A DNA stretch of 64,000 nucleotides, taken from an uncultured Nitrososphaerota archaeon (GTDB lineage Archaea > Thermoproteota > Nitrososphaeria > Nitrososphaerales > Gagatemarchaeaceae). The notes under the pieces were generated by a model. That model was not told where the DNA came from. It saw only the letters and a program-made list of their open reading frames with translations, and did not search any database. A program made the position numbers and the translations under genes. The DNA lies in the NCBI GenBank assembly GCA_963718895.1, contig CAVRAG010000008.1, positions 1,024,001 to 1,088,000 on the forward strand. Direction: 5' to 3'. Shown here one piece after another: positions 1 through 64,000 of the stretch (positions are counted from its first letter, which is position 1; the number at the start of each line of letters is the position of its first letter).

Positions 1-2055
1 CTGCACGAGCTGGATGCCGACGAAGTACGTCTGAGTGCCCACGGCGAACGGGATGTACTGAACGGTGTTGTTCGCCGGGCGCTCATAGAACTGCGTCCCG
101 CCCCTGAAGACGAACGGGTCGCTCACGTGGTAGACGAAGTCGTAGTCCAGCTGACCAGGAACGGAAGGAGTCCCCAGCAGCTGCTCGGGGTACCGTATCT
201 GAGGCACGAGCCAGGCCGGAGGCGCCTGCCAGCTACTGTAGTAGTTCTGGTAGTACTGCGTGAGGAAGTCCGAGCTGTTCGTCCCTCCCATGAGATTTGA
301 GACCGTGTAGCCCTGCATCGACCCGTCCTGGATGTTCACCAATACCACCCCGAAGAACCGGAGGTAGGGGCTCGCGGAGAAGCCTGACTGGAGAGGGTAG
401 TTGATGTAGACCTGGACGGCATAGTAGAGGCTCTTCCCGTCAGAGACGATGTAGGCGGCGGGGTCCATGGTCAGGCCAGGGATGAGGATGTCCCCCACCC
501 TAGCGAAGATGTTCCTATTCCAGAGCATGTTGATTGACTCGCTCGAGAAGGCAAACCCGAGCTGCCCTTCCGCGAAGGTGAACCATAACGTCTTCTGCCA
601 GCCGCTCAGCGTGTAGTCCGGCGTCCCTGGATAGGCGACGTTCTGAATCTCGTCGTAGCCGGGCACGTGTACGTAGACGCTCTGGTTGAACCCCGCGCCT
701 TCTCCGTAGTAGATCAGGGGCTCGCTGGGTATGCCGAAGGCCGTCGTCGCGTTCACCACGGCCCCGGTGTGCGTGTTTATCACCAGTACCTTTGCCGCGT
801 GTGTGTAGATCAGATGCTCGCTGATCCAGTCCGTCGAAGGGAAGGTCGGCGTGGTCGGGGAGACCCAGTACTCCGTGCCGTTATAGAATACGATCTCCGA
901 GCTGGCGAGGCCCATCCAGTTGTATGCTCCTATCTCCTTGGTGTTCGTTACTGCGGCCGCGGTCTGGTCCCATTGCCTGACGAGGTTGAGGGTCGTGGTG
1001 GGGTTGCTGGTTGGCAGGGAGGTAATGTTGCTAACGTCGATGTTGTTCAACCCGGCCGACCACCTCGTCACGGTGATCTCCTTCTGGGTCTGGGGCGTCC
1101 ACTGGTAAGGGATGTAGTTGTTGTTCCAGTTGAAGAAGAGGTACGCTCCCGCGCCCACCTGAATCACGAGGACGATGGCAAAGACGACGGCGATGATCTT
1201 GAAGACGTTGACCCTCATCGCGAGAAGGTCTCTCCTCCGGGATGCGTAGAAGTAGCCCGTGACCGAGAAGGCGAAGAGGGTCCACGCTATCCCGTAGACG
1301 TAGGGCGTCGCTATGTTCATCAGCCAATACGGGGCTCCGATTATCACCTCGAGGATTATCGCCGCGGCGATGGCTAGCAGGTTCTTGATCCAGATCTCGC
1401 TCCTCCTCGTCGGTAGGTTGGTGAAGAACCGTAGCACCATCCTAATCGCGAAGATTAGCAGAAAGGCGGAGATCACATAGGAGGTGACGGCGTACTGGAC
1501 CTGCATGGCCGGCATGAGCGTGACGAGCTCCTGACCCGACGCTGGGAAGAGTGGAAGCACGAAGATTCTCGGCACGCTCGACCAGCTCCCGATGCCCATG
1601 GTCGCCATCATGATCGAGTTCATCGTCTCCCCGAGGAGCGGGACCCCGTGAACGGCCACGAACGCGTAGAAACCGAAAGCCCACTTGATCGTCTGCCAGA
1701 GAGCCCAGAGCCAGGTGTTCATCTTCCCGTCGCTCCTCGGTCTCTCCTCCTGCTCGAACTCGTCCCGCCTCATCCGCCTTCCCAGCACCTCGATCAGACC
1801 CCTCAGGTCGCTCCCTCCCACTTTGGGGTAGACCAAGAGTAACGCGAAGAGGGCCGCCGCTACGAAGACGTAGTCGTGGTAGAACGTGATGCCGAACCAG
1901 TTGAGGTCGGCCTTGGTCGAGTAGACCGACTCCGCGATCGACCACTGGAGGATGACCCAGGCGATCGAGAGGATTATGGTCACGCCTATGACGGCGAGCA
2001 GCACCCAGGTCAGCCCCCTGCCGAACCTGAATCTCCTAGGCTCCTCTGCTTCCAT
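1..2055 (-). CDS. UPF0182 (COG1615) family multi-pass membrane protein, runs off the left edge
   Basis: Manual translation from ATG at 2055 (MEAEEPRRFRFGRGLTWVLLAVIG...) gives many TM helices and UPF0182-like motifs WISEHLIYTH, DPAAYIVSDG, YLRFFGVVLVNIQDG, YPEQL. Not in the ORF track because it is open-ended; possible internal indel. Confidence 0.75.
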   Translation of the reverse strand, partial: MEAEEPRRFRFGRGLTWVLLAVIGVTIILSIAWVILQWSIAESVYSTKADLNWFGITFYHDYVFVAAALFALLLVYPKVGGSDLRGLIEVLGRRMRRDEFEQEERPRSDGKMNTWLWALWQTIKWAFGFYAFVAVHGVPLLGETMNSIMMATMGIGSWSSVPRIFVLPLFPASGQELVTLMPAMQVQYAVTSYVISAFLLIFAIRMVLRFFTNLPTRRSEIWIKNLLAIAAAIILEVIIGAPYWLMNIATPYVYGIAWTLFAFSVTGYFYASRRRDLLAMRVNVFKIIAVVFAIVLVIQVGAGAYLFFNWNNNYIPYQWTPQTQKEITVTRWSAGLNNIDVSNITSLPTSNPTTTLNLVRQWDQTAAAVTNTKEIGAYNWMGLASSEIVFYNGTEYWVSPTTPTFPSTDWISEHLIYTHAAKVLVINTHTGAVVNATTAFGIPSEPLIYYGEGAGFNQSVYVHVPGYDEIQNVAYPGTPDYTLSGWQKTLWFTFAEGQLGFAFSSESINMLWNRNIFARVGDILIPGLTMDPAAYIVSDGKSLYYAVQVYINYPLQSGFSASPYLRFFGVVLVNIQDGSMQGYTVSNLMGGTNSSDFLTQYYQNYYSSWQAPPAWLVPQIRYPEQLLGTPSVPGQLDYDFVYHVSDPFVFRGGTQFYERPANNTVQYIPFAVGTQTYFVGIQLVQ

Positions 2056-2342
2056 TCACAAGACAAGACGGATTGGGGCTATTTATTGATGGTTAGGCAA
2101 TCCCGGGAAAGCATGAGACCGGACATCTTCCAGACAGACATCGGGTCCTGATGCGAACAACCTGAGCGTCGAGCGGGACAAGCCGCCGGGAAGACCGGCG
2201 GGCGATCTGGATTCCAAGGGAATTCATATGAATCTCAAGTTAATCTCGAGATACGCTCCAAGAAGCTCGGGTCATGCATGGGTTCGCCGTACTCGCGACC
2301 TCACAAGGCAGGAAAGACGGACAGGTGGCTAGGCTCTAACTC

Positions 2343-2349
2343 TTTTAAC
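2343..2349 (+). promoter_or_regulatory. Archaeal TATA box of the tRNA gene
   Basis: TTTTAAC about 25-30 nt upstream of tRNA position 1. Confidence 0.55.
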
Positions 2350-2372
2350 CTGAGGCGATTAGGCGACCCCGT

Positions 2373-2508
2373 GGGCCGGTAGTCTAGTCTGGAAGGATAC
2401 AGCAGGGCGTCCAACCCCTTGGCAAGACAGACTCCCATAGTGGGGGAGGTCGGGGGTTCGAGTCTCATCGCCGAAGAGCGATGGGCGAATATCCCCCCCG
2501 GTCCACCA
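2373..2508 (+). tRNA. tRNA-Ala(GGC) with three introns (27/28: 2401-2414; 37/38: 2425-2440; 59/60: 2463-2491), CCA encoded
   Basis: Spliced sequence GGGCCGGTAGTCTAGTCTGGAAGGATAC-CCCCTTGGCA-TGGGGGAGGTCGGGGGTTCGAG-TCCCCCCCGGTCCACCA folds as a cloverleaf with G3:U70, A73 and anticodon GGC. Each intron junction forms a BHB-type motif. Confidence 0.92.
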
Positions 2509-2629
2509 AATTTCTCCGACTCTGCAGTTTGACGATTGCGTCTCTGGGACAGGTTCGCCAGATGAAAGCGTGTTCAAGCTCCTTAAGAGTCTCCTGATGT
2601 GCATGGTCGCACAGGTCAGGTGATATGGC

Positions 2630-3622
2630 GTGAGAGACGTAGCCATCGAAAATAGAGAGGTGACATGGAAGGTTCTTGACCTCCCAGTTTATGGAACCAT
2701 CACGGCGCCAGCCGACGGCGGGGTTCACCCCGCAGTTGTGTTCGTCGCAGGTAGCGGCCCAACCGACAGGGACTGGTGTTCGCCTCTCCTTCCTGGATCC
2801 AACGGGAGCGCCAAGCTCTTGGCCGAATCTCTCGCAAGCCAGGGCTTTCTCACCCTGCGCTACGACAAACTTGCCTCTGGACCGCACGTCAAAGAGAACT
2901 TGGCCAGATTTGCGGGCAAGCTAAGCATGCAAACTCACATGGACGAACTGTCGGGGGCCGTCGAGACGGCGGTCTCTGAGAAGAGCGTGGACAAGGATAG
3001 GCTCTATGTGCTGACGAACAGCGAAGGCGCCATACATGCGGTGAACTACCAGCTTCAGGCAAAGGGCAATCGCTTCAGTGGACTGGTGCTGACCGGAGTC
3101 CCTGGAAGGGCGATTGGTCCGGTGGGTCGCAGCCAGATTCTCAGTCAAGTCAGATACCTGCCCGACGCGGAGGGAATCATGAAGCACTACGACCAAGCCA
3201 TCGCGGACTTTCTGTCCGGTAGGCCGATGGTCATGGATCCGTCCCTTCCCGAAGGCTTAAGGCTGGTGCTGCACAGTCTGGAGAATCCAAACAATCTTCC
3301 GTTTGCTCGAGAGTTGTGGACCTACAGCCTGCCAGAATTCATCGCAAAAGTCAGCAATCCCATGCTGATCCTGATCGGCAAGAAGGACCTTCAAATCGAC
3401 TGGAAGGTGGACGGAGCAGCACTGGAGACGGCCACCGCCCAAGAAAGGGCTGCGTCGTTTGCCTATCCGGAAGACGCCAACCACGTACTGAAGCACGAGG
3501 AGAAACCCATGGAGGAACTCACCGCCCAATACGTCGGTCTACACTACAATGCCCCAGACGCAGAGCTTGATGAGGAAGCCGCCGCTGCTATCTTGGACTG
3601 GCTGGCCAGGCACAGCAACTAG
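2630..3622 (+). CDS. Alpha/beta hydrolase (serine aminopeptidase-like)
   Basis: GSGPTDRD motif, RYDK, nucleophile elbow TNSEG, GKKDLQI, ANHVLK. Confidence 0.85.
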   Translation: MRDVAIENREVTWKVLDLPVYGTITAPADGGVHPAVVFVAGSGPTDRDWCSPLLPGSNGSAKLLAESLASQGFLTLRYDKLASGPHVKENLARFAGKLSMQTHMDELSGAVETAVSEKSVDKDRLYVLTNSEGAIHAVNYQLQAKGNRFSGLVLTGVPGRAIGPVGRSQILSQVRYLPDAEGIMKHYDQAIADFLSGRPMVMDPSLPEGLRLVLHSLENPNNLPFARELWTYSLPEFIAKVSNPMLILIGKKDLQIDWKVDGAALETATAQERAASFAYPEDANHVLKHEEKPMEELTAQYVGLHYNAPDAELDEEAAAAILDWLARHSN

Positions 3623-3637
3623 GGAGCGAGCGAGCGG

Positions 3638-4015
3638 TCACTTTTCGGACTTCTCTCGTTCCTTGATATCCTCCTCTATCTTCCTGGCCCCTCCTTCGAC
3701 ACGCTCTAGCCCCTCCCTCCAGACCATCGCCAGTATCGGTCCAAGCGTAAAGACGAGTGAAGTTATCACCGAACCGACTGAGACGAAAGCCATGATCGAA
3801 GCGAAGATCTTCCCAGCGTCGGTGTTCAGCTGGAGAGGGGGCCCCTGTCCCGTCGCGAGCATGCTCTCGAAGTAGAGAGCGTTGACGTAGTTCATCCCTT
3901 CCAAGAGGTGGAACCCGATGATCCCGACAATCATCACCAACACTATCCCGCAGATGGCGTAGACAGCTCTCCTCAGCGCCGTCTGAGTGTAGATTGGCTG
4001 ACTAGGCGAACTCAT
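3638..4015 (-). CDS. Small 2-TM ion-channel-like protein (Ion_trans_2-like)
   Basis: TM, then EGMNYVNALYFESMLATGQGP pore-helix-like segment, TDAGKIFAS and a second TM. Confidence 0.7.
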   Translation of the reverse strand: MSSPSQPIYTQTALRRAVYAICGIVLVMIVGIIGFHLLEGMNYVNALYFESMLATGQGPPLQLNTDAGKIFASIMAFVSVGSVITSLVFTLGPILAMVWREGLERVEGGARKIEEDIKEREKSEK

Positions 4016-4078
4016 GGACCTCGAAGGGCCTGTTCCTGATAAATACCTAGCGAACAGGTCTAGGCAGCCTACGAGTCC

Positions 4079-4921
4079 CTAGTTGAACTCTTTTCTCTCG
4101 AAGAGAAAGAGGCCGACGACTGCCCCCAGAACCAGGTACACCACCATGATTGCCAACCCTTCTGGGACGGTAGCGTTGTAGGTGGGGAATGAGAAGCGTG
4201 CCCCTGGCCCCGTGGTGACGGCGGCAATGAAGTGCTGCGGATACGGGTTCATCAGGATGTTCCCGATGATGCCCTCTGCGTAGGATATGGAGAACCAGGG
4301 TTCTATCTTGATTAGGATCGTGGACAACTCGTCTACGACGGTGAAGACGAAAAGGAAGAGGATTACCGTTAGGAGTATCGAGATCGACGTGGTCTTGAAT
4401 AGGGAGCTGAACATGAACGTCACGCCGAGAGCCGTCAGAAGATAGAACCATGCGAAGAGGAAGGACTCTGCGAACTCAGTCGGCACGCCCATGCCGTAGT
4501 AGAGTGCGTTCGCTATGGTGATGGCCGCGAAGAGCGCGAGGATGAGCGTCGACGCGATGAACGCTGCCAGGTACTTCCCTATGTAGATGGTGGACCTTCG
4601 CACCGGGTTCGGGACCAGGAAGTAGCCGGTCTTGTTCTGGAACTCCCCCGCGATGGCGTCGCCCCCGAAGAAGACGACCGTAAGCAGAATCAATATGCTG
4701 ATGAAGCCGCCCCACCACGTGCCGTAGAACGCGAGCGGAGAGACCAGGAAGACCTGGGAACGGGTGTATGCGACCGCCACCGTCAGAGCGAGGTTGACGA
4801 GGATGACGATGAGCGCCATAACTAGGAACCTCCTCGCCCGGAAGTAGTTCAGGAAGGAGTACTTCGTGATAATCCCGAGCTGGGTGAAGGTTGAGGCTGT
4901 TCCCCTTTGAGCGTCAGTCAT
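4079..4921 (-). CDS. ABC-2 type transporter permease
   Basis: 6 TM; GDAIAGEFQNKTGYFLVPNPVRRSTIYIGK motif. Confidence 0.9.
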   Translation of the reverse strand: MTDAQRGTASTFTQLGIITKYSFLNYFRARRFLVMALIVILVNLALTVAVAYTRSQVFLVSPLAFYGTWWGGFISILILLTVVFFGGDAIAGEFQNKTGYFLVPNPVRRSTIYIGKYLAAFIASTLILALFAAITIANALYYGMGVPTEFAESFLFAWFYLLTALGVTFMFSSLFKTTSISILLTVILFLFVFTVVDELSTILIKIEPWFSISYAEGIIGNILMNPYPQHFIAAVTTGPGARFSFPTYNATVPEGLAIMVVYLVLGAVVGLFLFERKEFN

Positions 4922-4922
4922 G

Positions 4923-5870
4923 CTAGAGCGTCTCCTTGATCAGGTTGAGATAGACGTCCTCCAGTGCAGATGCCGCCGGTCTGTAGCTGACGACCTGCAG
5001 GTTCTGTTTCAGGAGCGCAGAGAGTATGCTCGCCTGTGCCTCTGGACCTCCCGTGAACCGGATCCTGACGTTCTTCGAGTCGATTCCCTCGGCGCCTACG
5101 ACGCCCGGAATCTTCGATATGGTGGAGGAGATGAGCGACGGGTCGAGCGGCCTCAGCAGGCCCGCATCTACGATGTTCGCGTCTCCAGAGAACCTTGTCG
5201 TCACGTTCGGGAGCGTGTCGTACACGATGAGCTTGCCGTGGTCGATTATCGCCACCTCGTCGCAGACCTCCGACACCTCGCTCAGGATGTGGGAGCTCAT
5301 GAAGATCAGCCTCTTCTGGCTCTTCAGGGATTTCACGATGTCCCTCACCTCGCTCATCCCACGGGGGTCGAGGCCCGTGCTGGGCTCGTCCAGTAGCAGT
5401 ATCGTCGGATCGTTGATTAGCGAAGAAGCGATGTCAACCCGCTGCTTCATTCCCTTGGAGAACTTGCCCACCCGCTTGTCCAGCCACTCTGTCATGCGCA
5501 CCTGAGCCATAGCGTCCTCTATCCGCTTCTTCCTCTCCGCCCTCGGGACTCCACGGATCTCGGCTATCATGCTCAGAGCCTCCCTCGGTGTCAGCGAGGG
5601 GTAGATCTCTGGCGTCTCTATCAGGGTCCCGACCGACTCAAGGGCCGCCTTCTTGTTGGTGTGGGCATTCTCTCCGTTGATGAACGCCTGGCCCGAGGAG
5701 GGTTTTATCAGGTCGGTGAGCATCTTCAGCGTGGTCGTCTTGCCGGCACCGTTTGGACCTAGGAAACCGACGCACTTCGCCCCCTCGATTTTGAGGTTGA
5801 GGTTCGAGACCGCCGTAAAAGAGCCGTAGGCCTTCGAGAGGTTGACTATGTCGATTGATGGGTTTGTCAT
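4923..5870 (-). CDS. ABC transporter ATP-binding protein
   Basis: GPNGAGKTT, FSKGMKQR, LLLDEPSTGLDP, SSH. Confidence 0.95.
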   Translation of the reverse strand: MTNPSIDIVNLSKAYGSFTAVSNLNLKIEGAKCVGFLGPNGAGKTTTLKMLTDLIKPSSGQAFINGENAHTNKKAALESVGTLIETPEIYPSLTPREALSMIAEIRGVPRAERKKRIEDAMAQVRMTEWLDKRVGKFSKGMKQRVDIASSLINDPTILLLDEPSTGLDPRGMSEVRDIVKSLKSQKRLIFMSSHILSEVSEVCDEVAIIDHGKLIVYDTLPNVTTRFSGDANIVDAGLLRPLDPSLISSTISKIPGVVGAEGIDSKNVRIRFTGGPEAQASILSALLKQNLQVVSYRPAASALEDVYLNLIKETL

Positions 5871-5887
5871 GCGGCTCTACCCTTGTG

Positions 5888-7003
5888 CTATTGGCCGATA
5901 CCGAGGGTGTTGCCTATGCCTGCGATGAGCACCTTGTCGCCTTCCTTCGTCCTCTCGTCGATCAGGTGCCTCACCATGACGACCGACTTGTCCACCGCGT
6001 CGGCCAGCTCCTTCCTCATCGCAGTCAGCGTCTCGACGTCGCCCTGCTTGATCAGGATCGCGTAGACCGGGATGTGGTGCCTTGCGGAGACCTCCTCGAT
6101 GTCGAACTTCTCGACGCCCAATCCGCCTATGGCAGCGCCGACTCCCTGGGCGATCTCGCCGCTCTGCTCCCCCTCGAACTTCTGGGCGGCGTCGACCATG
6201 ACGATCAGGTTGAGCGGGACCGACATCTCCTCGACTAGGCGTTGGAGGCCGACGTGTGGTTCACCAACGTATCCCATCGGGCCCTCGGCCTTCATGACGT
6301 AGACCGTCCTCCCGTTGTACTCTGTCTTCGCCATGACAGTGTCCTTGGCGATCCTCTGGGTCGGCGCGCCGTTGATTAGCTTTGAAGCGAGCAGGGGGCC
6401 GACTCCGTCCCCAATCGGCTGCGCGAGCTTGAAGGTCTCCGTCGCCTTGGAGAGCGCTCCGGCCATCTCCATTATCTGGGGCAGGACCATCTGGAGCTGG
6501 AATATCGCGATGAAGGAGTTCGTTTTCTTGCTGGTCAGGTAGTAGTGTCTCACAACCTTGTGGATGATGTTCAGCGTGCTGGAGATCTCCACAAGATTGG
6601 CGGCAACCGAGACTTTGACCGGGTCGTCCGTCCCGAGAAGAGCCTGGACCTCGGACCTGACCCTCTCCTCGCCGGTCTTGGTGATGTGCTCGAGCTTGTT
6701 GACCAGCCCGGCCGGGTCCATGCTCACCGGCGGTATCGTGACGTATTCCAGGAACTGGGTGAGGCGCTCAGAGACGCCCTGGCTGTTCTTCGTGATTCCG
6801 AGGAAATAGTCCATGGTCTGCTTCACCGAGGTGTCCTTCATCACCACGAGCTTCTTCAGGGACCTCGTGACGCTCGTCTCGGCCACGTAGAACTGAATCC
6901 TCTGACCGTACATCATGAAGACGAAGAAGAATCCGTAGGTGATGAAGGTGACGACGGTACTTAGGCTGACGCCCGGAAAGAGGCTCGAAACGGTGCTAGA
7001 CAA
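5888..7003 (-). CDS. DUF1512 family archaeal conserved protein
   Basis: PIGDGVGPL, VDAAQKFEGE, GIGNTLGIGQ C-terminus typical of this TACK family. Confidence 0.75.
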   Translation of the reverse strand: MSSTVSSLFPGVSLSTVVTFITYGFFFVFMMYGQRIQFYVAETSVTRSLKKLVVMKDTSVKQTMDYFLGITKNSQGVSERLTQFLEYVTIPPVSMDPAGLVNKLEHITKTGEERVRSEVQALLGTDDPVKVSVAANLVEISSTLNIIHKVVRHYYLTSKKTNSFIAIFQLQMVLPQIMEMAGALSKATETFKLAQPIGDGVGPLLASKLINGAPTQRIAKDTVMAKTEYNGRTVYVMKAEGPMGYVGEPHVGLQRLVEEMSVPLNLIVMVDAAQKFEGEQSGEIAQGVGAAIGGLGVEKFDIEEVSARHHIPVYAILIKQGDVETLTAMRKELADAVDKSVVMVRHLIDERTKEGDKVLIAGIGNTLGIGQ

Positions 7004-7126
7004 GTGGGAAACTCTTTGGTTTTGGGAAAACTCTGGCTATTTAACGATATTGATACCGATATAGTATCTCAGAAGGGGGCTCTCTCGGTGATCCGAGTCT
7101 CGGAGACGAACGCAGACGCGCCAAGG

Positions 7127-7522
7127 CTACTTCAGTGGGACGTAGAGGCTCGAGCGGCTCGCGCCGATGCCTGGGGTCCCGTGGACGACCTTCTTGTTGG
7201 TGATCACGTATTCGCCAAGGTAGTGGCCTATCATGTCCGGCTTGATCTCGAGGGCCACGAACTCCTTCCCGCTGTGCACGCTTATCTTCGCTCCAACCAT
7301 GACGGGGAGGATGATCATGTCCCTCGCATGAGTCCGAATGGCGCTCTCCAGCTTGCCATCCTTCTGAGCACGGATGTCTTCTAGCAGCTTCCTCTTGTCG
7401 TCGGAGATGCCCCTGTTGAGCGACCTTCTCGCCCTCGATGGCAGCAGCTGAAGAATGGCCTCGGTCGACATCGAGTTGAGCTGGTCCAGCGAGTAGCCGC
7501 GGTACCTGAACTCCTTCGGCAT
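7127..7522 (-). CDS. rps19: 30S ribosomal protein uS19
   Basis: [39 protein letters not shown]. Confidence 0.98.
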
Positions 7523-8269
7523 CTACCTCTCTACCTCCGTGCTCGCCCTCGCCAACCGTTTCCTGCCGGTCTTTCGGGGAGCTATAAGCCCTACCTTTCT
7601 TCCCGGAGGAGCGTTCCTCGAGGTGCTGGTGGACTTGCCCGGGTGCTGGTGCCTGCCTCCTCCGAACGGGTGGTAGACGACCGCCATCGCGATTCCTCTC
7701 ATCCTCGGATACGGCCTGCCAGACGCCTGCATAGCATGATATCTCGGGCCTGCACGCATGAAAGGCTTCTCGAGCCTTCCTCCGCCCGCTATCTCGCCGA
7801 CCGTCGCCCTGCACTTCTCGTCGACCAGTATGCTCTTCCCCGACGGGAGTCTTAGTATCGCCTTGCCGTTACCCTTGGAGAAGAGAACGGCCGAACCGCC
7901 CGATGCCCTGACCAGTTTCCCGCCGTCGCCGGCCCTGAGCTCGATGTTGGAGATTCTGGTGCCTTCTGGGATTGTCTGAAGCGGGAGGATGTTTCCGGTC
8001 GAGGCTGGCGCCTGCGACCCGAGCGAGATCTGGTTTCCCACCGTGAGACCGCTCACGGCCGGGATGTAAGCGTAGTTCCCGGTGCCGTACTCTAGCTGGG
8101 CGAGAGGCGCCGTCCGACCCCGCTCGTCCAGAATCGCCTTCACGAGAAGCTTCTGCTCGCCTTCTGTCGGAAGGTTGGGATACCTGACTGGGGCAATCTT
8201 GCCCTTGTGTGGAACGCGCCACTGTATGCCGCCCTTTCCCCGTCTTCTCTGTAGAATTCGTTTGCCCAA
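7523..8269 (-). CDS. rpl2: 50S ribosomal protein uL2
   Basis: MGKRILQRRRGKG, HPFGGGRHQHPGK, APPGRKVGLIAPRKTG. Confidence 0.98.
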   Translation of the reverse strand: MGKRILQRRRGKGGIQWRVPHKGKIAPVRYPNLPTEGEQKLLVKAILDERGRTAPLAQLEYGTGNYAYIPAVSGLTVGNQISLGSQAPASTGNILPLQTIPEGTRISNIELRAGDGGKLVRASGGSAVLFSKGNGKAILRLPSGKSILVDEKCRATVGEIAGGGRLEKPFMRAGPRYHAMQASGRPYPRMRGIAMAVVYHPFGGGRHQHPGKSTSTSRNAPPGRKVGLIAPRKTGRKRLARASTEVER

Positions 8270-8273
8270 CTTG

Positions 8274-8540
8274 TTACACCAATCCCAGTTTTGTCGCTAG
8301 CGTCGCTGCGGAGCTCTCCTCCGTCAGCCGCACGAAGGCCTTCTTTCCGGTCAGGGTCCTGGTCGTGTTGACCGTCTCGACCTTGACCTCATAGAGAGCC
8401 TCTACGGCGCCGGCGATCTGCGTCTTCGAGGCAGAGTCCAGCACTATGAAGCAGAGCTTGTTCTCTCGCTCTATCTGCTCGAAGGTCCTCTCTGTGAGAT
8501 AGGGCCTCAGGACTATCTTCTGAGCGTCTTCAAGCCTCAA
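8274..8540 (-). CDS. rpl23: 50S ribosomal protein uL23
   Basis: ENKLCFIV, KVETVNT, GKKAFVRL, ATKLGLV. Confidence 0.97.
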   Translation of the reverse strand: MRLEDAQKIVLRPYLTERTFEQIERENKLCFIVLDSASKTQIAGAVEALYEVKVETVNTTRTLTGKKAFVRLTEESSAATLATKLGLV

Positions 8541-9342
8541 GCTTCATCTCAACTCCTTTCGTCCTAGACCGCAGCACGTCGAACGACGATTCTGTCCAGA
8601 ATGTGAGCCTCCCCGCCACGCCCGCTGGCGCCAGGTGGAGCACACTGAGGCTGTCCACTGTGACGACCTTGGCTCCGGGTATCGCCTCCGCGGCCTTGCC
8701 GACGCCTCGGTCGTTCGTGACGACGATGAGAGGTCCAATCGGCTCCTTGTAGGCGCGTCCGCGCATCCTCGGCTTGCCCGACCGTCTCTTCACTCCGCCA
8801 TAGAGGCGCTTCAGCTCGTCGGTGAGCCCGACCTTCTCGAAGAACGAGTGGAGCTCCGAGGTCTTTGAGATGCTCTCTATGTCGTCGGTGACGACCAGCG
8901 GGAACCCCAGGGTGCCGACCCTGTGGCCCCTCCATGCGACTGCGTTCGCGTCGCCCGTGAACGCGATCGCGGTCTCGAGTGCCAGCTTCTTCTCCTTCTT
9001 GTTGATCTTGTTGTAGATTACCTTCTCGGACTTCGGAGGATGCGGCAGCCTTCCGCCCACGACGCTGGCGACGCCTGCGGCCTGCCCTGCCCGCCGACTC
9101 CGTTCCCCCTTGACCCGCGGAATCCTCGATATCCCACGCCCAGTCGGTGGCCATCCGCTCTCGGCGCTCGTCTTCTCTCCAGCTTCAGGGTCTCTTCCGT
9201 AGGCCTGGAGTCCGTGGGACCTCAGTATCCAGAACGCCCTGATGATGATGTCCGGCCGGAGAGGCCGGGAGAAGACGTCGGGAACCTCGATTTCCTTGGT
9301 CGGCTTGCCTTCCAGGTCCAGGATGTTGGCCATTTCGCTCAT
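8530..9342 (-). CDS. rpl4: 50S ribosomal protein uL4
   Basis: RPDII, TSAES, GRGISRIPR, KINKKEK, LHLAPAGVAGRLTFWTES. Confidence 0.98.
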   Translation of the reverse strand: MSEMANILDLEGKPTKEIEVPDVFSRPLRPDIIIRAFWILRSHGLQAYGRDPEAGEKTSAESGWPPTGRGISRIPRVKGERSRRAGQAAGVASVVGGRLPHPPKSEKVIYNKINKKEKKLALETAIAFTGDANAVAWRGHRVGTLGFPLVVTDDIESISKTSELHSFFEKVGLTDELKRLYGGVKRRSGKPRMRGRAYKEPIGPLIVVTNDRGVGKAAEAIPGAKVVTVDSLSVLHLAPAGVAGRLTFWTESSFDVLRSRTKGVEMKLEA

Positions 9343-10334
9343 CTTCCTGTTCTGGTGCTCAGCTCAATGAGCTGTACCGGGGTCGTCTTTCCTTTCACCG
9401 CGCGTACCGGGTGCCTCACGACTACCACCCTTCTGGGGGTTCCTGGGACCGAGCCCCTAAGAAGGGCGTAGTCCGTCTTGACCTCGCCAAAGTGCATGAA
9501 CCCGCCCTTCTGGGCGATGGGGGTATCCTTCGGGTTGGATATCGTGATGATCCGCTTCCCGGTCTCGGTCCTCTGGTGGAAGCCGTGCTGGCCCGCCCTC
9601 GCGACCGTGTACATGACGGCTGCAGGATGCCACGGGCCGATCACACCGACCGCTCTGACGCTCTTCCTCGACTTGTGCTGCTTCCTCTTGATTCCCATCC
9701 TGGTGACCGGGCCCTCGAAGCCCTGTCCCTTGGTGATACCTATCACGTCGACGTACGAGCCAGCCTTGAAGACCTCGGCAAACTTCACGCCCTTTCCCAA
9801 CATCTTCGTCACGTAGTCGAGCTGTGCCTGTATGTCGCCCCCTCCTACGCCGACCTCGAAGACTATCGGGACCTTCTGAGAGAGACCGGCGTCACGCGGC
9901 ACTATCGAGACGAGCGCGGCTATCCTGACGACGCCCCCGAGCTTGCCCTTCCAGGCCTCGGCGAACTTCTCTGGCTCGATGGAGCTCTTCAGAGACAGTC
10001 CCTTGGGAAGGCTCTTGGAATAGACCTCGCCGATGGCCTTCTCCGCTCCATTCTCGCGGGAGTACAGCCTGAGGCCGACGATAGCCGTCTCCGGAACTGC
10101 CAGTACGCTCGTCGGGTTGAACAGAGGTTTTCCGAAGTTCGGGGTCTTCTCCCTGTCGTCGAGCGTGATGCTGTGCATCGTGCCGACCTTGATGGCGGGA
10201 AAACCGAGTAACGTCGGAGAAGCAGAAGCGATCTTCGGCCAGGTATGGACGGTCGGGACGAAGCTCCCGGCGCGTGCCCTGGGTCTGAAGGCAAGACTTC
10301 CTCTCCTTGGTGCGCTATGTTTACGGTGACCCAA
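9339..10334 (-). CDS. rpl3: 50S ribosomal protein uL3
   Basis: HSAPRRGSLAFRPR, GITKGQGFEGPV, ARAGQHGFHQRTE. Confidence 0.98.
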   Translation of the reverse strand: MGHRKHSAPRRGSLAFRPRARAGSFVPTVHTWPKIASASPTLLGFPAIKVGTMHSITLDDREKTPNFGKPLFNPTSVLAVPETAIVGLRLYSRENGAEKAIGEVYSKSLPKGLSLKSSIEPEKFAEAWKGKLGGVVRIAALVSIVPRDAGLSQKVPIVFEVGVGGGDIQAQLDYVTKMLGKGVKFAEVFKAGSYVDVIGITKGQGFEGPVTRMGIKRKQHKSRKSVRAVGVIGPWHPAAVMYTVARAGQHGFHQRTETGKRIITISNPKDTPIAQKGGFMHFGEVKTDYALLRGSVPGTPRRVVVVRHPVRAVKGKTTPVQLIELSTRTGR

Positions 10335-10375
10335 GCTAAAACACTGTGGAGTTTACCCCGATTTTCCATTAGCCT

Positions 10376-11209
10376 TTAAACTTTCGTGTTTTGCGAGGCA
10401 TTCAGCACCTCGAGTAGATAGAGCGCGGAGGCGATCGCCTCCTCAGACCGGACCGTCGCCACGTGCTGCTCGGGGTAGATGTTCAGCACGAAACCCACTC
10501 GTCCCCGGAGGTCCCCGGCCAAGTCGAAGAGGCCGCGGGAGGGAGAGCCGAAGAGCACCAGGATGCCTCCTGAAGCGCCGACGCGACCGCCGATGTCGGG
10601 GAGGCTCGGCCCGAGCGGATCGCCAAGACGGGAGGTGGCTATCTTCAGCCCGAAGCGGGAATCCGCGAGGACGTCCTCCATGCTTCTCTCTTCGACGGAG
10701 TAGCCCCAGTACTCGCCGGTCTGCGAGCGATTCGCGGGGACGCCCTGGAGGGGTGCGGTGGATGTTATCTTCACCGTGAGCCTCCTTCTGCCGGCGACCC
10801 TTTGGCTCAGCGCGAGGGGCACGTCGAGGCCGACGTCCACGGTAACTCCGTCCTCGAGGACCGCGCCCTCCCTGTACTCTCCCTGGCGCAGGCTCGCGAC
10901 AGCGACCCTCGGCTTGTGGGAGGGTATCCTAAGGGGAGGGAGGAGCCCTGCGTACTTCAGCGACTCGTCGAGCGGGAAGAGCCGTCTCCTGAGGTACTGC
11001 GGCGTCTCGAGGTACTCCAGGACCCGCCTGATGAGACCGGACTCGCCTCCCCCGCGTGGGTCGTGGAAGACCTGTATCACGTCGACCCCGAAGATGGAAC
11101 AGGTCCTGGCGATCTGACCGAGCTTGACCGTCTTCTCCCTGAGGGAGTCGCGCTCCTCCAGAACGGTGTCGGGGAACGCGATTGAAAGCTTCTTACCGGC
11201 GAGTGTCAT
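10376..11209 (-). CDS. SPOUT RNA methyltransferase (DUF171 / MTH1-like)
   Basis: KLGQIARTCSIFGVD, YLETPQYLRRRLF, GEYWGYSV, FGSPSRGL, PEQHVATVRSEEA; conserved position upstream of rpl3. Confidence 0.9.
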   Translation of the reverse strand: MTLAGKKLSIAFPDTVLEERDSLREKTVKLGQIARTCSIFGVDVIQVFHDPRGGGESGLIRRVLEYLETPQYLRRRLFPLDESLKYAGLLPPLRIPSHKPRVAVASLRQGEYREGAVLEDGVTVDVGLDVPLALSQRVAGRRRLTVKITSTAPLQGVPANRSQTGEYWGYSVEERSMEDVLADSRFGLKIATSRLGDPLGPSLPDIGGRVGASGGILVLFGSPSRGLFDLAGDLRGRVGFVLNIYPEQHVATVRSEEAIASALYLLEVLNASQNTKV

Positions 11210-11302
11210 TGGCTGTCATCGCTCCGCGCAAGTCTCGATTGCTTCGGTTACGACACTCAAAAGCACCTTTAACTATATTGCCCCCGGACGACGGCTCAGG
11301 TC

Positions 11303-11731
11303 ATGTCTGAGAGGGAGAAGATAGAGTATGAGCTCCGCGGGAAGACTCTGACGATCTATCTCTACATGCTCAAACAGGGCAAGCCGGTCGGGGTCAGGGA
11401 GGTTCAGCGGGACCTTAAGCTGTCAAGCCCGAGCGTGGCATTCCACCACCTGGACAAGATGACGCGGCTCGGGGTGGTCGAGCAGGACCAGCTTGGCAAC
11501 TATGTCATCTTGAAGAAGGTCGATCCGGGTATACTTCAGGCCTTCGTGAACGTGGGCAAGTTCAGCCTTCCTAGGGTCGGATTCTATGCCGTCTTCTTCA
11601 CCACAATCGCCGTGGCCTATCTGATTTCTAACCTCAGCTTCCTCGACGTCTACGCGCTCATCGGGACGTTCGGCGCCGCTGCCGTCTTCTGGTACGAGCT
11701 TGTCAGGATATGGAGGAGGAGGCCGATCTAG
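11303..11731 (+). CDS. Winged-HTH protein with two C-terminal TM helices
   Basis: LRGKTLTIYLYML..GVREVQRDLKLSSPSVAFHHLDKM followed by two hydrophobic segments. Confidence 0.8.
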   Translation: MSEREKIEYELRGKTLTIYLYMLKQGKPVGVREVQRDLKLSSPSVAFHHLDKMTRLGVVEQDQLGNYVILKKVDPGILQAFVNVGKFSLPRVGFYAVFFTTIAVAYLISNLSFLDVYALIGTFGAAAVFWYELVRIWRRRPI

Positions 11732-11769
11732 ATGACGCAACCTGATGCGACAGAAGAGGGCCTCCCCAG

Positions 11770-12133
11770 ATGAACGCTGGTCGTCCCTTGGCGGGCGCGG
11801 CCTCGGGCCTTCTGCTGGCGGTCATCCTGATCGCTGGGGTGAGCGTTGCTGGCGGTGGGTCGCTGCATCTCGACCTGGCCAAGGCCAGCAGCAACGCGGC
11901 GGGGTCCGGCGGCGCGTCCATCCAGAGCGGAGAGCCCGGAGGAGTCGCCATAGCCCCCCAGACGACGCAGGCGGCCTCGGCGAGCTCCGGTGCCTGGCCC
12001 GTCTCCTCGGTCAATGGCCTCGAAGGCCAGAGCGGAGGCTCGGTAGGGCTGCTGCTGCTCCCGGTTGCCCTGGGAGCGGCCCTCGGAGCGGTCTTCTACA
12101 TCGCTTACAACCGTAGAATCGATGCGCGAGTGA
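11770..12133 (+). CDS. Small membrane protein (N- and C-terminal TM, Ser/Gly/Ala linker)
   Basis: ORF track 11770..12333; the likely true stop is the TGA at ~12131 (indel), otherwise it overlaps the convergent ALDH by 200 nt. Confidence 0.55.
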
Positions 12134-12136
12134 TGT

Positions 12137-13718
12137 CTACCCCGTCACTACGGTCTGTGACTGCTCTCTCAGGTACGAGAGGAGATAGTTGGGTCCTCCG
12201 ACTCCCTTGCCTGTCGCTCCGCTTGCCTTCCACCCAACGAACGTCTGTGCCCCCGGCCATGCCCCCGTGGTCGCGCCTCCCTTCCTGTTGGCGTAGACGA
12301 CACCGAACTGTATCCCGTCAAGGAACCGCTTGATCTCGGCCTTGTCCTCGCTGAATATCCCGGCCGTGAGACCGTACTCTGTGTCGTTGGCCTTCTCAAG
12401 AGCCTCGTCGAGCGTCTTGAACTCGTCGACCACCACGAACGGCACGAAGAGTTCTTCCCTGAAGAGCCTGTGCCCGCTCGGGACATCGACCGCAACCGTG
12501 GGCTCGACGTAGTAGCCCTTGCCGTAGAGGCCTTTGTCCAGGACGCTTCCCTCCGAAGAAGATCTTCCCCTTCTTCTCGGCGCTCTTGACTGCGTCCTGG
12601 AAGGTCTCCACGGCGGCCTTGTTGATCACCGGGCCCATGAAGGCCTCCTTGGCCCGGGGGTCCATGACCCGAACCTCCTTGAGGCGGTTCTTCAGCGCCG
12701 CAAGGAAGGCCTTCTTGACCGAGCGCTGCACGTAGACGCGGGACGCGGCACTGCACTTCTGGCCGGAGTAGCCGTAGGCGGCCCGCACGACGCCCTCGAC
12801 GGCTTTCTTCAGGTCCGCCTTCTCGGTGATGATCACGGGGTTCTTGCTCCCCAGCTCCATCACGACGGGTTTGATGCAAGACCCTCGCTGGAATTCGTGG
12901 AAGAGTCTCAGGCCCACGTCCATCGACCCAGTGAAGGCCAACCCGGCGACGTGCCGGTTCTTGGTGAACTCGTTCTCGTAGTTCGCCCCTGGGCCCGTCA
13001 CGAAGTTGACCGCGCCGGCAGGGACACCTGCGTCTCGGTATGCGTGGTAGAGCATCAGTCCGGTGAGCGGCGCCGCGCTCGTGGGCTTCAGGATCACGGT
13101 GTTGCCGGTTATCAGGGCGCCGCTCGCCATCCCGTTCGCGAGCATGAAGGGGAAGTTGAACGGGGATATCACAGGCCAGACGCCGTACGGCTTCATGACC
13201 ATCGTGCAGTCTTCGCCTGGACCTCCAGGACCCATCTTCCTGATGTACCCGTCGTTCTCCTCCATCGACTTGGCGAACTCCCGGATGGCGTCGACGGCCT
13301 CCCACACCTCGGCGAGCGCCTCGGTCCGGTTCTTTCCGACTTCGTAGCTGATCGTGGCAGCTATCTCGAACTTGCTCTCGTCCATCAGCTCCGCCGTCCT
13401 CAGCAGAATCTTGACTCGCTCCTTCCACGGAAGTCGGCTCCAGGCAGGGAAGGCCCTGCGCGCGGCGCCTATGGCGGCTTTGGCGTGCTTCTTGTTCCCG
13501 ACCGGAAAGTATCCGACAACAAGCGATGTGTCGATCGGGCTCCTGACGGCGAACTCTCCGTCCTTCGACACGACCGCCTCGTCGCCGATGTACATCCGGT
13601 AGTGCTTGCCAAGCGACTTCGACAGCTTCCTGACCGCTGACTCGTACTTCGGATGGATGCTCTCGTCGGCGAATAGGGTCACGTAGGTTATCTTTGGTGC
13701 TTGCGTGGGCACGAACAA
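12137..13718 (-). CDS. Aldehyde dehydrogenase (P5C dehydrogenase-like), frameshift near 12540
   Basis: ISPFNFP, FTGS, MELGSKN, YSGQKCSAASR; the C-terminal part (YGLTAGIFS, FVGWKASG) is in another frame. Confidence 0.9.
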
Positions 13719-13761
13719 TTCGGCCCTCTTTAGCCTAATTAACGTTTACCAAGAGTTCCGG

Positions 13762-14409
13762 TCAGGCGGGCGTCCTCGGCAGTGGCGAAGGCGCATCCAC
13801 GAGATCGGCCTTGAAGACCTTTGAGAAGCTGCTGACGACCTCCCGCTTCACCGATTCCATCTCGACCTTCCTGCCCGTGAGCCTCTCCAGCGAGGTCATC
13901 GTATCGGGGTCGAGTCCGCACGGTCTGATCAGCTGAAAGTAGCTCATGTCGGTGTTCACGTTTAGGGCGAACCCGTGGTAGGTGACCCAGTTCGTCACGG
14001 CCACCCCGATCGAAGCGAGCTTCTTCTCTCCCACCCATACCCCCGTGTGGTTTTCCTTGCGGCCGGCTTCCACCGAGAACCGTCTGGAGGCGGTGATGAG
14101 CACCTCTTCGAGCGCCCTCACGAAGCCTCTGACGTCCGGGACCTCCATCTTGATGATTGGATACCCGACGAGCTGTCCGGGACCGTGGTAGGTCGCGTCG
14201 CCGCCCCGCTCGACCTGGAACACCGGTACATCGAGTGGCTTGAAGTTCTCGGGCGTGGTCTTCCTTCCCAGGGTTATGACGTGTTCGTGCTCGACGAGAA
14301 TCAGCGTGTCTTGGACCTCTCCCCTCGATCTCGCCTCGACGAGAGCCCTCTGCAGGTCCCAGACCTCAGGGTACGGCCTCCTCCCGAGGTCGAGCAGCGA
14401 CACCCTCAT
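13762..14409 (-). CDS. lipB: Lipoyl(octanoyl) transferase LipB
   Basis: LILVEHEHVITLGR, ERGGDATYHGPGQLVGYPI, KLASIG, HGFALNVNTD, PCGL. Confidence 0.95.
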   Translation of the reverse strand: MRVSLLDLGRRPYPEVWDLQRALVEARSRGEVQDTLILVEHEHVITLGRKTTPENFKPLDVPVFQVERGGDATYHGPGQLVGYPIIKMEVPDVRGFVRALEEVLITASRRFSVEAGRKENHTGVWVGEKKLASIGVAVTNWVTYHGFALNVNTDMSYFQLIRPCGLDPDTMTSLERLTGRKVEMESVKREVVSSFSKVFKADLVDAPSPLPRTPA

Positions 14410-15804
14410 AGTCTCAGCTGATGTATCGGCCTTCCCGACGGCCGATTCCGCGGCCTCCATTATCGCCTCAGGAAGCGTGGGGTGGGGATGGATCGTCAGG
14501 GCCAGGTCCTCCGTGGTCGCACCCATCTCGATCGCGAGTGCCGCTTCGCTTATCAGGTCCGAGGCCTCCGGTCCAACTATCTGGACCCCTATGACGACTC
14601 GGCTGGTGGCATCAGAGATTATCCTAACGAATCCATCAGTCTCTCCAGCGGCGATCGCCCTCCCGAGAGCGACGAATGGGAATCTCGACTTCTTCACCTG
14701 ATAACCTGCCTCGACCGCCTGCTTCTCTGTGAGACCCACGCCCGATATCTCGGGGTCGGTGAATATCGCCCACGGAATGCTCTTCCATTCGGCCACGGTC
14801 GGCAGGCCTGACGCAGATTCGGCAGCGACTATTCCCTCCTTCTGGGCCTTATGGGCCAAGAGCGGCATCCCCCTCACGTCCCCTATGGCGAAGATGTTCC
14901 TGACGTTCGTGCGCATCTGCTGGTCGCTCTTGATGTAGCCCTTGGGGTCGACCTCGATGCCCAGCCTTTCAAGGTTGAGATTGCGCGTGACCGGTCGTCT
15001 GCCGACGCTCACCAGGACGATGTCCGCTTCGACTAGCGTCTCGCCCTGCGGGGTCTCGACCTTCGCCCTCGCTCCTTCGGAGGTCTTCTCAATGGACAGC
15101 ACCTTCGATTTTAGGTGAATCTTGGCGCCCCTTCGTTCGAGGCTCTTCTGGACGTACCTCACGAGGTCAGGCTCGGTCCCGGGCAGGAGCTGGTCCATCA
15201 GCTCAACGACGGTGATCTGGCTCCCCAGTCGCTGGTACATGCCTGCGATCTCGAGCCCGATGTAGCCTCCTCCGACTATCAGCATCCTCTTGGGCAGCTT
15301 CTCGAGCTCGAGAGCCTCCCTCGAGCTAACGATCCTCTTGCCATCGAACTCCAGACCTGGCAGTGAAATCGCGCTCGAGCCCGTGGCTATCACGACATTC
15401 TTGGTCGACAATTCTTCCGTCCCGCTCTCGGTCTTCACGACGACCCTGTTGGTCTCGGCGAGTTCGGCCTCCCCCTTGATCACTTCTACCTTGTATCCCT
15501 GGCAAAGGGTGGCAACCCCGGTCTCCAGGCTCCGGACCACCCCCGCCTTCCAGGACTGGAGGGCGGCGAAGTCGATGGTCAGGCCCTCCGCGTGCATCCC
15601 GAACTTCGCGCCCTCACGCACCTTGTCGTACGCCTTGGCGACCGCGATGATGGACTTGGATGGAATGCAACCGGCAATCAGGCACTCGCCGCCCAGCCGT
15701 GCCCTCTCGACGAGGACGGTCTTGAGGCCCAACTGAGACGCTCGGATGGCGCAGACATATCCGCCGGGGCCTCCGCCGATGACGACGAGGTCTACCTCTC
15801 TCAA
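14406..15804 (-). CDS. lpdA: Dihydrolipoamide dehydrogenase (E3)
   Basis: GGGPGGY, GGECLIAGCIPSK, GGGYIGLE, HPHPTLPEA; removing one G near 14428 restores GKPIHQLRL* with an ATGA overlap to lipB. Confidence 0.95.
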
Positions 15805-15868
15805 ATTACCATTACTCAGGCCCGGCGGGTCGACATTCTCCTTAAACGTTCCTGAGGGACCGGAGGTC

Positions 15869-16790
15869 TCAGCGGACGTAGGAGAGCCAGGGCTTGTACT
15901 TCTCGATCCTTCCGTGAATGGCGTCCAGATAGATCTTCTGTATCTTCTTGGTCGTCGGGTACTGGCCGTCACCTATCATCCTCCCGTCGACCTCCCGGAT
16001 CGGGGTGACGTTGGCGGCGGTGCCGCTGAAGAAGAGCTCGTCGGCAGTGTACAGCTCGTCCTTGGTGAAGTCCTCCTCGAGTATCTCCATCCCGCTGTCC
16101 CGGGCGATCTGGATGACCGACGCTCTCGTCACCCCGCCCAGTATCCCCGACTGCATCGTGGGCGTGTACACGACGCCGTCCCTCACCCTGAAGATGTTCT
16201 CACCCGACCCCTCAGCCACGTGGCCGTCCAGGGTCAGGAGAATGGCCTCGTCGTACCCTGCGGCCATGGCGTCGGTCTTCGCGAGTATCGAATTGGCGTA
16301 GTTCGCCGAGCACTTTGCCTGGGGCGGAAGAATCCGCGAGTCTATCCTGGCCCAGCTCGAGACTCCGCACCTTATTCCCTTCTCCATGCCCTCCTCTCCT
16401 AGATAGGCCCCCCACTCCCAGCACCCGATCGCCCCGATGACCTTGTTCTTCAGCGGATTGACGCCCATCTCGCCAAAGGAGCTGAAGACGATGGGGCGGA
16501 CGTAGCAGGCCTGGAGCCTGTTCTCCTTCACGAGGTCGAGGCATGCACCGGTGAGCTGCTCCTTCGTGTATGGCAACTTCATCCTGTAGACCTTGGCGCC
16601 GTCGAAGAGCCTGTCGATGTGCTCCCTCAGCCTGAATATCGCCGGACCGTCGGCGGTGTCGTTGCAACGGATGCCCTCGAAGATAGCGTATCCGTAGTGC
16701 AGCGCATGTGTGAGTACGTGTATCTTGGCATCATCCCACGGGACGAACTTCCCGTCGAACCAGATTGCCTTTGTCGGTTGCAACTTGCTA
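15869..16790 (-). CDS. ilvE: Branched-chain amino acid aminotransferase
   Basis: HALHYGYAIFEGIR, FRLREHIDRL, AKCSANYANS, EGSGENIF, ILGGVTR. Confidence 0.96.
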
Positions 16791-16818
16791 ACACCTGGTT
16801 CTCCCGCCCTGAGGCTAT

Positions 16819-17860
16819 TTACGTATCGCTCAAGCCCGACAGGTGTTTGGCGACGGCGGACTCCGACCTCTGAGGTGGAGCTCGCCCCGCCCAGGTCGCT
16901 GGGTCCTGACGCCCGCCCTCGAGCGTGTGGTTGACAGCCGACCTGATGGCAGACGCCGCTTCGGTGCAGCTCGCGTCGCCGCGGGTCTTCGAGAGCCATT
17001 CCAGCATCATGGCACACGTGAGCAGCATCGCGACGGGGTTGGCGAGCCCCTTGCCCGCTATGTCGGGGGCTGCCCCGTGAACGGGCTCGAATATGGCAGA
17101 GCCTTCGCCGATGTTGGCAGAGGGCGCGACCCCGAGCCCCCCGACGAGCTGGGCCGCCTCGTCAGAGAGTATGTCGCCGTACATGTTCGTGGTAACAATG
17201 ACGTCGAAGGTCTCGGGCATCCTGATCAGGTTCATCGCGGCCGAGTCGACGAGCATCTCGCTGAAGGCGATCGACGGATGGCCTCGGCGAGACCTCTCTG
17301 CAGACCTGCGAGAATAGCCCATCGCTCTTCCTGAGCACGTTTGACTTGTGCACGGCGAGGACCTTCCTCGGGCCGTTCCTCTGCTCGGCCAGCTCGAACG
17401 CGTACTTGGCTATCCTCTCCGAGGCCCTCCGCGTTATCGTGCGGAGTGCGACGACCCCTCCCTCGAACTCGAACTCCATCCCGCGGTAGAGGCACTCTGT
17501 GTTCTCCCTTACGATTACGAAGTCGATGTCGGGCCTCAGCGAAGCGACATGGGGCAGGCTCTTGGACGGTCTGATGTTGGCGTAGAGGTTGAGCACCTGT
17601 CTCAGCTTGACGATCGTCTCCGCAGCGGTGTCGCCGACTGGTGCCTTGAGGCACGCGTCCGAGTCCCTTATCGTCGAGAGCGAGCCCTCGGGGAGCGCCT
17701 CCCCGGTCCTTGACTTGCAGCCGTCTCCCGCCGGGGCGGCCCTGAACTCGAACCTCAGGTCGAAGCGGGCCCGGAGAGCCTCGAGGACTTGGAGCGATAC
17801 CGAGGAGATCTCTGGTCCGATTCCGTCACCCTCGATTGTGGCGATCGTATAGGTCGTCAA
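16819..17860 (-). CDS. leuB: 3-isopropylmalate dehydrogenase (frameshifted)
   Basis: GDGIGPE, LYANIRP, VRENTE, HKSNVL; [31 protein letters not shown] in the next frame. Confidence 0.9.
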
Positions 17861-17876
17861 GCGAGAATCACAGGAG

Positions 17877-18405
17877 CTACTGAGCGGGGGCTTTCAGCTT
17901 TTGCCTCAGCCGCTCTCGGACATATCCGAGGAAGCCGCCCCTCTTCATCTGCTCCACCGCGGCGTCTGTCGCTACTATGACGAACTCCGTCCCCTTCGTC
18001 AGGTCCTTGAGGCTCCGTGCGTCGAGGTCGATAAGGAGCTCGTCCCCCAGCTCGATCCTGCTCGTGTCGCTTATCTGGATGGGCAGCAGCCCGTTGTTGA
18101 GCGCGTTCCTGTAGAAGATGTCAGGGAACGATTGTGCCACGACCGCGATGACGTTGTTGTACTTCACCGCGTAGACGGCCTGCTCCCTCGAGCTCCCGCA
18201 TCCGAAGTTGTTCCCCGCAACGACGATGCTCTCCTTGTTGGCCCGGCAGGCGGACTTGAACGAGGGGTCGTAATACTCGAAGGCGTGGTCTGCGAAGAAC
18301 TGCTTGTCCCAGCTCTCCTGGAGCAGATACGCTGGGATGATGTAGTCGGTGTTGATGTCGTCCGGGTACTTCTTGGCGACCTTCCCTCTGAGTCTGCATG
18401 GTCAA
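17877..18405 (-). CDS. leuD: 3-isopropylmalate dehydratase small subunit (frameshifted)
   Basis: DDINTDYIIP, GNNFGCGSSREQA, SFPDIFYRNALNNGLLP. Confidence 0.9.
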
Positions 18406-19721
18406 TCACCCAGGTACTTCCGCGGGTCGGCGATCCTACCCTCGAGGGCGGTCGCCGCTGCGACCGCAGGCGAAGCCGAGATAGATGAAAGCCTCCGGCG
18501 AGCCCATCCTGCCCCTTGTAGTTCCGGTTGCTCGTGCTGAGGCACCGGTCGCCGGGGGCGAGAATACCCATGTGCTTCCCGAAGCAGGGTCCGCAGTTCG
18601 AGGACTCGATGTTAGCGCCGCTCTGGGCGATGGTATTGAGGATGCCGTTGTCCATGGCCCAGTTGTAGACCTTCCTGCTCGCAGGGATGACTATCAGGTT
18701 CGTGTCGGGGTGCACCTTCCTCCCCTTCAGGATCTTGGCGGCCACAGTCAGGTCGCTCCTCCTGGCGTTCGCGCACGAGCCAAGGAAGACGACGTTGATG
18801 GGATCGCTCACCTCGCTGACGGGCTTCGCGTTTGCTGGTGAATGCGGCAGCGAGACGGTCGGTTCGATTGCCGAGGCGTCGACGTTCACGGTCTGTGAGT
18901 AGGACGCGTCCTCGTCGCTCCGCATGACCATCCCCGTCTGCTCTGCGCTGACCGACTGGCCCTTTCCCGAGAGTGCGTTGTTGACGTAACCCATAGTCGT
19001 CTGGTCCGGATTGACTATTGCAGTCCTGGCGCTCATCTCGACCGAGAGGTTGCAGATCGTGAACCGTCCGTCCATCTCCATCGAGGAGATGGTTGGGCCC
19101 TCGTACTCGGCGACCCTCTTGGAGCATCCTCCCTCGCCCATGAGTCCCAGGACGTGAAGCACGAGGTCCTTGGGATAGACGCCGAGCTGCAGGTTCCCGT
19201 CGACGTGGAACCGGACGGTCTCGGGAACCGTGAAAGAGTAGAGCTCCCCCGTAGCCAGCAGGTTCTCGCCCTCCGTCGTCCCTATCCCGAAGGCGAGCGC
19301 ACCGAGGGCGCCCTGGGTGCAGGTGTGCGAGTCCGTCGCCACCGCTATCTCGCCGGGCAGGACAAACCCCTCCTCCGAGGCTATCGTGTGCTCGATCCCG
19401 TCCCCCTCCTTGTACATCGCTATCTGCTGCTGTTTGGCGAAATCAGCCATCAGCTTGATCCCCGAGCTGACCATGATCGAGCACGATGGGACGGTGTGGT
19501 CGGGCATGAACGCGACTCTCAGAAGGGTCGAAGACCTTCATCCTCCTCCCTGCATCCTGATAGACGTCCCCGAAGTCCTTCTGGAAGTTGAGGATGGCTG
19601 GGGGACCGATGACCTCGTTGAAGTACAGCTTGTCGACAGGAAGGGCCTCGATCAGCTCCCCGGCCTTGACAGTCCTCCCCACGGCGCGCGAGACTATCTT
19701 CTCGGTTATTGTGGAGCCCAT
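18405..19721 (-). CDS. leuC: 3-isopropylmalate dehydratase large subunit (frameshifted)
   Basis: TITEKI, PDHTVP, TDSHTCTQGALG, FLGSCANAR, CGPCFG, STSNRNY. Confidence 0.92.
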
Positions 19722-21286
19722 TCACAAACCCTCTATGGGACCCGTGGGCTTCTCCGGCTCGAGAACCCTGATCCTCTCCGTGTCCTGCTTCTTCGCCAGC
19801 AGGGCGTTGGTACCGGCGACGATGGCTTCCACGCTGGCCACGACGATGTCCCTCTTCATGCCTCTTCCGGAAGCGGTGTGTCCGGCGTCGTCCTCGACCT
19901 CCACCGTCACGTCGGCGACCGCGCCCGAGTCTCCGGTCAGGGCCTCCAGCCTGTAGTTCTTCAGCCGGACCGTCTCGATGTTGCTGAATATCTTCTGGAT
20001 GGCGTTCACCGCTGCGTCGACCGCCCCGGACCCCACCTCTGTGGCCTCGTGGAGATGGCCGCGCACCAGCAGCTTGACGGTCGCGGTCGGGAGCCTCTTG
20101 ATGCCCGTCACGACCTCCAGTCCCTCCAGCTCGACGAGCTCGTTCTTCTCGGCGCTGCCGCCCCCCATGATCTGGACGGCTATCTGATAGAGGTCGGAGT
20201 CGGTCACGCTGGATCCTCCGTCGCCCATCTCCTTGACCCTCCCTACGATGAGCCTCAAGCTCTCCTCCTTGGGCTTGAGCCCCATGCCTCGCAGCTGCGC
20301 CGAGATGCCATGGCGGCCCGCGTGCTTCCCTGCCTGCAGCCACCTCGTCCTTCCGACCATCGACGGATCGAACGGCTCGAAGGTCGAGGGGTTGTTCAGG
20401 ACCCCGTCGGTGTGTATCCCTGACTCATGGCCGAACGCGTTGTCCCCGATTATCGCCTTGTTCGGTTGTATCGGCACGCCGGTGAGCCTGTTGACAAGGC
20501 GTGACGTCTCGTAGAGCAACTGGTAGTTGGTGTTGGTGGGGAGCGCGTAGAGGTTGTTGCAGGCCATCACGAACTCCTCCAGCGAGGTGTTGCCAGACCT
20601 CTCCCCTATTCCGTTGATCGTGACGTGCACCTGGTCTGCGCCCGCGACCACTCCGGCAAGGCTGTTCGCAACTGCCAGTCCGTAGTCGTTGTGGCAGTGC
20701 ATGCTGATCATGATGTCAGAGACCGACCTGGCGGCTCTGACGTAGTCCGCCATCAGCTGCGGTGTCGCTATGCCCACCGTGTCCGGGATGTCGAAGCGGT
20801 CCGCGCCGGCCTCAGAGACGGCCTTCACGACCTGCTTGAAGAACCCGATTTCCGTCCTCGTGGCGTCCATGGCCGAGAACTCGACCTTCACCCCGAAGCT
20901 CTTCGCGTACCTCACGGCCTCGGTGGACTGCTCGATCATCCGATCTCTGGTGATGTTCATCTGGTGCTGGAGGTGGATGTCCGAGGAGGAGAGGAAGACG
21001 TGGATTCCGTTTATCCCACACCCGATGGCGGTGTCGATGTCTGCCTTCTCGGCGCGGGCCAGGCCGCACACCTCCGCCCTGAGACCGGCTCTGCGCGATG
21101 GCGCGGATCGCCTCCTGCTCTCCCTTCGAGGTGATCGGGAAGCCTGCCTCTATCACGTCGACGCCCAGCCGATCGAGGGCCTGAGCTATCTCGAGCTTCT
21201 CCTGCGGCGTGAGCGAGACGCCCGGGGTCTGCTCCCCGTCCCTCAGGGTTGTGTCGAAGATCCTGAATCAGACGGCCGGCGGTCAT
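19722..21286 (-). CDS. leuA: 2-isopropylmalate synthase (frameshifted near 5' end)
   Basis: [49 protein letters not shown]-terminal regulatory domain. Confidence 0.92.
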
Positions 21287-21771
21287 GTCTGGACCTCCTT
21301 TGGGAGGGCCGCGACGCCTGTCCTCGCTATGTCGAGGACGCTGGTGTTGAGCCCGGCGACGAAGTCGTCAATCTGTTTGGCGCTCCCGACTATCTCCACC
21401 ACGGCGGACCGGGTCGACGAGTCCACGATGCGGCAGGATTGCATCTTCTGTATGTCGGCTATGGACATCTTGTCGGTGTTGATCCTCACGAGTGCCAGCT
21501 CTCTGGCCGTCACCTCCTCAGGACTGTAGGTGTGGGCTTCGAGGACGTCTATCACTTTCATCAGCTGCCTGGCCACGTGCTCTACGGCGGCGTCGTCTCC
21601 TTCGAGCGTTATGGTGATCCGGACGTCTTCGCCCCCGTTGGTCGCGCCAGCTGTCATCCCGTCGATGTTCAGGCGCATCAGCCTCACCAGGTGGACCACC
21701 CTGAAGAGGGCGCCGGGCTTGTTCTCGACCAGTGCCGAGAGAACCTTCGAGGCCCTCAGAAGACGGACATC
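21283..21771 (-). CDS. ilvN: Acetolactate synthase small regulatory subunit
   Basis: VLSALVENKPGALFRV ACT domain, QLMKVIDV, RELALVRI, IARTGVAAL. Confidence 0.9.
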   Translation of the reverse strand, partial: DVRLLRASKVLSALVENKPGALFRVVHLVRLMRLNIDGMTAGATNGGEDVRITITLEGDDAAVEHVARQLMKVIDVLEAHTYSPEEVTARELALVRINTDKMSIADIQKMQSCRIVDSSTRSAVVEIVGSAKQIDDFVAGLNTSVLDIARTGVAALPKEVQT

Positions 21772-23474
21772 TCCTTGGATGTGCCGTAGACGGTCTCCTT
21801 GATGCTCTTCCCGGGAGGCATGAACGGGAAGACGTCCTCCTCGTGCGAGACGGGGACCTCTATGAGCGTGGGCGAGTCGCTCCTGACGCCCTCCCTCAGC
21901 GCCTTCCCGAACTCGTCGAGCGAGCCGACGCGCGTGCCCTGCACGCCGTAGGATTCGGCCAGCTTCACGAAATCGGGCAGGTTCTGGAATCTGATGCCGA
22001 TGAAGCGTCGGTTGTACATCAGCCTCTGCCACTGCTCGACCATCCCCAAGCTCCTGTCGTTCATCACTATGGCGACCACGGGGATCTTCTCCTCCACTGC
22101 CGTCGCGAGGGCCTGCTCGGTCATCACGAAGCTTCCGTCGCCATCGAAGTCGACCACCGGAACACCGGGCATTGCGAACTTCGCGCCCACTGCGGCCGGG
22201 AGTCCGAAGCCCATCGTCCCCAGGCCCGTAGAGGTCACCCAGGTCCTCGGCCGCATCACGCGGTAGTGGATTTCGCACCACATCTGGTGTCTGCCGACGC
22301 CGGTCGTGAGAATCGCTTCCGGAGGCAGTATGTCTCTCATCAGCTTGACAATCTTGGGTCCCGACAGTTCCGCGTAGGCGTCCTTGTAGGCGGGGATGCC
22401 CTTCATCTCCTCCCGGACCTGGTTGAGGCGCGCAAGCCACGCGTTGTCGTCGGTCTTCCTGGTGATTCGCCTTACCAGCGCGTCGAAGAGCATGGTGAGA
22501 ACTCGGTTCGCGTCACCGAGTATGCTCAGGGTGACGAGCTTGTTCTTGTTGAACTCGGTCGGGTCCGCGTCTATGTGGATGATCTTGGCGTCGGGCGCGA
22601 ACTCGCTGAAGGTCCCCGTCGAGCGGTCGGAGAACCTAACGCCCACGGCAAGAAGAACGTCACACTCTCCGACGAGCTTGTTGGCCTCGGCCCGTCCGTG
22701 CATCCCTATGGGTCCCACGGAGAGGGGATGGTCCTCTGGGAATGTCCCCTTGCCCTGGAGCGTCGTGATGACGGGGGCCACCAGGAGTTCGGCTATGGCC
22801 TTGAACTGAAGGGAGGCGTCCGCTATCCTGATCCCTCCTCCCCCGAAGAGCAGGGGCCTCTGGGCTTTCACCAGCATGTCGGCCGCCCTCTCGATGTCCT
22901 GCGAGTCGACCGCCGCACTGGGCCTGTATCCTCTAATCTCGATCGAGTCCGGGAAGGTAATTTCGGCCTCCTCCTGCTGCACGTCCTTGGGTATGTCGAG
23001 CAGGACGGGTCCTGGCCTCCCGGTCTGGGCGATGTAGAAACTCTTCTTCACGGCGGAGGGTATCTCGGCCGCGGAGAGGGGCTGAAGAGTGTACTTGGTT
23101 ATCGGGGTGAGCACACCGACCACATCCGTCTCCTGGAAGCCGCTCTTCCCCGTCATGCTCTTCGAGACCTGTCCCGTGATTGCGACCACTGGGGAAGAGT
23201 CGGCAAACGCCGTCGCGATCCCGGTGACGAGGTTTGTCGCTCCGGGACCCGAGGTGGCGGAGCAGACCCCGGCCTTCCTCGAGACCCTGCCGTAGGCGTC
23301 CGCCATGTGGGCGCCGATCTGCTCGTGCCTTACGAGCACGTGCTTGATCTTCGAGTCCCACAGCGCGTCATAGAACGGGAGGTTGGCGCCTCCAGGCATC
23401 CCGAAGATGTACTCTACCTTCTCCTTCTCAAGGGCCTCCACGATGGCCCGTGCCCCGGACATTTTTTCAGGCAT
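21756..23474 (-). CDS. ilvB: Acetolactate synthase large subunit
   Basis: FGMPGGA, RHEQ, TSGPGATN, FQETD, GLGTMGFGLPAA, GDGSF. Confidence 0.97.
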   Translation of the reverse strand: MPEKMSGARAIVEALEKEKVEYIFGMPGGANLPFYDALWDSKIKHVLVRHEQIGAHMADAYGRVSRKAGVCSATSGPGATNLVTGIATAFADSSPVVAITGQVSKSMTGKSGFQETDVVGVLTPITKYTLQPLSAAEIPSAVKKSFYIAQTGRPGPVLLDIPKDVQQEEAEITFPDSIEIRGYRPSAAVDSQDIERAADMLVKAQRPLLFGGGGIRIADASLQFKAIAELLVAPVITTLQGKGTFPEDHPLSVGPIGMHGRAEANKLVGECDVLLAVGVRFSDRSTGTFSEFAPDAKIIHIDADPTEFNKNKLVTLSILGDANRVLTMLFDALVRRITRKTDDNAWLARLNQVREEMKGIPAYKDAYAELSGPKIVKLMRDILPPEAILTTGVGRHQMWCEIHYRVMRPRTWVTSTGLGTMGFGLPAAVGAKFAMPGVPVVDFDGDGSFVMTEQALATAVEEKIPVVAIVMNDRSLGMVEQWQRLMYNRRFIGIRFQNLPDFVKLAESYGVQGTRVGSLDEFGKALREGVRSDSPTLIEVPVSHEEDVFPFMPPGKSIKETVYGTSKEMSVF

Positions 23475-23493
23475 TGTAACTATCACTTGTTTT

Positions 23494-23584
23494 TAGAAAT
23501 CCCTCGCTTGAACCCTAGAGCGAGAGACTCTAGAGTAAGACAATCAACGCTACTTGAGCAAGAACCGACTGTGTCGTAGCGTTG
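23494..23584 (-). promoter_or_regulatory. Attenuator-like alternative RNA hairpins in the ilvB leader
   Basis: CAACGCTAC/GTAGCGTTG (23584-76 / 23553-45); ACTCTAGAG/CTCTAGGGT (23536-28 / 23520-12) is mutually exclusive with CTCTCGCT/AGCGAGGG (23526-19 / 23508-01). Confidence 0.65.
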
Positions 23585-23595
23585 CCGCGTTGCAT
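23530..23595 (-). CDS. Putative ilv-leu operon leader peptide MQRGNATTQSVLAQVALIVLL*
   Basis: 21-codon ORF about 25 nt below a TATA box (CTTAAATA 23626-23619); 8 of the last 11 codons are Val/Leu/Ile; ends 55 nt before ilvB. Confidence 0.8.
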   Translation of the reverse strand: MQRGNATTQSVLAQVALIVLL

Positions 23596-23722
23596 TGCCA
23601 GAAGGTAGGCGGGAGATATATTTAAGAATTAACAGATTCAAATCAAGAACAGCAGCAGAATCAGGTCCGCGATGGGATTCCTTTGCCGCGTAGATTTAAA
23701 TATAACGGCTTTATAGTCTATC

Positions 23723-24154
23723 ATGAAGAAAATGATCAATCCCTACGAGATGATATCCAAGAGCGCCCTGCCTGCCTTCAGGGCCATGATCGCCAAGAGG
23801 CTCACGGAGAACTACGACCTGACACAGCAAGAGGTCGCGACAAGGCTGGGATTGACACAGGCCTCCATAAGCAACTACGCGAGGAAGGCCCGCGGCATGA
23901 TGCTGAACCTTGAGATCGACCCCAACCTGGCGAAGGCCGCCGACCAGGTCGCGGAGGTCCTCTCCTCGGAGACTCCCAACCAGAGGGAGGCGCTCCGCAT
24001 GATGACCGAGGTCTGCGACTACATCAGATTCAACCACGTGATGTGCCGGCTCCATGAAGACCTGGACCCTGCCTTCAGGACGGAGGGGTGCTACGCCTGC
24101 GCGGGAGGTCTCCCGCTCGATAGCAGCCAGATAAAGGGAAAGCTCGTCGCCTAG
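23723..24154 (+). CDS. HTH transcriptional regulator (COG2522-like) with Cys/His C-terminus
   Basis: LPAFRAMIAKRL..LTQQEVATRLGLTQASISNY; C..H..C..C cluster. Confidence 0.8.
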   Translation: MKKMINPYEMISKSALPAFRAMIAKRLTENYDLTQQEVATRLGLTQASISNYARKARGMMLNLEIDPNLAKAADQVAEVLSSETPNQREALRMMTEVCDYIRFNHVMCRLHEDLDPAFRTEGCYACAGGLPLDSSQIKGKLVA

Positions 24155-24166
24155 GGCAAGAACGAT

Positions 24167-25057
24167 TTGGAAAGAAAGCCGGAGTGGCTGACGGTCCTCC
24201 CCTCTGGAGGTGAAAACCACCAGAGGCTGAAGACGCTCTTTGAAAACCTGAATCTTCACACCGTCTGTCAGGAAGCCCACTGCCCGAACGTGGCCGAGTG
24301 CTGGGGAGGCGGCACTGCCACCCTGATGCTCATGGGGGACATGTGCTCCCGGGCGTGCAGGTTCTGCATGGTCACCCCTGGCAGGCCCACGGCTCCGCTG
24401 GACGAGCTCGAACCAGACAACGTGGCCTTCGCCCTCTCCCAGATGGACCTGAACTATGTCGTCCTGACGTCCGTGGACAGAGACGACGTGCCCGACGGGG
24501 GCGCTTCGCACTTCGCAAGAACGATTGAGAAAATCAGGGAGAGCAGCCCCGGGATGATGGTCGAGGTACTCATCCCGGATTTCCAGAACGACGTTGACGC
24601 GATACGGACGGTGGTCGAATCCCGTCCGGACGTGATCGCCCACAACATCGAGACGACCCTCTTCCTGAGCGACCGGGTGAGAGACCCCCGGGCCAACTAC
24701 TGGCAGTCGCTCTCGGTCTTGAGGACCGTGAAGAAGCTGGACCCGAGGATGTTCACGAAGTCTTCGATCATGGTCGGGCTCGGAGAGCAGGAGGAGGAGA
24801 TGAGGCTCGCAATGGCGCACCTGCGCGGAGCGGGAGTAGACTTCCTCACCATCGGGCAGTACCTCAGGCCGTCGAAGAGGCACCTTCCCGTGAGGGAGTA
24901 CGTCAATCCGGAGGCCTTCGAGGCGTACAAAAGGATGGGAGAGGAGATGGGGTTCAGATACGTGGCCTCGGGCCCGCTGGTCAGGACCAGCTACAGGGCC
25001 GGGGAGTTCTTCGTTCGCTCCATAGTGACCAGAGCCAAGGCAATCAACGAAGTCTGA
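24167..25057 (+). CDS. lipA: Lipoyl synthase
   Basis: KPEWL, VCQEAHCPNVAECW, CSRACRFC, IGQYLRPS, SGPLVRTSY. Confidence 0.97.
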   Translation: MERKPEWLTVLPSGGENHQRLKTLFENLNLHTVCQEAHCPNVAECWGGGTATLMLMGDMCSRACRFCMVTPGRPTAPLDELEPDNVAFALSQMDLNYVVLTSVDRDDVPDGGASHFARTIEKIRESSPGMMVEVLIPDFQNDVDAIRTVVESRPDVIAHNIETTLFLSDRVRDPRANYWQSLSVLRTVKKLDPRMFTKSSIMVGLGEQEEEMRLAMAHLRGAGVDFLTIGQYLRPSKRHLPVREYVNPEAFEAYKRMGEEMGFRYVASGPLVRTSYRAGEFFVRSIVTRAKAINEV

Positions 25058-25118
25058 AGCAAAGATAGCATAGTCTTATCAGCGAGAAACGCGCCTGACG
25101 GTCAGTAGGTTTCCGCCC

Positions 25119-26187
25119 ATGGAGATGCTGCAAATCGTCAGAGCGGACGGCGAATTCGACTCCAAGTCGGAGCCCAACCTTCGTGCCGAGGACCTGCAGA
25201 AGATGTACCGGCAGATGCTCACAATCAGGCGGTTCAATGAGAGGATGCTCCTTCTCCAGAGGCAGGGGAGGATCGGTTTCTTCATCGAGTCCACCGGGCA
25301 GGAGGCATGCCAGATTGGGAGCGCGTTCCCCCTCACCCAGGGCGACTGGGTCTACGGGGGTTACAGGGACCCAGGCATCTGTCTCGTGAGGGGCGTGCCC
25401 CTCAAGGCGCTGGTCGACCAGCTCATGTCGAACGCGGACGACCCGAACAAGGGCAGGCAGATGGGGGTCCACTGGGGCTACAAGGAGTGGAACATCGTGA
25501 GCCTGTCCAGTCCCGTTGCCTGCCGCCTCTCGCAGGCGGTCGGGACGGCCTACGCGGCCAAGATAAAGAAGGACAACATCGTCTGCCTCACGAGCTTCGG
25601 CGACGGCGCGACGTCCCAGGGCGAGTTCCACTCGGCGATGAACTTCGCCGGTGTCTTCAAGGTCCCGGTCATATTCTTCTGCGAGAACAACCAGTACGCC
25701 ATATCCCTCCCCGTGAGGAGGCAGACGGCGAGCGAGAACATCGCGGTCAAGGCGGACGCCTACGGCTTCGAGGGAGTGCTCGTCGACGGCAACGACGTGC
25801 TCGCGGTCTACAAGGCGACGAGGGCGGCGGTCGACAAGGCCAGGTCTGGCGGCGGCGCGACCCTGATCGAGGCGGTCACCTACAGGATCGGAGGCCACTC
25901 CTCATCGGACGACCCCACCAAGTACAGGACCTCCGAGGAGCTGGAGCTCTGGAGGTCCAGGGACCCGATCAAGCGGTTCAGGATCTACCTGATGAAGAAG
26001 GGCCTGCTGACGTCTCAGGAGGACAGGAAGGTGCAGGACGAGGTCGACTCGGAGCTGGTCTCAGATCATCAAGGCGAGCGAGAAGGTCCCGCACCCGGCG
26101 CGCCTCTCGATGTTCACGGACGTCTACGCGGAGATGCCGTGGCATCTCAAGGAGGAGGCCGACGAGCTCGAGCAGGAGGGGAGATAG
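25119..26187 (+). CDS. 2-oxoacid dehydrogenase E1 alpha (branched-chain/pyruvate), frameshift near 26065
   Basis: QRQGRIGFF, GQEA, GDGATSQGEFH, NNQYAIS, TYRIGGHSSSDDPTKYR. Confidence 0.93.
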
Positions 26188-27163
26188 ACGGCCCTGCAGA
26201 CCATAGTGCAGGCGGTCAACCAGACGCTGCGCGATGAGATGAGACGGAACGGGAACATGGTCATCTTGGGAGAGGACGTCGGGAGGGACGGAGGCGTCTT
26301 CAGGGCGACCGAGGGGCTCTTCGACGAGTTCGGCGGGGAGAGGGTGCTCGACACGCCTCTGGCGGAGGACGCGATAGTGGGGATGGCCATAGGCATGGCG
26401 CTCTACGGGCTCCAGCCGGTCGCTGAGATCCAGTTCATGGACTTCATCTACCCCGCCTTCAACGAGATAGTCAGCGAGCTTGCGAAGATGAGGTACAGGT
26501 CCGGTGGGCAGTTCCAGGCGCACGTGGTCATCCGCACGCCCTACGGCGGGGGTGTCAAGGGCGGTCACTATCACTCACAGAGCACCGAGGCTTACTTCAT
26601 CCACACTCCAGGGCTCGTTGTCCTCGCGCCGTCGACGCCCTACGACACCAAGGGTCTGCTCTTGTCCGCGATGAGGTCGCCGGACCCCGTGATCTTCCTC
26701 GAGCCGAAGCGAATCTACAGGACGGTCAAGGAGGAGGTCCCCACCGAGGAGTACCTCGTCCCCATCGGCAAGGCCAAGGTGGTCCAGGAGGGGACCGACG
26801 TGACCCTCGTGAGCTGGGGCGCCATGGTTCAGACGTGCAGGGAGGCCGTGGCCCTCGGGTGCCAAGGAGAACCTGAGCGTGGAGCTGATCGACCTGCGGT
26901 CGCTGCTCCCCTTCGACATCGAGACGGTCGTGCAGTCGGTCAGGAAGACGGGCAGGCTGGTCATAGCGCACGAAGCCACGAAGATTGCGGGTTTCGGGGC
27001 GGAGATATCGGCACAGGTAAGCGAGAGGGCCATCGACTCGCTGAGAGCGCCGATCCTGAGGCTCGCAGGGTTCGATACGCCATTCCCGTACGCCCTTGAG
27101 AACGTCTACCTGCCTTCACCAGAAAGGATACTTAGAGCCGTCAGGAAGGCCTCTAGCTACTGA
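26188..27163 (+). CDS. 2-oxoacid dehydrogenase E1 beta, frameshift near 26860
   Basis: [53 protein letters not shown]. Confidence 0.93.
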
Positions 27164-27170
27164 GACTTCA

Positions 27171-28367
27171 TTGGTTCAATACGAGCTCAAGTTACCTGAC
27201 ATAGGTGAGGGTGTTGCTGAAGGAGAGATTCTCAAGTGGCTCGTCAAGGAGGGCGAGGAGGTGAAGGAGGACCAGTCGCTCGTCGAGGTCATGACGGACA
27301 AGGTGAACGTCCAGATCCCTTCTCCCAAGGACGGGACTGTGGCGAAGCTTCTAGTCAAGGAGGGGGAGGTCGTCAAGGTCGGGCTAGGCATACTCCTGAT
27401 CGAGGTCGCCGAGTCGGGTCAGGCTACCCCCGATGAGGCCGGACCCGCGCCCGCGTCCGTCCCTACCCCGCAGGTCCTCCAGTCTCCAGCATCCCCCGAC
27501 CGCGTCCTTGCGACGCCGGCGACCCGGAAGCTTGCGCGAGAGCTCGGGGTCGACATCACACAGGTCACGGGCACGGGTCCTAGCGGCCGTGTGACCGAGG
27601 ACGACCTGAGGGGCAAGGGTTCATCGGCCCCGGTGATGAAGGAGACGGTTCCCGTGCCTCCCGGTGGAGACGAGCGTGTGCAACTCAGGGGAGTCAGGAA
27701 GCTCATGGCGGAAAGGATGGCGAAGTCGTTCCACACGATGGCCCAGGTCACGCTGGTCGACGAGGTCGACATGACCGAGCTGGTCCTTCTCAGGGAGGCG
27801 TTCAAGGGCAGCGCCCAGAAGAAGGGAGTGAAGCTCACGTTCCTGCCGCTCGTCATCAAGGCTGTGCTCCCCGCCCTGAAGGAGTTCCCCTTCGTCAACT
27901 CGATGATGGACGAGAGGAGCGGGGAGATAGTCCTGAAGAAGCGGTACAACATCGGAATCGCTGTCGACACCCCGAACGGGCTCATGGTCCCGGTCGTCAA
28001 GGACGCAGACAGGAAGGACATCTTCGAGCTCTCGGCGGAGATGGAGAGGCTTGCGGCGAGGGCGCGGACCGGAGAACTGGGGCTGGAGGAGGTCCAGGGC
28101 TCGACGTTCACGATCACCAACCTGGGATCGATCGGGGGGCTCTTCGGGACCCCGATTGTCAACTACCCGGAGGTCGCCATACTGGGGACGCACCGCATCT
28201 CGAAGAGGCCCGTCGTGAAGGAGGGGGAGATTGAGATCAGGGACATGATGTACCTTTCCATGAGCTTCGACCACAGGGTGATGGACGGCGCCTACGGCGC
28301 GAGGTTCATGAACCGGGTCATCGACATCATACAGGACCCGAAGAAGATACTCTCAGAGATACTCTGA
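27171..28367 (+). CDS. Dihydrolipoamide acyltransferase (E2)
   Basis: LPDIGEGVAEGEI, VMTDKV lipoyl site, ATPATRKLARELG, SFDHRVMDG. Confidence 0.95.
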   Translation: MVQYELKLPDIGEGVAEGEILKWLVKEGEEVKEDQSLVEVMTDKVNVQIPSPKDGTVAKLLVKEGEVVKVGLGILLIEVAESGQATPDEAGPAPASVPTPQVLQSPASPDRVLATPATRKLARELGVDITQVTGTGPSGRVTEDDLRGKGSSAPVMKETVPVPPGGDERVQLRGVRKLMAERMAKSFHTMAQVTLVDEVDMTELVLLREAFKGSAQKKGVKLTFLPLVIKAVLPALKEFPFVNSMMDERSGEIVLKKRYNIGIAVDTPNGLMVPVVKDADRKDIFELSAEMERLAARARTGELGLEEVQGSTFTITNLGSIGGLFGTPIVNYPEVAILGTHRISKRPVVKEGEIEIRDMMYLSMSFDHRVMDGAYGARFMNRVIDIIQDPKKILSEIL

Positions 28368-28369
28368 GC

Positions 28370-28597
28370 TCAGGCCTGGACCAGGGTCTCTGTGCTTCTG
28401 ACGCCGCGCGCCGAGTTGATCTGGCCCGTCAGCTTCCTGATCTCGGGATAGCCAGACGCCTCGATGAACGCGACCATGTCGTACCTCCCGTAGGCGATGA
28501 AAGCCTTCCTGACGCCCTTGAGGGACTTGGTCTTCTGAAGGACCGAGTCCGTCTCCAGCGGCACCGTCTTGATCAGGATGCAGGCGTTGAGGGTCAA
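28370..28597 (-). CDS. Stand-alone Lrp/AsnC ligand-binding (RAM) domain protein
   Basis: ACILIK...YGRYDMVA...GVRSTETL. Confidence 0.85.
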   Translation of the reverse strand: MTLNACILIKTVPLETDSVLQKTKSLKGVRKAFIAYGRYDMVAFIEASGYPEIRKLTGQINSARGVRSTETLVQA

Positions 28598-28598
28598 C

Positions 28599-28832
28599 CT
28601 AGGACACCTCTACCTCGGGCAGCGTCTCTGTGAAGACAACCCCGGAGAGCCTGTTCACCTTCAGGATGGCGTGGGCGAGGGCCTTCGTATTGGTTGCCTC
28701 GAAATCGGCGACAATATCATAGCGGCCGAGCACCGAGAAGGCGCTCCTGACCTGGGGAATCTGCTTCAGATTGTCGGCGACTTCGTCGAACTTTCCCCGC
28801 TCTGCCCTTATCAGAACACATGCGGAAATCAA
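28599..28832 (-). CDS. Stand-alone Lrp/AsnC ligand-binding (RAM) domain protein
   Basis: ACVLIRAERG...VLGRYDIVA...GVVFTETL. Confidence 0.85.
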   Translation of the reverse strand: MISACVLIRAERGKFDEVADNLKQIPQVRSAFSVLGRYDIVADFEATNTKALAHAILKVNRLSGVVFTETLPEVEVS

Positions 28833-28985
28833 TCCAACCGAGGATTGTCCCGGAGCCTAGCTAATAAACGGTTCCCGGGCAGATCTCCGGAATCCCTGAA
28901 GCGTGCCAGGAATAGGTTCAAATTCGTCATCCCTGCATCATGGCCAGATCACATGATGCCAGCTTCAGTTAGTGTACATGGGAGG

Positions 28986-30044
28986 ATGGAGAGTCATGGA
29001 GACGAGTGGAAGAGCCCGCTCAGCGTCTCTCCCGAAGGACCTGTCGTGGCCTATGCCCTTTCGCATGAAACGTATACCGTGCCGCAGCTTCTCGAGTACG
29101 GGGCAGCGGCGGAGCGAGCGGGGTTCAGGATGGCATGGACCAGCGACCACTTCCAGCCCTGGCAGGACAACCAGGGTCACTCCGGTCTGGCCTGGGTTAC
29201 CCTGGCGGCTCTCAGCCAGCGCACGTCCCATCTGGCCTTCGGCACAGGTGTGACCTGCCCGACGTTCCGCTATCTCCCGGCGATAGTCGCGGAAGCCTGG
29301 GCGTCGCTCAGCCATCTGGCCCCGGGCCGCGTCTTCCTAGGACTGGGGACCGGGGAGAACCTGAACGAGGGGGCTTCGGGCGGTGGATGGGGCAAGTACC
29401 AGGAGCGCTCCGAGCGGCTTATCGAAGCCATCAGAATCATCCGGGAGCTTTGGACCGGGGAGCGCGTGAAGATCCATGGGAAGTACTGGGACGTCGATGC
29501 CAAGCTCTATGACAAGCCGGCATCGCCCATCCCAATCTACATCGCCGCGGGTGGCCCGAAGAGCGCGCGGATCGCGGGGCTCCACGGAGACGGCCTGATC
29601 GCAGAGGGAGGGCCGCTCGGTTCCAACCCGCTCTACAAGGCAGCTTGGCAGGAAGGGGCGCGCGAGTCGGGGAAGGACCCTTCCACCCTCCCGATCATCG
29701 TCGAGCTCTACGCGGTCGTGGGAGGGGAGAGAGAGGCGAGGCAGAGTGCCGACCTCTGGCACTTCACTCCGCAGGCCTGGAAGCACGGATATTTTGACGA
29801 GGTCGACCCCCTCCGAATACAGCAGAAGGCCGAGCGCGAGATCCCGTTGGAGGTCGTCTACAGGGACTGGCCCGTAGGCACGGATCCCGAGGTCCACCTC
29901 AAGGCGATCAGGGATACGGCCGCGAGGGGCGCGACCCACGTGGTGATCACGACCGCGACCCCGAACCAGCTGGAGGTGATCGACTTCTACGGAACCAAGG
30001 TACTCCCCTATGTTAGGGGCGGGACCCGAACTATGGGTCGATGA
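28986..30044 (+). CDS. F420-dependent LLM-class oxidoreductase (G6PDH-F420-like family)
   Basis: LSHE, WTSDHFQPW, GTGVTCPTFRY, GRVFLGLGTGENLNE, AAGGPKSA. Confidence 0.9.
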   Translation: MESHGDEWKSPLSVSPEGPVVAYALSHETYTVPQLLEYGAAAERAGFRMAWTSDHFQPWQDNQGHSGLAWVTLAALSQRTSHLAFGTGVTCPTFRYLPAIVAEAWASLSHLAPGRVFLGLGTGENLNEGASGGGWGKYQERSERLIEAIRIIRELWTGERVKIHGKYWDVDAKLYDKPASPIPIYIAAGGPKSARIAGLHGDGLIAEGGPLGSNPLYKAAWQEGARESGKDPSTLPIIVELYAVVGGEREARQSADLWHFTPQAWKHGYFDEVDPLRIQQKAEREIPLEVVYRDWPVGTDPEVHLKAIRDTAARGATHVVITTATPNQLEVIDFYGTKVLPYVRGGTRTMGR

Positions 30045-30210
30045 GGCCGCCCCGGTGCCTGAACGTGCTCCCGAATAGTAGAGGCCGGTGGCCGCATCGG
30101 TGGGTTTGGCCGTGTACTCGAACTTGGAGGTACACCATACGCGCCGTAGATCGTCCCGTACGGCTTGTAGTCGGAGCTGAACAGGGTCGAATCAGAGGAG
30201 CTGGTGATTT
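30035..30210 (-). pseudogene. RHS repeat-associated core remnant
   Basis: Manual translation: ITSSSDSTLFSSDYKPYG (frame 1), then SKFEYTAKPTDAATGLYYSGAR (shifted frame), matching the RHS core YxPYG...FxYTGKxxDxxTGLYYxGAR. Confidence 0.75.
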
Positions 30211-30337
30211 TGCAAACTTCGTTGATCGCTTAAGGCATTGGGGGGCACACGCCGTTCGAAAGAGCCTAATTAGTGCTCAGATTGGTTTGAATAGCCCAAT
30301 TACGGCTTGTATGCAATAGCCCGGCCAGGATTCGCTA

Positions 30338-30649
30338 CTAGGATGGGGTTGGAACCACCAACGGGATTACGAGCACATTGACTTCTGGTACTGAAATCAA
30401 GCCGGCTCCGAAGTACTGATGGATGACTCCAAAAGTGGTGGATCCTACTTCTCCTGGTCCATCCCTTTTGGCAGACTTGACTGTCGTCCTCGAGGTCTGA
30501 CAAGAAGAAAGTGGAAAAAAAGAAACACTACAACGTAGGCCGCCATCCCCACCACATCTGCAATCAGCTCGGCTACTCCGGCCCAATGAGGCCTCGGTGA
30601 CTGCTCCCCCCAAGAGAAGGGCGATGATCATGACAACGATGGTCTTCAC
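30338..30649 (-). pseudogene. Degraded membrane/secreted protein gene
   Basis: Hydrophobic N-terminus MKTIVVMIIALLLGG, then apparent frameshifts. Confidence 0.3.
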
Positions 30650-30700
30650 GTGCGTCGAGGATGAAGTCGCTACCCGTCCTTGTCCTAGATATGGGAATGC

Positions 30701-31231
30701 TTAGTATGGGCTCTTCAGAATCGCCAAGACTTGTTCCAGTTCGCGGGGCTCTCGAAAGCCAAGGTCCAATGCCGAATGATTCTTGAACTGAATCGCTACG
30801 CTGGCAATGGTCTTCTTCTCCGTCACCAGAAGGCCTCCGCGGAAAGGTGAAAGCGAAATCATCAGCGGGACATTTGGCCTCGGATCTACATGGGTCACAA
30901 TCAAGTCCTCGGACCTCTTGCTCCCGGCACTAGCGAATGAGACTAGGAGGAAACCCCCTTCATCTCTGAAGTCCTTGTAGCTGACAACGAGAGGCCGAAC
31001 CCTAAAGGTCGCTAGCCGCACTGAGGCTATGGCAAGTATCGAGATGACAAACGCCAACACGGAGACATAGAAGACCGTGAATGCCTCACCCTCTGGGCTG
31101 AGGGCCAAGAAAGGAGCAGATGCGAACGCAACCAAGACCGAGACACAGAGGGCAACAGTCGGGGTCAGTAACTTGACATTCCGGAATCCTATCCTTTCTG
31201 TCCCAAGAGCTTCGAACGAACCCGACTTCAT
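30701..31231 (-). CDS. 2-TM membrane protein, candidate immunity protein
   Basis: Likely ATG at 31231; two TM helices then a beta-rich domain; starts 23 nt after the toxin-tip-like ORF. Confidence 0.5.
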   Translation of the reverse strand: MKSGSFEALGTERIGFRNVKLLTPTVALCVSVLVAFASAPFLALSPEGEAFTVFYVSVLAFVISILAIASVRLATFRVRPLVVSYKDFRDEGGFLLVSFASAGSKRSEDLIVTHVDPRPNVPLMISLSPFRGGLLVTEKKTIASVAIQFKNHSALDLGFREPRELEQVLAILKSPY

Positions 31232-31254
31232 GACAAGACCAGAGCTCGCTCTTC

Positions 31255-31668
31255 CTAGTAGCCACCCGCTTGATAGGTGTTCCAGCTGTTCTGTGCTTCT
31301 CCCAGAAACTCGCCTATCTCCCCACCAGCCACCGCACTTCCTAGCCCCGAAGCAACCCATTGGGAGGCTCCGCCAGTGAGAACGTCAGTTGCACCCCAAG
31401 CGACGCCTTCCGCAGCCAGTACCACGCCTTGCGCGAGGGTTAGTGAATCTATGAAGGTTGAGATACCAGCGCTTTCGACTTGGACGAGAGCTGCGGCTAT
31501 AGCGTAGGTCTGACCTTGGGCAACCGCGTTTGCAAGGTCTGCCTTCGCGTTCGGATCGGAGAGGTAATCATTAAGCGCCTCAATCATTGTAAGGGTCAGC
31601 CTATCTCTGAAGGTAAACAGAAGTGGGTCAATACCGTAGGCAGGCTTGAGCCAGAAGAGTGAAGAAGG
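31255..31668 (-). pseudogene. Orphan Gly/Ala-rich hydrophobic C-terminal domain (pore-forming toxin tip-like)
   Basis: GVVLAAEGVAWGATDVLTGGASQWVASGLGSAVAGGEIG glycine-zipper-like stretch; frame is open upstream of ATG 31587 to a stop at ~31670, consistent with a truncated larger gene. Confidence 0.45.
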
Positions 31669-31738
31669 CTATGCGGTTTATGAGGTTACGTCCGAGTAGC
31701 AAGAAATGTCTGTTATTCTGTCAAAATCGTACATTATC

Positions 31739-31760
31739 TATCTGTGAAATCTCTTTATGT
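31739..31760 (+). promoter_or_regulatory. Shared promoter motif TATCTGTGAAAT + TATA (copy 1)
   Basis: TATCTGTGAAATCTCTTTATGT about 20-40 nt before ATG 31781. Confidence 0.65.
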
Positions 31761-31780
31761 CTACATCATCAGAATCATGT

Positions 31781-32185
31781 ATGATAAACAAGGATCGAAC
31801 AGTGAAGGTCACAGTCCCTCTGACCCTCGCAGTGAGCATGACGATCTTAGTTATGGCGCTCGTCGTATATGCCAACGCGATGGCTTCAACAGTGCCGACA
31901 GAGACTCTGAACTCCACGACTACCCAGGCTCCAAATGTGCTTAGCATTGGGGAAAATGAACCGCCCGGCTGCTACACCGGATCTTTAGATCCCTTCACAA
32001 TCGTTCAGGTTACGTGCATGACGAACCTTCAACCCTTCGACAGCCCGCTCGAGCCTACGCTTACCGGAAATATGGTATCCCTAGGAGCTTTTCCGCTAGT
32101 AGGACTGCTTATCCCAACGTTTACCACCTCGGATGAAGACAAGAACTCTGCAAGGCGCCACAATAGCATTGCAGAAGCGCGCTAG
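31781..32185 (+). CDS. Secreted protein, truncated paralog of the pro-region of 32514..33572
   Basis: Signal-like TM; GCYTGSLDPFTIVQVTCMTNLQPFD aligns with GCVTGNVQQQTAVEVPCLTNLPPFD. Confidence 0.6.
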   Translation: MINKDRTVKVTVPLTLAVSMTILVMALVVYANAMASTVPTETLNSTTTQAPNVLSIGENEPPGCYTGSLDPFTIVQVTCMTNLQPFDSPLEPTLTGNMVSLGAFPLVGLLIPTFTTSDEDKNSARRHNSIAEAR

Positions 32186-32464
32186 TTCGACAGTCGTGCT
32201 CGCAAATAGCCGAGGGAGGTGAAGCAAGAACGAACTTCGCCTGTTGAGCTAGGAAGACCTGAAACATCAAGACGCCATGTTTACATTTAGCTTTCTTGAG
32301 TTCTTCGATAGGGATGAACGCGCCCTGTACCACGTCGCTCTTGCTCCATGAACCGCATCAAGTTCAAGTTGTCCGACTATTCTCCCCAAAAGTAATGCTT
32401 CTTACAGGTCCGTCCGTGACCAACGAGAAAATCCGTATAGTTGCCACAAATTAACTGCGAAAGT

Positions 32465-32486
32465 TATCTGTGAAATATCTAAATAA
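32465..32486 (+). promoter_or_regulatory. Shared promoter motif (copy 2)
   Basis: TATCTGTGAAATATCTAAATAA before ATG 32514. Confidence 0.7.
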
Positions 32487-32513
32487 TCAATACAGAAAAT
32501 TTTTCTGACCACA

Positions 32514-33572
32514 ATGAAACCTAGAAGCAGAAAAGAAACAGCGGCCCTTGAAGCAGCAGCAATCTGCATTACAGCGTTGTTCCTGGGATTCGGCGCAGCT
32601 CCAGTCCTCGCGAACACAACTGACGATTCGTCATCACCGAGCAGCTCCCCTCTCCCACAATTCCTCCAGAATTGGGAAGAAGCGAATCCCGCGTATAGTG
32701 GTTGCGTAACTGGAAATGTACAACAGCAAACTGCAGTAGAAGTCCCGTGTCTAACCAATCTCCCACCTTTTGATGTGTTGCCGCCCTCAGTATCTGTTAA
32801 CACCACATCTCAGGGAACCTCGAGCATTCCAGCATCAGAATCCGTAGAGGCGAGTAATCTATCCGTGGGTCCACTCATGGAGTATGGTCCGACTACCATC
32901 AATTGCACTTCGACCTGCAATGCTGGAGGCGAGTTCTACTACTATGGACCGTACGCTGAAATGACCGGATACGTGACGGTGCCCTCAGCCCCCTCGAACG
33001 ACCCCGCCAAGGTAGGCGGTTGGATAGGCCTTTACAACTGCACTAACTCTGGATGTCCCAGTAAAACCCTCATCGTGCAATCAGGATTCGGGTTCGGTAC
33101 AGCATGGAACGGGACAACACCAGACATGTGGGTGGAAGTGTACGGCAACTTCAACTACAATGGTCACAACTGCTACACCAGCTTCTGCGGATACAAGATA
33201 GCGGTGACCGTTGGTGACTCACTCTACCTCTCCAACTTCTATTCCGGATCTGGCTACTGGACTGCCTACGTTCAAGACGACACGCACTCCGGGTATACCC
33301 TCTATCAAGTACCTGGGTCGACCGTTGGATTGACCGGCACTCTACCGTACGCAACTGTCGACATGGAGGCGATAGGTGCTTCGAGCAATTCGTACATACC
33401 TTCACCAATCCTCTTTGACACCCTAAATGTATACAATCCCATCGGAACCCAAGTCAACATTGATCCATTTGACATGTATCAATATATCAATCCAACCGCA
33501 TCATCCGGGGTGACAGAAACATTCTGGGGCCTAGGTAATACACAGACCGCCTCCGCCGAAATCTTCACTTAG
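32514..33572 (+). CDS. Secreted G1 (A4, eqolisin-like) glutamic peptidase-like protein
   Basis: Signal peptide; VTVPS, GGWIGL, LIVQSG (catalytic Q), WVEVYG, VTVGDS, VQDDT, VDMEA (catalytic E) in G1 order. Confidence 0.7.
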   Translation: MKPRSRKETAALEAAAICITALFLGFGAAPVLANTTDDSSSPSSSPLPQFLQNWEEANPAYSGCVTGNVQQQTAVEVPCLTNLPPFDVLPPSVSVNTTSQGTSSIPASESVEASNLSVGPLMEYGPTTINCTSTCNAGGEFYYYGPYAEMTGYVTVPSAPSNDPAKVGGWIGLYNCTNSGCPSKTLIVQSGFGFGTAWNGTTPDMWVEVYGNFNYNGHNCYTSFCGYKIAVTVGDSLYLSNFYSGSGYWTAYVQDDTHSGYTLYQVPGSTVGLTGTLPYATVDMEAIGASSNSYIPSPILFDTLNVYNPIGTQVNIDPFDMYQYINPTASSGVTETFWGLGNTQTASAEIFT

Positions 33573-33611
33573 AATCAGGTCTTTTGGGAGAGACAGCCTC
33601 TCTCCCTTCTC

Positions 33612-34139
33612 TCATGTTTTCTCGGAACTCAGCTCATTCTCAAGAAGATTCAAGGCTACTCCTCCTTTCCCGGTCACCCCGTATAAGTTTGAACGCCCTT
33701 GTCTTGTTTGTATTTCGACTAGGCCCAGGTTTTGCATAAGTCTTACTTCCCTGTCAACCTCACGCCAATCGATGCCCGTTACGTCTGATATGTAGCCCCG
33801 ATGTCTTGGATTCCTTAGTACCTCTAGGATTCTCATCCTAGAGAGAGCGCCGCGCTTCTCTGTCATTAACCCAATGGTTGACTCGTCGAATCCTTCTCTC
33901 TTCCAATCTCTCCGATTCCCTCGCGATAGATGTAGAACGCTGTAGACTGACAAAATCCAAAAGGCGGCTGCTGCGGTTGCATAACCAATCCAGATACGCG
34001 ACTGTGTGGCAGAAAGCGCTTGCATCAGATTTGCATAGTTCTGTGGTAATCCGCTTGGTATTGTTGCTGCGGAGAGAAACGTCCAGAATGAGGCAGTAAG
34101 TATTAGGGCGATGGATAGAAGAATTGATTTCGACCGCAT
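33612..34139 (-). CDS. Membrane-anchored winged-HTH transcription factor
   Basis: Two N-terminal TM helices; C-terminal RGALSRMRILEVL..ISDVTGIDWREVDREVRLMQNLGLVEI..LYGVTGKG ArsR-like wHTH. Confidence 0.75.
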   Translation of the reverse strand: MRSKSILLSIALILTASFWTFLSAATIPSGLPQNYANLMQALSATQSRIWIGYATAAAAFWILSVYSVLHLSRGNRRDWKREGFDESTIGLMTEKRGALSRMRILEVLRNPRHRGYISDVTGIDWREVDREVRLMQNLGLVEIQTRQGRSNLYGVTGKGGVALNLLENELSSEKT

Positions 34140-34664
34140 TTCTTTTCTTTAGCAAGAGAGAGCACGCTTCCAATAAGTCTTTCCCCGATTCTTGTTATTT
34201 CAGCGTTGGCTCACTGGGGTGTTAGGACAAGTGATTGCATCATGTCCATTATGCAAGATTGTCATCCTGACGCTCGGACAACCCATGCCGTCTTGCATTG
34301 GAGTTTCTGACCACGACAAGTTTGTTCCCCCACTTGTTCCAGCCGTACTCCTTGCGTTTGATTTCGTCGTAGGATTCCACCATGTCGACGTCGATTCAAT
34401 TGACGTCTTCGAGGCGAAGAAGATGGTGAAATGGCATGCTAAATCGGTCGACACGAGGCTCGTGTCATTGGGTTAGCCTCAAGAACTCCTCTTGCAGAAT
34501 CGTTCCCAAATTCGCAAGGACTTAGAACTCGGTACACGGCGTCCACCGGTTGTGGAACACCTACGGAACCTTATCTCGAATCGACCAAGGGGGAACTGAA
34601 TCAGATAGAACAAGCCCCTAGATTGGCCGAGTCTTTGCAAAACCCGAATGGTGCCTAGTTTCTA

Positions 34665-35780
34665 CTACCCAACGACTGTGAATGATGTAGATCCAGTTAT
34701 TTCGCCGTATGCTTCGAGCGATGATCCCTTGTATAGGTAGAGTAGGCCGACATTGTAACTCGAGCCGATGGAGACGTCACCGGCGCTAGTGTGTGGGCTC
34801 TCACCCCAACCGGTCAATGAAGGAGCAGACGGCGACCAGACGACGATTACCGGCGACGAAGTCCCGAGAGCCTCAAAGACTCCTTCTGTCTGAACAAACG
34901 TAGACTGAGAGGAACCCCCATTCGCGAGGCTAACCGTCAGGTAATAATCTGTAGAGCCGAAGCTCCATTGGAAAGTGGGACTTTGGCTTGTTTCAGTAAA
35001 TGAAAACACAAATTCCTCTTGAGTGCTATTGATGGATGTTGGATAAGTGCTGAGGTCTTTTTCAGTCTTGTTCGAGCCATGGAGGTCCGCGTAGAATAGC
35101 ACCCAAGTCATCGTGCCATGACCAGTGTAACTTCCACCACCGTTGCAGCCCGCATGGTTGTAGCAAACATTTATTCCGTTCTGAAGCAGATCTCCGCTGA
35201 CGTCATTACTTCCGCTTAGACCGGTCCAGAAACCCGTTGCACAGGATGAACCGGTCCAGCAACTACCATCCCAAGTCATGGTGCTTGGACCATACACCCC
35301 ACTTGTCTCTTGTGTATAGGCCGCGCTACCGCACTGAAGACCTCCATTGGATGCCACTGAAAAAGTGCAGTCGCCTGCCGCAGCCCCTGCCCAGTTACCA
35401 CTATCGCTTGTCGGATAACCGTCTTTGAGGTTACCAGAGGTGTCTCCCGGATTCAGGATGACAGTGTAGCCAACAGCAGCGTTGCCTACAACCTGAGAGA
35501 CACTCGCTGAGAACCCAGTGTAAGGATCCTTCATCAACTGCTGGTAAGATGCAAGAGTCATCGACATTTGACCATCACCTATGTAGTTTATTGTATAAGT
35601 TCCGGAGGGGTCCTTGACTATCTCAGTGTCCATAGGCGGAACGATGGAAGGAGTAAGGGTTGGCGAGATTGCGGAACTAGGTGTGCCTGGAAGCGCCTGG
35701 GCAGTCATTCCATTAAGTGAGAGTAGGGGGAGTAGAAGACCCAAACAAACGGCCGTTGAAAAAATCCTGGGGGGACTCAT
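34665..35780 (-). CDS. Secreted G1 glutamic peptidase-like protein
   Basis: Signal peptide from ATG 35780; SGNWAG, FWTGLSG, DLLQNG, TEGVFEA motifs. Confidence 0.7.
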   Translation of the reverse strand: MSPPRIFSTAVCLGLLLPLLSLNGMTAQALPGTPSSAISPTLTPSIVPPMDTEIVKDPSGTYTINYIGDGQMSMTLASYQQLMKDPYTGFSASVSQVVGNAAVGYTVILNPGDTSGNLKDGYPTSDSGNWAGAAAGDCTFSVASNGGLQCGSAAYTQETSGVYGPSTMTWDGSCWTGSSCATGFWTGLSGSNDVSGDLLQNGINVCYNHAGCNGGGSYTGHGTMTWVLFYADLHGSNKTEKDLSTYPTSINSTQEEFVFSFTETSQSPTFQWSFGSTDYYLTVSLANGGSSQSTFVQTEGVFEALGTSSPVIVVWSPSAPSLTGWGESPHTSAGDVSIGSSYNVGLLYLYKGSSLEAYGEITGSTSFTVVG

Positions 35781-35802
35781 TGAGAAGAAAGAAGCTAACG
35801 CG

Positions 35803-35824
35803 TTATATAGATATTTCACAGATA
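35803..35824 (-). promoter_or_regulatory. Shared promoter motif (copy 3)
   Basis: TATCTGTGAAATATCTATATAA on the minus strand before ATG 35780. Confidence 0.7.
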
Positions 35825-35949
35825 GTTTCTCTACGAAATTATCTTATGAACGCGCTTTTCTCTAATCACTCATGCAACTCATTGCAAAACATTGTTTCTC
35901 TGGATGGGTATCTTTCTCCGCACGGAGGTTCAGATGCGTAACGGTCCTC

Positions 35950-36154
35950 TGAACTACCTAGACCTGAAGGCGTTAAGTCTAGAAATCCGTGAGCCTGGCT
36001 GCGCCTTTCTCCCGCTCCGCTTCGTCGAGTCGTCGAACTTCGTGCAGTGCTTCTTCTGGCTGTTCTGGACGTAGCATCCGACCGCCTCTGCCGTGATGGC
36101 GCCCACCTGCCTGTAGTAGCCGTCCGACCACAACGAGTCGCCCCACAGCTTCAC
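35950..36154 (-). mobile_element. IS200/IS605 relic: 3' tnpA fragment plus end hairpin
   Basis: LWGDSLWSDGYYRQVGAITAEAVGCYVQNSQ (Y1 transposase C-terminus); CTAGAC-TTAACGCCTTCAG-GTCTAG-GTAGTTCA terminal hairpin. Confidence 0.75.
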
Positions 36155-36374
36155 TGTGCCCGCGTACAGCCATGCGGTACATCAGGATTCCAACGCCAAT
36201 GGAGGCGAAGACAAGGGCGATGGCCAACGAAGCTACTCCAAAGAGACCAGACGGGTTGGTCCGTCGCGGGGTAAGAAAGAGAGCGGAAGACTCGGTTCCA
36301 AGGAAGACCGGATATGAGATGGTCACCGCGGCGAGCGAAGCAATAACTTTAGCGATTTTTGAGAGCCTTGACAT
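36155..36374 (-). pseudogene. Small 2-TM membrane protein fused to / truncated by the IS relic
   Basis: MSRLSKIAKVIASLAAVTISYPVFLG...LFGVASLAIALVFASIGVGILMY reads into the tnpA fragment. Confidence 0.45.
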
Positions 36375-36446
36375 CGTGTGCTCATAGACGATGATATGCT
36401 CGGCAAAGGCCTCGTCGAGATGTCCCACCCTGCAGGGCGTGGGGGG

Positions 36447-36650
36447 GTGCATGGAACCACATCGGCGCAAGATGGAGCGCTGCCTCGTACACTACCTGAG
36501 GGAGCTGGAGGAGATGGTCAAGTACAAAGAGCGCTGGGAAGAGCTTCCCACCATTCGGAAAAAGCTGCGCAGAATACTCAGGGACGCGATTAGGACGGCT
36601 GATGAGCAGGACCACGGCGAGACGCTGAGGGCGAGGAGAGGCTCGAGGCG
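36447..36650 (+). mobile_element. IS66-family transposase fragment (downstream part)
   Basis: AWNHIGARW/RCLVHYLRELEEM...KKLRRILRDAIR. Confidence 0.65.
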
Positions 36651-36702
36651 AGGATATATGCGCTCATCTCGTCAAGGTCGGCAGTCATGGTTTCGAAGAG
36701 AG

Positions 36703-38022
36703 CTAAGTATGACAGGAGCCCGAGTAAACCGCCGTAAAGGTTTGTCCCGAACTAGTTGCACTGAAGCTTCGCTGGCTATTCGTGTTGCCATTGTCCTGCC
36801 AATACGCGAAATCGCACGAACCGTAATTCTGCGGGTGGACAACGTACGACTGTCCAGAGACTAGTCCGGTAAAGGTCACATCGCTGTATCCCGAGGCTAT
36901 TACATTACCTGATTGACTAAGGGTGGTATAGTACCCTGATATTTGCTGTCCTGATGTGTTGATGGTATTGACAGTCACCGAGCCGTTACAGTCATACATG
37001 GCTTCGAACTCATTATGACTAGTGGCTGTGAACGAGAGAGGATCCGATGTAGAACCGCTGGACCATTGGGTAAACGTGCAATCTCCATAACTGTCTGCTT
37101 CTACCGTATAGGTTTCACCGCTCACTAAATCTCCAAACGCCATCGGTGTGAAATTCGAAACAACTAATGTCCCGCTTTGCTTTACCGCCGAGTAGAACCC
37201 GGTTATCGGTTCTCCGTTTTGATTCACGGAGCTTACCGTTATGTTCGACTGGGCGAAGAAGGGTTGTGTACATGCGTATGACTCTGTACAAGTCAACGAG
37301 CCATAGCCCATGTTGGATGAGTCGCCTGACCAAGTCTCCGAGAAGCACCGATTCGTAGAAATTGAGCCGCCGGGCATAGAATACGAGAACAGACCGTGAC
37401 CTGACGTGAAGTTCATTCCAGTACCGCCTTCGTCTGTAAGGATGACGCTGCTGTACTGCACTGGATTACCGGTCTGCTCTTCTGCAGGGAAGTCTATGGA
37501 ATGATTAGGCAGTTGTTCGACTCCATTGTCATAGATCTCCCACGTCACAGATGTAACTACTCCATTACTTACCGTTGGTATCATGTACAGCGTGATAGCC
37601 GAATTCGAAACGTTCCAAGTTCCAGTTACGTCTAAAGTACTTGCAGGAACGGCTTGATGATTTATCGACCCATTGTACAGATACTGTATGTACATCTGAC
37701 CGAAGTCAGAGCCATATATATTCGAAATGAATTGAAGATATGGGTCGTTTTGGGTTCCATTTGGATCACGGGTGTTCACGTTAAGCTGCCACCCATAATC
37801 GTTAATGTCTGCACCCTGGACTGACTTGAGCGGAGCGAGTTCATTGAAACTCTCCGACATGAATACATTCGAGCAACTCTTATCACTGTCTGTAAGTACC
37901 GAAACATTGTATATGCCGTTGCCCCCAGCACGGACGGCCACGGGCGATATCATCAATAAGCATAGGACAAGTACTACGCCGAGGAAAGTAGGTATCTTTG
38001 GCAGTTGGTTCGACCTAATCAT
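36703..38022 (-). CDS. Secreted protein, possible thermopsin-like N-domain plus two ~85-aa beta-sandwich repeats
   Basis: Signal peptide from ATG 38022; YGWQLNVNT..YLQFI; repeats ITVSSVNQNGEPITGFY...LVSGETYTV..YGDCTFTQW and VTVNTINTSGQQISGYY...LVSGQSYVV..YGSCDFAYW. Confidence 0.6.
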   Translation of the reverse strand: MIRSNQLPKIPTFLGVVLVLCLLMISPVAVRAGGNGIYNVSVLTDSDKSCSNVFMSESFNELAPLKSVQGADINDYGWQLNVNTRDPNGTQNDPYLQFISNIYGSDFGQMYIQYLYNGSINHQAVPASTLDVTGTWNVSNSAITLYMIPTVSNGVVTSVTWEIYDNGVEQLPNHSIDFPAEEQTGNPVQYSSVILTDEGGTGMNFTSGHGLFSYSMPGGSISTNRCFSETWSGDSSNMGYGSLTCTESYACTQPFFAQSNITVSSVNQNGEPITGFYSAVKQSGTLVVSNFTPMAFGDLVSGETYTVEADSYGDCTFTQWSSGSTSDPLSFTATSHNEFEAMYDCNGSVTVNTINTSGQQISGYYTTLSQSGNVIASGYSDVTFTGLVSGQSYVVHPQNYGSCDFAYWQDNGNTNSQRSFSATSSGQTFTAVYSGSCHT

Positions 38023-38722
38023 ATCCCCACATACTCGGGTTGTATGACAATGAGGTAGCCCCATTGGTCGATGGAAGGGTAAGCGGAAGTGATGCGATTG
38101 CAACTTCATAAGACCTGTACGTGGCATCGTGGTTCGAGTACACTTGAATTGCGCTTTGGCAATAGAATGCCAGCGCGACGGTCGTCCCCGGTGCGATATT
38201 CGCTTGGATAATCACGGTTAAGGCGCTTATCGTAGGACCAGAAACAGTCGACTGTCCAGATGGCGCAGGAGCACTTGTAATTTCGTAAGTGTCGTGACCA
38301 GAGAGCGTCCCATCGATATATGCAGCGACTGTGAAATTACTACCTAGGTTGGAAGTCATATCCTCATAGGCAACGACTTCAGCGGCGCCCAACCTAGTTG
38401 TCTGGTTTTCCCAGGTGAAGGTCGTCCAGACAAGGGTGTTTGCTGGGAAGAGTTCAGTCGTGGAATTGTTGTCAGGAACAACTCGGAAAAGCATTCTCTG
38501 CGGATTTGAATGAAACGTCGTAGTGTCAGTCTGGGAGGTCGTGGTGGTACTAGTCGAACTTGACGATGAGGAATTGGAAGTGACAGAGTCAGAAGTAGAA
38601 GTGGAACTTACAGTGGCCGATGCAGTAAGTCCCAGATACGCAACCGATGTAATAGATGCGACGACGATAATCATAGTCACGACAGTGCCGGCGAGAGTCA
38701 TTCCCCGTCGATGACCATTCAT
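38015..38722 (-). CDS. Membrane-anchored surface protein with Ser/Thr-rich linker
   Basis: N-terminal TM, poly-S/T stalk, beta-rich domain; overlaps the start of the next gene. Confidence 0.7.
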   Translation of the reverse strand: MNGHRRGMTLAGTVVTMIIVVASITSVAYLGLTASATVSSTSTSDSVTSNSSSSSSTSTTTTSQTDTTTFHSNPQRMLFRVVPDNNSTTELFPANTLVWTTFTWENQTTRLGAAEVVAYEDMTSNLGSNFTVAAYIDGTLSGHDTYEITSAPAPSGQSTVSGPTISALTVIIQANIAPGTTVALAFYCQSAIQVYSNHDATYRSYEVAIASLPLTLPSTNGATSLSYNPSMWGYD

Positions 38723-38866
38723 ACCCTGGATTCAGTACCAAGGTCAATATGAGCCTTGGGAAGGGACTTCCTAGTGCTTGGTTATATAGTGTTTCTTCAC
38801 GGGAAAATCTTGTTTTCCTTGATATTGGAATGAGTATCCTTTAGCATTTCAAACATCAGATTTCGA

Positions 38867-39250
38867 TTACCTAGGAAGCCACGTGCAAACTGTACTGTTC
38901 CATGCTGGACCGCCTGAGTTAAGAATCGAAGTCGTAGTAGTGGTCGAATAGCCCGCTGGATGTCCAACCGAAGTCGTGGTCGTGTAATCCGTTTCGAGGA
39001 CAGATCCCGTTTGGTTGGTCCCGTTCGAAACAATGAGTACTTGGAAGTTGGAAACAACGCAATTCAAGAGGTTCGCTCCTTGGCTTGGGGTGATCGTAGT
39101 TGTGTAAGTGCTCGTTAGAACGGTGACGTACGTACTCGTTTCAGTGGTAGTGGGCTTCAAGGCGTACACTGTTCCAAAACCAGCCAGCAGCATGACCACT
39201 GCTAGAGCAGCGATAATCAAACGGTTCCGTCGGGCAGGATTATCGCTCAA
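38867..39250 (-). CDS. Small Thr-rich membrane-anchored secreted protein
   Basis: RRNRLIIAALAVVMLLAGFGTVYAL TM then Thr-rich domain with two Cys; likely TTG start at 39250. Confidence 0.6.
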   Translation of the reverse strand: MSDNPARRNRLIIAALAVVMLLAGFGTVYALKPTTTETSTYVTVLTSTYTTTITPSQGANLLNCVVSNFQVLIVSNGTNQTGSVLETDYTTTTSVGHPAGYSTTTTTSILNSGGPAWNSTVCTWLPR

Positions 39251-39532
39251 ACAAAACTCCGATGCAAAACGGGCAGGACAGATTAATAGTTTTGCCCGAA
39301 CGCAGGAGATGGAGATGTGATTTTGAGCTGCTTTCATTCGAGGATCTTGCATGGCCTGGCCGCTAAGCAGTTATTGGGGCTAGACTTGTCTCAGTGTGCA
39401 CGTTGTGCACACGATTCGTCTCAAGACGGCCGTTTCTGTTGAGGATGATAAGCTCCCTCCTCTTGACCCTGTGATCTATTCCTGCCCTGAAGAAGGCCTT
39501 CAGGATGGTATTGACCACTTCGCTCCTATCCA

Positions 39533-39657
39533 GGAACCTACTGGCTCTGGCCCTCCTTGGCAGGCAGTCCATGATCTACGAAGTGGACCGGTCGAGAGGC
39601 AAGCACGTCCCCAGGAGGGTCCTCGGAGACTACCGAGGTACCGTGATCAGCGACTTC
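39533..39657 (+). mobile_element. IS66-family transposase fragment (upstream part)
   Basis: YWLW, then IYEVDRSRGKHVPRRVLGDYRGTVISDF in a shifted frame. Confidence 0.7.
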
Positions 39658-39699
39658 ACCCGAGGATCTTGATGCAAGGCAGGATTCGTCGCTCGCGTC

Positions 39700-40092
39700 T
39701 CATGGAGATAACTGGCCAGTGATTTTCTTCTCGAGCTCTCGCTCGGCCGCCCTGATCTCCCGGACCTGCTTCCCGAGCCGCGAGGCGAACAGGTAGTTGA
39801 CCGTTCCCACGTAGAGCCAGGCCGCGCTGAGAGCCAACAGGGTGACCTCGAAGACGATCAGGCCGGGGTTGAGAAGGTCGACCGTCTGGTACCTGTCGCC
39901 GCCGACGAAGGGTAGGACTATCTGAGAGAAATAGGAAGCCGCCATCAGGAACGCGACGACGATGGTTATCGCCGAGAGGAACCTTATCCTCGATTGGCCG
40001 TTCTCGATGTGCTCGATGAGCTCCTCCTGGGCCTCGATCATCATCACCCCGGGCGACTTTTCGCGCCCCGCCTCCGATTCCGGTGCAGGCAT
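39700..40092 (-). CDS. 2-TM membrane protein with coiled-coil ends
   Basis: Likely ATG at 40092 preceded by GGAGG; TM helices FLSAITIVVAFLMAASYF and LIVFEVTLLALSAAWLYVG. Confidence 0.7.
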   Translation of the reverse strand: MPAPESEAGREKSPGVMMIEAQEELIEHIENGQSRIRFLSAITIVVAFLMAASYFSQIVLPFVGGDRYQTVDLLNPGLIVFEVTLLALSAAWLYVGTVNYLFASRLGKQVREIRAAERELEKKITGQLSP

Positions 40093-40129
40093 CCTCCTTC
40101 GAGAGAGGCGGGCCATCGGCATAAAACGG

Positions 40130-40147
40130 TTCCTCATCAGTGGTGAG
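40130..40147. promoter_or_regulatory. Palindromic operator copy (CTCATCAGTGGTGAG)
   Basis: The minus strand reads CACCACTGATGAGGAA directly upstream of a TTTTATG TATA box. Confidence 0.6.
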
Positions 40148-40160
40148 TCTACGTCGGGAG

Positions 40161-40415
40161 CTAGGGGTGGAGCCGGTCCATCACCTTCCTGAAGTCCTGG
40201 TAGATCTGGTGGCCGTCGGGGGTCAGCGAGTATATCTCGTGTCCCTGCTCGCTGGACCTGCTGACCAGGCTCCTGGACTCCAGGAAGTCCGCCCACTTCA
40301 CGAAGTTGTCGTAGCTGAGGTTGCAGGTCTGGGCGATTCGGGTCGGGAGCTTCGGGCCCTCGAGGAGCGCGGCGAGGATGTCCATCATGATGACGAGGTC
40401 GGGTCTCCTCTTCAA
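40161..40415 (-). CDS. Small winged-HTH transcription regulator (archaeal HTH_45-like)
   Basis: RRPDLVIMMDIL...PTRIAQTCNLSY...YSLTPDG. Confidence 0.85.
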   Translation of the reverse strand: MKRRPDLVIMMDILAALLEGPKLPTRIAQTCNLSYDNFVKWADFLESRSLVSRSSEQGHEIYSLTPDGHQIYQDFRKVMDRLHP

Positions 40416-40514
40416 GAGTACGCCCGTCCATAAGATCGGTCTCGATAGATAAACAAGGCTGATTGGCCTCCGTCAGCTCCCACAGCCACCCGTTTGCGGC
40501 ACTCATCTCTGATA

Positions 40515-40545
40515 CTCATCAGTGATGAGCACCACTGATGAGGAA
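40515..40545. promoter_or_regulatory. Tandem palindromic operators CTCATCAGTGATGAG and CACCACTGATGAGGAA
   Basis: Perfect 7-1-7 inverted repeat at 40515-40529; a 16-bp copy identical to the one at 40130 precedes TTTAGAT (40551). Confidence 0.65.
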
Positions 40546-40577
40546 TTCTCTTTAGATGGGCTCCATCCTTTCGCTCC

Positions 40578-40766
40578 ATGGGCCTGACCGGTTCACTCTG
40601 GCCGAAAGACGCACGGCTTGGCACGCTCGACGCGAAGCTCGAGGGGATTGGCAGAGCAACTGCGGTGCTCGGCCGCGTCTCGGATGACCGCGCAACCACC
40701 GCATCGACATCGTGCGAAGAGGCTGCGATGAAAGCGCGCGCCGAGCTAGTCCATTCGACTCCGTGA
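40578..40766 (+). CDS. Small 62-aa protein, first gene of the ATPase-toxin operon
   Basis: ATG about 21-27 nt after the TATA box (leaderless geometry); GTGA overlap with the ATPase start. Confidence 0.5.
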   Translation: MGLTGSLWPKDARLGTLDAKLEGIGRATAVLGRVSDDRATTASTSCEEAAMKARAELVHSTP

Positions 40767-43720
40767 GGCGATTGGGGCTCTACTCTTTCCTTGCGAAGGT
40801 CATCGTCCTCGCGGCCATCCTTCTGGTCGGCTTCGTCCTAGCGGGGGCGCTGCTCGACGCAGTGACCTGGACCTCCGCCGCCATCGGGCTCCGCCAGGGG
40901 TCCAGCTCGCCGTTCGAGCTGTACTCCGGCGACGCCCTGGTCCTCAGCGTCTACGCGTGCGTCGCCGTCCTCTTCACGGTCCCCGCCTCGCTCGCCCTGG
41001 TCGGTCACGCCGGCGCGTGGCTCAGGATCGTCGCGGCGAGGTCCGCCAAGTACCTCGGCGCGGCGCTGGTCTGCGCGTGCGGGGTCTATCTCGCCGGCAA
41101 CGCGGCGGTGGACCTCACAGCCGGCGTCGGAGGGCTGGAGGACGGCCTCGAGGCAGGGGTGCTGCTGGTCTCAGCGGCAGCCCTCCTGCTCCTCCTCGTC
41201 TCGAGGGTCGCTCTCCTGAAGGCGGGGGGTCACCTGTTCGAAGGGGTGGCGGGAGCCGCGGGGGCGGTGCGTAGTCGGAGCCTCGCCCGGGCCAGCGTCG
41301 AGCTGAGGGCCACGCCCACGGAGCGGATCCGGGAGAAGGAGAGGCCCGAGAGGATACGCTCGGAGGCGATCAGGGTCCAGAGGCTCGTCCAGAGCCTCAC
41401 CTCGGCGGGCGGGCGGGTGGAGTTCAGGCTGGGCTTCACCGAGGGCAGGGGGAAGGTGGCCGTCTCGGTTTGCCGCCACACCTCCGCTGAGGAGCTGCAG
41501 CGATGGCTGCTCTCAATGGTCAAGGCGCATCTCCCAGAGTACGACCCGGTGGGCCCCGTCCAGCCCTCCGTCCGGAGGGGAGTCGGCCGGTGCGTCCCCG
41601 TCGGCGGCGTCCCCGAGGCGGTCGAGAACCCCCTCGAGCCCCTCTCACGATACTTCCTCGAGAACGGCCTCTCCGGCGAGTACGTCGCGGTCCTCGAGAA
41701 GAGGCGGGCGAACCCGTTCAGGAGGCTCGCCGTGAGGGCCGAGCAGAGGCAAACGGCCGGGAGGTCGGGCGGCCAGCTGACGAGGCAGCCAACGCTCGCG
41801 GGCGAGCAGCGTTCCACACAGATTCGGGACCACGCGGAGGAGATGCGGCTCGAAGACTCCGTCAAGACCGTGGAGAGGCACGAGTCGAGCCTCTCCCTGA
41901 GGTGCTGGGTGTGGGTGACGGCCTACTCGGCCCTCCGCAGGGACGCCGAGCTCGCTGCCAAGGGCGCGTCCTCCGTCCTGGTGGGCGCGCTCTCCGGCCA
42001 CACGCCAGGCTCGACCCTGAAGGTCGGCCCTGCGCGGGACCCTCCGGTCACCCCGGATACGTGTGGAAACCCAACCCTTCTCCTGCCCGGCGAGGCGGTG
42101 CCCTATGCCTGGATGCCCCAGCATGCCATGGGCATGGCCATCGTCCCGTCCTCCGAGTTCGAGCTCCCGCCGAAGCTAGAGGGGGAGATACTGCTGGGGA
42201 GGGTGGTCGTCCACTCGGCCCCGACCGAGCACGAGGCCAGGATACCCGTCGACGCACTGAAGAAGCACCTCTTCCTCACGGGGATGACCGGCACCGGCAA
42301 GACCACCTCCAGCTTCAGCCTGCTCACCCAGCTCTACCGGCTCGGGGTCCCGTTCCTGGTCGTGGAGCCCGTCAAGAGCGAGTACCGCGCCCTCGCGGCG
42401 ACGATCCCGGGCCTGCAGGTGTTCACCCTGGGTGACGAGGGGACCGCCCCCTTCCGGCTGAACATCTTCGAGCCGCCCTCGGGGGTGAGGATACAGACCC
42501 ACCTGGAGAACCTCGAGGCCGCGTGGAACGCCAGCTTCGTCATGTACGCGCCCCTCCCATATGTCATCAAGGAGGTCCTCGCAGAGACCTACCGCGCCAG
42601 CGACTGGGACCTGCGGGACGACAGGAGGGGCAGGCCGATCACCCTCGAGGACTTCCGTGCGCAGTGCGAGAGGGTCTCGAGGAGGCTCGGCTACGAGCCG
42701 AAGGTGACGATGGACATCGAGGCGGCCCTCAGGACCAGGATGACCAGCCTCACGCTCGGCGGCAAGGGGCCGATGTTCGACTCGACCGCGTCGACCCCGG
42801 TCGAGGACGTGTTCAGGCGGCCGACGGTCATCGAGCTCAAGCGGATCCCCAACAACGAGGAGAAGGCGTTCGTCGCGTCCCTGATCCTCATGAACCTCGT
42901 CGAGTACATCGAGGCCAAGGGTTCGTCGAGGCAGCTGAGGCACGTCACCGTCATCGAGGAGGCCCACAGGCTCCTGCCCAACGTCTCCGCGGGGAAGGGC
43001 GACCCCGAGAGCGCAGACCCGCGGAAGAGGATGGTGGAGCAGTTCGCCAGCATGCTCGCCGAGGTCCGCGCCTACGGGGAGGGGCTGGTCATCGTCGAGC
43101 AGATCCCGACGAAGATAATCCCCGACGCCATGAAGAACACGGCCACGAAGGTCGCCCACAGGGTCGCGGCGGCCGACGACAGGGAGGCGCTCGCGGGCGC
43201 CATGAACCTCACGAAGGAGCAGGCGGCCGTCTTCGCGGCGCTACAGCCGGGGGAGGCGATAGTGAGCCTGGAGAGGCACGCCCTCCCCGTAAGGGTCCTG
43301 GTCCCGAACGTCGTCGAGGAGGCCGGGATGCCGGTCGGGGAGGTCGGCGACGAGGAGGTCAGGCGCCTCATGGCCGACTACTACCTGCGGAACCCGCTAC
43401 CCAAGGCGCCGCCGGGCCTGGTCGAGGACGGGATACTCTCCATTGTGGACACGGACTGGTTCAAGGTCAGGTTCAGAGAGGCGTACCGCATCTGGTTGGG
43501 CACAGGGAGCGCGGCCCCGCTCGCTGACCTGCTCGTGGACTCGGCGAGGAGACATCCGGGCGGCGGCGGGGAGGATGGGGAGACGCTGGAGGTGGCAGCC
43601 AAGATACTCTCCATGGCGGTGGCGTTCTACCTGCCCTTCGACGAGGAGGACCGGTCGAAGTTCCCGAGGCTGTTCATGTCCCAGGTGGAGAGGTCGATGA
43701 GGAATGGAAGGTGCGGGTGA
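40763..43720 (+). CDS. Membrane-anchored HerA/VirB4/FtsK-superfamily ATPase (DUF87-like)
   Basis: About 4 N-terminal TM; KHLFLTGMTGTGKT Walker A, VEPVKSEY, VIEEAHRLL Walker B, EVRAYGEGLVIVEQIP, NTATKVAHR, LQPGEA. Confidence 0.9.
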   Translation: MRRLGLYSFLAKVIVLAAILLVGFVLAGALLDAVTWTSAAIGLRQGSSSPFELYSGDALVLSVYACVAVLFTVPASLALVGHAGAWLRIVAARSAKYLGAALVCACGVYLAGNAAVDLTAGVGGLEDGLEAGVLLVSAAALLLLLVSRVALLKAGGHLFEGVAGAAGAVRSRSLARASVELRATPTERIREKERPERIRSEAIRVQRLVQSLTSAGGRVEFRLGFTEGRGKVAVSVCRHTSAEELQRWLLSMVKAHLPEYDPVGPVQPSVRRGVGRCVPVGGVPEAVENPLEPLSRYFLENGLSGEYVAVLEKRRANPFRRLAVRAEQRQTAGRSGGQLTRQPTLAGEQRSTQIRDHAEEMRLEDSVKTVERHESSLSLRCWVWVTAYSALRRDAELAAKGASSVLVGALSGHTPGSTLKVGPARDPPVTPDTCGNPTLLLPGEAVPYAWMPQHAMGMAIVPSSEFELPPKLEGEILLGRVVVHSAPTEHEARIPVDALKKHLFLTGMTGTGKTTSSFSLLTQLYRLGVPFLVVEPVKSEYRALAATIPGLQVFTLGDEGTAPFRLNIFEPPSGVRIQTHLENLEAAWNASFVMYAPLPYVIKEVLAETYRASDWDLRDDRRGRPITLEDFRAQCERVSRRLGYEPKVTMDIEAALRTRMTSLTLGGKGPMFDSTASTPVEDVFRRPTVIELKRIPNNEEKAFVASLILMNLVEYIEAKGSSRQLRHVTVIEEAHRLLPNVSAGKGDPESADPRKRMVEQFASMLAEVRAYGEGLVIVEQIPTKIIPDAMKNTATKVAHRVAAADDREALAGAMNLTKEQAAVFAALQPGEAIVSLERHALPVRVLVPNVVEEAGMPVGEVGDEEVRRLMADYYLRNPLPKAPPGLVEDGILSIVDTDWFKVRFREAYRIWLGTGSAAPLADLLVDSARRHPGGGGEDGETLEVAAKILSMAVAFYLPFDEEDRSKFPRLFMSQVERSMRNGRCG

Positions 43721-46700
43721 CAGGAGGGAGCAGCGCGACTCGCGCGAGGCACCAGACGGCGGGCTCGATGACTACAGGGTGGAGCTCGCGAAGAAGTACC
43801 GCGAGCCTGCCGGCGAGGAGGGCAAGAAGGAGCAGGCAGACATCCGGGAGCGGTCGAACGACGACGGAGGAAGACGGGTGGGAACGGACCCTGAGAGGGG
43901 CGAGAGACCAGCCGGGAGCGAGAATCAGAATCCGCATAGATACGAAGGCGATGGCGAGGCTACAGGACGGGTCAGCCAACCGCGTGAGCAGAGGGAAAGA
44001 ACCTCCAAGGCTGTCCACAAGGACGAATCGCCTCGCTCGGACGAGCCAAGAGACACAGAGTCGTCAAGAGGGCGAGCATCGAGTGCGGGACGCGCCGGAC
44101 CAAGTGAGGGACAGCCCAGCGAGAATGGAGGGACGGACCGGGCCGGTTCGGCAGCCGGGAGTCCCGAGTCGAGATCAGAAAACAGCGGTGGCGAGGAACT
44201 AGAGCGGTTCAGGAAGGATGTCAGAGACAAGTACCCTGAGTCAGAACACAGTGGGAGGCAGAACGAGGGCTCGATCGAGGAGGAAAGGAAATCGCTGCAG
44301 CGTGGGAATCCTGCCGACGAGAAAGCGGGACCGGCCCAATTCTCGGAGAGAGGTGAAAAGCCGATGGACCCTGACGAAGAAAGACGGACGGCTGCACCCG
44401 GCATTGATGGTCGTGGTGCCGGCCAGGAAGTCCACGAACCGAGGGAGGTTCCGCAAGGCCGGAACCAAGAGGAGAACGAAGGTCCACCGGTGAAGGCTGG
44501 TGGAGGGACTAGAATCGACGGCGATAGCAGGTCACATGATCGCCCGGAGCGCGGGCCTTTTGCGACGGCCGACGGCCCCGAACCGCGCACAGAACGCGAA
44601 GGTCACCGAGAAATAGGGCGGGCGGAGGGAGACGGAGGCAATCAGTCTGCGAAAGTTGAGGATTCACGCAGCGGCGTTGTAGCCATCGAAGAAGATGGTC
44701 ATTCGTCCCAGGACAGGAATCGGGCGAGCGAAACGGCGGAGTCAGTTCGGAGTTTGGGAACCGAAGCCCCGCCACCCCCGATGCACTCTGGTTCCCCAGA
44801 AAGCAAAGCGCAGGAGACCGTCGTAAATGACCAGGTGGAGCAGAATCAGAGTGTTCCAGCTGAGCGCGACCCATCGAGGAGCTTGGATTCTCGGGAATCC
44901 GTTAACACTCATCAAAAGGCCGAGTCTAACGATGGCAAAGGACATGCCAAGATCGACGCAGCCGAGGTCAGACTCCGGGAGAGTTCGACAACGAACAGAC
45001 CGAGCGAGCAGGCCGAACCTCATACTGACCTTGGCTCGAAAGCCAAGCCGGCATCGGAAGAGGGGGTCGCTCGACTCGAGCAGGTCAAAGAGCCCCCTGG
45101 TGCGAAAGGCTCGGTAGATTCCGAACCAGACAAGTTGCCCGCGAGGGCAATGGGGGTCAAGTCCGAGAACAAGGAATCCGAACTAGAACCCTCCCTCAGC
45201 GACGATAAAGTGCAAAAGATAGCAGCGATCGATGAGAGTGCATCATCGAGTGCACAGGAAGGACGGCACGAAACTCTCGATCCAGAGACCGCCGTCAGTC
45301 AGGGTAGGGCAGCGAATCCAAGAGAGACGAATGGGACTGAGAGCGGGGCCAACCCGGAACTCGGCGAACTTCAATCACAACATGAACTGAGAGGCGGACG
45401 GCCCGAAAGCCGAATGGACCGCGGTCAGGACAGGTCCGAAAAACCAGAACTTCAAACCATTCAGGCGAAGCTGGACTCGGATTCAGCGGCTAGACATGAG
45501 GCTCGGCCAGATGCTGCTGAGCAGCGGCCGTTGGCAGTCTTCCCACGAACGATCTACACCGTGGACAATCCGGACCACAAACTTCGATGGGATATGCACA
45601 TTCCTACCTTCAAGGCAAGAACCGGTGTCACCCTCGGGGAGGGCAAGATACACCACATCAAGGGGACCATAGATGGGAAATACGACTTCGAGGCGAGGCA
45701 CTTCAAAGGCAAGAGGCTGGTAGTGACCGTTCCGAAGGAGTACACCGATAAGTTAACGCCTGGGAAGCACATGGTAGTGATACACTCTGTCGAGGAAAAG
45801 AGGCAATTTGTTGCGTTTCCTCGGGGAAGTGACCGGACGATAATCGCTTTGAGAAAATCCGCAGTTGAGTCACTGGCAATCGGCAATGTGGAACGCGGTA
45901 GGGCGATTATTGAGATGGAGATGCGGAACCGATCGAAGCCCAATGATCCGCCCGTGAAAATTTTCGCTCACATAGCAGAATACAATGGAGGAGTAAGATT
46001 GTACATGAAAAAGTTCGGGGCGCGCGAGAGAGATGCCTACGAGATGACCCGTGCAGAAAGACTTTCGGTGAAGGACTTCATAGGCCGCTTCAACGCCCAG
46101 AAATCAGAAGAATTCAAGAATGTGCGGCTTGAATTGGAGGGAAACAGGCTTGGCATCCAGGTAGACGAAAACAAGTTTCCATTCAAGGAATATCGGTTGT
46201 GCACCAGTGATTCAAAGGCGCTGCTGAGGACAAGGCTGGATTTCTACAAGATGGAACTGAGATTCTGGTACGATGGAGAGAAGTTCAGGGCGAGATTTGG
46301 GGTATACCCAATCACAGAATTTAGGATTCGGAATGGCAAACCGAAGTTTGAACACTCGGCTAATCCAAGTTTGGTCGCCCAGAGAGTCACACACTTTGAG
46401 TCGATGAGGACAAGGAACACGGAAAGGCTCCACGAGGTAGCTCTGATGGAGAGAATCAACCTAACTTCAAGACCAGAGGGAATTGATGGAAGGTACGCGT
46501 TTGAGGTAACTCAGGAACTACGTGATTACGTCAAGAAGAAACTTGAAGGTGCGTCTACGTTGCGGAAGTTCACCACTCTCAAAGGAACGCTGGGAGAAAG
46601 GATGGCCCCTTTCATAATTAGAGATGACTGGGACCTTATCGCGGAACATCCAGATGTGAAGATGCCAAAGACTTTGAGTTGTCACAGGCCTGGTCCCGAC

Positions 46701-46925
46701 CTTCTGATGGGGTTGAAGACGACAAAGGAGTTCAATTATTTCGAGGTGAAATGGTATGACAACGTTGCTCAGGCCCTTGCAAGCGGATCCAAGGATGCGC
46801 GTAAGCATCTTCGTGAGAAGCGGAAATCCAACAAATATGGAAAGATTGTGGGCGCTTATGTAGCTGCATTAGATTGGAATCCTGAAGAGATGGATGGGAA
46901 TCTCCATGTCAAAAGAGCGAAATAA
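43704..46925 (+). CDS. 1073-aa protein: ~600-aa disordered N-region, beta-rich middle, C-terminal PD-(D/E)XK nuclease (candidate polymorphic toxin)
   Basis: KGTLGERMA...GPDLLM...FEVKW restriction-endonuclease-fold motif at the C-terminus; overlaps the ATPase stop; visibly falling GC toward the 3' end. Confidence 0.7.
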   Translation: MEGAGDRREQRDSREAPDGGLDDYRVELAKKYREPAGEEGKKEQADIRERSNDDGGRRVGTDPERGERPAGSENQNPHRYEGDGEATGRVSQPREQRERTSKAVHKDESPRSDEPRDTESSRGRASSAGRAGPSEGQPSENGGTDRAGSAAGSPESRSENSGGEELERFRKDVRDKYPESEHSGRQNEGSIEEERKSLQRGNPADEKAGPAQFSERGEKPMDPDEERRTAAPGIDGRGAGQEVHEPREVPQGRNQEENEGPPVKAGGGTRIDGDSRSHDRPERGPFATADGPEPRTEREGHREIGRAEGDGGNQSAKVEDSRSGVVAIEEDGHSSQDRNRASETAESVRSLGTEAPPPPMHSGSPESKAQETVVNDQVEQNQSVPAERDPSRSLDSRESVNTHQKAESNDGKGHAKIDAAEVRLRESSTTNRPSEQAEPHTDLGSKAKPASEEGVARLEQVKEPPGAKGSVDSEPDKLPARAMGVKSENKESELEPSLSDDKVQKIAAIDESASSSAQEGRHETLDPETAVSQGRAANPRETNGTESGANPELGELQSQHELRGGRPESRMDRGQDRSEKPELQTIQAKLDSDSAARHEARPDAAEQRPLAVFPRTIYTVDNPDHKLRWDMHIPTFKARTGVTLGEGKIHHIKGTIDGKYDFEARHFKGKRLVVTVPKEYTDKLTPGKHMVVIHSVEEKRQFVAFPRGSDRTIIALRKSAVESLAIGNVERGRAIIEMEMRNRSKPNDPPVKIFAHIAEYNGGVRLYMKKFGARERDAYEMTRAERLSVKDFIGRFNAQKSEEFKNVRLELEGNRLGIQVDENKFPFKEYRLCTSDSKALLRTRLDFYKMELRFWYDGEKFRARFGVYPITEFRIRNGKPKFEHSANPSLVAQRVTHFESMRTRNTERLHEVALMERINLTSRPEGIDGRYAFEVTQELRDYVKKKLEGASTLRKFTTLKGTLGERMAPFIIRDDWDLIAEHPDVKMPKTLSCHRPGPDLLMGLKTTKEFNYFEVKWYDNVAQALASGSKDARKHLREKRKSNKYGKIVGAYVAALDWNPEEMDGNLHVKRAK

Positions 46926-46938
46926 ATTGGAGGATTCG

Positions 46939-47538
46939 ATGAAGGAAGTCGCGGCGGTCTGCGACGCCATGTCGGATTGGACAGGGGCAAAATACGCCAT
47001 CATGCCCCCCGAAGATTGTCATCGCAGCTCTAATCCACCGAAATGGTTCATATTTGCGGATGACATAGACGAGTGTGAGTCTACTGCACATGCGGAGGCT
47101 CTGTGGAAGGACGATTCTGAAGTAATATGGATTGAATCGTACGAGCTCGGAGATACAACGAGTTGGGCCGAGCTAGACTACGGTGAGAAAGGGGCTATCG
47201 AATCGAGCGAGATGGACCTGACGGAATTCTCGAAGCCCGAGGTTCGAAGGAACTATGGGAATCGCTTCCCTATCGTTTATGAGTACCTCGTCGGGTATGA
47301 AAGCATACTCGCTGAGGTCTCAGCCGAGTACGGGGTGAATCTCCAGATGAGATACGCGGCCGAGGAAGGGGTCGCCTATTTCTATATGGACGCCGGGATA
47401 GACATGCGCGGGCTTGATCTCGATTCAATCCTTGAGAAGATTCGATTGAATGTCAAGGCTCTGGCGATGGCCTCAGAATCCATTGACAACTACGAAGAGA
47501 AGCAAGCTGCCTTCTATGAGAAGAACATGGCCGGCTAG
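46939..47538 (+). CDS. Acidic ~200-aa protein, candidate immunity protein
   Basis: GGAGG then ATG 13 nt after the toxin stop; very D/E-rich; its stop overlaps the ilvC stop (CTAG). Confidence 0.55.
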   Translation: MKEVAAVCDAMSDWTGAKYAIMPPEDCHRSSNPPKWFIFADDIDECESTAHAEALWKDDSEVIWIESYELGDTTSWAELDYGEKGAIESSEMDLTEFSKPEVRRNYGNRFPIVYEYLVGYESILAEVSAEYGVNLQMRYAAEEGVAYFYMDAGIDMRGLDLDSILEKIRLNVKALAMASESIDNYEEKQAAFYEKNMAG

Positions 47539-48536
47539 GTAACCTCCTCGCCCGGCCACATCATAGCCCGGAGCTTCTTTCCGACGACCTCGATCTGGTG
47601 CTTGTCCAGTTCGGCCATATACTTGTCGAACGACTGCTTCCCCTCCTTTTCGTAGACACTCACCCATTCCTTCGCGAACGTGCCATCCTGGATCTGCGTT
47701 AGGACCTTCTTCATGTTCTTCTTGACGTTCTGGTCGAGGGCCACCTTGCCTCTCGTGAGGCCGCCGTAGCGGGCCGTCTCGCTGACCCTTCGGTACATGC
47801 CCGCGATGCCGTATTTCTGGACGAGGTCGACGATCAGGCGCAGCTCATGTAATGTTTCGTAGTACGCCCCCTCTGGACTGTACCCGGCTTCGACGAGGGT
47901 CTCGAACGAGTCCTTCACCATGTTCTCCACGCCGCCGCAGAGGTCCACCTGCTCGCCGAACCAGTCCGTCTCGACCTCCTCCCTGAAAGTCGTCTCTAGT
48001 ATGCCCGCCCTCGAGCACCCGGTCGCCTTTGCCATCCCGAGTATCCTGTCCCAGGCCTTGCCGGAGTAGTCCTTCTCCACTGCGACGAGCGCTGGCGTCC
48101 CGAAGTTCTGAAGGTAGAGCTCGCGGACCCGCTGGCCCGGCGCCTTGGGGGCGAGCATTATCACGTCGGCCGTCTTTGGGGGGACAATCCACTTCCAGTG
48201 TATCGCCGCACCATGCGAGAAGGAGAGCGCGGCGCCTCTAGCGAGGTTCGGCGCTATCTCGTTCTTGTAGATGCTGGCTTGCTGCATATCCGGCGCCAGC
48301 ACGTGGACGATGTCCGCCTTCTTCGTCGCCTCCGGGACCGTCATCACCTTGTGGCCCTCCTTCTTCGCCTTCGCCCAGCTCTTGCCTCCCTCCCGCAGTC
48401 CGACGACGACCTTGATCCCAGAGTCCCTCATATTGGAAGCCTGAGCGGAGCCCTGGATCCCGTAGCCGATCACCGCGATGGTCTCGCCCTTCAGCGGGGC
48501 AAGACTGAGCTGTTCGTCCTTCCAGATTCTGACCAT
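47535..48536 (-). CDS. ilvC: Ketol-acid reductoisomerase
   Basis: IGYGIQG, FSHG, APKAPG, EVETDWFGEQVDLCGG, YYETLHE, VSETARYG. Confidence 0.97.
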   Translation of the reverse strand: MVRIWKDEQLSLAPLKGETIAVIGYGIQGSAQASNMRDSGIKVVVGLREGGKSWAKAKKEGHKVMTVPEATKKADIVHVLAPDMQQASIYKNEIAPNLARGAALSFSHGAAIHWKWIVPPKTADVIMLAPKAPGQRVRELYLQNFGTPALVAVEKDYSGKAWDRILGMAKATGCSRAGILETTFREEVETDWFGEQVDLCGGVENMVKDSFETLVEAGYSPEGAYYETLHELRLIVDLVQKYGIAGMYRRVSETARYGGLTRGKVALDQNVKKNMKKVLTQIQDGTFAKEWVSVYEKEGKQSFDKYMAELDKHQIEVVGKKLRAMMWPGEEVT

Positions 48537-48647
48537 GATTCTTGCGATGATGCGTCCCATCCACCGGATATAAGTCTAGGAGAGCCAGCTGAACTGTCCA
48601 TCACCGATTGGGCCGATGGCAGTTGCCGGGTCAGACGAGGCGCGGTG

Positions 48648-49586
48648 CTAGAAGGTCGAGACTACGTCGTTTCCGAAGGTAGTCACGGCCTCCAGCTCGC
48701 GTCTAGGGTCGAAGGAGAATATCAGGTAGTCGATTCCGGCTTCCCTGAACGTCTCTACTTCCCGACGTATCTCTTCCGGAGTCCCGTACGTCAGGAACTC
48801 TTTCATCCTCTCCTTCGTCATGCCGCTACCCATCTGCTCGAACCCCCTCTCTATGCCCTCCCTGTCGCCGAAGATGACCCTCCCCAACTTCGACTTGATG
48901 ATGGAATCGTAATCCCTCCCCACGTCTTTGCAGTGTTCGCGCAGGATGCCCAGCTTCCTCTTCACCGTCTCCGGCGATCCGAAGATGTTGGAGGCGTCTC
49001 CGTACCTGGCGACGGTCCTCAGCGTCCGTCTCTCGCCGCCTCCGCCTATCAGAATCGGGGGGTGCGGCTTCTGTATCGGCTTGGGGTTGCAGTAGGCGTC
49101 TCGCAGCTGGTAGAACTTCCCATCAAAGCTGGCTTTGTCGTCGGTCCACATCCGTCGAATCACCTGAACAGCCTCGTCCAGGCGCTGCAACCTCTCCTTC
49201 GTCGCCGGGAACGGTATCCCGTACGCGGAAGCCTCCTGGTCGTTCCAGGCGGCACCGATACCCATGAAGAGCCTACCCTTGCTCAGCACGTCCAGGGTCG
49301 CGCCCATCTTGGCGAGGACGGACGGGTGCCTGTAGGCGTTCCCCGTGACCATCGTGCCGAGCTTGATCTTCGATGTCAGACCAGCCAGCGCCGATATGGT
49401 CACCCATCCTTCGAGCATGGGCTCTTGTGGCTGACCAACACTCGGAATCTGATGAAAGTGATCCATCACCCAGAAGGAGTCGTAACCGAGATCCTCTCCC
49501 CTGACGGCAACGTTCTTGACTGTATCCACGATCGCTACGCCGTCGCCGTCGAACGTGAAGCTCGGGTGCTGGATGCCGAATTTCAT
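48648..49586 (-). CDS. F420-dependent LLM-class oxidoreductase
   Basis: WVMDHFHQI, LEGW, YRHPSVLAK, NPKPIQKPHPPILIGGGGE. Confidence 0.9.
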   Translation of the reverse strand: MKFGIQHPSFTFDGDGVAIVDTVKNVAVRGEDLGYDSFWVMDHFHQIPSVGQPQEPMLEGWVTISALAGLTSKIKLGTMVTGNAYRHPSVLAKMGATLDVLSKGRLFMGIGAAWNDQEASAYGIPFPATKERLQRLDEAVQVIRRMWTDDKASFDGKFYQLRDAYCNPKPIQKPHPPILIGGGGERRTLRTVARYGDASNIFGSPETVKRKLGILREHCKDVGRDYDSIIKSKLGRVIFGDREGIERGFEQMGSGMTKERMKEFLTYGTPEEIRREVETFREAGIDYLIFSFDPRRELEAVTTFGNDVVSTF

Positions 49587-49742
49587 GTTGATTCATCGGG
49601 CAGGGTGCTATTGAAGGTTCTCTCAATGAAGCTAGAGAACCCGTCGCCCGCATGTCTTCCCAGCGGGTCCGCGCCTCGTTGGTATCAGAGCTCACTGCAC
49701 TTCGCTTATATGCACCTCATTCCGGAAACCGGCCAGATTTCA

Positions 49743-51411
49743 TTGTCGGGGACCGTGCGCAATCGACTGACGGCAGGGGTGGAGAGGGCGCCCCAGAGAG
49801 CTATGCTCAGGGCCATCGGGCTGACGGATGAGGACCTTGAGCGTCCGATAATCGGCATCGCGAACACGTGGGTCGAGGCGCAGCCCTGCAACTACCATCT
49901 GCGCGAGGTCGCCCAGAAGGTGAAGGAGGGAGTACGGGACGCCGGAGGGACGCCCCTGGAGTTCAACACCATAGCGGTCAACGACGCCATAGGCATGGGA
50001 CACGAGGGGATGAAGGCCTCGCTGATCAGCAGAGAGGTGATCGCCGACTCGATCGAGCTCGGCGCAGTCGGGTACCAGTTCGACGCACTCGTGACCATAG
50101 GGGGATGCGACAAGACCCAGCCGGCCTGCGTGATGGCGATGGCCAGGACCAACCTCCCGAGCATCTACCTGTACGGGGGGAGCATCCCACCCGGCGAGTG
50201 GAACGGGAAGCGGGTCACAATCCAGGACGTCTTCGAGGGCGCCGGCGCTGTCTCGAGAGGCACGATGACCGTGCAGCAACTCCACGACCTCGAGTGCAAC
50301 GCCTGTCCGACCTACGGGGCGTGCGGCGGGATGTTCACGGCGAACACGATGTCCTCGGCAATCGAGGCGCTGGGTCTCACGGTGCCCAACTGTGCAGCCC
50401 CCATCGCTCCGAGCGAGCTCCGGATGCAGAAGGCCTACGAGAGCGGCCGGGCGGTGATGAAGATACTCGAGTCGAACACGCGGCCGAGGGACATCCTGAC
50501 CCGCGAGGCGTTCGAGAACGCGGTCGCGGTCGTCGCTGCCATGGGCGGCTCGACCAACGCCGTCCTCCACATGCTCGCCATAGCGTTCGAGGCGGGGGTA
50601 AGGCTCGACATAGATGATATCGAGCGGATGGGCTCGAACGTGCCCGAGCTCGCCGACCTGAAGCCGGCGGGCAAGTACGTCATGTCGGACGTCGATGTCG
50701 TGGGCGGGGTGCCCGTCGTGATGAAGCTCCTCTTGGACGCTGGGCTGATCCACAGTGGCACGAGGACCGTGACCGGAGAGACGCTGCAGGAGCGGCTCGA
50801 GGCAGTCTCCTATCCCGCGGACCAAGACGTCATCCACACGCTGGCCAGCCCGGTGAGGAAGACCGGAGGCTTTGCCATAATGAGGGGGAACCTGGCGCCC
50901 GAAGGGGCGGTGCTCAAGGTCACGGGCGCTTCTAGGAACACCCACCGGGGACCCGCGAAGGTCTTCGACAGGGAGGAGGACGCCTTCCACGCGATCATGG
51001 AGAAGAAGATAGTGCCGGGAGACGTGGTCGTCGTCCGCTACGAGGGACCGAAGGGCGGCCCGGGGATGAGGGAGATGCTCGTGGTCACGGCCGCGATAGT
51101 GGGTCAGGGATTCAAGGACTCGGTCGCGCTCGATCACAGATGGGAGGTTCTCCGGGGCGTCGCACGGGCTCATGATAGGGCACGTCTCTCCGGAGGCGGC
51201 CGTCGGCGGGGCGATCGCCCTGCTGCGTGACGGCGATATCGTGGACGTGGATGTCGAGAAGAGGAGCCTCAGCGTCGAGCTCTCAGAGACTGAGCTGGCG
51301 GCGAGGAGGGCCGAGTGGAAGGCCCCCGTCCCGCGCTACACCCATGGGGTCTTCGCGAAGTACGCTAAGCTCGTGACGTCAGCTTCGAAGGGCGCGGTCT
51401 GCGTGGTCTGA
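49743..51411 (+). CDS. ilvD: Dihydroxy-acid dehydratase (frameshift near 51135)
   Basis: [56 protein letters not shown]. Confidence 0.95.
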
Positions 51412-51498
51412 GACCGGGCTCTGCCCCTCTGGTCCGACGCCCCTCCCGCCAACGTTATCTTCTAGGACGAAAAGCGGACGGTCGAGCGTGATTTTCGG

Positions 51499-54360
51499 GT
51501 GAGCGAGGTCAATGTATTCGAGCTGTTCTCGCCACCCCTAACGAAGGCGCTCCAGGAGAAGGGCTTCCTGGCGCCGACCGACCCACAGATGAAGCTCTCA
51601 CCCCTGGTGATGAGCGGCAGGAACGCCCTCCTAATGTCGCCCACGGGGACCGGGAAGACCGAGGCAGCGTTCCTCCCGATCCTGGACAACATCATCCGCA
51701 ACGGCCTCGCGAGGACAAAGGGGATCAAGCTGCTCTACATCACCCCGCTCAGGGCCCTCAACAGGGACATGCTCGAGAGGATGAAGTGGTGGTGCAAGAG
51801 GTTCGACGTCCGACTGGGTGTCAGACACGGCGACACGACCGCGGCCGAGAGGTCCAGCCAGAGCATGGTCCCGCCTGACATATTGATCACCACGCCCGAG
51901 ACTCTGCAGGCCATGCTCACCGGGAGGAGGATCAGGGATGCCCTCACGTCGCTCAGATGGGTCGTCGTGGACGAGGTCCACGAGCTAGCCGAGGACAAGA
52001 GGGGGAGCCAGCTCTCTATTGCGATGGAGAGGCTGAAGAGGACCGCCGGGAGGCCCTTCCAGATCATCGGGCTCTCGGCGACGGTCGGCTCGCCCGAGAC
52101 GATCGCAAAGTTCCTCGTCGGCCAGGCCGGCGACTGCGACGTCGTGAGAGTGCCCGTTGAGAAGAGCCTGGAACTCACCGTCACAAGCCCGGAGCCCACC
52201 GCCGACGACAAGGTCTTCGCCGAGACCATCTTCACCTTCCCAGAGGTGGCGGCGCGCCTCAGGGTCATCAGGGAGATAGTCGAGAGGTACAGGTCCGTGC
52301 TGATCTTCACCAACACCAGGAGCGAGGCCGAGGCGCTGGCTAACAGGTTCAGGGTCTGGGATTCCAAGCTGCCCATAGGTATCCACCACAGCTCCCTCTC
52401 GCGGGCGACCAGGGAGGCGGTGGAGAGGAGCCTGAGGGAGGGGAACACCCGGGGGGTCATCTGCACGAGCAGCCTCGAGCTCGGCATCGACATCGGCTTC
52501 CTCGACTACGTCATCCAGTACAACTCGCCGAGGCAGGTATCGCGGCTGATACAGAGGGTCGGGAGGAGCGGGCACAAGATAGGGAAGACCTCCAAGGGCC
52601 TGATCATAACCCAGGACTCCGACGACACGCTGGAGGCGATGGTCCTATGCAGGAGGTCGCTTCTGGGGCTGCTGGAGCCGCTTGCCCCCTTCAAGAACGC
52701 GAACGACGCCGCGATTCACCAGATTGCGGGCCTGCTGGTCGAGACGAGCTCCTGGAGGCTCGAGGACATGTACACCCTGATCAGGAGCGCGTACCCCTAC
52801 TCCACGCTGAGCCTGGAGAGCCTGAAGAACATCCTAGCCTACATGAGGGACAGGTACCCCAAGCTGCTCCACTTCGCCGAGGGCGAGAACATCGTCAAGA
52901 GGGCGAGGGACTTCAAGCCCCTCTTCGACTACTACTTCGAGAACCTCTCCATGATCCCCGACGAGAAGCAGTACATCGTCATAGCGGAGGGGGACCGCCC
53001 CGTCGGCGTGCTCGATGAGGCCTTCGTCTCCGAGTACGGCCAGGTCGGGGTCAAGTTCGTGGAGGCGGGAAGGTGCTGGAAGATTCTGGAGATCTACGAG
53101 AACAAGGTGTACGTCGCGCCAGAGGAGGACCCGACGGGGGCCGTGCCCAGCTGGGTCGGGGACGAGATACCCGTCCCCCTGGAGGTCGCGCTCGAGGTCG
53201 GCGCCATACGGAGGGAGTACGCCGAGCAGGTCGCGGGGTCGAACGGCGAGGCCTTCATCGAGCAGCTCTGCACGAGGTACCCGATCGACGCCCACGCCGC
53301 TGCCGTGTCCCTCAAGGAGGTCGTCGAACAGCACTCGATCGGCCTCCCCGTCCCCTCGGACAGGCTCGTCACCATAGAGAGGTGGGACCGGTACGTCATC
53401 GTGCAGGCCTCGTTCGGGCACAGGGTGAACCGGGTCCTCGCGAGGGTCCTCGCCCACGCGATATCCGAGAGGCTCGGCCAGTCGGTCGCGGTCCACCAGG
53501 ACCCGTACCGGATCATACTCGAGGTCGACGCATCCACAGAGCTGGTGCGCACGACGCTCGAGGGGCTCGTCGACAAGGACCTCGCGGAGCTCGCGCGGGT
53601 CGCGGTCGAGCGGTCCGGAATCTTCAAGCGACGCCTCATCCACGTCGGAAAGAAGTGCGGAGCCATTGCCAAGGAGGCCGACTACGCCAGCGTCTCGATC
53701 TCGGGCCTGATGGAGGCCTTGAGGGGGACGCCGGTCTACGAGGAGGCGATCAGCGTCATCTTCCACGACGACTTCGACGTGCAGGCCGCCCGCGACGTGC
53801 TGCTGAAGATCAAGGGTGGGGAAATCGGGGTCCAGGTGATAGAGGCCGAGAGCATCAGTCCTCTGGCCCGAATTGGGGTCGAGGAGGTCAGCAGGAGGGG
53901 CGAGATAGTCTCGCCCGAGAGGCTCAGGGCGATTATCCGGCAGTCGACCGAGGCCCGGGTGATGGACGCCTTCCTTACGGCGGTCTGCACCAACTGCTGG
54001 GAGTACACGGAGCCGAAGCGGATCGGGAGCGTGGAGTTGGGGAGGTGCCCGAAGTGCGGGAGCGACTCGATTGGATTCTCGACCGAGTCCTACGAGTCGA
54101 TCTTCAGTCTCGCCCTGAAAGCGAGGAGCAGGGCAGACCTGCGCGGCAAGACCCTGAGGATGGTAGAGACGCTGAAGAAGTCCACCGAGCTCCGCAGGGA
54201 GTATGGCCTCGACGCGCTCGTCCTCATGGGTGGGAGGGGAATAAGGCTCGCCGACGCCACGGGCCTGCTCGCCCGGAAGAAGAAGGAGGGTGGGGACATC
54301 ATCGACTACGTGATCGAGGGCGAGAGAGAGGCGCTGAAGAGGCGCTACTTCGCTTCCTAG
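51499..54360 (+). CDS. lhr: Lhr-like SF2 helicase
   Basis: PTGTGKT, PLRALNRD, DEVH, SAT, LELGID, QRVGRSGH, C-terminal CTNC...CPKC. Confidence 0.92.
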   Translation: MSEVNVFELFSPPLTKALQEKGFLAPTDPQMKLSPLVMSGRNALLMSPTGTGKTEAAFLPILDNIIRNGLARTKGIKLLYITPLRALNRDMLERMKWWCKRFDVRLGVRHGDTTAAERSSQSMVPPDILITTPETLQAMLTGRRIRDALTSLRWVVVDEVHELAEDKRGSQLSIAMERLKRTAGRPFQIIGLSATVGSPETIAKFLVGQAGDCDVVRVPVEKSLELTVTSPEPTADDKVFAETIFTFPEVAARLRVIREIVERYRSVLIFTNTRSEAEALANRFRVWDSKLPIGIHHSSLSRATREAVERSLREGNTRGVICTSSLELGIDIGFLDYVIQYNSPRQVSRLIQRVGRSGHKIGKTSKGLIITQDSDDTLEAMVLCRRSLLGLLEPLAPFKNANDAAIHQIAGLLVETSSWRLEDMYTLIRSAYPYSTLSLESLKNILAYMRDRYPKLLHFAEGENIVKRARDFKPLFDYYFENLSMIPDEKQYIVIAEGDRPVGVLDEAFVSEYGQVGVKFVEAGRCWKILEIYENKVYVAPEEDPTGAVPSWVGDEIPVPLEVALEVGAIRREYAEQVAGSNGEAFIEQLCTRYPIDAHAAAVSLKEVVEQHSIGLPVPSDRLVTIERWDRYVIVQASFGHRVNRVLARVLAHAISERLGQSVAVHQDPYRIILEVDASTELVRTTLEGLVDKDLAELARVAVERSGIFKRRLIHVGKKCGAIAKEADYASVSISGLMEALRGTPVYEEAISVIFHDDFDVQAARDVLLKIKGGEIGVQVIEAESISPLARIGVEEVSRRGEIVSPERLRAIIRQSTEARVMDAFLTAVCTNCWEYTEPKRIGSVELGRCPKCGSDSIGFSTESYESIFSLALKARSRADLRGKTLRMVETLKKSTELRREYGLDALVLMGGRGIRLADATGLLARKKKEGGDIIDYVIEGEREALKRRYFAS

Positions 54361-54372
54361 TCGGCTGCCTCA

Positions 54373-55287
54373 TCAGCCCGAGAACGAGCGCACCCGGGAC
54401 ATGGCGTCCTCGGCCTCCAGCTCGTACTGCATCGAGGACATCAGAAAGTCGACTCCCCTCTTCGAGTAGAGCGTGCGTATCAGGTCCCTCTCGGTGACCA
54501 GGCCGAACTTGTGCGACGGGAGGTCTTTGACCACCAGTCCGCCCACACCGAAGGTGGTCATCTGGTTCGCGGCCACGCGGACGTCCTCCTCGGCTCCGAT
54601 GGTAATCACGTCGGCAGTCATGAACTCGGAGATGTGCCGCTCGAACCCCGGGGAGCCGCCGCCTCCGTTCATGATCCTGGCAATGTGCCGTATCACGTCC
54701 TTGTTCGTCAGGACGCCGCTCAGCTCGCCCTTCCCCGTCACCACGGGTAGCCGCCTGACCCTCTTCTCGGACATCAGCTTCACCGCGTGGCCAAGCGCCG
54801 CTTCAGGCTCGGCGGTCGTGACATTGGAGTTCATTATCTCCGAGACCTGAACGTTCATCGGGGAGGAGCTCGTCCCCATCAGACTGACCAGGTCCCTTAG
54901 CGTCATTATCCCCTCGACGACCCCGAGCAGGTTGACGACGGGGAGGGCGCCCACGTTGTGGAAGAAGAACTTCTTGATGACCTCCCGCAGGCCATCACCC
55001 GGCTCGACCACGATCGGCTGGACGGTCATCAGGAGCTCGACAGGGATCTGGAGCGAGGCCTTCACGTCCTCGGCCGTCTTGAAGGACGCCATGGTGAGGT
55101 TGAGGGAGTCGATTATGTCCTGGACCGAGATGATTCCGAGTATCTTCCCTGACTCGGCGATCACTGGCAGGTGCCTGAAGTTTCTGTTCTTCATGAGCAT
55201 GGCGGCGTTAAGGACGGTCTCCTTTGTCGAGACGGCCACGGTCTGCCTAGAGAAGAGCCACCAGATGTCGGAGGTCTTTTCGGGCAT
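54373..55287 (-). CDS. Four-CBS-domain protein
   Basis: FRHLPV, VGALPV, VRRLPV, GLVTERD. Confidence 0.9.
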   Translation of the reverse strand: MPEKTSDIWWLFSRQTVAVSTKETVLNAAMLMKNRNFRHLPVIAESGKILGIISVQDIIDSLNLTMASFKTAEDVKASLQIPVELLMTVQPIVVEPGDGLREVIKKFFFHNVGALPVVNLLGVVEGIMTLRDLVSLMGTSSSPMNVQVSEIMNSNVTTAEPEAALGHAVKLMSEKRVRRLPVVTGKGELSGVLTNKDVIRHIARIMNGGGGSPGFERHISEFMTADVITIGAEEDVRVAANQMTTFGVGGLVVKDLPSHKFGLVTERDLIRTLYSKRGVDFLMSSMQYELEAEDAMSRVRSFSG

Positions 55288-55295
55288 CTCGCCAT

Positions 55296-57446
55296 CTACT
55301 CCTCTATCGGCGTCTCCTGGGGCGGCACGTGCATCTCCTTCTTCTCCTCCTTGACCCGGACCACGGTGAACTCGGAGGCCAGCACCATCTGCCTCGTCTC
55401 GTCGGGGAGGGCGAAGATCCTGAAGAACTCCTCGAGCTTTGGCCCAACGATGCGGAGGTCTTCGTCGCCGAGGCGCCGCCTCTCAATCGTGGTTGGCTTC
55501 GTGTACTTGGTCGAGAAGAAGAGCACCAGGACCCTCATCATGAGGGCATCCGGAAGGGTCTTCGAGAGCAGCTGGACGCTGGGATACTCTGCCCGGCCTA
55601 TCTGATCGTAAAGCTCCTTGGCGAGGGTCCCGTCGAGGGTCTGGGAGTGCAGGTACCGGAGGACGTCCTCGCGCTGTGGTATCAGCCCCACCTGTTCTTC
55701 GCCTACCCTTCCCCTGATGTAGATCCTGCCTCCGACCATGCCCGTCCCGATGTAGTTCCTCGCGGGCCTCTTTGAATCGGAGAGGTTCAGCACCATCACG
55801 ACCCCTCCGGCCATGTACTCGCCGAGGTAGTCGTCGGCCGTCTCTCCGACGACGAGGAATGGGCGGTGGTTCTCGTACTCGCGCATCTGTATCGCTGCCC
55901 TGTTCCCGACGGTCCCCCGGACAAAGATGCTGCCGCCCTGGATGGCCTGGCCGGTCACGTCCCGTGAGCTCCCGTGCACCACGATGGAACCACTCTGCAT
56001 CGTGTCAGCGAGGTCGTCCGCGGCGTTGCCATATATCTCGAACGTCGCCCCGTCGTTCAGATTGGCGAGGCAGTTCCCCGGGAAGCCGGTTATCTGTATC
56101 CTGAACGGCTCTTCCCGCCCGTCGGCCTTGGGAGTTATGCCAATCCCGAGGTACCGCTGGCCGGTGCAGTTCTCGATGACGATGCCCGCCTCACCTCTGG
56201 AGTGGGCCTCGCTGATTAGCTCGTTGAGCTCATGGAACCCCTTGCCAGTCGCGTCGATCTTCCCGACCTGGCTCCCCGGAAGAGGGGGTATTTCGGTGGT
56301 CAGGGCTCCCGCCTGGAGGCCCAAGCTCCTCTCCGTCCCCGGCTCGATCATCCCGCGGCGCAGGGACGCTATGAAGAAGGCCCCCGGCTCGGGCGTCCAG
56401 ATCTTTGCGTGCCTTGACCGGTTCCTTATCTGATTCTCCTCGCTCGCGACATAGAAGTAGTCCGCGTCCTCCCCGACGAGCAGCGGCCTGAACTTCGACC
56501 TGTCCGTCAGAGCCACGAGGTAAGTGTCATGCCCGTCCGCGTATCCGGCGACGACGGCGAACGGCCCATCGAGTCTCGCCCCTCGGTACCGGTACAGGAG
56601 GTCCCGTACCGCCGGGGTGATGTTCCTCTCGAACGGGTTGGTGAGGACCCTCGCGGCGTCTCCCATGCTGAGACCATCTATCCTCAGGAGGTGGTCGAGC
56701 AGCCTCGCAATCACCTCGCTGTCTGTGCCGACGTGGCTCTTGATGCCCCAGGAGTTCAGCAGCTCCATGTTCGAGCCGTAGGAGCTGATGTCACCGTTGT
56801 GGACTATGGCTGTGTTCATAGATGCGAACGGATGGGACCAGATGGGGAGCGACCCTGGGGAGTTCGTCGGCTGCCTCGTGTGGGCGAGCCACATATCGGC
56901 GCCTCCCTCCTCCCTGTCGAGCCCCCACATGCCCGCGACCTCGGCCGGGAAGCCCACCTCCTTGTACACGCTGAGATATCTTCCGTACGAGAAGACCCTT
57001 CCCTCGAAACCGTCCCTGAAGAGCGATGTGTTGAGCGAGTCCACCGCCTTCTCGACCGACTCGTCGGGGTCCTGGCCGCGGGGTCTCAGATTCGCTTCCC
57101 AGACCACGAGGTCGGTCCGCCTCTTGTCGACTCTTCTGATCGTCGAACCGTCAACCGGACCGACGCGCTCTTCGAGCACGCCCATGATCCGGTTCGCGAC
57201 GTTCTCGGTCGTCACGAACGCCTGAATCCGATATGGCGCTGACCCCGGTGTCTGAGGCGTCCTGAAGGCGGCGTACCCTGCGCCTAGGTCGCTCCCCCTA
57301 TACTTTATGCAGGATATCCCGTTGATCGCGGCGCTGTTGGGGATCAGTGGCGAGTCGACCTTCCTGAGCATCCCGAAGACGCCGCACCCGTCCTTTACGA
57401 CGGGGTGTCCGAAGCGCCGGTCGAACGCTATGCCGTCGAGGTCCAA
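55296..57446 (-). CDS. Glutamate synthase amidotransferase domain fused to GXGXG domain
   Basis: DGCGVFG (Ntn Cys), AHTRQPTNS, VHNGDI, TDSE, GQRYLG, YLGEYMAGG, IGTGMVGG. Confidence 0.85.
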   Translation of the reverse strand: MDLDGIAFDRRFGHPVVKDGCGVFGMLRKVDSPLIPNSAAINGISCIKYRGSDLGAGYAAFRTPQTPGSAPYRIQAFVTTENVANRIMGVLEERVGPVDGSTIRRVDKRRTDLVVWEANLRPRGQDPDESVEKAVDSLNTSLFRDGFEGRVFSYGRYLSVYKEVGFPAEVAGMWGLDREEGGADMWLAHTRQPTNSPGSLPIWSHPFASMNTAIVHNGDISSYGSNMELLNSWGIKSHVGTDSEVIARLLDHLLRIDGLSMGDAARVLTNPFERNITPAVRDLLYRYRGARLDGPFAVVAGYADGHDTYLVALTDRSKFRPLLVGEDADYFYVASEENQIRNRSRHAKIWTPEPGAFFIASLRRGMIEPGTERSLGLQAGALTTEIPPLPGSQVGKIDATGKGFHELNELISEAHSRGEAGIVIENCTGQRYLGIGITPKADGREEPFRIQITGFPGNCLANLNDGATFEIYGNAADDLADTMQSGSIVVHGSSRDVTGQAIQGGSIFVRGTVGNRAAIQMREYENHRPFLVVGETADDYLGEYMAGGVVMVLNLSDSKRPARNYIGTGMVGGRIYIRGRVGEEQVGLIPQREDVLRYLHSQTLDGTLAKELYDQIGRAEYPSVQLLSKTLPDALMMRVLVLFFSTKYTKPTTIERRRLGDEDLRIVGPKLEEFFRIFALPDETRQMVLASEFTVVRVKEEKKEMHVPPQETPIEE

Positions 57447-57447
57447 C

Positions 57448-59799
57448 TCAAGCAGCTCCTGCCGGTTTCACCCCGAGCTCGATCCGAGATGACGGGTCGA
57501 GGTCGATGGAGCGCAGCAGCTCCCTGTTGCCGGTCAGGGTGGAGTTGATGTTGCTTATCCCCGCCGCCCCGGCGAGCAGCTTGATGTCCTTCTGGGTGGC
57601 CGAGACGAAGTTCTCGAGCCTCTGATAGGCTCTCGAGTCGAGGATCATCTCGCGGTCCCCTTCCTCCACTCCGATCGCGAGCAGAGCGGCCTTTCCCATC
57701 CCGACACAGTCCGCCCCCAACGCCACTATCTTGAAGACGTCGTCGGAGCCGCGGACCCCGTTGCTCTCGGCTATTATGTTCAACCTGCCCCTCATCCCGT
57801 GTTCCTTCAGCTCACGGTCGAGAAGCGAGACTGCAGCCTCTATCTGCATGTCAGAGCCGATCTCGTCCTCGTCAAGTATGATCCCCGAGAAGCCCTCCTC
57901 CGACCTGACGAGCTTGATGATGGAAGCTATGGCCGACCATGAGGTGGGCGACCGCAGGAGGACCTTCACTCCGCTCTTGGCGAGGTCGCTCACCCGTGAT
58001 CTGGTCTGAGGGTCGCCGAGGAACCACTCCAGTCGTACGGCGCGCACGCGGGACTCGATTTCAGATTCGATGTCACTGATCATGCGCTCCCGGTACGGGG
58101 CCAGGGCACCTGCGCGGGCGTCGTCGGTGTCGATGAGCAGCCCCATGCCCGCGGCGACCTTGGCGAAGATCGAGACGACGCTGGGGGGCACCTCTTTCGA
58201 TAGGTGCGTGAAGAAGAACGGGGACGAGAGCCTGAGATCTGTACCCCCTATGTAGGTGGAGATCTCGATCTCTTCCCTGTAGGGGTCGATGCTGGGCCTG
58301 GTCACCTGCGCTCCGTCCGAGACCAGCCAGTCTGAGAGACGGACCGGTTCGTCGATGAAGGGAGGGCTGTTCGTGCCCATGCTGGAGATCTCCGACTCAG
58401 CGGGGAACTTGCCGGTCGTCCCAGCCATGTCCCTGAGGATGCCGATGCGTCCCGGAGGCCAGAGGTACTGCCCTTCGGGCAGGCGGGAGTATCCGTGGAC
58501 GTCCCTCCTCGTCTGGGACGCTGTGGCCTCGAAACCGAGTATCGACGCCGTCTCTTCGTTGAGAGAGCCGTGTGAGAGCAGGTCCCTTCGCCCGACAACA
58601 TCCCGGATGTCGTCCACGCCCATCTGCTCCAGCAGGAGCCTCATCTCGGCGTTCCAGCCATTGATGAGATTGACCATCCACTTGATGGACTGCTGCAGCG
58701 AGAGCGTCCTGGCCTGGTTCGGGGAGATCTTGTTCGTCAGGACAGCCGGGCAGTAGCCGATGTGGCACTTGTGGACCATGAGGCACCCCAGCGCCATCAG
58801 CGTGGCTGTACCGAGGCTGGTGACGTCGGCGCCGAGCGCCATCAGCTTGAGCGAGTCCTCGGGCGTGCTGACCCTTCCGGCCGCTATCACTGTGAAGCCC
58901 TTCCGGAGACCCTCCTTCCGAAGTATCGCGTCCACCGAGGCCGTCGCGAGCTCTATCGGTATCCCCACGTTGTTCTTCACGACGGAGGGGGCCGCGCCGG
59001 TCCCCGCACCCGCACCGTCGATGATGATGCCGGCCGCGCCCATCCTCGCGATGCCCGAAGCGATGTACGGGATGTAGTTCGTCGCGCCCACCTTCACGAA
59101 GATAGGCTTGCCCGTAGCCTCCTTCAGACCCAGGATTCTCTGGCCGAGGTCCTCGATCGAGTAGATGTCGTGATGGGGGGCAGGCGATATGGCGTCCTTC
59201 CCGATCGGAATCCGCCGCGTCTCGGAGATTGGTTCGGTCACTTTGACGCCCGGGAGATGGCCACCTATGCCAGGCTTCGCCCCCTGCCCTATCTTTATCA
59301 CGACCGCCTGGCCCTTCGTGAGGGACGATATCGTGACCCCGAACCTCGCCGAGGCCCACTGGACAGTGATCCGCGAGCAGTCGGCCACCTCCTTCAGCAG
59401 TCCGCCCTCGCCCGTCCCCGCTAGGACTTCCGTGATGTCGGCCGCCTTCGCTATGGCGATGTTGGGTGTCCCCGAGAGCGCGCCGAACGACATGTCCCCG
59501 AGATAGAGCGGAGAGGCGAGCGAGACGGATGACCCGCCGAACAGCGGGACGCTCAAACTCACCTTGCGGGGCGGCGGTACCCCAGGGGTGAACTTGAGGC
59601 GAAGCTTGTCGAGGACCCTCTGGGTGCGCTCGGAATCAGGGATCACAACTTCGGTGGTTGCCAAGCCCGTCGTCGCTAGCTGCCTTATGTGCTGGATCTT
59701 CCACTTCGTCCAGAACTCCCTTGACCTGGATGGCGGGATGGGCAGGTACGTGGTGACCTCTATTTGCCGACCCCTGCTCAGGTTGTTGAGCGTGGACAC
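57448..59799 (-). CDS. Glutamate synthase FMN-binding subunit with a second degenerate FMN-barrel-like domain
   Basis: MSFGALS, TGEGG, KIGQGAKPGIGGHLPG, ISPAPHHDIYSIEDL, CLMVHKCHIGYCP; later QVTRPSIDPYRE and DDVFKIVALGAD repeat barrel motifs. Confidence 0.88.
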   Translation of the reverse strand: MSTLNNLSRGRQIEVTTYLPIPPSRSREFWTKWKIQHIRQLATTGLATTEVVIPDSERTQRVLDKLRLKFTPGVPPPRKVSLSVPLFGGSSVSLASPLYLGDMSFGALSGTPNIAIAKAADITEVLAGTGEGGLLKEVADCSRITVQWASARFGVTISSLTKGQAVVIKIGQGAKPGIGGHLPGVKVTEPISETRRIPIGKDAISPAPHHDIYSIEDLGQRILGLKEATGKPIFVKVGATNYIPYIASGIARMGAAGIIIDGAGAGTGAAPSVVKNNVGIPIELATASVDAILRKEGLRKGFTVIAAGRVSTPEDSLKLMALGADVTSLGTATLMALGCLMVHKCHIGYCPAVLTNKISPNQARTLSLQQSIKWMVNLINGWNAEMRLLLEQMGVDDIRDVVGRRDLLSHGSLNEETASILGFEATASQTRRDVHGYSRLPEGQYLWPPGRIGILRDMAGTTGKFPAESEISSMGTNSPPFIDEPVRLSDWLVSDGAQVTRPSIDPYREEIEISTYIGGTDLRLSSPFFFTHLSKEVPPSVVSIFAKVAAGMGLLIDTDDARAGALAPYRERMISDIESEIESRVRAVRLEWFLGDPQTRSRVSDLAKSGVKVLLRSPTSWSAIASIIKLVRSEEGFSGIILDEDEIGSDMQIEAAVSLLDRELKEHGMRGRLNIIAESNGVRGSDDVFKIVALGADCVGMGKAALLAIGVEEGDREMILDSRAYQRLENFVSATQKDIKLLAGAAGISNINSTLTGNRELLRSIDLDPSSRIELGVKPAGAA

Positions 59800-59842
59800 T
59801 ACTGATGGGTACCGCCGGTCGAATTTAAGATGATAGGTGGGG

Positions 59843-60397
59843 TCACGGGGCAGCCTCGCCTCTTGCCAGTATCAGGGTCATCAGAGACTTCTCGTCGACC
59901 TCGGCCCTGGTCCTCCAGCCAATCCTGAGAAGGCCCTTCTCGTCCTGGTCGAGGTAGCCTCGCTTTATGAACCGCTCAAGGGAGTAGTCCACCCTCCAGC
60001 GTGGGAACTTCTCCCTGAGGAAGGTCTCGAGCTCCTTTCGACCGACCCGTCCCTGCCTGGAGTTGACCATCGCGATCGAAGACGCGAGCACGGCAAGATC
60101 GTCTATGCGGAAACCTGCGCTCTCGGCTTCGCTGAGGGTCGGGCTCTCCCTGAACCGGAGCAGGAACCTCGTGGAGTCGTCCGTCCCCTCGATCCCCGGG
60201 ACCTCGTGCACCTCCATCCCGAGCTGCTTCAGGTCCCCCGAGAGCACCTGGAGGATTGTCTTGTAGTCCTTGCCCAGGTACCTCTTCATCTCCCATCCCT
60301 TCACACCGGGGTTCCTGCCCCGCTGGAGTATCAGGACCTGGAGCGCCTTCCTCATCTTCCTCTCCAGGAGAGCTCTCTCTCCGTCGCCTGTGCTCAT
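59843..60397 (-). CDS. Kite (tandem WH) subunit, Nse3/MAGE-like
   Basis: LKQLGMEV, FIKRGYL, RIGWRTRAEVD resemble MAGE/Nse3 WH-B; operon with kleisin and SMC. Confidence 0.65.
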   Translation of the reverse strand: MSTGDGERALLERKMRKALQVLILQRGRNPGVKGWEMKRYLGKDYKTILQVLSGDLKQLGMEVHEVPGIEGTDDSTRFLLRFRESPTLSEAESAGFRIDDLAVLASSIAMVNSRQGRVGRKELETFLREKFPRWRVDYSLERFIKRGYLDQDEKGLLRIGWRTRAEVDEKSLMTLILARGEAAP

Positions 60398-61152
60398 GTT
60401 ATCGCAATCGCCACCGATTTTGTCTCCGTGCCCGCCGGTCCGTCTGTGGGTGCGAGGAATATCTCCTCCGTGAGGGGGTCGACCCTGATGCTGGCGCGCC
60501 CTTCGGTCACCACGAACGCTACGAGGTAGGCGCGCACAGCGGTCTCCTCGAAGGTCGGTGCCCGTATGAACTGTCTGTAGTCCATCTCCCCGCCCGCGGA
60601 CCTTTGGACTAGCTCGCCGCGGATGGCGTTGAGTCTAGTCTCGAACTCCTCCTTCGTGAAGATGTTGAGCGCCTGCAGCTCCTCGAAGTTCATCTGCCCC
60701 GGAGCGACCGCGTAGTTGCCCAGGCCCTCCCTGAACCGCTCTGACATCGGGACCAGCTCTCGCCAGTAGGTGAACGCCCTCTCCAGGCCCCTCGCGGTAA
60801 GCTGGTCGACCTGGGCCACGGGGTGCCAGCACTTGACGAAGCTGTCCGCCAGATCCTCGCGGGTGAGGAGCCGGATCTTGAGCTCGAGCAGGAGCGGGTC
60901 GATGTAGAGCGACGACGCGCGGTGCTTGATCCACTGGTCCTGCAACCTGACGATCGCGACCAGCTGCTGCAACGCCTCCGAGTCCTTCAGCATCACGTCG
61001 ATGAGCTTCCACTCTGGGAGGTGCTTCTTGAGCATCATGAGCTTCTCCCTGATGTCGACCTCGAAGGGGTTCACGCTCGACGACTGGACCGACTTGCAGA
61101 GCTCGATCAGCCTGAGGATGTCCTCGAGCTTCTTATCTTCCCTTTCCGGCAA
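60394..61152 (-). CDS. Kleisin (ScpA-like)
   Basis: VNPFEVDIREKL resembles the ScpA N-terminus; C-terminal WH (AYLVAFVVTEG..DPLTEEIFL). Confidence 0.65.
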   Translation of the reverse strand: MPEREDKKLEDILRLIELCKSVQSSSVNPFEVDIREKLMMLKKHLPEWKLIDVMLKDSEALQQLVAIVRLQDQWIKHRASSLYIDPLLLELKIRLLTREDLADSFVKCWHPVAQVDQLTARGLERAFTYWRELVPMSERFREGLGNYAVAPGQMNFEELQALNIFTKEEFETRLNAIRGELVQRSAGGEMDYRQFIRAPTFEETAVRAYLVAFVVTEGRASIRVDPLTEEIFLAPTDGPAGTETKSVAIAIT

Positions 61153-63166
61153 ACTCCTTCACCTCAGAGGCGCCGTGCACCGACTGCACCGTTATGACGT
61201 GGGCTGACCTGTCGATCACCGTTATTATCGAAGGAGTGATGACGATGTTCTGCGAGTTGCTGTTCTGCTTCGACCCTGCGAGTATCATCTTGAATATCGC
61301 CTCCCGGTTCCTCGGATCCATGTGGATGTCGAACTCGTCCATCGCCCTCAGCGGCGAGATTATCCTGCTCTGGAGCGACAGGATGAAGGCGACGAGGGCG
61401 ACCGACCGCTCTCCTCCGCTCTGCGTGTACGGGTCGAGGACGCTGGGAGGCGCGCCCTTGTAGCCGACCAGCAGCTGGAAGCCGGTCTCCTCTATGCTGT
61501 CGCCCTCTTCGAGCCTGATGGCTCCGCTCGCCCCGACGGTCGAGAGCACCTGCTGGTACACCGGCGTTATCTCGTCGATGAGGTTCTGGATCGCCGTCCG
61601 CCAGGCCTTTTTGCGCTCCTCGAGCTCCCGCAGCATGAGTCCCTTGTTCTCCTGGAGCTGGGTGAGCTTGTCCTTCAGGCCCTCGATGTTCCCCATGTAG
61701 TCCTTGTAGATCCGCTCAGCGTCCTCGGGGAGGTCCTGGAGCTTCTGGATCTGGGCGGAGACGAGCTTCAGCTCCTCAGAGACCTCGTAGGGCTGCCTCT
61801 CGGTGACTATCCTCTCGCCTGCCCTCTCCAGCTCGGGTCTCAGCGCCCCCAGCTCCCCCACTACCTCCTTCTCGGAGCGCTCCAGCTCCCTGATCTCTGA
61901 CTCGGTGATCTTTATCCGGTACGCGAGCACCTCGAACCTGACTCGCTGCGAGATGTACTCGTCGGTCGTCTTTCTGATGAGGTCCTCCACCCCGCCCAGC
62001 TCGGCCTGCAGCGAGGCGACCTCCCGGTCCAGCTCTAACTTCTTTCGTCCTGCCTCCTCCGAGGCGGTCTTCGAGCTCTGTGAGGAGAAGTCCAGGAACT
62101 CCTCGAAACGCTTCAGCTTCTTCTGGTCCGCACCTGACCTGAGATCGCGGAGGTCTTCCCTGATCATCTCGAGCTCGGTCCTGAGCTTCTCCATCGCGCC
62201 GCGGGCGCCCTCGTCTCCGGCCCGCTCTCTCTCCGCGCGGACCACAGCACCGTAGAGCTTCCCGAGCTCGACCTGCCTGTCAAGAAGGGCTCGGTGCAGC
62301 GCCTCGGACTCCACCCCAGACTTCTGCTGCTGGTCGGAGACGTCATCGAGGCTCTCCCTCTTCATCGCGAGCTTCTCGCGGACGGACTGGATGGACTTGG
62401 AGAGCTTTCCCTCCTGGGCCCAGAGCAGCTCCCTCCCGAGAAGCGCACGGTGGTCCACCAGCTTCTTCTTCTCCAGGTAGCGGTCGTAGATCTGCTTCCA
62501 GTACTCGATTGTCTGGTTGGCGTTCTCCATCAACTGGATCAGCGAGCCCTCCTCGCTTATCATGCTCTTCAGGTCGCTCTCCGACTGGAAGATCCTCTCG
62601 CGATACTCGCGGAACCCGACGGCCTCCTCTACCATCGTGAGCCGCTGCTGGGTGGAGATCGCGCCGAGCTCCTCGATCATGCCCTGGTGCATGATGATCA
62701 GGAGGTTGTCGGGGTTGATCCCGAACTCGCTGAGGAGCCTCACGACCTCGCTCTTGTCTATCTCCTTGTAGTCCGCCTCATACCAGTACGAGCCGTCCTT
62801 CCTGAGGTAGCGCGATAGCATGAAAGTGTCGGACTTGGAGTAGGGGATGGGCCTCTTTCCCTTGGTCTCCCTGTTGTCGAAGATCAGCGAGACCCTCGCG
62901 ATGTCCTTCCCGCGCCGTATCAGGTCGCTGAGCTTCCTCGACCTCTCCGTGTACGCCTGGCCGAAGGCTACGGAGATGGCGAGCAGGACGGACGACTTGC
63001 CCGCGCCGTTCGGCCCCACGATGAGGTTGAGGCCGCCCGTCAGAGGTATTCTTGCGTACTCGTAGCTCATGAAGTTCTCTAGGATTATCTCCTTGATCGG
63101 GGGAGAGAACGTCTTCTCCCTGGTTGATAACTCTCCAAGAGGCTTCGACAAGGGTCGGAAAGGCAA
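61133..63166 (-). CDS. Short SMC5/6-like (coalescin-like) SMC ATPase
   Basis: LENFMSY, GPNGAGKSS, coiled coils, QSGGERS, PLRAMDEFDIHMDPRNRE; start uncertain. Confidence 0.85.
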   Translation of the reverse strand: MPFRPLSKPLGELSTREKTFSPPIKEIILENFMSYEYARIPLTGGLNLIVGPNGAGKSSVLLAISVAFGQAYTERSRKLSDLIRRGKDIARVSLIFDNRETKGKRPIPYSKSDTFMLSRYLRKDGSYWYEADYKEIDKSEVVRLLSEFGINPDNLLIIMHQGMIEELGAISTQQRLTMVEEAVGFREYRERIFQSESDLKSMISEEGSLIQLMENANQTIEYWKQIYDRYLEKKKLVDHRALLGRELLWAQEGKLSKSIQSVREKLAMKRESLDDVSDQQQKSGVESEALHRALLDRQVELGKLYGAVVRAERERAGDEGARGAMEKLRTELEMIREDLRDLRSGADQKKLKRFEEFLDFSSQSSKTASEEAGRKKLELDREVASLQAELGGVEDLIRKTTDEYISQRVRFEVLAYRIKITESEIRELERSEKEVVGELGALRPELERAGERIVTERQPYEVSEELKLVSAQIQKLQDLPEDAERIYKDYMGNIEGLKDKLTQLQENKGLMLRELEERKKAWRTAIQNLIDEITPVYQQVLSTVGASGAIRLEEGDSIEETGFQLLVGYKGAPPSVLDPYTQSGGERSVALVAFILSLQSRIISPLRAMDEFDIHMDPRNREAIFKMILAGSKQNSNSQNIVITPSIITVIDRSAHVITVQSVHGASEVKEFAGKGR

Positions 63167-63236
63167 ACCGTTTAGGTATTTTAGGCGTGCGGTGTCCGCG
63201 TGCGAAAATCTCGATTAGCTTTTACCATGGCTGTCC

Positions 63237-63935
63237 GTGGCTCCCAGCGTCTTGGTCCTAGCGGCGAAACTGTTCGTGGTCAAGGAGGAAAAGAACCTCC
63301 CCCTCCTCGCTACGAAGCTAAAGAACTTCAAGATTGAGCAGGAGATGACGGTCGAGGAGAAGAGCTTCAACCTCCTCTCGGAGATATCGGACATCAGCAT
63401 CTCCAAGGACACGCTCGAAGGGACGTTCTCCTACGACACGGTATTCATGGTCAACCAGAGAGGCGACTCCATCCCGGTGAGCAGGACGTTCCAGGCGCCG
63501 TTCACGTTCAACCTCTTCGGGGAGAACGTCTACCTCACCATCTTCGACAAGAAGAGCAGGGCCAACAACGTGGCGAACGAGATGAGCAAGGCTCTCTTCA
63601 TGAGTCTCGGCCAGATAGTGGAGGCGAGAATCCCTCCTGAGGTCCTCAAGAGGTTCCACGAGGAGAACTTCGAGAACACGAAGATACTCTTCTTCGATTC
63701 CGTGGACCTCCCCAACATCTCCAAGCTCTCGCTCTACGGTGAGGCGCTGGGCACGACGACTCTCTACAACGACTATCTCGAGCACGGCCAGATCTGGTAC
63801 GCGGTCGTGAAGTCGAAGAAGTTCGGATACGTGGTCGGGGTCACGAGGAACGCCGTCGTGACGTGCTTCAGCAGGGCAGAGATGCCCGAGTTCAAGACGT
63901 ACGTCAAGGCGGAGATTATCCCCCTCCTGAAGTGA
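63237..63935 (+). CDS. Conserved archaeal hypothetical protein, divergent from smc
   Basis: Long ORF with core-like codon usage; no motif recognised. Confidence 0.75.
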   Translation: MAPSVLVLAAKLFVVKEEKNLPLLATKLKNFKIEQEMTVEEKSFNLLSEISDISISKDTLEGTFSYDTVFMVNQRGDSIPVSRTFQAPFTFNLFGENVYLTIFDKKSRANNVANEMSKALFMSLGQIVEARIPPEVLKRFHEENFENTKILFFDSVDLPNISKLSLYGEALGTTTLYNDYLEHGQIWYAVVKSKKFGYVVGVTRNAVVTCFSRAEMPEFKTYVKAEIIPLLK

Positions 63936-64000
63936 GCCTTCCGGGAACGAGGGCGCGCTCCGTCTCCGGGCATTCAGCTAGCGTAATTAGGCTCCTCGTC

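Follow-up and report, generated by a model that had tools for sequence, protein, structure and literature searches.

A putative branched-chain amino acid leader peptide upstream of the ilv-leu operon in Nitrososphaerales archaea

Introduction

Can an archaeon regulate the synthesis of branched-chain amino acids by letting a ribosome read a short peptide ahead of the biosynthetic operon? The question is raised by a small open reading frame (ORF) upstream of ilvB in an uncultured soil archaeon of the Nitrososphaerota, located in the window analysed here (the whole stretch of DNA, 64,000 nucleotides in length). Ribosome-mediated sensing of amino acids via leader peptides is a textbook bacterial mechanism; in bacteria, the ilv and leu operons are under the control of leader peptides with many residues of the cognate amino acid, and Rfam holds leader families for Leu, Thr, His and Trp. 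Archaea have a eukaryote-like polymerase and ribosome and many leaderless mRNAs, and we know of no hairpin-dependent terminators in them. A first-pass annotation of this DNA proposed that a Val/Leu/Ile-rich leader peptide with alternative hairpins exerts attenuation-like control over an archaeal ilv-leu operon. In the freely available full-text literature, no account of a leader-peptide attenuator from an archaeon was found, and the accessible part of the uORF4u paper mentions archaeal uORF regulation in general terms only. Measured by that literature, the element described below looks like a branched-chain leader of a kind that has so far been described only in bacteria.

Results

Organisation of the locus

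The operon has the order ilvB-ilvN-leuA-leuC-leuB-ilvE, and the genes from ilvN to ilvE occupy 15869..21765 (-) (Table 1). The ilvB product carries the TPP_enzyme N, M and C domains (Pfam, E 4e-42 to 7e-49). According to NCBIfam matches and inspection of the frames, leuA, leuC and leuB each switch reading frame within the gene; therefore, single-base assembly errors are possible in this region, though relatives have almost the same leader. The stop codon of the leader ORF is separated from the ilvB ATG by 55 nt. In front of ilvB, the motif GTGAT agrees with the GGTGATCC part of the Shine-Dalgarno (SD) sequence implied by the 3' end of the genome's own 16S rRNA (...GGATCACCTCCT, an archaeal 16S rRNA), which bears out the SD-like element noted there earlier. 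A divergent gene for an HTH regulator adjoins the leader. The genome has a GC content of 59.7% and is 80.5% complete; at that completeness no conclusion is drawn from its 44 tRNAs (introns allowed), one tRNA-Leu(taa) among them.

Table 1. Features of the leader region and of the downstream operon, in window coordinates.
Feature	Position	Strand	Basis
TATA-like promoter element CTTAAATATAT	23616..23626	minus	read from sequence
Leader ORF MQRGNATTQSVLAQVALIVLL, 21 codons + TAG (stop at 23532-23530), ATG 23595	23530..23595	minus	read from sequence
Putative sensor tract, last 11 codons GTT CTT GCT CAA GTA GCG TTG ATT GTC TTA CTC	23533..23565	minus	codon usage and positional I/L/V counts
In-ORF stem P1	23545..23584	minus	inverted-repeat search, folding
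Main hairpin P2	23494..23532	minus	folding and inverted-repeat search
Alternative hairpin	23512..23536	minus	inverted-repeat search, folding
Shine-Dalgarno-like GTGAT, 7 nt before ilvB ATG	23482..23486	minus	read from sequence; fits 16S 3' end
ilvB, acetolactate synthase large subunit, first operon gene, ATG 23474	21756..23474	minus	Pfam domains
ilvN	21283-21765	minus	NCBIfam matches
leuA	19722-about 21260	minus	NCBIfam matches; frameshifted in assembly
leuC	18164-about 19700	minus	NCBIfam matches; frameshifted in assembly
leuB	16819-17860	minus	NCBIfam matches; frameshifted in assembly
ilvE	15869-17017	minus	NCBIfam matches

Leader ORF and promoter

A TATA box followed by a V/L/I-rich ORF is indeed present upstream of ilvB, as the first-pass annotation had stated, and by reading, 8 of the last 11 leader residues are V, L or I. 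The further claim that these codons are uncommon in the genome holds for six of the eight, whose shares within their own amino acid range from 0.7 to 11.4% (TTA 0.7%, TTG 6.3%, GTT 7.7%, GTA 8.3%, CTT 10.5% and ATT 11.4%, from 40,919 training codons). Such a tail is rare by chance. When the upstream region is shuffled 500 times with dinucleotides kept, p = 0.002; genome-wide, outside gene bodies, 21 of 12,089 short ATG ORFs (0.17%) have at least seven I, L or V among their last ten residues, a scan in which gene bodies were taken from crude gene calls. Among the I/L/V-tailed short ORFs of the genome, the leader is the only one that lies between a promoter and a branched-chain biosynthetic gene. 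Of 166 short ORFs with a TATA-ATG arrangement preceding a gene, this locus alone has an I/L/V-type tail before a biosynthetic gene, and none of the 166 has another amino-acid-specific tail in that place; lists of ORF composition drawn up in this search were noisy, the gene calls being crude. By eye and without a count, no leader ORF was seen upstream of trpE in five genomes.

The TATA octamer starts 31 nt before the leader ATG. Among 24 GC-rich related leaders that were examined, 21 have a like octamer, and in 18 of these it is located 30-32 nt before the uORF ATG; genome-wide, the distance from such an octamer to the ATG of a long ORF behind it is 30-33 nt in 16 of 45 cases, which is the peak of the distribution. 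Because the spacing at the leader falls within this peak, the transcript probably starts at the uORF ATG and not downstream of it, a downstream start being what the first-pass annotation had named as counting against a leader peptide. The leader mRNA would accordingly be leaderless, starting at or within 1-2 nt of ATG 23595. Of the RNA reads, one run gave a single 250-nt contig, which lies inside ilvB (22449-22698). DNA contigs of a related strain span the leader with three changes, all of them outside the I/L/V tail. The leader ORF is a putative coding feature that is unannotated and missed by gene callers.

RNA stems in the window

The perfect 9-bp hairpin reported inside the ORF was recovered as P1, in which CAACGCTAC (23584-23576) pairs with GTAGCGTTG (23553-23545) over 9 nt with 100% complementarity; its 3' arm consists of the V-A-L codons that open the tract. 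The core of the main hairpin P2 (23519-23527/23500-23508) has 9 nt with 89% complementarity. The 5' strand of P2, TAGAGTCTCTCGCT, starts with the stop codon, and its 3' strand, AGCGAGGGATTTCTA, is G-rich and SD-like; in the extended form the stop TAG is paired with CTA (dG -16.6 kcal/mol, z -2.2). The alternative hairpin pairs ACTCTAGAG with CTCTAGGGT (23528-23536/23512-23520, 9 nt, 89%; dG -12.7 kcal/mol, z -4.9), and it excludes P2 because its 7-nt loop is the 5' arm of P2. The fold of the whole leader beats shuffled sequences only modestly (-39.2 kcal/mol, z -2.08, with 8 of 200 shuffles as good). P2 ends 19 nt before the ilvB ATG, and the SD is not inside P2 in this lineage.

Distribution among relatives

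Orthologues of ilvB were collected from 37 of 41 related genomes and from public contigs, giving 56 distinct upstream regions in which the peptide tails were compared. The closest public ilvB loci, 96-92% identical, are titled Candidatus Gagatemarchaeum and Nitrososphaerales/Nitrososphaerota archaeon, and more distant loci of the same order carry the titles Nitrosocosmicus and Nitrosopumilus. In each region the ATG ORF with the best score was taken, its length being 10-60 codons and its end 20-120 nt from ilvB. The strict criterion for families was a short ATG ORF with its end 5-120 nt from ilvB and at least six I, L or V among the last ten residues. Twelve of the order's 17 families have such a tail (f1, f3, f4, f5, f6, f7, f8, f11, f12, f14, f16 and f17). 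The remaining five are weaker: by reading, family f13 has an I/L/V-tailed ORF only from a TTG start, and families f2, f9, f10 and f15 have four to five I/L/V in ten. The enrichment that a leader peptide would call for is thus found in the orthologous leaders, where its lack had been named as evidence against the proposal. Against 500 dinucleotide shuffles each, 27 of the 56 regions have p <= 0.01 and 34 have p <= 0.05, values that overstate independence because the lineages are related. It should also be considered that a hydrophobic tail is easier to keep than most motifs, because one nucleotide change is enough to turn an I, L or V codon into another of the three.

Outside the order the signal is sparse. 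None of five loci from Methanobacterium, Halobacteria, Methanoliparum and Thermoproteales reaches six of ten, and among other families of the phylum 2 of 39 loci (21 families) do so, both weakly (L142, p 0.037; L149, p 0.01). An I/L/V-tailed leader is present also in loci titled Marsarchaeota (L046) and Bathyarchaeota (L059). The leader peptides are not alignable across families, which have in common only the open frame, its place before ilvB and the tail. Within the genus, the N-terminal MQR.N/S of the peptide is kept. Taken across the order, these sequence comparisons strongly support the reading of the ORF as a branched-chain amino acid leader peptide.

Conserved anatomy of the leader

In 33 lineages the frequency of I/L/V is 0.97 (32/33) at codon -3, 0.94 (31/33) at codon -2 and 0.61 at codon -1. 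Further upstream it is 0.73 at -4, 0.79 at -5 and 0.76 at -7, and it is 0.12-0.17 at -16 and -17. In the minimum-energy fold of the stretch behind the ORF, 32 of 42 leaders have a hairpin at the stop codon, with dG -8.9 or lower and a start between 6 nt upstream and 4 nt downstream of where the stop ends. The sequences of these hairpins are unrelated across families, their z is -2 or lower in 14 of the 42, and in the GC-rich genus the z-scores are modest (-0.2 to -2.8). The ten leaders without such a hairpin are mostly AT-rich Nitrososphaeraceae or of the Nitrosocosmicus type. In L027, L053 and L055 the ORF has 25 codons and a peptide end of LL or LLL; there, pairing takes place between the nucleotides that follow the stop and those that follow the ATG (GAACTCAA with TTGAGTTC).

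The two strands of the stop-codon hairpin differ in composition. Among 24 lineages, the 3' strand is G-richer than the 5' strand in 17 versus 4 with the opposite bias, and the mean binding to the anti-SD of this genome's 16S rRNA is -5.9 kcal/mol for the 3' strand, -2.3 for the background and -1.5 for the 5' strand. In the window, the 3' strand of P2 binds the anti-SD with -8.7 kcal/mol as against -5.3 for the real SD window. The real ilvB SD is located within the hairpin 3' strand in only 4 of 24 lineages (L018, L040, L046 and L050).

Covarying stems, which had been suggested as a check on the proposal, did not emerge within the genus (0/7 and 1/25 predicted pairs); the test is uninformative because the stems are invariant there. 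A stem at the position of P1 is visible in many lineages with z at or below -2 in five only (L025, L028, L029, L046 and L051), and P1 was rejected as a general feature of the leaders, being rarely significant against shuffles.

Discussion

Proposed mechanism

We propose, with a probability of about 0.6, that the leader acts in cis, at the 5' end of the ilv-leu operon mRNA, to sense the charged tRNAs for Ile, Leu and Val, and that its hairpin is opened by a stalled ribosome. Transcription would start at ATG 23595 or 1-2 nt off, and the 21-codon ORF would be read as a leaderless message. When charged tRNAs are scarce, the ribosome would stall on the terminal V/L/I codons, most of them rare, above all at -3 and -2. 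With codon -3 or -2 in its A site, a ribosome extends about 12-13 nt ahead; the stop codon and 0-4 bases beyond it, which form the base of the 5' strand of the hairpin, would be covered. By this geometry, the front edge of the stalled ribosome would lie over the stop codon and the first bases beyond, and the hairpin at 23532-23494 would be unzipped or unable to form. When Ile, Leu and Val are plentiful, the ribosome would terminate and depart, the hairpin would close and expression of the operon would be low. The hairpin would thus act negatively, and a ribosome stalled for long would be the anti-repressor; ribosomes that terminate would open the hairpin only briefly. Release would have to be fast in this model, because the hairpin is open also while a ribosome sits at the stop. 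The near-invariant I/L/V at -2/-3 suggests that the intended stall abuts and opens the hairpin, rather than being a stall far upstream that leaves the hairpin free.

Alternative explanations

The original proposal of leader-peptide sensing for an archaeal ilv-leu operon stands in so far as the orthologous leaders carry an I/L/V-rich uORF throughout the order; the bacterial-type switch between two hairpins is the part that is not conserved. In classical transcription attenuation, an early stall would let the alternative hairpin (23536-23512) form and thereby prevent the main hairpin, which would be the terminator, and a ribosome at the stop would block the alternative and so give the terminator. 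The two hairpins of the window are mutually exclusive and of similar strength, as inverted repeats and folding had both indicated, and the alternative, which occurs in part of the genus and in a few other lineages, comes back with a different sequence in L006, L040 and L044, and in a weaker form in L011-L016. However, it is without counterpart in at least 11 of the 27 leaders tested (L007, L008, L009, L019, L024, L025, L028, L029, L046, L051 and L059), and a ribosome stalled at the near-invariant -2/-3 positions would cover the 5' arm of the alternative hairpin itself. The main hairpin is also not a classical terminator, in agreement with the first-pass annotation: its tail, ATTTCTAAAAA, has no U-tract, the consensus scan called no terminator at P2, and a T-run of at least four past the stem is present in 0 of 25 lineages (T fraction 0.29-0.33 versus 0.28 in the background). 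Transcription attenuation of this kind is therefore improbable as the general explanation.

It could also be asked whether the peptide itself, the slippage of the ribosome or the RNA as such is the functional part. A small hydrophobic peptide with its own function, for example membrane-associated or bound to the synthase, would explain the tail as hydrophobicity instead of sensing and would accord with the MQR.N/S kept within the genus; the hydrophobic stretch, however, is only 8-10 residues long and almost wholly I, L and V, the conserved N-terminal codons overlap RNA stems, and across families it is the place before ilvB, the I/L/V at -2/-3 and the stop-embedded hairpin that are conserved, not the peptide sequence. 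We consider such a function quite doubtful, and two further explanations are still harder to accept. One is a hungry-codon frameshift, by which starved ribosomes would slip to the -1 frame at the hairpin barrier, read through and end at the ilvB start (at a TGA 8 nt before the ATG), so that ribosomes are handed over to ilvB. On the one hand, in 21 of 29 lineages the -1 frame meets no stop until 12 nt or less before the ilvB start, or until past it (with shuffled spacers the mean is 13.7 and the sd 2.6, and 0.2% of the shuffles reach 21), and in L010, L011, L013 and L016 its stop overlaps the ilvB ATG as ATGA. On the other hand, the remaining two frames run open in 15 and 16 lineages of the 29, so the excess is small, the lineages are related, and there is no conserved slippery sequence (C TTA in the window versus T TTA in relatives), which makes frameshifting very unlikely. 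The other would be a structured 5' leader without coding function, such as an RNA that binds a protein or a metabolite and contains the ORF by accident. The strict retention of the stems within the genus and the adjoining gene for the divergent HTH regulator would suit it; against it, the Rfam scan of 22900-24300 at E <= 10 gave no leader family, its three matches being chance ones to miRNA and frameshift elements far below gathering scores, and across families sequence and stems vary while the open frame, the promoter-placed ATG and the I/L/V tail persist. We give this explanation hardly any credence.

Output of the hairpin

Returning to the sensor that is opened by a stalled ribosome, two outputs come into consideration. 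The closed hairpin could block initiation of ilvB translation, its pyrimidine-rich strand sequestering the SD-like G-rich strand beside the ribosome-binding site; we prefer this output tentatively, at somewhat less than even odds. With the footprint of a ribosome masked (A site at codon -2), the ilvB SD of the window is predicted to be unpaired with a probability of 0.62 instead of 0.38, and a control mask at the ORF start produces no change in SD accessibility. Over 26 lineages the same probability changes from 0.34 to 0.42, increasing by more than 0.1 in 11 of them and decreasing in 2 (a weak trend, Wilcoxon p = 0.084), and in a broader window (-15 to +3) no consistent change of accessibility is seen under the footprint mask. 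A translational output is favoured also because the closest bacterial analogue, a leaderless sensory ORF, is translational in the accessible part of its description (10.1101/834739).

The second output, premature termination or cleavage of the transcript caused by the closed hairpin, is possible and on the whole unlikely. For such operons, termination is the usual output in bacteria. Under this output, a one-shot pioneer ribosome would agree with P1, by which the 5' region can be sequestered. The termination would proceed without a known archaeal signal, since there is no U-tract after the hairpin and gene ends are not hairpin-rich: gene 3' flanks of the genome have no more structure than the insides of its genes (-16.4 versus -16.7 kcal/mol), and they are weakly enriched in T (at least 5 T in 8 in 18% versus 9%). 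The factor aCPSF1/FttA is reported to work with U-tracts, going by the titles of PMC7515710 and of an eLife 2021 paper that PMC13681488 cites. The remaining weight belongs to the switch between two hairpins, possibly restricted to this lineage, and to other outputs.

Comparison with known systems

The enterobacterial ilvBN, ilvGMEDA and leu attenuators share with the archaeal element a short ORF rich in branched-chain codons directly upstream of acetolactate synthase or leucine genes, hairpins around the end of the ORF, and the logic that is proposed here, in which tRNA charging is sensed via the speed of the ribosome. They differ from it in several respects. The archaeal element would be leaderless, its leader ORF is without an SD and its regulatory codons reach -2; furthermore, it consists of one conserved stop-containing hairpin in place of three or four alternative segments, and it has neither a U-run nor an Rfam match. 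The Corynebacterium glutamicum ilvBNC attenuator (PMC11857589) likewise has a leader peptide and hairpins before ilvB, but it is bacterial and, in the part of the paper that is available, is explained by a three-hairpin terminator model.

Two further systems act on translation or are proposed to do so. The mycobacterial polycysteine short ORFs, as the accessible part of 10.1101/834739 presents them, are leaderless first ORFs of operon mRNAs with the sensed codons at the 3' end, and stalled ribosomes are proposed to relieve translational repression; the archaeal leader likewise has its V/L/I codons at the 3' end and would share the other traits. The codon tract pairs there with the SD of the next gene, whereas the archaeal tract shows no such pairing (mean z +0.12 for the ilvB ribosome-binding site, below -2 in 1 of 29, duplex energies no better than in shuffles), and a separate stop-embedded hairpin is conserved instead. 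In the translational attenuation of ermC/cat, so far as the available text of 10.1101/834739 and PMC10219788 covers it, a ribosome arrested in the leader ORF opens a hairpin and frees the ribosome-binding site, much as proposed here; that hairpin contains the SD, and the arrest is brought about by a drug together with the nascent peptide, whereas the archaeal arrest would depend on tRNA charging.

Implications

An independent archaeal invention of amino-acid attenuation, order-wide, in which a pioneer ribosome on a leaderless mini-ORF stalls at -3/-2, opens a stop-codon hairpin with an SD-like strand and switches the ilv-leu operon on, has in our estimate an even chance of being correct. If the element works as proposed, archaea use bacterial sensing logic with their own parts, and amino-acid attenuation would be common to a whole order of ammonia-oxidising archaea and their non-oxidising soil relatives. 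The element would also be a natural compact reporter for the communication between ribosome and RNA polymerase in archaea and for the regulation of leaderless messages. Since the families with the element include loci titled Nitrosopumilus and Nitrosocosmicus, it is testable in strains that are already grown in the laboratory.

In three other families of the phylum, a second and unrelated conserved mini-ORF precedes ilvB; it ends with ...TLQV(H) and lies over an anti-SD-like CCCTCC. This mini-ORF hints that control of ilvB by leader ORFs may be widespread in this archaeal phylum.

Other mini-ORFs, leaders and reading frames before ilvB

Another conserved mini-ORF lies upstream of ilvB in five of the compared loci (L146, L151, L153, L162 and L163), which belong to families f42, f49 and f52 of the same phylum, outside the order Nitrososphaerales. 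It ends C-terminally in ...(G)TLQV(H/R)*, overlying the motif GGTACCCTCCAAGT, and is separated from ilvB by about 60 nt. The ilvB genes of these loci carry a strong SD of the GGGAGG type, and because the CCCTCC core of GGTACCCTCCAAGT is complementary to this SD, the TLQV-type mini-ORF together with its core may constitute a second kind of ilvB leader.

In the Nitrosocosmicus-type loci L027, L053 and L055 the leader ORF comprises 25 codons and has LL or LLL at its C-terminal end. No local hairpin was found at the leader of these three loci; TTGAGTTC, directly 3' of the stop codon, pairs with GAACTCAA, directly 3' of the ATG, and this pairing encloses the entire leader ORF in one stem.

Two further reading frames lie in or near the ilvB leader in the window. 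The −1 frame (23483-23595, minus strand) stays open downstream of the I/L/V tract and across the hairpin, closing at a TGA located 8 nt upstream of the ilvB ATG, and in the related loci L010, L011, L013 and L016 the matching stop overlaps the ilvB ATG as ATGA. The other, ORF MIDYKAVIFKSTRQRNPIADLILLLFLI (table), has I, L or V at seven of its last ten residues. Since it is seen in the window's genome alone among the loci compared, this ORF is probably due to chance.

The divergent HTH gene

The gene divergent from ilvB encodes an HTH protein, for which the Pfam matches to HTH are weak only and NCBIfam gave no match. Its ATG is located about 30 nt downstream of a TTTAAATA box (region 23694-23722), and the motif GCCGTTATATTTAAG lies between the gene and the ilvB leader. 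By eye, at least six of 16 loci from the same genus also carry GCCGTTATATTTAAG, and near-variants of it occur in L006 and L014. This protein could be a second regulator of the ilvB operon, acting at the transcriptional level.

Operon genes, possible expression and a second acetolactate-synthase-like gene

Features in and around the ilvB operon, and the second acetolactate-synthase-like gene (window positions unless a contig is named)
Feature	Position	Strand	Remarks
HTH protein gene	23723-24154	+	143 residues, four cysteines C-terminally
Second ORF MIDYKAVIFKSTRQRNPIADLILLLFLI	23638-23724	-	upstream of TATA box, antisense to HTH gene start
leuA frame change within gene	21071-21283	-	this assembly
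leuC frame change within gene	about 19507-19700	-	this assembly
leuB frame change within gene	17162-17322	-	this assembly
Second acetolactate-synthase-like gene	G000:C7:69350-71047	+	39% identical to ilvB

The frame changes in leuA, leuC and leuB are likely to be single-base assembly errors or to mark pseudogenes. A peat metatranscriptome run contains an identical 250-nt contig within ilvB (22449-22698), which is consistent with expression of ilvB in nature, without proving it. The second acetolactate-synthase-like gene is also present in several relatives.
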